A DNA stretch of 64,000 bases from Vairimorpha necatrix (Eukaryota): contig CP142735.1 of assembly GCA_036630325.1 (NCBI GenBank), positions 310,001-374,000 of the forward strand. The letters are read 5' to 3'. Positions within the stretch are counted from its first letter, which is position 1. Every line of letters starts with the position of its first letter. The notes under the pieces are model-generated. The model was not told the origin of the DNA. It saw nothing but the letters and a program-made list of their open reading frames with translations, and did not search any database. The position numbers and the translations under genes are program-made. This document shows positions 1 to 64,000 of the stretch, in pieces.

Positions 1-1014
1 TCTACAATTATATTGTCTTTGTTTATTTCGTTTTTTATATTCTCCACCATAAACATATTTATTCTAAAAATTATGGGTATAAAATATAATTTTTTAAATT
101 TCAACAAGAACAAAGTCACGTAGATAAAATTTTATAATTTAGTTTGTTTAAACATTTCCTTGTACTTCTCAATTCTATTTTTAAAATGTCTTTTTTAGTA
201 GTTCTAGGTTTTCCAGATTCAATGCCTCTTTGGGTGTTAAGTTTGTAGCTCTATGACGAATGTTGTTGTAACTATCATGTAAATTTTCAACTCGTTTTAA
301 TAATCTTATCGTTTTCTCTTGTTTGTTTACGCCTTCGCCCATCGTTCTATTAAAACGTTCTATTCTACAGTTTGAGCAATGATGGTATGGAATAGTTATG
401 CGATGTTTAATCTTTTTTTCTATCATCCAATTTCTTAAATAGTCACTACTATTTTCTTTAGCTGCATCGGAAACAAATGTCTTCGCGTTAAAATTCTTAT
501 TAACTTTTTCCAAGAATATTAATAAATTTGTGATTGTTTTATTTTTAGATACTTTTGCTACAGCGTATCTCGAAAAGTAATCTATTGCTGCAAAGATATA
601 AGAGTTTTCTATTGGACCTATAATGTCGAAAGCCACCTTTTCTCCAGTTTCAAAGCTTCAATGTGTCTATATCTTGTTATTCTTATAGGGTTATATTCTT
701 TACACTTTAGACATTCTTTAATAGTTTCTTTTACTTCTGCTAATTTAATATTTTTATCTGGCCCACTTTTACATAAGTACTCGTAAGCGCCCTTGGCTCC
801 TCTATGGACCAGTTTTTCATGAGCTTTTACTATACTCTCTTTATTAGAAGTCCTATTTATATTATTTATCACTTTGTGTTGGCGTGATAACGCATCAACA
901 TGTGCCAATTCAGTTGGTTTCTTATATTTGATCTCAAAGTCATACATCTGGATCCTTTCTATCCATCTAATGATTCGTGATAATTTAATTTCTCCTTTTT
1001 GGTTAAGGGTTTCT

Positions 1015-1997
1015 GGTTAAAGGGGCCACTTTGGTCAAAAAAATGGTATAAATATTTTTTTTTAAAAAAAGACCCTTTTTTTTTTGGAAAGTCAAAACGG
1101 CAAAAAAAGGAAGAAAAAATAAATTAAATAATATTCGTAAATAAATCACCTTCAAAGTTCCTTCTTAACATATATCTTATCAACGAACCAGTAATCAATG
1201 TTCTAGTTCTGTGTCTTGCCGAAGTCTCATTTTTTAATCCACTCCAATTTCCTTCAATTGTGTTAGTATGACATCTATTAAAATTATTTACAAACTCCAA
1301 TGAATGATTAACAGTTTTGTGTTCAGCAAAATAGTCTTTTAACTTAAAATAAGACTTGAAGCAGTCACTGTGTATAATTGATTCGGAGTGAATATAATTT
1401 TTAATTATTTCTTCTAGTGTTTTGGCTTTCCTATCGTCGACTGGAATCATAACTATCTTTCTTTGGATGGTTCTTTCAACCATCCCAAAACCCCATACAC
1501 CTTCAACCCGATGTCCTCTGTGGTATTTTACTTTACCAAATTTGCTTTCATCTATTTCTACTATTATTCCTGGTCCACCGATTTTACCAGTTCGTTCGTA
1601 TACTTTATTTTCAATTGTAGAAATTGTTTTTTTATGATATGTCGAATACATCTTTTACCAATATCAAGAAATTCTCCTATAGCAGTCTGGTTAACCTTAC
1701 AAGGCCATAATTTTATTATTAACAAAACATCTAAAATATTTGTTTTTTTGTAATAAAATGGAGAGTCTTTTAATAATGACACTTTCCTCAGACATGCTTT
1801 CCAAACACATTTAGTCATTAATTTATTTTTATTACTTACTTTACAGTAAGCATCGCCTTTTGGACACTTTACAGTCTTATTTTGAATTGCTGTTGTAAAG
1901 ATGTTCAAGAGCTCTTCCTCTCGACTTTTCATTTTTGGGGTAAAAAAAACAAATTCGCTTAGATACCATTTTTTTGACCAAAGTGGCCCCCTGATCC
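1015..1997 (-). mobile_element. Merlin/IS1595-like (ISXO2) DNA transposon, frameshifted transposase (ORFs 1564-1932 and 1124-1651)
   Basis: TIR core GGGGCCACTTTGGTCAAAAAAATGGTAT at both ends; 9-bp TSD AGGGTTTCT (1006-1014/1998-2006); motifs VEIDESK, IHSDC, HTNTIEGNW; near-identical to 24087-25063. Confidence 0.95.
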
Positions 1998-3491
1998 AGG
2001 GTTTCTAGCGCTCTGTGATATGTAAAAATCGTAAATTTCCTACCAAATAACCAAGATTTAAAGTGTTCCATCGCCCATAACGAAGCAAGCATTTCTTTCT
2101 CGGTAATAGTATAATTTAATTCTGCATCTCTCAGTTGTCTTGATGCAAATGCTATTGGCCGTTCTATTACATCACGAATTTGACTAAGTATTGCACCTAG
2201 TCCAGTGTTTAACGCATCGGTCGTTAAGATAAAATTAATGATAAATTGGGTTGGTATAAACATAGTTCTGAAGTTATATTTTTTAAGTTCCTTAATTGCC
2301 TGTTCTTGGCTTTCTTCCCACACCAAAGCTGGTAATTTTTCTTTAACAATATTACCAACGGATTACAGATGTCAGCACAATTCATAATAAATTTTCTATA
2401 ATAATTAACAACTCCTAAAATTTCCTGACATCGTCTGCATTCTTTGGTGCTTTGTATTTGCTAATTCCTTCGGTTTTATCTATTATTGGTCTTAATTTAT
2501 GTTGTGAAATTTTATGACCTAAAAATTTAACTTCTTCTTTTAAAATTGTTATTTTATCTTTATTTGCAGAAAATCCTGTTTTTTTTACGCAAATAGCATA
2601 CTTTGGCTAAAACTTTGTTATGTTCTTCGATAGTTTCTGTAAAAACCAAAACATCATCGACATATGCAAAGCATGTCTTACCAATTTCTTCGTTTAAAAC
2701 TTTATCGATAACTCTTTGAAACATTGCCGGCGAATTTTTAAATTTTATTGGCATTCTTACATATTCATATGTTTTATTTTTGATTCTAAAGGCTGTTTTT
2801 TCTCTGTCAGCTTCACGTAGTTTTACCTGAAAAAATGCTTCTTTAAGATCAATTTTAGAAAAATATTTGCTTTTACCTAAGCAATAAATCAATTCTTCTA
2901 CTCTAGGTAACGTATAACTATCTAGTTCCACTATGTTATTAAGTTTAATTAAAATTATAGTTAATCTAACACTACCATCTTTTTTCTCTACAGGTCTCAC
3001 GTTATTCAACCAAGTGGATTTAGACTCCTGAATATAGTTGTTTTTTAACAACCTTTGTATTTCCACTTTTACTTTCCTTTCCCAAGCTTGTAGAATTCTA
3101 TATGGACTTACGACAACCTTTTTTCCTTTTTCGGTTTCAATCCTACATTCGAAATCCTTTATACCTTCTGGATTTCATGCACACAGCTTTTGCATTTCTT
3201 CCTTATAGTTATCAATATCAGATTTTTCAACTTTTGTTGTCTTCGAGACATCCAATTTCTTCCTATGATGATTTTTGCGTCTGTTCTTTTATGTAATATA
3301 TAAAATTTTTCTCTGTACGAATTTCCTTTGTAGTTGAAATCTAACCATGCATATTCTTTATTTTTAAATTCTTTTAATTGACAGGTATATAGACTGATTG
3401 GTTCTTTTAGTTTAAATATCCTCTCTTTAACTTTCTTGGAAATTTTAAGCGTAATGAAACTTAACTCTGAACCAGTATCAAAAATGGTTCT

Positions 3492-5585
3492 TGTGATGTA
3501 CATTGCTACATCACATGAACAGATGTCAAATATGTCATCTGTCACCGATGTCCAACGACATGTCAAGCATTTCAAGTTACATGTCAAGATGAGTCACACA
3601 AACAAACAAACAAACGAAAGTTGGATGGTCGTTACTACATTCGTAAGTACGCCAATGTTTGTAGTTTAGTGTTGACAAGAATCTTTAAATTAAAAATAAA
3701 CTATAAAAGAAAGTCTGTCTGTGAAGGGTATGGAATATATAGAATCCAAGAGAGAGACTAAAACCATCAATAAACATATTTACATTAAAAACTATTTAGA
3801 GAGATATTATAAAAATGGCCATGTACCCCGGATACATGACATAATTGAATTCAATTCCCACAAAGTATCAAAAGGGGACAACAACGCAGTAATTAAAGAA
3901 GCGTTAGAATTTAAGTATACGATCGAAGAGATCGATTTAGAAGTAAAAAAAAACTTAAGTATAATAAAAAACATAAAAGAATATAATGAAATGGAGCTAG
4001 ATACATGGTTTGAGGATTTCAACCAAATCAGCAGAAATAAAAAATGGGATTTTAAAAAAGAAAAAATCTCCTTAGGAGAATTAGTGCGAGATCCCACATT
4101 GCAACAAATATTTGGATTACCAGATTTAGAAAAAATAAGAAGATATATTGAAAAAAATGTAAGTCAAAGATCAAGTCCTGAGATGCTACATTTAAAGCTA
4201 CAGGCATGCAAACAAATTAATTTTAGATACATTAAAGAATATTTGTTTGAAATAAAGAATCTAGTAGATCAGTATGCTAGACTAGAAAACTTAACGAGAA
4301 AAGAATACGAAAGAAAGTTAAGAGAGAGTTTTTCCTTGGGATTAGGTTTTTCCACTCGTCTTAAGATATTAGAGCTTGGAAAAAATAACGTCAAAGAAAC
4401 CATGACGTATTTAGAAACAGTGGAAGAGTGTTTGATTTTTGAAGGAAAAAGGCGTGAAATAACATATGAATCAGTTCATAATGATAGATTCAAGTTTGAG
4501 ACCGAAAAGGACGGTTACAAGAACAATAAATGGTGCCGCCTCCATAAAAACAGTACGCACAATACAGAGGATTGCTTTAGACTAAACAATACCTCAGAGC
4601 AGCTTAAGAAAAATCTAGAAAACATAAAAATGCCGAATATTGTTTCAGAAAAATTATTTACAATTAGAGAAATAAAGAAAAATAACATACCAGAAGAGGT
4701 AGTATTTAATAGAGAAAATAAAGTCGAGAACATTAAAATAAAAAATTCAAGAAGTAACTAATAAAGAAAATTCAAAAGAAGTGAAAACAAAACATGAAAC
4801 ATCGAAAAATGATGAAATAATAGCGAAAACGCTTAGCCATGAGAAACTACAGAATGTAGTTGGAACAAATATATTAAAAGAGAAGGATTTAATTATCAAA
4901 AGAAATACAGATATTGACAAGAAGCTTAACAATCCGATGAAAAATATAGAAAAAGAAAATAAAAAAGATGATAATAAAAGAAATCGAGGTAATAAATTAA
5001 TAAAAATAAAATACCGTGATAAATATAAACAAAAGAAGACATATAAAATAAGAAAGAAAAAAATGAAATATTAGAAAGTATAAACACGAAGAATAAGCAA
5101 AAAATGTTAAGTAGTGTCATAGATAAAGCAATAGTAGACCCGCCGAATATAATATCTAAACATGAAGGGTGGTCAGCAACATGCAACAATGAATGGAGAA
5201 CTTTAAAAAATTTAAAGCTTTAGGAGAGGGCAGAATGTGATGTACATTGCTACATCACATGGACAGATGTCAAATATGTCATCTGTCACCGATGTCCAAC
5301 GACATGTCAAGCATTTCAAGTTACATGTCAAGATGAGTCACACAAACAAACAAACAAACGAAAGTTGGATGGTCGTTACTACATTCGTAAGTACGCCAAT
5401 GTTTGTAGTTTAGTGTTGACAAGAATCTTTAAATTAAAAATAAACTATAAAAGAAAGTCTGTCTGTGAAGGGTATGGAATATATAGAATCCAAGAGAGAG
5501 ACTAAAACCATCAATAAACATATTTACATTAAAAACTATTTAGAGAGATATTATAAAAATAACCATGTACCCCGGATACATGACA
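3492..5585 (+). mobile_element. Non-autonomous gag-only LTR retrotransposon (TR-GAG-like), 350-bp LTRs
   Basis: LTRs 3492-3841 and 5236-5585 (TGTGATG...TGACA, about 3 mismatches by eye); 5-bp TSD GTTCT; PPT AGGAGAGGGCAGAA; no pol domains inside. Confidence 0.93.
3730..4761 (+). CDS. gag: Gag-like protein (capsid-like region plus Cx2Hx4Hx4C knuckle)
   Basis: Open frame starts inside the 5' LTR (first ATG 3730; track start 3721 GTG); WFEDF..ISRNKKW and WCRLHKNSTHNTEDC; similar to the gag at 9556-10300. Confidence 0.75.
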   Translation: MEYIESKRETKTINKHIYIKNYLERYYKNGHVPRIHDIIEFNSHKVSKGDNNAVIKEALEFKYTIEEIDLEVKKNLSIIKNIKEYNEMELDTWFEDFNQISRNKKWDFKKEKISLGELVRDPTLQQIFGLPDLEKIRRYIEKNVSQRSSPEMLHLKLQACKQINFRYIKEYLFEIKNLVDQYARLENLTRKEYERKLRESFSLGLGFSTRLKILELGKNNVKETMTYLETVEECLIFEGKRREITYESVHNDRFKFETEKDGYKNNKWCRLHKNSTHNTEDCFRLNNTSEQLKKNLENIKMPNIVSEKLFTIREIKKNNIPEEVVFNRENKVENIKIKNSRSN

Positions 5586-6296
5586 GTTCTTAATTTAATT
5601 TTTTTATATATACGTAATCATCTTTAATTATTTCTTCAACATTTTCAATATTATTCACTTCTTTTTTAAATTTCCTTTCCATCAAAGATTTATTTGAATT
5701 CTTCCTAAATACGGCTGCGTTTCTTATTTCTTCTAGTCTCTTTACCATTTCTAAAAAGTCATCGTTAATTACGGAAAAACTTACAGTTGCTTTCTCAATT
5801 TCTTCGCGCATCTTACGTAAGCCGAGAAAATTGATCAAAAAATCAATTCCTAGTCCTCAATTATAGTATCGCCTAATTTTTTCATTCTTCTGAAAAATTC
5901 AAAACATTTTTCATCCTTCCTTTGGTGATCTTTGAATAAATCTCTTTTTGATATTTTGTTTTCAAATTTTGTTAACATAAAATCTTTCCAGTCACTATAT
6001 ACTATTTTCCTTTATTTTTTTTTTGTTTTTCGTATTGTAGGTGGGCCTTAAAAATTCCATCATCTGCCTTGTCAAGAATTTTCTCGATTTTGTCTTCATC
6101 GGACAAGGACTTATAAATCTTTTTCCTTTCTAAACATTCAATTTTAGCTTTAATATCTTTACCCGTGATTTGTAGGGTAAACTTAGCTAACAACTTTATA
6201 ATGTCTTCGTTTTCTTTATTCTCCACCATGTTAGACATATCCAAGTTAAGGGGTATTTATTTATAAAATATATCTTTGAATATTTAATTCACAACA

Positions 6297-6461
6297 CAAA
6301 CATTGGCGTACTTGCGAATTTAAAAACGACCATGCAACTTTCGTTTGTTTGTTTGTTTATGCGACTCATCTTGACAGATCGCTTGAGGTGTTCATCGGCC
6401 GATATCTTTGACATCTGATAGTATTGACAGCTGTTTATGTGATGTAGTTATGTACATCACA
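6297..6461 (-). repeat. 5' part of a TGTGATGTACAT-family LTR
   Basis: Reverse complement begins TGTGATGTACATAACTACATCAC and shares AAACAAACGAAAGTTG..GTACGCCAATGTTTG with the LTR at 3492-3841. Confidence 0.8.
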
Positions 6462-6559
6462 GTTTTTATAAGAGTTTATTGATTTTAAATAAAATATTCC
6501 AAAAATAAGAAGGGGAAATAATTAAAAATGTAAAATACATTTTATGAGAGATAGAGGTG

Positions 6560-8285
6560 TTTATGTGGCTGTAATACCACAAAAAGAATTTTAAAGGCTT
6601 TAAACGAACTTGTTGAAGAGATCCGTATGATTTTCTTTTGATTAAGACATTATTAGAGCAACGCAAGAGCCTAAAGGATTTACGGTTATAGACCTAAAAG
6701 ATGGATTCTATCATAAAGAAATTGAAGAATGTTATAAACATAAGATAGCGTTTAAGATAAATGGTAGAATATACGAATGCTCGGCGCTCCTTAAATTCAA
6801 AATCACAGGGGTGTAAAAAATTGAAAAAAACAAGAAACATTTATTCCAACAAGAGTATTCTTGTAAAGTTTCTGCATAAGTATCAGAATTCTTCTCTTTT
6901 AAATATTTAGATCTAAATTGAAACTCGTATGTAAAATTGCCCATTTTACCTTCATTATTCCTCTTCTTGTTTTCAATTCGGTCTTTAAATGACTCCACAG
7001 ATTCTCTATTTTGTTAGTATGTTGTCCATTGTCATTAGTAAAACCAACACAATGTTTAACGACTATATGAACAGATTTGAAATCGCGAACAGCAGAACGA
7101 TACGAAGCAAAACCATCAGTTCTTATTGTAATTCATTCTACTACATACTCCCTAAATAGATCTAACATTATAGGGGCAGTCCTATTAGGAACTATTTTTA
7201 AGAAGCAACTGTTGCTTTCATTTTCTATACCTCCGACTAGCCAAGTCGTCCCAGGGATATCGTCTTCTTTTGCCGTAGGATTCGTAATTATACGACCTCT
7301 ACATATTGCTGTCTCGTCGACTTAAATAGTAATTCCCGGCCCACCTATTTTTACAAAAAATGTATTTATTTCATTTTTAATTTTTCTAGGATAAAGCCCT
7401 TGAAAGAAATGTAGGTGGGCTCGAAGACCTCACATGTTTCTGAGACCATTGTGTTGACTATTTTCATCACCCAGCAATACAACATTCTCAGTTGTATGTG
7501 TGTGGGCATCCTGGACTTCTGTAGATAAGTACCATTTGAATGCTTTTTCGCTTTTTGCAGCCATTTGTACAATAAAAGCAAATTCCTTCCAAGTAGTTTT
7601 TAGATTTTACTTGGTTTTAAAACAACCACAGTCACACTTTATAGTATTTCTGTAGAAGTTTAAAGCCTTTAAGTATTCTATGGCTGCTTCATCTTCAACA
7701 AATATTATGCTGTAGAGATTTCTAACTTGCATTAGGGGTAAAAAATTAAAATTCACAAAATCGCTTTCCTTAAATTCAAAATCATAAGGGCACTTGGCAT
7801 TTTTTTGTAGAATGTTTACAATACATGTTCGTGAATTTTTTTAACCCCTGTGATTTTGAATTTAAGGAGCGCCGAATGCTCTAATATGGTAATTGGATTT
7901 AAAATTCCCTTATATTATGCAAAGAGTGATGAACGGAGGTTTAGATAAGTTTAGAGTCAAAGGTGTGCAGGTGTACATGGATGATATTATTATTCATACA
8001 AGAGATAGTAATATACACAATGATTTATTAAAACAAGTAATTCGGAAAATTAAAGAATGCAAATTAAAAGTAAACTAAAAGAAGATACAATGCAAACTAG
8101 GAGAAGTAAGGTACTTGTAGCAACGATTAACAAAGAAGACATTAAATTATACGAAATTAAAATGCAAGCTAGATTAGAATACAGAAGGCCTAATAACATA
8201 AAAGAGTTATAGAGATTTTTGGAGTTGGCAGGGTTGTTTTGAGATTTAATTCCCATTATGCTTATCAGACAGCAAGAATTACAGA
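6560..8285 (+). pseudogene. Degraded Gypsy reverse-transcriptase fragment, split by Merlin 6783-7873
   Basis: LNELVEEIR/FTVIDLKDGFY before the insertion; KGVQVYMDDIIIH (7893-8078) and RFLELAG after it. Confidence 0.75.
6783..7873 (-). mobile_element. Merlin/IS1595-like transposon, degraded
   Basis: TIR GGCGCTCCTTAAATTCAAAATCACAGGGGT; 8-bp TSD GAATGCTC; DETAICRGRII and TDGFASY remnants on the minus strand. Confidence 0.9.
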
Positions 8286-8318
8286 TTTTTTTTCTTGCAA
8301 GTAAGAGGTAGGGAGAAA
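8286..8318 (-). repeat. 3' end and poly(A) of a second copy of the SINE at 27007-27798
   Basis: T8-CTTGCAAGTAAGAGGTAGGGAGAAA, identical to the SINE tail at ~27009-27041; ends just before the Merlin end at 8321. Confidence 0.75.
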
Positions 8319-8428
8319 CCGGTGCTTCTCCGCTTTGCAGCCCCCAAAAAAATGGAACAGCAAAAATAAAAAAAAATATTTTTAATAAAATCAATTAGAA
8401 CATCCATTTCCTCATTCTTCAATACATT

Positions 8429-8791
8429 TGTGGTGCGAGCTGCCTTCCTGGCCGCTCAGCTTGTTTAAATAATTTACTTTAGTATAATTTTTATTGACTC
8501 TTGTTCTTTTCATAACTCGGTGAAGGGTTAGAAATTCATCCTTTTATGTAATATTATTAATAAATGTCAAGCATGTCAATTATTGGAGGGAAAGCTGGTC
8601 TCTTGTACAGCTTTCCATATTCTGACATTATTCACTAGATTAGACATTTTCTTATTTGTCATTTGTTTGTTGGCGACGACGCATTTGTTTACATCTATGA
8701 CTCGGCCGTAATTGAGATATGACAGCCGAGGGGTTCGAGTGTTAGAGTCTCACTGGGCTTGTCTTGGGGGCAGGAAGGATGTCGTGTGACA
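8429..8791. repeat. Solo LTR (same family as 49991-50348)
   Basis: TGTGG...GTGTGACA with 5-bp TSD ACATT; both copies end GGAAGGATGTCGTGTGACA. Confidence 0.85.
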
Positions 8792-9328
8792 ACATTATTT
8801 AAAATTTTTTTTCTAAAAGTAAATTCTTCGAGCCAAGATTCGATATTCACACGTTTTACTCCACGCTGTTTAGTCATTTCAGATTTCATACCAGACCAAA
8901 AATTCTCAATATTATTAGTTGAAAACCTTCTTCATTAGTAAATCTATTGAATGATTTACAATAATATGTTTGAGTTTTAGATTCGCTGCTACGCCGGGAT
9001 AACTAGGATGGCCATCCGAAATAAGAACTATCTCGGTAAGACTATATCTCCTTATATCTTTGTTAAAGTATTTATCTTTCGATCCGGAACTTGTACTATA
9101 CAAAAAAAATTTCTATCTACAGCTTCTATTAACCCCAAAATCCATACAGTATCTTTAATTCCATCATCTATTCTAGATGGAACTCTAATAGTTCCTCTTC
9201 TACACAGTACAGTTTCATTAACTTGAACTCCCGATTCACCTATTTTGCAATCGGTTTCCAATTTCTTTCTAATATATTCCCTCAATTTAAGCTTTATTTT
9301 AAAAATAGTGTCATTTGACACACACGTT

Positions 9329-11995
9329 TGTTATGTAAACATAACATAACATGATTTTATTTTCTTTTATTATTGGTTCATTCTGAAACAGGATCAATCT
9401 GTTTCTCCTAATTAAATGTTTCTTTCAAAAGGAGAAACTCTTTAAAACTATATAAAGAAAAAATATCTAAATAAAGATGTTACCATCTAAAAATATTCCA
9501 ATTTCACTCATAAGTATTATTAAAAATACAATAAATTGCCACCTTTTCTAGTATTTTGAATTCAAAGCAAGGATCCACGGGCAAACTAAAAGAAAACATA
9601 AATAGAGACGATTACATCGAATTTGAGATAAAAGTACCAGGACTCAAAGCAGCTCCCATAAAACGAATTAAGAAGATACAGAAAATTAGAAGAATTAACA
9701 TCAAAGACTGGATAGAAGACTTCAACGGGATATCAAAAAGCCTGAACCTGACGACTGAAGAGCAAAAGATCGTTCTAAACGAAGTTATCCTAGACCCTAT
9801 TTGAGAGAAGGGTTAGATAAAAAACTTTACAGAAATAGCTAAATATTTAAAGGCGAAGATTAGTGGTAAGATGAATTCTGCTGAATTCATTCACAATCTT
9901 AAATATGTACGCCAAATACAATACGAGAACATATTAGAATTTTATGAAACTATTAAAACAAACTTGGATCAGTATGCCAATATCGAAGATCTCGAGAAGG
10001 AGGAATTTAACAGGCGTCTGCGAGAAATATTCTTTGACTCGCTTGCCTTAAATACTGCAACAAAACTAAAGGATTTAAAAATATACGATGTTGAAGAAGC
10101 TATGGAGTATCTTATAGACCTAGAAGAGGATCTAAAGAAGAGACTTACTACCATACAATGCTCAAAAATCAACAAACAGACAAAAAGAACCTTACAAAAA
10201 ACCGCAATACACGAAGAAAAACAAGAAGTAGAGAGAAAGAAATTATGGTGTTTCTATTGTCTAAGTACCACTCATAGCTTTGCAAAGTGTTGGTTTAAGG
10301 ATAAAAATAAAAAGAAAAACAACGATCAAACAGCAAAACAAAACAAAGAAAGAAATTACCTCATCAAAGAAGACCCTGTAACAGACCTAGAGTTACTAAT
10401 AGAAGGAAGGGTTAATGAAATTAAGACCAAAATGGCGATAGATACAGGCTCATCTAGGAACTATATTTCAAAAGAGCTTGCCAACAAAGCTTATCTTGAA
10501 ATTAGAGAAGACAGGCCATTAACAGTCACCGTAGCTAATTATCAAAAGATAAAAATAGACAGGACGACAGAAATATTAGTTAAATTCAACAATAACGAGG
10601 GAGTCTTAAAATGAAATGTTATGTATTAAAGAACGCTTCACAAGACGTCATTATCGGAAATGAATTTCTATTGAATCAGAATTACAAACTAGATCTATCA
10701 AGAAGAATTATATATATATTGGAAACAAAGCTATAGAGATAGGAAAAGAATGACTTCAAGATCCCATTGACAATTTGTTTTTTGAATCGATATTACATAT
10801 GAAAGAATCCGCAGAGGATGAATTGAATAAAATTTGACTGATTATTAAAATATTAACAATAAATTTAAAGAAATAAATGTGAAACCAATTAAATTTAAAA
10901 TTAAAGATCACATTGATGATTATAAAAATAAAGCTTATCCGATTTTCCATAAGTACTGCGAGGGGACAAGATTGGAAATAGAAAGATTGCTAAAAGAAGG
11001 CATAATAAAAAAGGACAACACAGAAAGATTTAGTCCTGCATTCCTAATTAAAAAAAACTGGTGAATTAAGGCTAGTTATAGATTACCGTGAGTTAAACAA
11101 GGTTATCATAGATGAACCGTTCATAATACCACGGATATTTGAAAACCTACAGTTGATGGGTAATGGTAAATATTTCACCCAAATAGACCTAAAGAATGGG
11201 TTCAATCAAGTACCCATCGATACAGAAAGCAGTAGGTTAACAGGATTTATGTTATTTAACCAAATATACACTTATAATAGGATTCCGTTTGGAATAAAAT
11301 CAGGACCAAAGATATTTCAAAAATGTGTAAATGACATACTTATTACAGCTAAAAACTGTTTGGTGCATATCGACGATATTATAGTGTTTAGAGAGACTTT
11401 AGAAGAACACGATAAAAACGTCATAAGAGTCTTAGAATTATTAAAACAGAACACAGTAAGAATAAATTTTGAGAAATCAGTATTCCGACAGGTCGAGATT
11501 AAACTATTAGGATATATTATAAACAAAGAAGGAATAAAACTTGATAAGAAATATCTTGCAAACGCGGCATTTTCAAGAGATATTAAAACTAAAAAAGATG
11601 TACAAAAGTTATTTGGAATCTTAAATTGGTATAGAAGATTCATTAAAAGATGAGCGAACGAAGTAAAAAGATCTCGGATCTACTTCGACAAGACAAATTT
11701 GAATATACAGAAGATATTAAAGAAACAGTAGATAGCATTAAACACTAGGCTTTGTAGAGGCAGAATGTTATGTAAACATAACATAACATGATTTTATTTT
11801 CTTTTATTTTTGGTTTATTCTGAAACAGGATCAATCTGTTCTCCCAATTAAATGTTTCTATCAAAAGAAGAAACTCCTTTAAAACTATATAAAGAAAAAA
11901 TATCTAAATAAATATTTATTTTACCATCTAAAAATATTCCAACTTCACTCATAGAGTATTATTTAAAATACAATAAATTGCCACCTTTTCTGGCA
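9329..11995 (+). mobile_element. Internally deleted Gypsy LTR element (gag-PR-RT; no RNase H or integrase)
   Basis: LTRs 9329-9553 and 11766-11995; TSD ACGTT; PPT AGAGGCAGAA; gag 9556-10300 with CFYCLSTTHSFAKC, protease AIDTGS, RT HIDD (11153-11653). Confidence 0.92.
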
Positions 11996-13921
11996 ACGTT
12001 AAACATTTAATTAATCTATAATTGCTGTTACAAAGGACCAAGAACACAACAAAAAGATAAATTTCAAATGATAATTTAATGCCAGGTAAAAAGCTGTTTT
12101 TTGCCCTACATTCTTGTCTCATACACCTATAAACTAATCTTTCCTTTCCCCCTTCCAATAATATTGTAAGCTTTGCAACAACATGATCACAAGAACCACA
12201 TCGTCTAATCAAATTAATAATTCCAGTCTCTATCATGTAGTCTTTATATGAAGCAAGACTGGAAAACAAAGGATGTCTATTGACGTAGCCCAGAGGAGCT
12301 ACCTCTGGATAAGTATAATTCAATATAGTTAATGATTTTATATATATTAGATAACCCTCGTTGGGCATCTGTAATGGGATACTGATCCCTGCTTGGTAGC
12401 CCTTCCTTGGTCTATTGTTATAAGGGTACTGATCGCGTGTTAGTTTCATAATCTGGTGTGGGGGTCAGGGCAAAAAAGAAATAAATATTCGATTTTTGGA
12501 ATAGACCGGTCGAATGGTCTATTTTCCAAAAAGGGGAAATTGATAAAATAAAAATAAATAATTTGTGGTATTTATAATACCACAAAAATATTTTTAAAGT
12601 AACTTATAATGTGAATATAATGTCAATTTACTTTTTTTTTATAGAACATAAATAAAATATGTGCATTTTTTATAAAAATTTAATTTGCAACCAAATCAAT
12701 CCCAGGAAGATGTAGTCAAAATTTATGTCTGCAATTATTAAATCCATGGTATAATATCTAATGTGAACAATAATTTTGATTTAGTGTACAGTTTTATAAC
12801 TATTTTTAGACCTGTAATCTTTTTATTTGTTTTCTTTTCTATTGTATACAACGTCCTCTTATCTGTTTGAATTATGTATGATTTAGATAGTCTATTTATT
12901 TGCAAACGGAAAGTATATCTATTAGGGGTGTAATGCAAATATACCAATTTACTTGTTTTTTAGATATGTTATATTTAAATGATCATTCACCCCATCTTAT
13001 GTAAAACACTTTTATCTCTGAAATATTCAAAAAATATAGTATCCCAAAATGAATTTTTTCCATTGTTAAGATTATATAATTTCACAATAAAATGTTAACG
13101 TAGTGAAATCTAAACATATCAAATATTAAATTGCAGAATATATTACTCTATTGTATATTTGTTGTAAAAAATGATTTTATTTATAATCAAAATCATAAAT
13201 AATTATAATCTCGTGTTTCCCACTTTATATTTCCTTTATTTTTCAACTTTTGACCATTTTACTATCTTAAATAACTGATTATTTCTCTTCTATTATTTAT
13301 TGTAGGTCAAAATCTCTATAATCAGTCCTACAGAATATTAATAATAGTACATTTACACTGACATTATATTTTTAGAATATATAAGATACGTAAATTTTTT
13401 TTTTAATTTGTCTTTTATTTAATTTTTTTTAGGGGGGGGGGGTTGGCTATTGTCTTGACAAAAAAAACAATAGTTTGATTGTTTACAATACTTAATTTTT
13501 ATCAATTGGGTTCTTTAATATAATTTGTTTTTCTTTTTACATACGGATTTTTTTTTTAATTTGTCGAAATTATCATAACTCAGAAACTCAAAATTATCTT
13601 ATTTTATATCATTAAAATACGTTTTTGTTTATTATGTTAAGTCTGTAATAAAATATATGATGTAATTGATTCTGGGTATTTCATTCTAGAAAACAAAGAT
13701 ACATCTGGTTGTTGCAATAAATATGAACTTATTACCAAGATTTTTATATCTTAGTATAAATGTATATTTATATTAAGCACTTGCCATGTTTATTATATCT
13801 ACACATATCATCGTAAAAGCTTATAAATTTTGTTGAGATTTTGAATTTCTAGTATCATATAATTTTTATTTTATATATAGACTTTGAGGTTGATTTACGC
13901 CCTAAAAAGGGAACTTTTTTG

Positions 13922-14944
13922 GGCTAAAGTTAGCTTTAGGACGCAAATTTCGATATAGGGTTTTTTTGTTTTATTTTGCCCCTTTTTTTAAAAAATGGAA
14001 GAAAGAATAATGACAAGAGAAGAATTAGAAATAGTGTATAAAAATCTAATTACTAAAAGACAAAATCAGATTTGCAGTGTGTGTATAATAGAATGAGATT
14101 CACGAGAAAACAGAGTTGTGTTTTAATTTGTACCTGGAAAGATTGTAAGAAGCAAACATCGATATGGACGAATACTTTCTTTGAAAACTCCAAACTCGAT
14201 CATATCACAATTTTGCAGGTACTAAATTTGTGGGTTCTTGGCTATTCTCGTAAATTTATTTGCCAAATTCTCAGTTGTTCAAAACCTTCGATATCTTTTT
14301 TACTTAAAAAATTAAAGAAATTAAATCTCTATGATAAATATTTATCATCTTTAAACAAGATAGGAGGAGAAGATATCATTGTTGAAATTGATGAAACTAA
14401 AATCGGAAAAAATAAATATAACAGAGGAAAATTAGTGAAGGGGTTTTGGTGTTTCTGCATGATAGAACGTACTATCGAACGTAAGATTGTGGCTCTGTAT
14501 ATGAAGAAAAGAGATAAAAAAACTCTTACACATCTCTTATTGAAATTTGTTGATACAAAAAGCACTATACATAGTGATATGTGGAGGCCTTATCATTCTT
14601 TAGGCACCTTATTTAAAAAACATTATATGGTAAACCACTCATTAAACTTTCGAGATCCAAATACTGGAATACACACCAATACCATTGAAGGTAATTGGCG
14701 TTCACTCAAAAATTCTATACCTAACAGAAATAGGTCCAAAACCAGCGCCAAACTTTATTTACTTAGGTATATGCTCCAGAGAAATTCCTCTAATTCTGTT
14801 TTCGATGCATTATTAAATTTATTGTTCTAATTTTAATTTTTGTTCCTTCCTCCACATTTTCTTTCTTCCATTTTTTAAAAAAAGGGGCAAAAAAAAACAA
14901 AAAAACCCTATATCGAAATTTGCGTCCTAAAGCTAACTTTAGCC
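13922..14944 (+). mobile_element. Merlin/IS1595-like transposon, transposase nearly intact (ATG 13995, one frameshift, ORF to 14830)
   Basis: Long TIRs starting GGCTAAAGTTAGCTTTAGGACGCAAATTTCG; 8-bp TSD CTTTTTTG; VEIDETK, IHSDMW, HTNTIEGNW. Confidence 0.95.
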
Positions 14945-15699
14945 CTTTTTTGTTTTGTTTAATAAGTTCATTTTTTCTGCGCTTTTCGATCCTTAATGTT
15001 CAATCTTTCCTAGTCTTTCACTAAAAGTGTCTTATTTAAGTAAAATGCTAATGACTAATTGGAGATATTTAAAACACAAAAAACATTTGTTATATAAATC
15101 TTTATATGTATTCATTACATATATATATATACCCTCTCATTTTGCCATCTATTGTCAATCATTTCTTCAGTCTAGCGATGTGCCAGTCAATAATGGCTAT
15201 TCCTTTGGGCAGGGCACGTCTCAGTATGCAAATGACTCGTCACACATAGATCATTCAATTTTAAAGTATTGATGGGAAATCTGTTCGAAATACAAATTTC
15301 TTAGATCATCTAAGATATTATATAAATAAATATTTATATAACGATGTATTTAACAGTGTTTGTTGATTAAACTAATTTTTTATGTTTCTCTATTATATAT
15401 ACTAACTTTACTTTGTTTGCAAGCGATAGATAGAATTAGAATTTTTTAATCGCAAAGAATATTAAGTCTACTTTTGAAGTTTGATACTTACAATACTGTT
15501 TATTCTGAATTTTAATAATAGATTATTTCGTCTTGTCGATATTATTATCTCTTCTTAAATATATATACATATACAAATACATCTCTTTCTAATAATAAAT
15601 TGGTCGTTTAAAATGTCAAGAATAATTACTTTTAAGCCTTTATGATATAGCTAAGTTCTTTTGTAATAAATTATTTTGAGGAGATTAATTTCCTCATTT

Positions 15700-16090
15700 A
15701 CTTACCATGATTTTCTTCTCTTTCTTATTACATTGTATATTTACTTGTTGTGTTTGAAAAATCTAAAATTTAAATCTCTAAAATTAATTATTGCATTTTA
15801 GACTAATTATTTTTCCATGATTTTCTTTTCTGTCTTATTGTATATATATAAATGTATATAGAATTTTCTTCATTATAAAATGAAAATTTCAAAACTCTAA
15901 CATTCAAAATTATGACATTTTAGACAAATATTTTTTCATGATTTTTATCAACTTCTTATTTTTTATAAATGTGTATATATACTTGTCATCAATGAAAAAA
16001 AAATCAAATTTATGTCATTTTAGATAATTTATTTTTTCATGATTTTATTCTTATTCTTGATGTTTGAATATATATACTTGTCATCCCTGG
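15700..16090. repeat. Degenerate tandem repeat, about 4 units of 100-120 bp
   Basis: CATGATTTT recurs at 15706, 15816, 15937 and 16038; the last three are preceded by CATTTTAGA. Confidence 0.6.
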
Positions 16091-16618
16091 AATATTAAAA
16101 ATTTGGAAGTTAAAAAACAAAATTTTGACTAGCCTCTATTTACTTTAAAATTTTGTATTCTTGGCGAGTAGAAGAGAAGATGAAATATTATACATGAACT
16201 CAAAAGAAAGAGAATTAATTATCCAATTGATACAGGGCATTTCTACTCTCTTAACTATTACCGAATACTTGCGCTTCACTATCTCCGACGTAACCATTTA
16301 GATTTGATGAGAATATTTTTATATACAAGCCTCTAATCGCATCATTAAATCAATAAATATATTAAAATGAAGATTTTTTAAACTCAGTATAGATTTATCG
16401 TTTTAATCTAGTCTAGAAATTATATATATAAATCATCTAGATCCCAGATGGCTCTTTCTCTTACACAGAACACTAAAAGCAAACTTGTTAAACTTCTTTG
16501 TAACTAATGAAATTATTGAACAGATCTCCATCTTATACTATATCTTGTTTGTATAAAAACAAACTTCATAAATTTCTTCATAAAGAGTGCCATAATCGGC
16601 TTTTAGATTCTTATAGAA

Positions 16619-19600
16619 TGTGTTTATTTTCCTTAATGAGGGGTAAAAATAATAAGGATATATAACATCCCCCCTCCAAGACGGTAGTCTCATACTAGAA
16701 CTCATTAATCCCAAGCAGACCTTTTAAATCATAATGCCGCTTTTTCACGATCCTACCATTTTCCAAACTAACTAAGTACGAGTCACCTCCGCAAACTTCC
16801 TTGATAACACCATATCCTAAAAACCTTCCTTTCTCATACTTACTACAACCCGATAAGTTCTCTTTCTTCGCTACCCTAACTCTCTGACCTTTATAGAATT
16901 TCTCTCTTTTGCGAGCCACAAACCTCCTACTATAAAATCCTTCAGGTCCATTCTCGATCATAACATGGCCCGTTTCGTCTCTTGAGGCCTCAAACGGTGT
17001 ACATCTCAACCCTTCATGATAGCTGTTATTATAACGCCATATACATCTATTAACCTTGGCTTCAAAATCCACAGCATCATCTTTCAATATTCCTTCTCTT
17101 ATGGTTCCTATTACCCTTTCCACTCTTCCATTACTTCTATGACTTTCTACGCTTACTTTCCTATGTAATACATTTTCCTCTGAACACCAATTCCTCATAT
17201 ATTCATTACTAAATTCTTTACCGTTGTCAGTAATTATTTCTACCGGTTTCATTCCTGATCCACACAACTGTTTTAAAAATCCTACAACCGAGCTTCCGCG
17301 TTTGACCTCTATTACTTTTCCCCAAACGATCCTAGTATAATAATCAATCACGACCAACACATATTTCCCTAAATCTCTAAACTCAATCAAATCCAAAGCA
17401 ACCTTTTCCAAATAAAATCTTGAACTAACAAAATCACAACCACCACTCTTTTTCCTATTATATATTTGGCAAACTTCACACTTCTTTAAAACATCCTCGA
17501 TATCCTTCTTCATACCCGGCCAATAAAATTCAAACTTCATTGCATAGTACACTGATCCTAAACTTCTATGTCCCAAATTTTCATGAGCATTGACAATTAA
17601 CCCTTCACGCAATTCTTTCTTTGGAATCTCCGCTTCTCTATCAGAGTCAAATACCCAAATTTCCTTTCCATCAACAACTTTAACATGCTTGTCCCATTTA
17701 CCCTGTGCCTGTTTAATACTTCTCTCCTTATTCATTAGCGTTTTCTCATTTTCATGTACCCTACTCAGTGCATCTGCTACAACCATGGTACTAGGCTCTC
17801 TATATTCAATGCTAAAGTCGAACTCTTGAATCTTTTCAATCCACCTGTTAATTCTATTATTGTTAAATGCTGGTTTATTTCTAATCTCGATCAATGCCTT
17901 ATGATCAGTTTCTACCCTAAATCTTCTTCCGCGTAGTTCATATTCAAACTTTTTAATTCCCCAAAAGACTGCATACATCTCCTTCTCACTGATTCCATAT
18001 CTCGTTTCCGTAGGCGTAAACTTTTTTGATGCCCACTGTACTGGTACCCAATTACCTTGATCATCTTCCTGCATTAAAACAGCACCCATTCCAACATTAC
18101 TCGCATCCGTGCGTAACAAAAATTCCTTATTATAATTAACAATTGCTAAACCTTTTAAATCCCTAATCACTTCCCTTAAACTAATATATTCTTTTTCCAT
18201 TTCTTCTGTCCATTTCCAATTACTTCCTCGTCCTTTAAGAGAATCTGTCAACGCCAATGTACGTTTTGCATAATTATCAATATGATTTCTAAACCATCCA
18301 GCCAGCCCAAGAAACTTCCTAACATCTGATACACACTCCGGTTTGGATAATTCTAACGCTTCATTTTGCTTTATTTCAGATGGCAGTATCTCCTTGCCAT
18401 TAACTGTTACTCCTAACAACATCGCCTCTCGTTTACATAATTGAACCTTAGCCAAATTAATTTTCATATTATTCTCCTCTAATATATCCACAGCCTCTTT
18501 CAACAATTTGTCGTGACCCTCTCTTGTCTTACTATGAATCACAATATCGTCCATATAAATTTCGATTCCCTTACCAATAAATTTTTCAAAAATCCCATTC
18601 ATTATTCTTTGTAATATCTGCGGTGAGTTTTTAAACCCCATGACCATCGAATTCCACTCGTATACCTTTTTATTAAACTCAAAAGCCGTCTTAAACCTAT
18701 CCTTCTCTTCAATCTCAATACTATAAAACCCCTCCTTTAGATCTATCACGGTAAAAAATTCAGATCCCTGTGTACTTCTAATAACATCTCTTATCCTAGT
18801 TAACTCATAAGGATCCTTCTCTACAATGTCATTAAGAGCAATTAAATTACTTACTAATCTTATATCACCATTCGGTTTCTCAATCGCTCTAATGGGATTT
18901 CTCCAGTCAGATGTCGACCTTCTAATTATCTTTCTTCTTTCCAAACTATTAATATAATCTTCCGTCTTCTTCAACAAAGCCTGAGCTATAGCCTGCCCTT
19001 TTTTAACAACTTTCTTGCCTTCTTGAGTCTTGATAATACATTTTTCAACCTTACAAAAACTAATATCTTCATCCTCTCTTCCTCCTACCCGTGAAATAAT
19101 CTCCTCTAAATACGCGATGCCTCTTACATCCCTTCTCAACAGAACTCTCTTATTATTGTCCCTTTTGCTATAATCTTGTATATCCCCTAAATTTTTCTTC
19201 TTACGTTTTCCACCATCAACATTATAATAATCACATTTGTCCGAATTGGAATCGTCATCACATTTACCCCCTAAGTCTAATTGCACTTTACATTTACCAA
19301 CATAATTAAAACTACTTTTATTTCTTCTGTCTTCAGAATCTCGCCTCATTCCCCTACAAAATCTAACACTATGGCCTAACTTCCCACAATTGTAGCAACG
19401 CATATTCTTTTTATTTTCCTCACGAGACAACTTATTCTTCTCCTCAAATTTAGCCCATAACGCTAGGGACAACTCTTCAAATTCTTTTTTTCTCACTTGT
19501 TCCTTTTCCTCCTGAATAGCTAGCAACTCTAATTTTTCCTCAATTTCCTTCCAACTACCCTCTTGCGAGATCCTCTCAACAATAAAATTTCTCAATAAAA

Positions 19601-19802
19601 TAGAACCTCTCCTAAAAATTTCTAACTTAAATCCACACTCATCAATTTTCTCTAAAAACAACTCATAAACAATCCTTTTAACCTCTTTTAATAATATTCT
19701 AGCCTCTTGGCCACGGTCCTCCTTTGTAGACCCATTTTCTGGTATCGCCCCCATGTGTTTATTTTCCATAATGAGGGGTAAAAATAATAAGGATATATAA
19801 CA
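16619..19802 (-). mobile_element. Intact minimal Ty3/Gypsy retrotransposon with 49-bp LTRs
   Basis: LTRs 16619-16667 and 19754-19802 (48/49 identical, TG...CA); 5-bp TSD TAGAA; PBS TGGGGGCG adjacent to the 5' LTR; G-rich PPT (GGAGGGGGGA) before the 3' LTR. Confidence 0.96.
16695..19769 (-). CDS. pol: 1024-aa gag-pol polyprotein: short gag with CCHC knuckle, RT, RNase H, integrase; no D[TS]G protease motif
   Basis: CYNCGKLGHSVRFC; YMDD; TDAS..GMGA..EKE..TDH; H..GH..CEVC; DLI, TDNG, SNGRVER. Confidence 0.95.
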   Translation of the reverse strand: MENKHMGAIPENGSTKEDRGQEARILLKEVKRIVYELFLEKIDECGFKLEIFRRGSILLRNFIVERISQEGSWKEIEEKLELLAIQEEKEQVRKKEFEELSLALWAKFEEKNKLSREENKKNMRCYNCGKLGHSVRFCRGMRRDSEDRRNKSSFNYVGKCKVQLDLGGKCDDDSNSDKCDYYNVDGGKRKKKNLGDIQDYSKRDNNKRVLLRRDVRGIAYLEEIISRVGGREDEDISFCKVEKCIIKTQEGKKVVKKGQAIAQALLKKTEDYINSLERRKIIRRSTSDWRNPIRAIEKPNGDIRLVSNLIALNDIVEKDPYELTRIRDVIRSTQGSEFFTVIDLKEGFYSIEIEEKDRFKTAFEFNKKVYEWNSMVMGFKNSPQILQRIMNGIFEKFIGKGIEIYMDDIVIHSKTREGHDKLLKEAVDILEENNMKINLAKVQLCKREAMLLGVTVNGKEILPSEIKQNEALELSKPECVSDVRKFLGLAGWFRNHIDNYAKRTLALTDSLKGRGSNWKWTEEMEKEYISLREVIRDLKGLAIVNYNKEFLLRTDASNVGMGAVLMQEDDQGNWVPVQWASKKFTPTETRYGISEKEMYAVFWGIKKFEYELRGRRFRVETDHKALIEIRNKPAFNNNRINRWIEKIQEFDFSIEYREPSTMVVADALSRVHENEKTLMNKERSIKQAQGKWDKHVKVVDGKEIWVFDSDREAEIPKKELREGLIVNAHENLGHRSLGSVYYAMKFEFYWPGMKKDIEDVLKKCEVCQIYNRKKSGGCDFVSSRFYLEKVALDLIEFRDLGKYVLVVIDYYTRIVWGKVIEVKRGSSVVGFLKQLCGSGMKPVEIITDNGKEFSNEYMRNWCSEENVLHRKVSVESHRSNGRVERVIGTIREGILKDDAVDFEAKVNRCIWRYNNSYHEGLRCTPFEASRDETGHVMIENGPEGFYSRRFVARKREKFYKGQRVRVAKKENLSGCSKYEKGRFLGYGVIKEVCGGDSYLVSLENGRIVKKRHYDLKGLLGINEF

Positions 19803-20015
19803 TAGAATATACAGCTATGGTATTTTGAAACACAGAAGGACAAATTATACGTGACAAAATTTGAACTGTGAATATATTTTAGAAATTAATGATAAATAAT
19901 TACAAGAGATACTTTTCATAATATTTGTTTAGTCTATCAATCTTGAAATATTATATTTAGTGACGTCTGAATGTCCGCGAGTAGATATCTTTATACTTAG
20001 AATAAATTTAAATTT

Positions 20016-20086
20016 ATTCCCACCGGGAATCGAACCTTGGACCTTCGATATCCCAAATCAAGGTGCAACTATTCTGCCAAGCACAC
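20016..20086 (-). pseudogene. Degenerate tRNA-like sequence (tRNA pseudogene or decayed SINE head)
   Basis: Minus strand: weak A-box TGGCAGAATAG, then GGTCCAAGGTTCGATTCCCGG (B-box); stems do not pair into a full cloverleaf. Confidence 0.45.
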
Positions 20087-20286
20087 TTATTATAATTTTG
20101 GTTATCCTTTAAGAAACCAATTATATTTTCAACTTCCTTTAATTTTTGTTTTCTTTCTATGCATAAAGAAACATTTCATATTAGTCAGATTAAAAGATCA
20201 TTAATCTGTATGAATCAAATAATAGAACAATTTACAATGTTAGTTTTATGCTTTCTTATATAAAATAAAATTATATAAGATTTTCT

Positions 20287-21351
20287 GGCTAATATCAGCA
20301 TCTGTGTAAAAAAACTGGGGGGGTCAAAATTTTTAAAAAATTGCCCCTTTTTTTAAAAAACGAAAGGAAGAATGAGCAATGAGGAAATTGAAGATTTTTA
20401 TATATCTTTAACAAATAAGAAATACAATCAGAAATGTATTAAATGTGGTTGGGATACAGCTATTGCATCAAATGAAACTGCTTACTTGAGGTGTAATTCT
20501 TCAAATTGCAAACACAGATTTTCAATTTGGAAAAATTCTTTTTTTGAAAACACAAGACTAGAACATTTACTGATTATAAAAATAGTAAATTTGTGGATAT
20601 TAGGAATTAAATTAATTCTCATATCAAAGATTTTGGGATGTAATGTACAAAATGTAAGTTACACCCTAGATAAATTATATAAATTAAAAATTTATGATAA
20701 GTATTTGAACAAGCTGAAGCAGATAGGCGGACAAGATATCATTGTAGAAATAGATTAAAGTAAAATTGGCAAAAATAAGCATCATAGGGGAAGATTAGTT
20801 AAGGGGTTTTGGTGTTTCGGTATGGTGGAACGAACCGAAGCAAAGAAGATTGTATTCGTAATTATAAAGAAAAGAGACAGGGATACATTATTTCCAATCA
20901 TGTTTAATCATGTAAATTTTGAATCCGTAATTCATTCGGATATGTGGACGGCGTATGCAACGTTAAAAAATCATTATGCGGACCATAGAACTGTGAATCA
21001 CAGTCAAACTTTTAGAGACAGAGAGACAGGTGTGCATACAAACACCATGGAAGGGAATTGGAGGTCTTTAAAGCCTCTATACCTAATAGGTGTAGGACTT
21101 ATGAACTTGCCGAAATATATTTAGTTCTATATATGATTAAAAGAAATGAGAGCGTAGACATCTTCAAAGCATTATTAAAATTATGTTTTTAATATATTTT
21201 ATTTATTTAAAAGTTAATTTTAAACATTTTTATATCTTAATTACATTTTTTGTTTTTTCTGAAGTTTTCTCTTCCCTTCGTTTTTTAAAAAAGGGGCAAT
21301 TTTTTAAAAATTTTGACCCCCAGTTTTTTTACACAGATGCTGATATTAGCC
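20287..21351 (+). mobile_element. Merlin/IS1595-like transposon with stop and frameshift
   Basis: TIR GGCTAATATCAGCATCTGTGTAAAAAAACTGGGG; 8-bp TSD GATTTTCT; ORFs 20372-20758 and 20822-21124. Confidence 0.94.
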
Positions 21352-21755
21352 GATTTTCTTTGATACGAATATACCTTTCTAATATATATATACTTAGTAA
21401 ACTAAAAAAATAAAATACATTTTACACGGCAAAAACGAGTATATATCCTATATTATATACAAAATACTTTCATATGTTACACACATTTTAAGATTTAATG
21501 GCTTCTTATTTCAATCTCTCTATTATATCTGGCAATTTTGTTATTCTTATTTTCCATACCCTCTAAAGTAAATTTTTTTAAATAATTTTTTCAACAAGTT
21601 AAAACTGTCATTTGTAAGAATATGATTAATAAGCATTTGATCTCCTACAACTATAAATGAACTACATTCTTTTATAATTTCGACTAAAAAATAATAAAAA
21701 CATATTTATGTGATTTAACTAATATTCTTTATTAAGATTTTGTTTTTTTAGATAC

Positions 21756-21910
21756 TGTGATGTACATTACTACAACACATGGACAGATGTCAAAAATATT
21801 TTAACCGTTTCAGATGGCATGTCAAGTTGGGTCACACAATCAAACGAAAGTTGCATGGTCGTTACTACATTCGTAAGTACGCCAATGTTTGTGTTTAGTG
21901 TTGACAACAT
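21756..21910 (+). repeat. Truncated TGTGATGTACAT-family LTR
   Basis: Matches the 5' half of LTR 3492-3841. Confidence 0.8.
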
Positions 21911-21949
21911 ATAAAAGATTTATTAGGTTAATTTTTCATTAAAGTTAGA

Positions 21950-22240
21950 TTAGCACAGTTTCCCTCGGTATCGCTCACTAGATTCAGCTCTTCATAGACT
22001 TTGGTTTCTGTGGAATTATTTATGTTTTTCAACTCCAAATTTTTAGCTTCATTCTCCTATACCGACATCGCTTGTTCAACAGTCGCCATATTCGCTAGTG
22101 CGCTTACAGCTCTAGTTACTTCTTCTTCTTCTGCATAATCTTTATCGTATATTGTTCGTCGTTCCAAAGAGATGGACTCTGGAGTTTTCTTCATCACATT
22201 AGACTAAATGTATGCTTCCAGAAATGTTTAGATTTCTGCA
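21950..22240 (-). pseudogene. Possible 3' remnant of a REL-type LINE
   Basis: Minus strand reads LEAYI*SNVMKKTPESISLERR, resembling the C-terminus TEAFIKSRVLKMTLESLTMSAR of the LINE at 33215-34531. Confidence 0.45.
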
Positions 22241-22879
22241 GAATGCAAATAAGGTTTTAAAATTTTAATATATATGTACACAATAATAATATAGTTTGGA
22301 AATAATGAATTCCTAAACTTTTAAAATTTTACAACTGTAACTATTATTTTGGAAAAAATATTTTATTTTGACATTACGATTGATTTTTAGTAAAAATTTA
22401 ATTAAATTTTGAATTTCTTCAAAAATGTCAGAGAATTTAAAAAATTTAAAGGCCGTATTAAATTTCACAAAATATTATCTGGTCATCTTTTTAATTGAGT
22501 TGTTACTCTGTAGACAAAGAAAAATTAATAATAAATTTCAAATAAAGATCATTGAATAAAGAGTAATTAACATTTTTGTTTAGTTTTTGATTGTATATTT
22601 TTTAATTAATTTTTAACAAAAATTTGTTTTATTTTTGCTATTTAATCCTTTAAATTCAAAATCTACGCTCTTTTCTATATTTTGTTTATTTTAAATTTCC
22701 CTCCTAAAATATTGTATAAAATTTTTTTGTTTATGGGCAATGAGAAATCAAAGATTGGATTGGTGCAATAAAGAGATAAGTTAAGTTGGAATGACAATGA
22801 AAATTTGCGGAATATATAGTATTTTTAAAAATAGAGGATTATACAATATCTAATCCAAGACAGTCAATTTTTTTCTGTT

Positions 22880-23141
22880 AGTGTAATAATCTTTATATTT
22901 TATGTTTATATTCTTTTTTATCAGCTAAAGATGATTATACGAATTATATACTTAAGAAATTTGAGTACCGTTAGTTATACCAACTTCAATGGACAAGACC
23001 TTATAGCGCTTGCGCATCCCACGTGTCGCGAGAAGTTGAAAAGTTGGAATACAGATGTATACTCAAATTTCCGAAGTATTAAATTGTATAATAATCATTA
23101 GCTGATAAATAAGATCATGAGCATAAAATAAAAAAAATTAC
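22880..23141. repeat. Imperfect foldback / MITE-like inverted repeat
   Basis: Left arm TCAGCTAA..GATTATAC..GAAATTTGAGTA..CCAACTT is mirrored by AAGTTGG..TACTCAAATTTC..GTATAAT..TTAGCTGA around a GC-richer spacer. Confidence 0.65.
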
Positions 23142-24086
23142 ATAAATAGTGAAAAAACACGGGTCTGCCACAAGGATTTTAATTGCACTTTTTAGTTTAA
23201 TTATATAGAAGCTCTTCCGCTACATTAGCTTTACCCAAATTTAGTAATATAATCTATTGATTGATAAACATAAGGTTTCTCCGGTCATATATTTCTAGTC
23301 CGTAGAAAAAAATGATTTTAATGATCGCATTTCTACCTAATTATTGCCCAATCAAACATAAGTATGATTATTACATAATCATTGTGATTTTTTTTGGTTG
23401 CGAGAACTTCTATAGATATAAGTTTACCATGATCTGAATAAATGTATCAATTATCAAAAGGGATATTAGAATTAAGATCAAATTATGAATATTAGATTAT
23501 TTGGAAACAGTTTTACATAGAATAAAGCTGCAATTCAGACATTTCGACTATTTAAATAATCCTACTTACTAATATTATTCATAGAACATCAGTCTGATGA
23601 ATTGTGTAACTAAACATGTAATTGTGTGATATGTGTAAACAAGAATATTTTGATGATTATTATAGTTTTTTTATTTATGATTATAAGAATTTAAATAAAT
23701 AATTTATGAAAACATTTAGAATGCTTAAAATTTTTTGTGTCCCTTCCATATACTGATATAAATAAATGGTAAAATTCAAAACGTTATCATATTTAGTGTT
23801 ATAACACTATACGATTAACAATGAATATTTTTAATTAGGAAGTATTTATAAATATTTCTAATTCTCAATTTGCTTTTAATTTAAAACAGATGTATAAGGA
23901 TAAAATTTTAGAAATATCGAAAACAAAATATTAAACAAAAAAGTGTTTTATATATATATATTAGAAATTGTTATTAATGAGGTTTCTATATAAGAGATAT
24001 ACAAAAAATATGTGTTCAAAATGTTGAGTCCTTTTTACTTTTTTTTTGATCTACTACTGATTTAACAAGTAAATATTATACGATCA

Positions 24087-25063
24087 GGAAGCAGGGGGCC
24101 ACTTTGGTCAAAAAAATGGTATTTAAGCGAATTTGTTTTTTTTACCCCAAAAATGAAAAGTCGAGAGGAAGAGCTCTTGAACATCTTTACAACAGCAATT
24201 CAAAATAAGACTGTAAAGTGTCCAAAATGCGATGCTTACTGTAAAGTAAGTAATAAAAATAAATTAATGACTAAATGTGTTTGGAAAGCATGTCTGAGGA
24301 AAGTGTCATTATTAAAAGACTCTACATTTTATTACAAAAAAACAAATATTTTAGATGTTTTGTTAATAATAAAATTATGGCCTTGTAAGGTTAACCAGAC
24401 TGCTATAGGAGAATTTCTTGATATTGGTAAAAGATGTATTCGACATATCATAAAAAAACAATTTCTACAATTGAAAATAAAGTATACGAACGAACTGGTA
24501 AAATCGGTGGACCAGGAATAATAGTAGAAATAGATGAAAGCAAATTTGGTAAAGTAAAATACCACAGAGGACATCGGGTTGAAGGTGTGTGGGTTTTGGG
24601 GATGGTTGAAAGAACCATCCAAAGAAAGATAGTTATGATTCCAGTCGACGATATGAAAGCCAAAACACTAGAAGAAATAATTAAAAATTATGTTCACTCC
24701 GAATCAATTATACACAGTGACTGCTTCAAGTCTTATTTTAAGTTAAAAGACTATTTTGCTGAACACAAAACTGTTAATCATTCATTGCAGTTTGTAAATA
24801 ATTCCAATAGATGTCATACTAACACAATTGAAGGAAATTGGAGTGGATTAAAAAATGTGACTTCGGCAAGACACAGAACCAGAACATTGATTACTGGTTC
24901 GTTGATAAGATATATGTTAAGAAGGAACTTTGAAGGTGATTTATTTACGAATATTATTAAATTTATTTTTTCTTCCTTTTTGCCGTTTTGACTTTCCAAA
25001 AAAGGGTCTTTTTTAAAAAAAAAATATTTATACCATTTTTTGACCAAAGTGGCCCCTTTAACC
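24087..25063 (+). mobile_element. Merlin/IS1595-like transposon (sister copy of 1015-1997)
   Basis: Same TIR core; 8-bp TSD TACGATCA; ORFs 24153-24521 and 24434-24991. Confidence 0.95.
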
Positions 25064-25590
25064 TACGATCAGATATAAAATATTTTCTCTAATAGAAAGA
25101 TACTAACATAATAATCAGATATATATATATATATATATATATTTCGTTTTAATTGAAGCTGATCTAATCATCTCTTGAACAGGTTTGCCGGTATTATCAT
25201 ATATTAAAAGTAAATTTTTCTAAAACTCTATCCTTTATTAAAAGTAATTTTGATCTCGTAAAATCATGAGATATCTTAAGATCAAGATGTTATAACTAAT
25301 TTTATAATATCTTATATTGGGTCGCAAAATTCTATGTATACTACCATAAGATTTCGTTGGGATATAGTTATATTTCGACATAAAAATAAATGAATCTAAT
25401 TAGGGATGCTTATTGTAATTTATATTTATAGTTTAACAAGGATAGGTTCCGCGTTAGCATCTCCCGTTTGTAGGTTGCTTCTCGTCTCCATAGTCCTTTC
25501 CACATCTGCTTTGTATCACTCCTTCACTAGTCCAGAGACATGCTTTGTAGCGTGATCATTTGGATGTTATTTCGACATAACATAATTTTT

Positions 25591-26691
25591 GGTGCTTCTT
25601 TGATATGCGATCGGACACCAAGACCCCCCCCCCTTGTAAAGGAAAAAAAAATGAAAAAAACGTTAAAAAATACTATAAATTTGATTTAACTAAGTAAATT
25701 ATATAATAAATCAACATAACAGTCGTAAAACTCCTCTAAATTATCCCCTATACAAAAACTTTTCCTAAATATAAATTCATTGAGCCATGAATCAATTTCA
25801 TTACGCTTAACTCCATGTTCTTTGGTCATTTCAGATTTTAGCTGCAGCCTGGTATTCTCAATGTTATTGGTATGAGTACCATCTGCAGATTTAAACCCGA
25901 TAGAATGGTTTACTACCTTATGTTCAAGACAAAGATTTCGTGCTACACTTGGATAACTCGGATGACCATCACTATGTAAATCGAACCAACGCCTATTTTA
26001 CCTTCTAGACAACTGTTAAACACTCTACTTTCCTATTATCCACCACTGTAATGTAAAAGTTCGTAGGATTAGATGCTTCTACTATACCTAGTATCCAAAC
26101 AGTATCAGGGTTTATATCATCACAACTTGTTGGATTTCTTATTTTACCTCTTCTACAAATTACAGACTCATCAACTTGGACAATTTTTCCTGGTCCACCA
26201 ATAATAAGCCTCTTAGAAATTTTGTTTTTAAAAATTTCTCTAATTCTTTTTTTTGCATCGGAAACTGTCGATGAAGAAACTCCTAGTTTTGCCTCTAAAG
26301 TAAAATAACTACTCCTACACAAAATTAAAAATATTAATTCACAAAAATTACATAAAGGTAACTTGCTTCCTTTGTTAACTGAGATTTTAGCACTGCATTT
26401 ATAATTAAAACACCTGTATACCACTCTTTTAACCTCTCTCTCCTTATATAATACAACATTTAAAATCTCATTGCATTTAAAGCACGTCTTTTGCTCTTTC
26501 AAGACTTCTAACTCAAGTAATGAGTTTAAACAGTCGTCAATACCATAGAAAAGCCTTTGTATAGCCTGCATTTTGATTTTAGTGCTTTTCTTTGGTATGC
26601 GATCAGAAATTTTAAAGTCACAATTTTCCATTTTTTGGGGATCAGAATTTTTTTTTAAAAAAAAATTCTGATCGCATACCAAAGAAGCACC
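25591..26691 (-). mobile_element. Merlin/IS1595-like transposon, frameshifted
   Basis: TIR GGTGCTTCTTTG(A/G)TATGCGATC; 8-bp TSD TAATTTTT; VQVDESVICRRG in ORF 26005-26712, then SDGHPSY and HTNNIEN. Confidence 0.93.
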
Positions 26692-26819
26692 TAATTTTTT
26701 ATAATATGACAATTCTTATTCAAGCTTATTTTTTTATAAATCTCATTAAATTATGCAAAAAATTATACAATTATATAATATAATTACATGATTTTATAAG
26801 ATCTTATTTATTTGAAATA

Positions 26820-26943
26820 TGTCAATTTCTTTATTTTTATTTCCCATGCCCTCTTTTGGAAATTTTTCTTAATACTTTTTGTAGCCAATTAAATCTGCCA
26901 ATTTGTGCGAATATGATTGATCAGTATATTATTGGCTATGATA
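26820..26943 (-). repeat. Degenerate solo LTR related to 36089-36211/44793-44916
   Basis: TGTCAATT..CCAT(G)CCCTCTTTTGGAAAT..GTAGCCAAT..GGCTATGA; no TSD found. Confidence 0.55.
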
Positions 26944-27006
26944 ATATCTACATTTTTGTATGAAAATTATAATTTGAATGTTGAATTCATACATACGTAC
27001 TTATGA

Positions 27007-27798
27007 TTTTTTTTTTCTTGCAAGTAAGAGGTAGGGAGAAATCTTACATAGGGACCAGAGGGATTTGGGGGTGATCCTCATCCAACTGGTACTGTGAGAT
27101 TCTTACTCACTAAAACTCCCTCCATACACTTGCCGGTGCAGCAAGCTCCGCCGTATCCATTGGACTTTGGCTCCAGGAGAACACTTTCCATTTATACCTC
27201 AAATCGCGTCCAGAGTGACCTCACAGCGGATATACTTAACGGGCATGGTTATCTATAACCCGAGGAGAGACATCATCGTACTGACTCAAAGGTCCCTACA
27301 ATCATCCGTATTGCACACACGGCTCCTTACACGACACATCCCCAGCCCGGCGTTTTTATTGGGCTGCGTTGACCACCAGTCTCCCACTAGTTTCGGCCAC
27401 CGTGTTACAGAATCATGTAGGATAGGGTCCACGAGACCTTCTATTGCCCTACTTCGTCTAGTCTCTTAGTTAGCTCTAGGATCCCACTCTAGAGTGCACC
27501 AGCCATGGGCTCCAACTAGGCCGTACCCATTAGATACTTTTATGTATCATTAAGTCACCAAAGGGCGATACTGCTTTTTGGCCTTGAGGTGCGTTTCTAC
27601 ACTAGATGCTAATCCCCCTGTGGCTGGACACACACAAGTTTCATTGAATCAACTTAATGATTATCGTGGACATTTTCATCATCTGAGTTGTTCCAACTGC
27701 ATCATAGAAAGTAGAAACAATTTTGGTGCCCCTGGGAATCAAACCCAGCCATTGCTCAATGGAAGCATAGCATTCTACCACTGTGCTAAGGGCACCTT
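27007..27798 (-). mobile_element. tRNA-derived SINE (~790 bp) with poly(A) tail
   Basis: 15-bp TSD CATACGTACTTATGA (26992-27006/27799-27813); tRNA-like 5' head; A10 tail; GC-richer non-coding body; second tail copy at 8286. Confidence 0.85.
27724..27796 (-). promoter_or_regulatory. tRNA-like SINE head with Pol III A and B boxes
   Basis: GGTGCCC/GGGCACC acceptor stem, A-box TAGCACAGTGGT, T-arm CTGGG-TTTGATT-CCCAG; anticodon arm irregular, so no amino acid assigned. Confidence 0.75.
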
Positions 27799-28017
27799 CA
27801 TACGTACTTATGAGGTTTTGCTAATATTCTTAATAGAAATCGTGTTTATTCTCGATACATTTATATAATCGCTCTCTCGTTATAAATGAATAAAATATAA
27901 AATCTTCATGATATTAAAATTTCGTTTTATATTATGTTGAAGGAGTTAACAAGCATAAGGGGTTATTTAATAATTATTATAAGGACACCAACATCCCCCT
28001 CCGAAGCACCTTATCAG

Positions 28018-28532
28018 TTAACTTCTTTCATTTTTGTTTTCTTTAAGTGATTCCTCTTTCCTTTTATGTTTCCTATTCACTTTCTTGCTCATGTTATTGT
28101 TACTAATAAGATTACAATATGCCTTAAGTTCATCCAATGAATTATTTCTAGATAGTTCCAAAGCCCTGAAATCGTTACCCGGCCATAATTTTGTCGCCAG
28201 ATGTTTAATAATGAGATTTTCTGAGCATTCTAAGTCCTCTAATTTGGCTGCTATTCGGTCTATAAATTCGTCTCTTGTTTCTGAGTATACTTTATTTTTG
28301 AGACAAATTTTTAATACTTCATCTGATGCAGTGGATTTGGTGGGGCAAAGTGCTGAGATATCCTCCCACTTTTTGATTTTCTTTTCGACTATTAACTTTC
28401 CTAATTCCATATCACAATTTCTAATTAAATGACTGTATTTTTTTCTGGTGTAAGTTCTTTATCTAAATTCAAAAGTTCAGCTATGAACTGCAGATCTTTT
28501 TTTGTTATTTTTTGTCCCATCGCTGCTTCCAT
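28018..28532 (-). CDS. Extra ORF after integrase, gag/capsid-like (one frameshift in an A7 run near 28440)
   Basis: ATG at 28532 follows CCCTAAAA, which contains the pol stop; ETRDEFIDRIAAKLEDL resembles the element's own gag EPMSEWLDRIITVAYDS. Confidence 0.55.
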
Positions 28533-30739
28533 TTTTAGGGTTTAGAATTTTGAAATTTTTTAAGCTGAGCGTGATTACGCTTAGCTTTCTTTACATTTAT
28601 CATAACATAATAAGATTCCATTTCTAAAATTTCTACGATCTTTCCTTCAAATACATATTTGCTATCTGCTTTAGCAGATGATGTATTAGTATTTATGTCC
28701 TGTGTTAATACATTTTCTTCAATGCCAAATTTTTCTTTTTTTAATAATTTATATTCCTTTTTGTATTTCACTCGTTGTGTTTCTTTTACTTCTAGGGGAA
28801 TTCTATTTTCCTACATCTCATTTGGTGTACACTTAATACCGCTGTGATAAGTATTATTAAATCGTTTAACTATATCTGGTAAATTTCTTTCCAAGTTATA
28901 ATTAGGTTCTTCTAAAAACTTTTTCCTTATAATCTGCCATACATTTCTATTTAGTCTTTCGACTCTTCAGTTGGAATGATGTTTTCCCGGGCTTGTATTA
29001 TGAACTATAATCGAGTTTTTCTCGCACCACATTGAGAACTCTTTCGATATGAATTTTCTCCCATTTTCTATTATAATTTGTTTCGGAAGTCCTTACTTTT
29101 GAAAAATTTCTTTCATTTTTTTAAACGTTTCCTTGTTCGTTTTGTTCTTTAGATATTTTATATTAACTTTTCATGTGTAAAGATCAATACATGTAAGTAG
29201 GGGTATAGACTGTTCTAGGAATAAGAGATCGATGCTAACCTTTTCCAATTTGTAATTTGCTTCCACTAACTTTTCTCCACCTTGTGTCTTTTGTTGATTG
29301 CATTGACAAGGTTTACAACGTTTTAAGTATTGAGCAATTGATTCGTTCAGTTTAGGCCAAAAATATTTTCGTTTAATTGCATAAATCATTGCATCTCTTT
29401 CGCCGTAGTTTGTAAGTCTTTCGTGTGCTTCTTCAAAGAGCGCTGGTCTTTCTTCGACTGGCGGGAAGAGCTTTGTTTCTGTACCGTTTACTTTATAGTA
29501 CCACGTACCTTTAGAATCGATGAGCACATTTTTGGGCAGCTTAAAATCGTTCATATGATCTGACGTTTCATAAATTCTACTTAACACATCAGCCTCAATA
29601 ATTTCCGTGCCTTTTTTGTAATGTATTGTGAAATCATAACTTTGCAGTTTCTCCCTCATTCGTTCTAATTTCATATTTCCAAATATATGTTTTGTTTTGG
29701 CATACGTAAGAGCGGTGTGATCGGTTATTACTTTAAATTTATAGCCTTTTAGATATAGTTCATAATGTTGTATTCCCCAAGCCATAGCTAGAAATTCCTT
29801 CTCTGTTATTGTGTATTTTTTCTCTTCTTCCGACAGTTTTTTAGATGCCCAATCTATAACTATAAGTTCACCATCCTTCTCTTGTTGAAGACAAGCTCCT
29901 ATTCCAGTATTTGAAGCATCCGTTGTTAAGACAAATGGTTTTGTGAAGTCTGCTACATTTATCGCTATGTTGGAATTTATCTTATGTTTTATGTTGCAAA
30001 AGGAGTCCTCGCATTCTTTAGTCCATTTAAATTGATCAAGTCTGTAAAACCTTTAAGTGCATCATATAATGGTTGCGAAATTGTTGCTAGATGTGCAATA
30101 TATTTTCTATAGTAGTTGGCAAATCCAAGAAATTTTTGTAAGTCTTTTTTAGTTTTTGGTGTTTTGAAATCAAATATCTTTCTCTGATGTTCTCCTATTG
30201 GTCTTTGCGTTGACCCATTTATCATAGATCCTAAAAGCTTTACCGTTTTGCTTTATATTGCATTTTATCTGCATTTACTTTAAAATTATTATCTGCGAGC
30301 CTTTGTAAGACTTCTAATAAGTTCTAATCATGTTCTTTTTCGGGGTTTCCATATACTATTATATCATCCATATATACCATACATTTAGTTTTCATGATAT
30401 CACATAAGATGTTATCCATTATCATTTGAAAGATTGCTGGTGAATTTTTGAAGCCTTGAGGCATTCTGGTATATTGATATAGATTGTTTCTAAAATAAAA
30501 TGCGGTTTAATATTTATCTTTAGGATCAATTTTTATTTGGAAGAATCCATCTGATAAGTCTAATACCGTAAAAATCTTTTTACCCTGTGTAATATTAATG
30601 ATATCGTTTATCTTTGGGATCGTGTAATTGTTGTCCTCTACAATTTTGTTTAACCATTGCATATTACAGGTTATTCGATACTCTCCATTTGGTTTTTTTA
30701 AGGGCGTAAAGAATTGCACCATGACGAGGTTGATCTTTC

Positions 30740-31860
30740 GGATCTAGTTTGCTACGCGCCCGGAGCAAAACCTAGTTTGTTATACGCCCGGAATAAAAAA
30801 TTAAAGCTTTTAAGAGGAAAGAACTTTTATAGCATGATAATAAAAAAGCAGCATTGTAAAAAAACAGGCTTGTTTTAGAATTATTTATTTTTAGCTTACA
30901 GCTAGTAAAGCTAGTATACTGATGAACGCAGTCTACTTAAACTCATCTCCGAACATCAGTTCAGCCATAAGGCCGGGAAGTTGCGCTTTTTGAACACCAT
31001 ACATTATCTTAATCACAAGCTTCATCTTATTCCAGAATGACTCAATGTTCTGGATGTGGGCTCCAGTTATCGGATCAACGAAATTTGTCTTGTGGTTCAC
31101 GACCAGATGACGGAACCCGAGCTCTCTTTCAATATTCGCATATGATCTCCAGCCATCTGAGTGAATGATTGGGCCAGGTCTACATATCTTGGCAATGATC
31201 GGAAGTAAAACACCAGCTGATCTATTTGGGACAATCTCCATATAGTACTTCGCAGGATAGAAAGTGGTGTCTGCGATCCTTAAATCCTACACATCACTAG
31301 ATGGTGCTTTGCCATGATGATGTTTGATCTTGTGGACGAACTGGCTTTCTTCGATCTGGCAAATAATACCTGGACCTCCCAATCTCATAGGATAAGCCTC
31401 AAAGTATACTTTAAGGATAGTCCTCAGCTTGTTTATAACCGCCACGATGCTGTTTCTTCTAAATCCATGGTCTAAAATAATCTCTTTAATCTGTTTTCCT
31501 TCGCTCCGAAGCATAATCATGGCGAAGATCTCAGACAATGGCAATTTAAATCCCTTAAAAAAGGATCCAGTTCTAATGCTCTTTGTGGTCCTGTCGAGCC
31601 TGCCCACTTTATTATCGCAAGTCTAGCATATAAGGTCTGGCCCTTTCTTCGATCACTCAACCATGCCAGATGAACACTTAGAACAGGACATACTGGTCAG
31701 AAGAAGGTTTGTTCTTGCAGAACAGAAATCATTTGTAAAGTTGGCACCCTGCGGATTTGTACGTAAATTTCAAACTGCTACACAACCGTTCTCATTGGGG
31801 TAAAATTTTCTTAACCTAGTTTGTTATACGCCCTATTCGGGCGTATAACAAACTAGATCC
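30740..31860 (-). mobile_element. Merlin/IS1595-like transposon, degraded
   Basis: TIR GGATCTAGTTTG(C/T)TA..CGCCC; TSD GATCTTTC/GATATTTC; IHSDGW and HIQNIESFW. Confidence 0.9.
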
Positions 31861-33214
31861 GATATTTCTATATAACCTAAATTCAAGAGTTTTGTAATGG
31901 TTTGTTGTGTACCCTCTATGTCACATTGTGGTATGTTTCTTTTTTTGATAAAAAAATTTTTTTTTCTTTGTATCTATTGTGCACATTATTTTATTATATC
32001 CTTCTGTTGGTTCATCATTAAAAACTTTTTGAACTTTTTCTTAAGTTCTTTCATCTCATGTCTTGATTTTTGGACATTTATTATAGTTGGGTTACCGATC
32101 AAGAGGGAAATCGATACATTGTTCTTAATATAAAAAGTTGTTGTTATCTGTATGTGATTTTTTTTCACAGTCAATTCTACGTATTCAGTTAGGGTGTTTT
32201 CTTGTCCAAAAATATTCGTTACTGTAATCTCTTTCGTCTCTATGTTAAGAAATCCTTTTTCTTCAATAAGCGCCCTACTAATTAAGTTTAAATTGCTACC
32301 CGTGTCTACCACTGCATTTATTTTATCTCTAGCAAAAAATACTTCCATAGTCTTAACTTCTCCTAGTGGTGTTTGTAGATTGTTAATCGAAAATATTTTT
32401 GAATTCTTTTTTTGTTCTTCTTTTAAGGTTGTTTTTTGGTTTTACCTGTTCAATGTTCTGAGTTTGAGGTTTTCTTATTTTATGGTTTTCTCTTTTTAAT
32501 ATTAAAAATTCTTTTCTCCTTAATAATTCTATCTTGTTCTGCTAATCCTCGTGTACTGACTGGTTAGAAAAGTAGTCACTAAAAGTTAAGAATCCTTCTA
32601 AAGTTAAAAATGTTCTTGAGATAATTTGTTTAGCAAATTCTCCATCCATACCAGAATCATAAGCAACAGTTATAATTCTATCTAACCATTCACTCATCGG
32701 TTCATTTAACCTTTGTCTAGCTTCCAATAGTTTCAAAAGAGTTATTTCCTCTGTCATTTTTTTAATCGACCCTTTAGTTGCCCCCATGTAACATTTGTAA
32801 ATTTTTGTTTGTTTTTGATTATTAAAATTTGAGCCTCCCTATCAAGAATCTTAAGGAAGATTGATATTTGTTCCTTTTCATGAATAATGTTATGAGCTTT
32901 AAATTGGAGCTCCAAATATTCTATGTCTGCTTTGGCTTTAGCAATTCTGAATGTTAGTCCTTCTATTTTTTGTTTCGTATCGGGTGCCATGTTGAAGGAG
33001 TTAACAAGCATAAGGGGTTTATTTAATAATTATTATAAGGACACCAACATATTATATTAAAATGTTGTATTTTTATACAGTATTGTTTTCCAAAGGGGTA
33101 TTGGTTTTTTTCCCACAATTATATTCTTTATAATGTACCTCGATGTATTCCAATAATAAGAATTCATCTTTAAATTCAAAAAATCTTTGTTATTTATTTA
33201 TACAAAAAAATATG

Positions 33215-34531
33215 GAAGGCCATCTTATTAAGAATCGAAAAGTTATGTAAGACTAAGCTGAATGCGAAACATTTGTTTAAAGCAATCAATGAACATGGAA
33301 TAGGCCTAATAAATTACTATATAGGAATAATAGATGCTGAACCAGAAGAATACAAGATCATAGACGACAACATCAGAAAATTATTGATTAAATATCACGT
33401 CCATCAACAACCTGCAACTAAAGAAAGATTATATCTCTCCAGAGCCGAACTTGGAAGAGGGCTCCAATGCGTAGAACATAAAAGTGAAAGAATGCTTTTA
33501 CAACTAGCCAAAGAATTTGAAAGCACGAAAGAATCTGTTCTAAGACGCAAAGCGAATTTTCACTCAGAGAAAACTGGCTACACATATCTATCCATTATAG
33601 AAGGATATATAAAAGAGAAATATAAACTTAAGGAAAACGTAACAGCTAAAATATTAATAGAGGCTCAACCCGAATCTCTTTATAGCGATATAAAAATAAA
33701 AACAAACCATTCAAAGCTATTTAAACCAAGAGACGATCCACTTATTGATATAAAACAGGCTGCCACGTGGCTAACAAAAGGAAATATAAGCCCGAGAGAG
33801 GAAGGCAATTTATGTGCATTACAGGACCGAAATATTTTCTTAGAGAAGCAGATAAAAAGCCCACACTGCCATGAATATGCAAAGACAGTAGATCATATGG
33901 CCACCCAATGTGATCGTATGCTTTCACATGATTACATGAGACGGCATAATGAGGCACTGCGATGCATCCACCTGCAGTTGTGTAAGACGTATGGTCTATC
34001 CCATGCCAAAAGAATTAGAAATCATTCAGTCCAGGAATGTGTTGCTAATGAGTATGTTGAGATACGAGTCGACAGTAGATACATTCAAGTATTAAAATAA
34101 AGTATAACAAGCCTGATATACTAATTGTAGACAAGTCGAGGAAAGAAGTGATCGTTGTAGAAGTTGGAATCACAAGTTTTAACAACCTCCATGCAGTAGA
34201 AACAGAAAAGAAACATAAATACGACTAGCTCGCAAATCATGTGGCTTCTCTTTACAAATACAAGCCGAAAATTATTCCTTATGTGATGACGTGAAATGGA
34301 ATAGTAACTAATTTTCACCGTACGCATATCAAAGTGCTCAGATTAGAACCCAGAACGGAAGCATTTATAAAGTCAAGAGTCCTTAAAATGACTTTAGAAA
34401 GCCTAACTATGTCAGCCAGACATGGGCTTGATACAGATCGAGAAGGGGTCTTCGAGAGCCCAATGAGTGAATCTCGGAAGGAAGTCCTTGAACTGCCAGA
34501 TGAGACTGTAAGCGTATCTTGTGAAAAGTAA
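33215..34531 (+). mobile_element. 5'-truncated non-LTR retrotransposon (R4/Dong-like; RT thumb, CCHC-like knuckle, REL endonuclease)
   Basis: KAINEH, ERLYLSRAELGRGL, HC..TVDHMATQC, YMRRHNE, then PDI..VEVGIT..EKKHKYD across frameshifts and stops. Confidence 0.85.
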
Positions 34532-34971
34532 TTAATAAGCCTAATATTATACCCATATAAATTATATATATCTTCTTTATTATACTCTATAAACTATCTT
34601 ATTAAAATTTTTAATAAATCATTTTTGTTTAATCATAATATGTTTAAAATATTTTCCTTAAATGAATATAATTTCAGATCCCAAAATATATAATTTTGTA
34701 TATTACAAAAAGATTAGTTTCATTAAATATAATAGACAAGATTAATATGAACCTAGCATCGATAAAGAATATTAGAATTCTACAAGGCTTGATCTGATGA
34801 TCAATTCCTTCATTATTATTTATTGTATTATAATCCGTTGTTTTAATTATCTTTATCTCTAAAAAAGCAAAATTCATTACCGTCAACAAAATAACTACAC
34901 ACCTAATTTTACATGGCCAACATGTTTTTTCTAAATATATTTTTATTTATACTAAACTCTAGATTTTACTG

Positions 34972-35003
<32 letters not shown>

Positions 35004-36220
35004 ATCTTTCTTATAATTTATAAAATTTTATATCATATATACGTTTTTATTATATTTTTATTTATTAAATTCATTTAATTATTTTAATAGAATGACAGTC
35101 TTTAATTTGGTATTTATATAATGTTCTAATTATTTATAACTTTACATTTGAAATATTTTGTTCTACTAATTCATCTTTATTATAACTGTAAAAAGTTTAT
35201 ATGATAATTCGGTATCTATTTATTACTAATATATTATCTAGAATTGTATGACAACCAATAAAGGCTATTAAAATCCGATATAGAAACTTTGTCAGCACGC
35301 TATTACAATGTGAATTTTCAAGAAAAATATACTTTTACCAGCATTTAGTGTATGCACAAACTTTCAAATTTTATTATATGCTAAATTTCTTATCTAATAA
35401 TTTCGCTTTTTGATTGTTATAAATTTTTCGTAAATGTTAATGATCCTTTATTAGATAATATTTCTAGACATTCTCTTCTTTTAACATAAAATTACTCTCT
35501 TCCTAATTTTTATTTTTTTCCATGTAAGATAAGAGAGAACCATTACATAGAATTTTGTTAACAATGATTTTGTTCTCATAGGTTTAGTGTAGGTAGTTTA
35601 TTGATAAATACCAATTTGAATTCTCATACAAAACTAAGAAAGTACATATTGTATAATTTTTTCGTTTCAGAACATATGTTTTTATCTATCTTTATATTAC
35701 ATCGTCAAGATTCACTACGGACTAGAAACTAAGATTTAAATAAATTCTAAATTGCAAAACCATGTCATAATTAACTTACACGAATGTCACTTATCATTAC
35801 ATGAATATTTTTCGCGACTTCTAATATTACTAAAATTCGATCCTGCTTTCTACAACTTCTTTGACCACCAGTTATTCGAATTTTGGAAAATGGGGATATA
35901 GAATCGTGTAAAAGAAAAGAAGATGCTCCTAGATAATATTTCTAGTCGTTAATTCACCATTAACAAATTCCATTAAACACTGCATCAGTAATGTTTTTTT
36001 TTAAAAAACTAGCCTTTTTTGAAAACACGGTCGATGTAAGTATCAATTTTATTTCTAGTTGTAAGTAAAGTTGTTCATTAATAGTAAATGTCAATTGCTT
36101 TATTCGAATTTTCCATCCCCTCTTTTGGAAATGGTTTTAAATAGTTTAAGTAGCCAATCAAATACGTCCATTTGTCGATTGAAGATTAGCGGGACTTGAT
36201 GGGCTACGACACCTACTCAC

Positions 36221-37198
36221 GGTTAAAGGGCAGTCTGGTGGCCAAAAATCCCTTAAAAGGAATTTTTAAAAAAATCACCCCAAAAATGAAAAGTCCAAGG
36301 GAAAAAAATAAAAACTTAAAAATCATTTTAATAATTTTATCAAACAAATCCCCTTCAAAAATTCTTCTAAGCATAAATCTTACCAAATAACTCTTTATTG
36401 ATCTTTTTGTTCTATGCCTTATGGAAGTTTCAATTTTAACAGCGCTCCAATTACCTTCGATAGTATTAGTATGGCATGAATTATTATTATTATTAACAAA
36501 TTCTTTTGAATGATTAACCGTCTTATGTTGCTGAAAAATTGAACACAACCTAGAATATGAAGAGAATCAATCACTATGTATGGTAGATTCTGGTGAACAT
36601 ATTTAATTAAAAGTTCTTCTAGTGTAGTTGCTCTTCTATTATCAACAGGAACAAACACAATTTTCCTTTGAGGTGTTCTTTTACCATTTCGAAAATACAA
36701 ACTTCTTCTACCCTATGGCCTCTATGGTCTTTTACTTTACCAAACTTACTTTCATCTATTTCCACAACAATCCCAGGTCCTCCAATTATACCTGTTTCAA
36801 CGTAAAAGAATTTTCGGTGGAATTTACTGTTAAAGAAATGATTTTTCTTACACTTTTAATGCTAATTCCAAGAAATTCCGCAATAGCTTTATACTTTACT
36901 TTAACAGACCATAATTTAATAATTAATAACATAGTATTAATTCCAAGCTTGTTATTGTAGAATGAAGTGTTTTTTAATAAAGACCATTTACTTCTACATT
37001 TAGACCAAGTACATCGAAAAATAAAATTTTCATTATATTTTTTACTAATAGAACCACATTTTATACATGATTTGCTTGTTTTTTCAATATATTTTAAAAA
37101 AATTTCAAAAAGTTCTTCCTCTTGACTTTTCATTTTTGGGGTGATTTTTTTAAAAATTCCTTTTAAGGGATTTTTGGCCACCAGACTGCCATAGCTCC
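36221..37198 (-). mobile_element. Merlin/IS1595-like transposon, degraded
   Basis: TIR core GGCAGTCTGGTGGCCAAAAATCCCTTAAAAGG; 9-bp TSD CCTACTCAC; HTNTIEGNW. Confidence 0.93.
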
Positions 37199-38086
37199 CC
37201 TACTCACTTAGTTTTTGACATATCTCTTTTTACGTGACTTTTGTTAACTCTAAATTCTCCTTTGTTATTTTTTTGGCTTCACTTGATAAGCATCTTCAGA
37301 TAAGATTTCCGATATTTTGTATCCAGGGAGCCATTTTGAGCTTAATTTATCTTTCCCAGGTAGATTCCTATAGATCATCACGAGTTCACCAACTTCAAGT
37401 TTTTCTTTAATGTCGATTTTCCCTTTGATTATATCTTTTTTGTACTTAATGAAGTTTTTATTTCTTTTCTCAAGCAAGTGTTGCTTGGAATATCTTTTAG
37501 GAATAATTTCAAGTTTCTTATCTACTTCCGTTTGCATCTGATGTCCATGTTTCATAATATACGGGGAGGTTCCAATGGCTCGATTAAAAGAGAGGTTGAT
37601 AGCTAATGTTGCCTTTTTTAAGAAGGGGCTCCAATCTCGTTCTCCAAACAACGACATTCTTCTTAGCGCATTTCTAAGAGTTTGGTTTGCCCTTTCTACT
37701 GCACCTGTTGTCCGATGGCGATATGGGGAGCCAAATTTCCAATTTATATTATATTTTTCCAGCAACGAAGATACTTCTTGGTTGCTAAATTCCAATCCGT
37801 TATCCGTCAAAATCCTTTCTGTTATTTCGTGTTTTCTTATAATTAGCTCTTCTACAGCGTTTTAAATTTCTTTAGAACTTTTGTTATTTAGTATCTTGGC
37901 CTCTATCCATTTTGTGTTATGATTAATGGCTACAAAAACATATTTCGATCCCGTACTTTCGTACATTTTCCCAGTAAATCAATTTCTTAGAGTTCGTTGG
38001 GTCTTTCTGATATAATTGCCTTATTTTTTGTTTTAGTTCTTGGTCCCCTTGACTAAGACATATTGCGCATTGTGAGCAAAATTTTT

Positions 38087-39439
38087 GGTTAAATTGCGAT
38101 GTCCCCCCCCCCACCCCTAAAAAAATAAAAAAAAGAAGGAAAAATAAAAAAAGGGGGGAAAAAGGGGGAACAAAATTTATTCAATTAATTCAAAATCAAA
38201 TTCGGGCGCTAAATCGTAATTTAAAAATGATATATTATCAATCTCAAAAAAGCATAACATTCTTTCAAGTAGTGATTCTCTATAAATTAACTTAAAACGA
38301 GCTATATAAAGTTTTCTAATGAGATATATTAAAGAACCATGGCTTGTTCCTTCTTTGCGCAATTCCCTTTTAATTACAGACCACATTCCCTCAATTGTTT
38401 TGGTGTGGGCGCCTGTTGTTGGATTTACAAAATTTTGGCTATGATTTACAGTTAAATGTAAATAGTTATAATCCGGACATAGTTCCGAAAACCTTTCTTA
38501 ACTCTGCCAACAATCAGTAATAATTGTAGATCCAGGTGCGATTTTCCGTTTTATTAAATCGACAAGAGTAGTTCTTGGTCGATTTTCAACAATTTCGAAA
38601 AAAAAAGAATTGCTGTCTCCTCGTACAACTCCACCAACGGCCCAAACTGGGTATTGAAGGAATCTACTGTTATAGTTTTTACTTTTAACAAGCAATGTGA
38701 TGTATCCCACTCTGAAATACGTCTCCAAAATACTTTTATTAAAATTCAGTTTATTATTAATATTTTTATTGTTTAATCCAGGTCTGTCCCCGGTCGTTGT
38801 TCGGTCTGTTTCCTTAATTCTTTGTTGGTTGTGTTTCATCTTGTATTGTATGGGACAGGGCCAATTTTTATTTATAGCTTTTATTGTTTATTTGGTACCC
38901 AAACAAACAAAACAAAACAATATCAATAAATGTGTGGATCTTTAAGCAAGGATACCACACAATGTCTCGTCTATTTCAACTACGCAATTTAAACCTCCTA
39001 TGGTTTTGTTTTGAAGGTAGTTGAAATTGGATAAGAATACAGCGTTTTTAAAACGCGTAAACCAGCGAGATATGGTACTACTATCTATATCCAATTCGAT
39101 AGTAGCCGATACATTGCTTACACCTTTAACCCATTCACACAGCAAAATTAAAAGATCTTCGATATCTAATCTAGAACTTTTAAAAATGCCTTCTTTGTAA
39201 ATGTTACCTTTGTTTGAGCATTTTCTCCCATTTCGTCGTAAGTAACAACGATATTTGTCCAAATTATCTCTAATTTTAGTCATGGGCGTCATGCACTTAA
39301 TGCACATTGGTACCTTTAATATATTTTTTTCAAGAAGAAATAAAAATAATTCCTCTTTTTTTTATTTTTTCCCCTTTTTTTATTTTTTCCCCCCTTTTTT
39401 TTATTTTTTTAGGGGGGGGGGCAACATCGCAATTTAACC
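38087..39439 (-). mobile_element. Merlin/IS1595-like transposon containing a solo LTR; same family as 57689-60562
   Basis: TIR GGTTAAATTGCGATGT; 8-bp TSD AAATTTTT; VEIDETL and IITDCW. Confidence 0.92.
38698..38959. repeat. Solo LTR inside a Merlin transposase
   Basis: TGATGTATCC...GGATACCACA with 5-bp TSD CAATG; removing it restores EIDETLLVKSK as in the 57689 copy. Confidence 0.8.
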
Positions 39440-40636
39440 AAATTTTTAATATCTCTATGCATGTTTTTCCACGCGTACTTTTTGGAAATCATGAATTTCA
39501 TGGTGTTTGTAGAACCATGGCCCGAAATATTATGGTATTCTATTAGAATTTGTTTTCTGTCCTCTACACTTAGTTCTTGTGTATTTACTTATTTTATTTC
39601 TTTTTGTTGAAAAATTCTACTGAATCCGTCTGCTATACTATCGTCTCACTTTATGTGTTCTATTTTGAAATCGTATTCGGCAAGTTTCAATGACTATCTT
39701 AAGAGTCAAATAGATGGGTCTTTTGTTTGCATGAGATAGATAAGAGCTTTGTGGTCAGTTCTAAGGATAAAATTTTTTTTTTAATAGGTAATGGCGAAAG
39801 TGGCCTATTCCTTTTATCAGGCCCAATAATTCCTTGTCAGTTACTGAATAGTTTTTTTTGGCATTTATCAAGTCTTTTGCTGCATGCCGCGATCATTTTT
39901 CTTAGCCTTTTTCGTTCTCTTGCAATAAAACAGCTATTATTCCTGAATCCGAGGCATCCGTCATAATTATGAATTGCTTCTGAAAATCGGGCTGCGTTCT
40001 AATTGTGCTTTTTCCCATTTCTAATTTCGTTTTATTAAATAAATCTGTTTGTTCTTCGATTAAGTGGATTTTTTTATTGGAACTTAGTTTTTCTCCTTTT
40101 AATATATCATATAGTGGCCCTGTAAGGGATGCTATGTTTTTAATAAAGTCTCTACAGTAATTAACAGTACCTAGGAAGCTTCTTAATTCCTTTATAGTGG
40201 TAGGTATTGGGTAGGTGTTTATTTGACTAATTCTTTCAGGATCAACTTTTATATATCCGTTTCCTAAAATTTTAATTTTATTTTTATAGAACTTACATTT
40301 TTTTTTTATTGAGTGATAACCCAGCGCTCTAATTTTTCCTAACTCTATTTGAAGTGTTTATCGTGGTCGTCCTTGGCTTTAGAATAAATAATGATATCAT
40401 CTAGATAGGGTATTATAAATTTTCTGTTTTCACATCTAAAAATATTGTCCATTGCTCGCTGAAATGTGGCTGGTCGTTGAAAAGTCCAAACGGCATCCTT
40501 TTGTATTCATATAAACGACCCCTAAATGAAAAGGCTGTTTTTTCTTTGTCCTTTTCTTCCATGGGGAGTTGTTGAAATCCACTTGTGGCGTCTAAGATTG
40601 TAAAGAATGATGCTTTACAACAACTATCTAAAATTT

Positions 40637-41739
40637 GGTGCATCTTTAGTAACGGGCCAGAAGGTAAGGGTCCCCCTTATAAACAAAAAATTTAGAAAAA
40701 ATACATAAAAAAAATATAATAAGGCAGTTTTAATTCAATAACTTAGATAATAGATCAAGAAATCCATGATAAAAGCCGTTTATGTCGTCTTCTCGCAACA
40801 TTTTCTTTCTAAACATAAACTCGTCTAGCCAAGTATCTATTTCAGACCGTTTTACTCCATGTTCTTTTGTCATCTCTGATTTTAATTGTGACCAGACGTT
40901 TTCAATGTTATTTGTATGTATGCCATCAGTTGATAAGAATCCTATAGAATGATTAACGACATGATGATCCAAACATAAGTTCTCGGCAACACGAGGATAA
41001 CTCGGATGCCCGTCACTGTGTAGCACCGAACCCACGCCAATTTTTCCCTCTAAAGCGGCTGTAAGGCATTCAACCGTTCTATTTTCTACTCTCTTAATGT
41101 AAAAATTTGAAGGGTTTTGTGTATCAATTATGCCTACGATCCAAACGGTGTCCCTTATGTAATCATCGGCGCTTTTAGGGGACCGTATTTTACCCCTTCT
41201 GCAAATTACGGATTCGTCTACTTGGATAACTTGACCCGGTCCACCTATTACCATTCTATTTCGGATGGTTTCCCTAAAAATACTTCTTAACCTTGCTTTA
41301 GCCGATGAAATTGTAGCAGTAGAAATACCTAATCTCGCCATTATCTGAAAGTAAGAGTTCCTACACAGTATCATAAAGATAAGATCGCAAAAAGTAAATA
41401 ATGGCAGTTTGCAGCCTTTATTAATAGCTTCCCTGACATTGCATTTGTAATTCATGCAACGATACGCTCCTCTAGTAACGACCACTTCTATCCTAGGCCC
41501 TAACTTCATTATAGAGCCACACTTGGTGCATTATTTTTCTTCTTTTAGAACTTCTAAATACACTAAAGACTCTAAACAGGCGTCTAAGTCATGAAAAAGT
41601 CTTTGTATTAGCACAAGCTGCATTTTGGTGCTTTTCTTTAGTAACGGGCCAGAGTTTTCAAAATTTGTATTCTCCATTTAGGGGGGTAAAAATTATTTTT
41701 TAAAACTGTAAAATTCTGGCCCGTTACTAAAGATGCACC
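40637..41739 (-). mobile_element. Merlin/IS1595-like transposon (ORF 40730-41509; N-terminus disrupted)
   Basis: Perfect TIR GGTGCATCTTTAGTAACGGGCCAGAA; 8-bp TSD TAAAATTT; IQVDES, LHSDGHPSY, HTNNIENVW. Confidence 0.95.
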
Positions 41740-42162
41740 TAAAATTTCGTCAATATTGGGGGAAATATATGAGTCTTGACTGTTATGGAATTTAATCCCC
41801 CTATAATCTATGCATATACTCCAAGTTTTATCGGGGTTCGAAACCATGACTATCCTACTGCACCAGGGCTTTTACTATCTTTGATTATTCCCAGCTTATA
41901 CAATTTCTGAATTTATTTTTCAATTATGTCCTCTTGTGCAACCGGTATCCTACCATTTCTTTGGCAAATTGTTTTTTTGAAATTAACTTCTATGCTATGT
42001 TTACCAGCTGTACATAAATTAAATTCTCCTATTTCCGTCTTAAAAAAGTCTTTAAATTCTTCCTCTAACTTTGATTTTGAAAAAATCGTTACAGTATTAA
42101 CTTTTTGTTTAGCATTTGTAGATATTTCTGTAAATATTTCAGTGACCAATAGCAAATTTCTT

Positions 42163-43168
42163 GGCTAAAGTCCACTTAAGCACGCAAATTTCGATATATG
42201 GTTTTTTGTGTTTTTTTGTGCCCCTTTTTTAAAAAATGGAGGAGAAAAATGTGGAGGAAGGAACAAAAATTAAAATTAGAACAACAAATTTAATAATGCA
42301 TCAAAAACAGAATTTAAATTTTTTTTTCTGGAGCATATACCTAAATAAATAAAGTTTTGCACTATTAACTGATTTATTTCTATTGGGTATAGAATTTTTA
42401 AGGGAACTCCAATTACCTTCTATGGTATTGGTATGAACTCCCGTATTTAGGTCCCTGAAATACAATGAATAATTAACCATATGATGTTGGTCAAATAAAG
42501 TACCCAAAGAATTGTAGGCTCTCCACATATCGCTATATAAAATAGTATCTCTACTTTCATATTTCACCAGAAGATCAGTTAGTTTTTCTTTATCCCTTTT
42601 TTCATATGTGAATTATAATTCTACGTTCTATGGTTCGTTCGACCATGCCAAAACACCAGAAGCCTTTCATTAATTTACCTCTATTGTATTTTTTTTTCCA
42701 ATTTTTGATTTGTCGATTTCTACTATTATCCCTTGTCCACCCAGCATGTCAGAGAGATAAATATTTTTCGTAAATGCATATTTCCTATAGTTTTTTCAAT
42801 AATGAAAATATTGATTTTTCGTACAACCTAAAATTTGACAAATATGCCTTAGAGAATAACCGATAACCCACATGTTATGTATCTGTAAACATGTTATATG
42901 ATTGAGTTTACAGTTATCAAAGAACGTATCATGCCAAATGGAAATTGAATTTTTACAATCTTTCCAAGTACACTTTAAGATACTACAGTGTTTTCTTTCT
43001 TTCCTCATTCTACTATAACATATATCACAGAATTTATTTTATAATTTCACTATTAAATCATTATATATGATTTCTAATTCTTCTCTCGTTAAAATTCTCT
43101 CCTCCATTTTTTTAAAAAGGGGCAAAAAACCCTATATCGAATTTTGCGTGCCAAAGTGGACATTAGCC
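42163..43168 (-). mobile_element. Merlin/IS1595-like transposon related to 13922-14944
   Basis: TIR GGCTAA(A/T)GTCCACTT; 8-bp TSD AATTTCTT; ORFs 42301-42567 and 42796-43008. Confidence 0.92.
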
Positions 43169-43558
43169 AATTTCTTTTTATACCCTCGGATCCTAGAATT
43201 ATCCGCCGCGTATCATGCTTATTAATGGAGAGAATGTAAATGTTTTATTTTTTTATTGTTATTGTACAATTTTTTAGTTGCCCAACAATTTTTAACGTGT
43301 TATTTCCCGCTCTTTTGACGATCCCCGAATATGTGTTGATGTGTTTATGTAGATGTTTCGGGATGTCTGGATGTCCAATGAGTGACTTATCAGCACCAGT
43401 ATCTGCAAAAACGCTTTTCTTTTTATTATATATAACTTTTTATGAAAAAATGATTGTCGTCGTTAATAACTCTGCATAAGGAATAAAAATATTTTTATTT
43501 ATTTTTTTTGTCTAGTTCCGCTTCTTCTTTATATTTAAATTGCTAGGGTATTTTTTTT

Positions 43559-44063
43559 GGATCACGTGTATAATACGACATATCCAAAAAAAAATCAAAT
43601 TTTCGCAGATTTAGATATAAAATAAAAGATAAAATATTGATTTTTTTATTCAAAAACATACAGGAACCCAAGTAAAATAGTTAGAGTTCAGCTTCTATAT
43701 TTATCTTTAAACATAATTTCATCCAGATAATATTGTAATACTTCTTTTTTGGATCATGTGTATAATACGACATAATATGTGGTATTATGCACATGATCCC
43801 AAGAAAATTATTTTAAAATAAATATGAATTACACTTTAACTTGTAAAATCATTTTCATCTTCTTTTTAAAAAGCAACAAGGTACTGCCAAGACAATGCAA
43901 ATAAGTTTTTTCTTTTTAAATTTCGATCAAAGGACCTACTTCATAGGTCCTAATGACAAAAGTTGTTCCAATCTTGAGGTTATGTTTCTCGTTTTTTGAG
44001 TAAAGAAAAAAATATTTTTAATGGGTATTATACGACAAATATGTCGTATAATACCCATGATCC
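43559..44063. mobile_element. Non-autonomous Merlin derivative (MITE) of the 47094 family, with an internal 49-bp TIR-TIR palindrome (43751-43799)
   Basis: Ends GGATCACGTGTATAATACGACATA and TATGTCGTATAATACCCATGATCC; T-rich flanks; no transposase ORF. Confidence 0.8.
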
Positions 44064-45084
44064 TTTTTTCTTCCATCCTCGATAATTTAAGTCAATTTAT
44101 TGCATTCTTTAGTAGCATGGGATCCTTCTTATGTACGATACAATACTTTTTGTTTTTGTGTGAGTTTCCTGTTTCTCTATCTCCGTTAGACGGTCCTTTG
44201 CCACGGGGTTTCCTTATAAGTTGGCCTTTTACCATAACTATAAGCGTTCAATTGATTATTTCCGTAATCTTCCACTCTTGACAACATTTTATTTGGATAA
44301 GCTATCAAAGATATTTCTTCTGCCATTTGAATAAAGTTTTCCCATGTTTCGGCAGATTTTGAAGCTTGAAATAACAGTGGCTTAATCACTGATGGGGATT
44401 TAAGATGGTCATTTTACACAATGCATTTAAGTATATTAAATTTCTTCCCGAGATGATAGTCGATTGCGTTAGCATTTTAAAAAATCTTCTCCTGTTTCTG
44501 GTATAAGGAGAGAGAGGAAACTGCTTAAATTAATAATATCGTCTTTGTTTGCACCAAATCTGACTTTTAACATTTTTACAAAGTCTCCGAGAGGCATAGA
44601 ATTTATCTTTCCAACTAAAATTTGGGATGCCCAAATATAACCATTCCCTTTCATTTTGAAAATTAACCCTTTTTTATTTCTTGCTCTGTCCATATAGAAA
44701 CATCCCCCAACAACATGATATCTCTTATCCAAGTGGAAACGTTTTCACTTGGCTCCTTCGAAAAATAATTGGCATTTTTGTAGTAGTCGCCATGTCAAAT
44801 TGTTTATTCTGATTTTCCATCCCCTCTTTTAAAAATGTTTTTAAATAGTTTTAGAAGCCAACCAAATACTTACATTTGTCGTAAGAAGATTGGCTAGTTT
44901 TTGATGGGCTACGACAACGTCAAACTCCAATTATGCTTTAAAGGCCTAAAACTACCATGTTTGGGACAACTATACTTTTGTTTCCTGAGATGTCAAAACT
45001 ATCTTTCTCAATTATTTAATCAAATGCACCCCGCGGGACGAAACTAAGGAAAGAAAAGGATATGGAAAACTCCACAATACTAAA

Positions 45085-45319
45085 TGTCAAGGGACAGGTC
45101 TCCAGTGATCCTAGGATGGCCCTGGAGACAAGAGAATACCATTAAGTAGATATTCTCCTCCTTTGTATTATTCGTGTTTTGGCGGGGAAATGTGCCAGAT
45201 TTTCCCGCCCATAAACATAAAAGAAAATCATTCTCAGAAGGAGATGAAGATGAGAAAGAATAATAAACAAGTTAATAGTAAACCTTCTTCACAGACTGTT
45301 GGACCAACAACAGTTCACA
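45085..45319. repeat. Solo LTR
   Basis: TGTCAAGGG...GTTCACA flanked by 5-bp TSD CTAAA. Confidence 0.65.
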
Positions 45320-47093
45320 CTAAACAATAATAAATACATTACTTATGAAGAGCATTTAAAGCAGGCAGAAGCCAGCTTCATACTTATGCTCCCCATTATG
45401 TTTCTTGTTTGTTTCTACATAGACTAAGCTTTATGATGAAAAAATATTGAACATCTTTACGTTTTGTGTAGAAAAGAATGTATATATTGTAGACTGTTTT
45501 TCTACAACATGTCAATTTTTTAGAAAATTATTTACTATAAATAATTTTTATAGAACAAGGGCACAAAAAAGAGAGAAATATGAGAAACATATTCAAAGGA
45601 AGATAAAGAAGCAATAAACAAAATTGATAAATAAATTATAGAGAGGTTTTGATTTGCCGAAAAGGTTTCCCCAGGAAACTCCACGCGAAAACAAGAGGTA
45701 GTAGAATACAAGCTCAAACATCAGAGACTAATAAATAAGAAAATTGTAAAACTAAATTATACTTTTATAGGAACTAAAATAAAAATTAAACCGGAACTTA
45801 ATCCTATTGATGATATTCAGCAATTTGACATGTGCGAGTGGTTCGAAACATATGAGAAAATATGTGGAAGAAACAATTGGAGCCTAAGCAATACGAGCTC
45901 ATTTTAAGAGATCAGATTTCAGATAAGTCACTAGATGATAAAATTTTCGAAGGAGATCTAACTAAAAAGACAGATAGAACTTTTGGAAGAATATATAGTG
46001 CGGACCAAGCAGAGATGGATGGATAAAATTTATACCGCGAACAAATAAATTTTGTGAGAATTAGAGAACATTATGAATATATCAACAAGAACATTGAATA
46101 CCGTAGTGTTAGCAAATAAGATCAATAAAAGAATAAAATAAAATTTTTGGGAATGCTCTAAGAGAGGCTTAGGTAAAAAACTCCAGAGACTCTTAATTTA
46201 AAGTCTTGAAGGCTACAACATTGAAGCATACTTGACTAAACTAAGGACTATTGAAGAAGAAATCCTAAAATTAAATATTCATAATAATGGTAATAGAAAG
46301 AAAGAAACGATTTGTTAAACACACATATTAATAATTACACTATAAAAAGTAAATGGTGTAGATGTCATAAGCATAACGGACAAATCTCCGGGGATTGCTT
46401 TACAAAATAAAGATAAGAAGGCTCATTATGATAACCAAACAATAAGAAATGAAATGAGTGTGACGGAAAAAGTGAAAGATTTCATCCGAAAAATTATGGT
46501 AAGTGTCGAAATCAATGGCGTTAAAATAAAAATGTTACTAGATAGGAGAGCTAGCAGAAGCTTCGTAATGAAGAAATATGTTAAGAAGCTAAACTTACAG
46601 TCCAGATAAAATAAATAATCAAAACTTATATGGCAAATGGAGAGTGATCGATAGTTTTAGGTCAACAGAATTTAATTAAAAATTCGAAGTATTGGATAAA
46701 GATTATAGTGTTAAATCATACTTTTTTGTTAGATGTACCCACGATGTAAACTTAAAGGGGGGGGGGTTTATTGTGTAACAACAACTGTGTTTGGGATTAC
46801 AAAAATAAGGTTATAATTTGCGATGAGGAAATAATCAAAAACATTGGTTATGAAAAGGTAACGTAAAGATATCCTTAAGGTAATATTCGGTAGATTATGC
46901 GTAGTTGTAGATTTTAAAGGGAAAATGAAGATAAGAATATATGAAATAATTATATAAAAGAAACTAGAGATTCAATTTGAAGTTTAAAGGGAATAAGATT
47001 AAGAAAGTAAAAATAAAGTATCAAAAAAGGAAATTAGAATAAAAAGGTTAAAAATATGAGAATAATAGGTGAACGTAAAACTGATAAAATAAT

Positions 47094-49404
47094 GAATCAT
47101 GGGTATAATACGACATATTATGTCGTATTATACCCGTTAAAAATATTTTTTATTTTTTACCCTCAAAATGAGAAATAGAACTTCAAGATTGGAACAAATT
47201 GTAAGAATTCGAAGCTTCGAAGTAGAATATGTGATCGAGATATTAAGAAGAAAAAATTTGTTACTTACTTGTTTAAAGTGTAAGTATTGTCATGAATATA
47301 TGTCAGAAAGAATTAAAAAAGATGTAATCGATGGAAGAGCTTGGGTATGTTATAATTCTAAATGTGTAAAAGCATTATCGACTTATAGCATACGCACTAA
47401 TTCTTGTTTTATGATTAAAATTGAGTTTATCTGATGTCTGGACAGTTATAATTTTGTGGCTAGAGAATAAAAATATAATGTCAGTTTCTCATAGTTATGG
47501 AATTAATCGAAAGACTGTTTCTAAAATATATTCTAAATTACGTATTTTAGTATCAAACCACTTATTAGAGGATCCTGTTTTGCTTGGAGGAACTGGAATT
47601 GTATGCCAAGTGGACGAATCTTTATTTTGTCACAAGCAGAAATATCATGTTGGTAGGGTGTCAGATCATCAAGTATGGATATTCGGGCGCTACTTCATTT
47701 TCTTGCCCCCCCTAGAAAAAAAATTATTTAGAAGAAATTTTATTTATTCCAACCTACAAAGTTTTAAAATTTTTATATAAGCACACCTATGATCATCATT
47801 ATTAAAATAATTGATATTTTTTTTTCCAAGCGAATTCTTTTAGAAATAAATTTATCCTATGCCTTTTAAGCCCCATTCTCGATCTATATTCATTCTTCAA
47901 ATGGGACCACAAATTTTCTATATTATTTGTGTGGTCTCCTTCCGCATTTATAAACCCAAGCGATTGATTTACTTTGTAATGTTCACTCCCAAAATTTTTT
48001 AGAGGCTGGGGGCATAAAGGGTATCCATCAGAAATTATAATAGAGCCACGTTTTACTCTGTGTCTAAAAAACTCTTCAATAGTACCAGATTGTCGATTTG
48101 GTAGCAATTCAAGAACAAATTCTCTACAGTTACCTTCTACTATGCCGCCTATAATCCATTGAATTCCAGACATGGAATCCAAAGTTGAAGGAGGATTGGA
48201 TACAATTTCCCCATTGCATATGGCGGTTTCATCAAATTGTACACAAACAGAAGTTCCTCATATTTGGTAGCTATCATCGCTTTTAGAAGCAATGACTTCC
48301 ATCACTGTATTCTTGATTTTAATATATGAATTTTCACATATTTTGCAAAGATATATTGCTTGGTAAGTAGTATAATTTAATGCCCAGCCATAGAATGCTC
48401 TAAGAATTCTGTGAAATTGAACGCTTATCCCTTTAAAATCGTACCATTTTTAAGTGAGCTCTTCGAACTACACTTTTTATTAACACAACGATAAGCTTTG
48501 CCGTCAATTTAGCCGGAACATCCATTAATGTTCATAAGAACAGTTCGTTCTGATGTCGAACAATGTCTGCAAGCAATCGATCTTTTTAGAAGACTATTAT
48601 CTAAAAAAAATCAATTACTGCTTCATTGTGCCTAAAGCACGCATCTTCGCAGATATTTAGCTCCCGAATAGCTTCCTTTAAATTTCTTATTAAGGATTAA
48701 AAAAATAAAATTTTTTAACCCCTTAATGAGGAATCTGAAGGAGGCATTTAAAAATTCTCAAATCGACAAAAAATACCTTAACTTCATTTTCTTGCCCCCC
48801 TCAAAAAAAAATGTTTAGATTTGAAAAATAACACGATTTTGTATTTTTTATGTATGTTTTTTTTAGGGGGGGCAAGAAAATGAAGTAGCGCCGATATTCG
48901 GTATAGTCGAGACAAGCTTCATACCGGCAAAAGGATATATGAAGGTAGTAACTAATAGATCTGCTGAAACTCTACGGCCTATAATTAAAAGTGTTTGTAA
49001 AGAGGGGGCTATTATATATAGCGATGAATAGGCGACTTACAAAAAAATAGAGGAAATATTAGGCTTCGAGCATCACACAGTAAACCATTCTATTAACTTT
49101 GTGAATACTAACACAGGAGTTCATGCCCAACATGTAGAATCATACTGGGCTAAACAAAAATACAACATCAAAAAAATGAAAGGTATAAAAAAAGAAGTAT
49201 TACAATATTATCTCGATGAAATTATGTTTAAAGATAAATATAGAAGCCGGACTCTAACTATTTTGCTTGGTTTACTGTTTGTTTTTGAATAAAAAATCTT
49301 CACTTTATTTTTTATATTATATCTAAATCTGCGAAAATTTTATTTTTTTGATATGTCGTATTATACCCACTAGGTGGCAATATGTCGTATTATACCCATG
49401 ATCC
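47094..49404 (+). mobile_element. Merlin/IS1595-like transposon with a nested Merlin
   Basis: TIR G(A/G)ATCATGGGTATAATACGACATATT; 8-bp TSD AAAATAAT; CQVDESLF before the insert, HAQHVESYW after. Confidence 0.92.
47686..48892 (-). mobile_element. Merlin/IS1595-like transposon nested in 47094-49404
   Basis: TIR GGCGCTACTTCATTTTCTTGCCCCCC; 8-bp TSD GATATTCG; SDGYP and HTNNIENLW. Confidence 0.93.
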
Positions 49405-49990
49405 AAAATAATTAAAGAAAAAACAAAAAGAGAATAAAACTGCATTAAATATTCATGGTAAAGTTATAAAAAGAAGGAAATTATTAATGCATTAGATCGG
49501 CCAAGAAATAAAATGAAAATAATTTTAAACGGAAAAGGTCGAATATTTAGTTCATATAAGAAACATCTCAAAAAAATTGGTAAAAATGCATAAAACGAAA
49601 TATAATATTATAAAAGAAAGGAAAGGGCTACCGTGCAACGTGATGGTGTAGAAGAAAGACATAAAACGTAACTTGTATAGATTTGGGGTGGGGCAGGGGG
49701 CTGTAGACTGTGTTTCTACTACATTTTATTTTATTTCCCTTTTTGTCAAAACAATGAATGAATTTTCAAAAAAAACTATTTACTATAAATAAAATTCCAG
49801 AAAGGAAGAGGACGAGAGAAGTGATGAAGGTTAGGAGCAAGGGGCGGAATGCTTTAGAGTATAGGGACAAATACTAATAAAAGAATTTATTTAAAGTATT
49901 ATTGAATACTATTTTTTAATCGGGAAGGGTTACCCGATATACCACATTAATACACTAGGAAAATAAATAACTTGGTTCTATTAATGTTAG

Positions 49991-50348
49991 TGTGACACGG
50001 GCTGCCTCCCTGGCTGCTCGGTGTGTCTAAATAAGATTTTTTAGTAAATTGTTTATTGTAATTCTGCTCTTTCATATCTCGGTGGAGGGCTAGAAATAAT
50101 TCCTTTTTATAGTTTTATTTTCCCGCCCATTCATCTTTCAAGAAAAGGCGGGATATTTATGGATAATAGAAGTTAGCATATTTTGAGTGTTATAGCGTTT
50201 CTAAATACTTTGTATTCTGTTCCTCGTTTGTTTACGATGAGTCATTGTAAACAAACGGCATCTCAGTCATTTGACAGTTCTGACTGAGGGATTAGCATTT
50301 ATAACTCCTCTGTTATCTCTAGTGGGTCTGGAAGGATGTCGTGTGACA
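49991..50348. repeat. Solo LTR (family of 8429-8791)
   Basis: TGTGACACG...CGTGTGACA with TSD GTTAG. Confidence 0.87.
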
Positions 50349-50799
50349 GTTAGTTTTTATTAAATGCATAAGTCAACTAAAAATCAAAAGGAATGACAAC
50401 TTAAATATAAATTATAGAAACAATTTTAATTTAGTATTCATATCGAAATCGTATCAAAAAATTCATTTTTTTATTAAATCAGTATCTTAACTTAATATCT
50501 AAGACAAACCATTTTGAATTATAGTTATTTTAATCTCAAAATGTAACTTGAATATATAAATAGCAGGGGTTTAAACGAATAACAAAAATTATTAATTTCA
50601 TTAAAGTAATGAGTAAACTACAAAATAACACTTCGATTATTTATTTTGTTCGTGCCATCAATCAATTTTAGTTAAAATCAATTAAAAAACTATTTAAGGA
50701 AATTAACAGTAACTCAACTCCAATGAAAGGAAGGGAGTAACAAAAAAAAATATAAGAAACCACCTCAATAGTGTTATATTTACTTCTATTGGCCTTTAC

Positions 50800-50978
50800 A
50801 ATGCTTTGCTGTGGATTCTCATTTAGAACTAATGAATTATATAAAGAATCAGAATGACTTAATCCTTTTTGAATATATTCGGGGGGGGGGGGGGCGTTCC
50901 TGTCCCGATCTTCTTTGATATTGATCTTAAAATAGACGAAGAAGAATTTGATAAGCCGAGGAAAATTGCTGATGATTT
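50800..50978 (+). pseudogene. N-terminal piece of an AEP primase (motif I), part of the split primase-helicase gene
   Basis: FAVDSHLELMNYIKNQNDLILFEYIR, a G14 frameshift, then GVPVPIFFDIDLKIDEEEFDKPRKIADD; reads on in frame at 57624 (LIKKVEDFLKK) once the insertion with TSD GATTT is removed. Confidence 0.65.
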
Positions 50979-51122
50979 TGTGATGTACATTACTACATCA
51001 AATGTACAGATGTCAAAACCATCATCTGTCACTTATGTCTGAAGACATTCAGCCATTAAAGTGGGTTGTCGAGATGAGTCACATAAACAAACAAACAAAC
51101 GAATGTTGCATGGTTGTTACTA

Positions 51123-64000: not shown

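Follow-up and report, generated by a model that had tools for sequence, protein, structure and literature searches.

The window, i.e. the whole 64-kb stretch of DNA analysed here, contains an element that is very probably a complete and fairly young member of a tRNA-derived SINE family, resident and mobile in a microsporidian genome of the Nosema/Vairimorpha group. The element consists of a tRNA-like head, a non-coding body, a structured 3' domain and an A tail, Table 1. It is bracketed by an exact target site duplication (TSD), and a corresponding empty site exists in public runs. Head, body and ends recur together in a multi-copy family, and the genomic context is microsporidian.

Anatomy of the element

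Table 1. Features of the SINE, with positions in the window.
Feature	Positions	Strand	Basis
SINE element, full length	27798-27007	-	792 bp = 782 nt + A10
Upstream TSD copy, 15 bp, sense TCATAAGTACGTATG	27799-27813	-	exact repeat
tRNA-like head: two A + 73-nt cloverleaf-like unit (27796-27724)	27724-27798	-	ARAGORN, Infernal/Rfam
A box TAGCACAGTGG	27778-27788	-	motif fit
B-box-like motif GGTTTGATTCC	27735-27745	-	motif fit
Central non-coding body, about 588 nt	27136-27723	-	ORF listing, similarity searches
3' terminal structured domain, 119 nt	27017-27135	-	fold compared with shuffles
T4 run inside the 3' domain, sole one on the sense strand	27112-27115	-	sequence
A10 tail	27007-27016	-	sequence
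Downstream TSD copy, 15 bp	26992-27006	-	exact repeat
Lone tail copy: last 25 nt of the element + A8	8286-8318	-	33/33 identical, BLAST

ARAGORN reports a single tRNA-like gene in the whole 64 kb, and this is the head of the element (anticodon CAT). In an Infernal alignment the head matches the Rfam tRNA model from end to end, and its score of 24.7 bits (E 0.013) stays below the gathering score of 29. The 7-bp acceptor stem is intact, as is the T arm, and the anticodon loop departs from the canonical form. The predicted fold has a minimum free energy (MFE) of -30.8 kcal/mol (z -2.27), and 7 out of 200 shuffles are equally stable. Scored against the consensus motifs, the A box fits at 11 out of 11 positions and the B box at 10 out of 11, and the boxes are 32 nt apart.

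Judged by its sequence, the head is tRNA-derived but degenerate, and it presumably acts as an internal RNA polymerase III (Pol III) promoter. From a promoter of the tRNA type, Pol III would initiate near the start of the element, 2 bases before the tRNA-like unit and 10 before the A box. The head does not look like a functional tRNA gene: its score is below the gathering threshold, its anticodon loop is atypical, and it sits together with the body inside a TSD-bounded unit.

The element has a GC content of 0.47 compared with 0.309 for the window, and it is the most GC-rich 792-bp stretch found there. On the sense strand the longest stop-to-stop frame is 59 aa, and a 123-aa antisense frame has zero protein relatives among 5.8 billion clusters. 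We looked in the body for internal repeats and for a second tRNA-like unit and found neither, and the body gave no match to Rfam at relaxed thresholds. At gathering thresholds, nothing in the whole window was reported by Rfam. The body is that of a non-coding, non-autonomous element. Taken as a whole, the element folds weakly better than its shuffles (z -2.16, 20 shuffles). A scan for bacterial promoters and terminators was empty and is irrelevant to the element.

The first-pass annotation had described most of this anatomy. It gave a cloverleaf-like head with A and B boxes on the minus strand, a GC-richer non-coding body of about 700 nt, an A10 tail, an exact 15-bp TSD and an identical tail at 8286-8318, all of which are recovered here. 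It had also given weight to the presence of only one T4 run. The run itself is there, but its rarity is not significant: shuffles of the element have on average 2.46 runs, and 26% of 2000 mononucleotide shuffles have at most one (P = 0.26). The single T4 run was therefore rejected as a special feature. It lies about 100 nt before the end of the element and was counted against the SINE reading, as a T4 run could stop Pol III in some organisms.

The lone tail copy stands out clearly in BLAST (E 2.5e-11), while none of the other in-window matches of the element is better than E 0.5. Either the SINE inserted here in an extremely 5'-truncated form, or a LINE that ends in the same tail left its truncated end. 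No TSD could be seen around it by eye, and its flanks match nothing related to the element.

Insertion, family copies and genomic context

At a spacing of 700-915 bp, the window contains just two exactly repeated 15-mers, the TSD and one AT-only word. To study the insertion and the family, 2.4 kb of the window (26200-28600) were compared with the contigs of four public runs, X1-X4, at an identity of at least 80%. An empty site was found in one contig each of X1, X2 and X3, where position 26975 is joined to 27799 (27800 in X3). The 27-28 letters between these positions correspond to the diverged left flank (27 bases left of the TSD), followed by the TSD 15-mer once. The empty site is paralogous or orthologous, and its identity is about 90% in X3. 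Since it has no element and a single 15-mer, the head, the body, the tail and one 15-mer must have arrived together.

The ends of the element are also seen as repeat boundaries. In diverged contigs the similarity starts at 27006-27008 and stops at 27798, and one contig of 86% identity aligns from 27152 up to exactly 27798. The boundaries at 27007 and 27798 show that head and body form one unit. In X2, 21 contigs have loose ends just outside 27007, consisting of a longer T run (plus strand) and then unrelated sequence.

An A-rich tail, a TSD and an empty site, the marks of target-primed reverse transcription, are all present. The 15-bp duplication indicates staggered nicks. The first nick, as deduced from this insertion, is at antisense ...TATGA/GGTTTT and provides no T-rich primer for pairing with the A tail. 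The motif AATAAA is absent within 300 nt of the tail, which argues that the A run is templated and not the result of mRNA poly(A) addition.

Within the window there are one full copy and the 33-bp tail, and the other copies come from the public runs. Among the 24 listed runs, 20 contain some sampled words of the element and 3 contain half or more. The 2.4-kb stretch is matched by 359 contigs in X1 and 558 in X2, and these copies may sit in the parasite, in the host or in both. In the identity classes 99% and above, 95-99%, 90-95% and below 90%, we find 68, 82, 79 and 130 contigs in X1 and 118, 154, 153 and 133 in X2. X3 contains near-identical pieces of the element, and X4 contains short pieces alone that are mostly diverged (7 out of 12 below 90% identity). 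At variant positions of the element, 2-19 contigs in X1 and 8-57 in X2 have the other letter, compared with 1-5 and 1-7 at flank positions. Overall, 13-57 distinct contigs cover single positions of the element, and 1-7 those of the flanks. A dispersed multi-copy family with a common head, body and termini is thus found on the contigs of X1, X2 and X3. Small shares of the words of the element also occur in bovine, soil, root and freshwater metagenome runs, which are uninformative on habitat or host. The exact 24-nt tail has 0 occurrences in metagenome, viral and genome contig collections and 0 in a literature text search.

The summed contig depth is 390-735 in element bins and 0-122 in flank bins of X1, and 5,552-292,855 compared with 100-26,015 in X2, where depth is not the same as copy number and cannot rank the parts of a stretch. 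The peak of 26,015 in the flanks of X2 falls on a short sequence with further copies in the window. A depth gradient in X2, with the tail deepest, was considered as evidence of 5' truncation and dropped, as depths are unsuitable for this and X1 has no gradient.

Compared with the letters that prevail in X1 and X2 alike, the copy in the window shows five substitutions and one 1-nt indel. These few departures indicate that it is young and not the master sequence. Two further sites, 27127 and 27363, are majority variants in X2 alone, which suggests that the organisms of X1 and X2 have different dominant subfamilies with separate amplification histories.

Some contigs differ in structure. Three X1 contigs part from the element exactly at the head/body junction, 27723, and X2 contigs have internal deletions of 73-516 nt relative to the window copy. 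These breaks and deletions hint that sister families exist whose heads differ or whose bodies are shorter.

Transposons make up nearly all of the window, with Ty3/gypsy polyproteins, many IS1595/Merlin-type transposases and one LINE remnant. One of its Merlin/IS1595 transposases is 79% identical to a Vairimorpha necatrix protein, and 16 out of 16 Merlin matches bearing an organism name are microsporidian (Vairimorpha, Dictyocoela, Enteropsectra, Anncaliia). By these similarities, and by that of the LINE ORF described below, the window is assigned to a microsporidian of the Nosema/Vairimorpha group. The SINE is located upstream of a Merlin-type transposase frame (26005-26715), at a distance of about 290 bp, and on both sides it is flanked by sequence that recurs elsewhere in the window. 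The Merlin element and the repeated flanks around the SINE show an insertion into microsporidian DNA.

Several other features of the window were observed. At least seven Merlin/IS1595-type frames of several subfamilies are present (1124-1654, 14057-14830, 24431-24991, 26005-26715, 30933-31622, 40730-41530 and 47802-48257), three of them confirmed by Pfam DDE_Tnp_IS1595 and the others assigned by eye from common motifs. An uninterrupted 1039-aa frame of Ty3/gypsy-type gag-pol occupies 16695-19814 on the minus strand, in a region with a GC skew of -0.44 to -0.54, and probably represents an LTR retrotransposon that was active recently. A 62-bp stretch 140 bp upstream of the SINE (27934-27994) recurs at 32989-33050 with 98% identity, beside the LINE remnant. 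Two adjacent frames are found at 61504-62745 on the plus strand, and the second carries a DUF5906/VapE-like P-loop helicase (Pfam E 6.5e-07 and 7e-04). Helicases of the D5-primase-helicase type are usual in viruses and large mobile elements, and one would not expect such a frame among microsporidian repeats.

The 3' domain and a putative partner LINE

In the predicted fold of the 3' domain, the last 12 nt pair with the start of the domain by a long-range stem that encloses two hairpins. The MFE is -41.1 kcal/mol compared with a shuffle mean of -28.1 (z -4.20), and 0 out of 200 shuffles are as stable. Variants GYGRG occur among the loose ends of the family contigs. On the basis of this fold, the domain, with the A tail, is probably the recognition module for the reverse transcriptase of a partner LINE.

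We infer a cycle in which Pol III would start about 2 bases before the tRNA-like head, guided by the internal A and B boxes, and the transcript would run through the body of about 0.7 kb, the 3' domain and the templated A tail. An autonomous LINE from the same genome would supply the reverse transcriptase, which would bind this RNA, probably via the 119-nt 3' domain and/or the A tail. The LINE enzyme would nick the target and copy the RNA by target-primed reverse transcription, and a second nick 15 bp away would lead to the duplication.

The domain has a weak, sub-threshold match to the Rfam model R2_retro_el (RF00524) at 27033-27121, with 21.8 bits and E 0.04 compared with a gathering score of 38. 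One 32-nt hairpin is missing in the alignment to the model, and at 27042 the base that matches the model is the rarer variant among family members.

A single LINE remnant occurs in the window, at 33174-34531 on the plus strand; it is 5'-truncated and has two in-frame stops after 34100. Its family has a single ORF of about 1145 aa, in which Pfam recognises the reverse transcriptase domain alone. The ORF has a CCHC motif followed by a PD...E.K restriction-like endonuclease motif, which places the LINE in the R2 superfamily. Most known members of this superfamily are site-specific. The ORF is 83% identical to a Vairimorpha necatrix reverse transcriptase and has 0 matches to PDB sequences. Relatives at 41-62% identity occur in records from octopus, wasp and mite, and also in contigs that were binned as bacterial MAGs and are probably eukaryotic contamination. 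According to the repeat table of Nosema bombycis in the main text of Pan et al. 2013 (PMC3614468, Table 2), the main LINE class of that genome is LINE/Dong-R4 (1.04%), and the R2-superfamily motifs of the LINE in the window agree with this.

Several searches were made for a direct link between the SINE and this LINE. With BLASTN, the element has no match to the remnant in the window, and the 3' region of the remnant matches nothing in Rfam. In a tblastn search with 70 LINE proteins against the element, the best E is 0.26. A covariance model of the 3' domain was also built, with two identical copies of its one sequence as input. In the window and in the LINE relative L001 it finds only itself, plus hairpins inside Merlin elements of at most 20 bits, and in two further relatives, L002 and L003, it finds nothing (best score 8.3 bits). 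A comparison of the tail with LINE 3' ends, as proposed at first reading, gave no shared end in the remnant or in these three relatives from metagenomes and MAGs, where L001 and L002 have no 3' end and L003 has an unrelated 3' UTR. A partner LINE with the same tail was thus found neither in the window, nor in a LINE relative of another organism with 58% identity (best aligned segment), nor by the structure model.

The R2-type LINE remnant and the weak match to the R2 3' UTR are two weak leads in the same direction, and the direct tests of a link are negative or uninformative. A tentative and rather doubtful proposal is that the SINE is mobilised not by an APE-type LINE but by a restriction-like-endonuclease LINE (R2 superfamily, Dong/R4-like, dominant in Nosema-group genomes), via a closed 119-nt 3' domain faintly like the R2 3' UTR, and that it would be the first characterised SINE family of Microsporidia. 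If true, a SINE with a tRNA head, a poly(A) tail and a TSD would be paired with an R2-superfamily LINE, which would be an unusual combination.

Alternative origins and known systems

The composition of the element had raised the idea that the family is native to an animal host, e.g. an insect, and was horizontally transferred to the microsporidian, where it was mobilised by a compatible LINE or transferred with one. The GC peak fits this, and so does the CpG observed/expected ratio of 0.53 in the element (27017-27798), compared with 0.82 in the window and 0.69-1.04 in five other transposon segments, with 0 out of 5000 shuffles as low. The depth of the element in X2, up to about 1000 times that of most flank bins, would fit a host-borne family in a mixed sample, and host-to-Nosema transfers of other transposons are described in PMC3614468, PMC4038834 and PMC4202319. 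However, the runs with the element also contain the microsporidian flanks and the empty site, and the spread of identities from above 99% to below 90%, with dominant variants that differ between X1 and X2, looks like long residence and independent activity and unlike a recent arrival. In an AT-rich genome, structured sequences derived from RNA normally exceed the genome in GC, and a high GC content is expected of a young element of this kind and proves nothing on transfer. The CpG loss is one-sided (TpG 1.29, CpA 1.01), whereas symmetric methylation decay predicts otherwise; this strand-asymmetric depletion is an unexplained oddity and gives at most a hint. On balance, an origin in an animal host is unlikely.

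A clearly smaller chance is left for an internally deleted, non-autonomous LINE derivative (SIDE-like) that happens to have a tRNA-like sequence at its start, with transcription by read-through or Pol II, i.e. for an element that is not a Pol III SINE. Deleted LINE derivatives are described in PMC3414825 and PMC6740152, and the length of 0.8 kb, the weak R2 3'-UTR-like match at the 3' end and the internal deletions of the X2 contigs would agree with such an origin. Yet the tRNA-like unit, 2 nt from the start of the element, is complete, its A box is perfect and its B box nearly so, and the element has zero coding remnant of, and zero nucleotide similarity to, the only LINE family in the window. 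The tRNA call by ARAGORN and the same tail standing alone at 8286-8318 might instead be read as a genuine tRNA gene beside a truncated LINE 3' end, or as a one-off retro-copy of a chimeric transcript (processed pseudogene). This is hardly credible: head and body lie together between the TSD copies and are both missing from the empty site, diverged copies have the same head-body unit with both ends, and the head is under the Rfam tRNA threshold. The many distinct contigs in X1 and X2 with the same head and body, and the near-identical pieces in X3, are further copies of the kind that the first-pass annotation had called for, and its reading of a SINE inserted by target-primed reverse transcription agrees with the TSD, the A tail, the empty site and the family contigs.

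Microsporidia are models of genome reduction, yet some of their genomes are packed with transposons. A recently active, high-copy SINE would mean that these parasites keep Pol III and LINE machinery able to drive non-autonomous retroposition. The SINE also supplies presence/absence markers for separating strains and species, and it is a concrete sequence for testing SINE transfer between host and parasite.

A described SINE family of Microsporidia was not found in a literature search of main texts; supplements may contain repeat libraries. Two microsporidian transposon surveys list LTR elements, LINEs and DNA transposons, and the word SINE is absent from their main texts (PMC4202319, PMC7313128). 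In the main text of PMC11585130 the RepeatMasker table has zero SINEs, and in that of PMC13702014 SINE is named only among the repeat categories of the methods and of a figure legend. For Nosema bombycis, from a related genus, the repeat table gives 28,669 bp of SINE, 0.18% of the genome (PMC3614468, Table 2), and the main text presents this row without a sequence, structure, copy number or partner. This row could be the same family as the element. The first suggestion of a possibly undescribed family fits these main texts, including the bare 0.18% row.

The R2 3'-UTR element (RF00524) also has a structured 3' RNA domain, and it has strings such as GUUUUAG and AAGAUUUC in common with the SINE, whose score is far under the gathering score of the model. 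Compared with R2 and the R2-derived SIDEs of PMC3414825, the element differs by its tRNA head, its A tail, its 15-bp TSD and its non-rDNA site. SINEs with LINE-derived middle bodies, as described by Kojima 2018 (PMC5786205), suggest a plausible origin for the long body, although the body of the element has no similarity to the LINE family of the window.

Like tRNA-derived poly(A) SINEs, the element joins a tRNA-like head bearing A and B boxes to a non-coding body and an A tail, and a TSD of about 15 bp, a multi-copy family and 5'-truncated relatives are further points in common. Fungal examples of tRNA-derived SINEs are Mg-SINE of Magnaporthe and Foxy of Fusarium. Some SINE superfamilies, among them CORE, V, Deu, Ceph, Nin and Meta, are defined by a conserved central domain, and no Rfam model of such a domain matched the element. 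SINEs are usually under about 600 nt long, and the element with its 782 nt and A10 is longer than this, about twice the usual length for tRNA-derived SINEs, as its early description as unusually long had implied. The other difference is the host, a microsporidian. Length and host are the unusual points of the element, which is otherwise of an ordinary kind and has an anatomy that would not surprise a transposon specialist.
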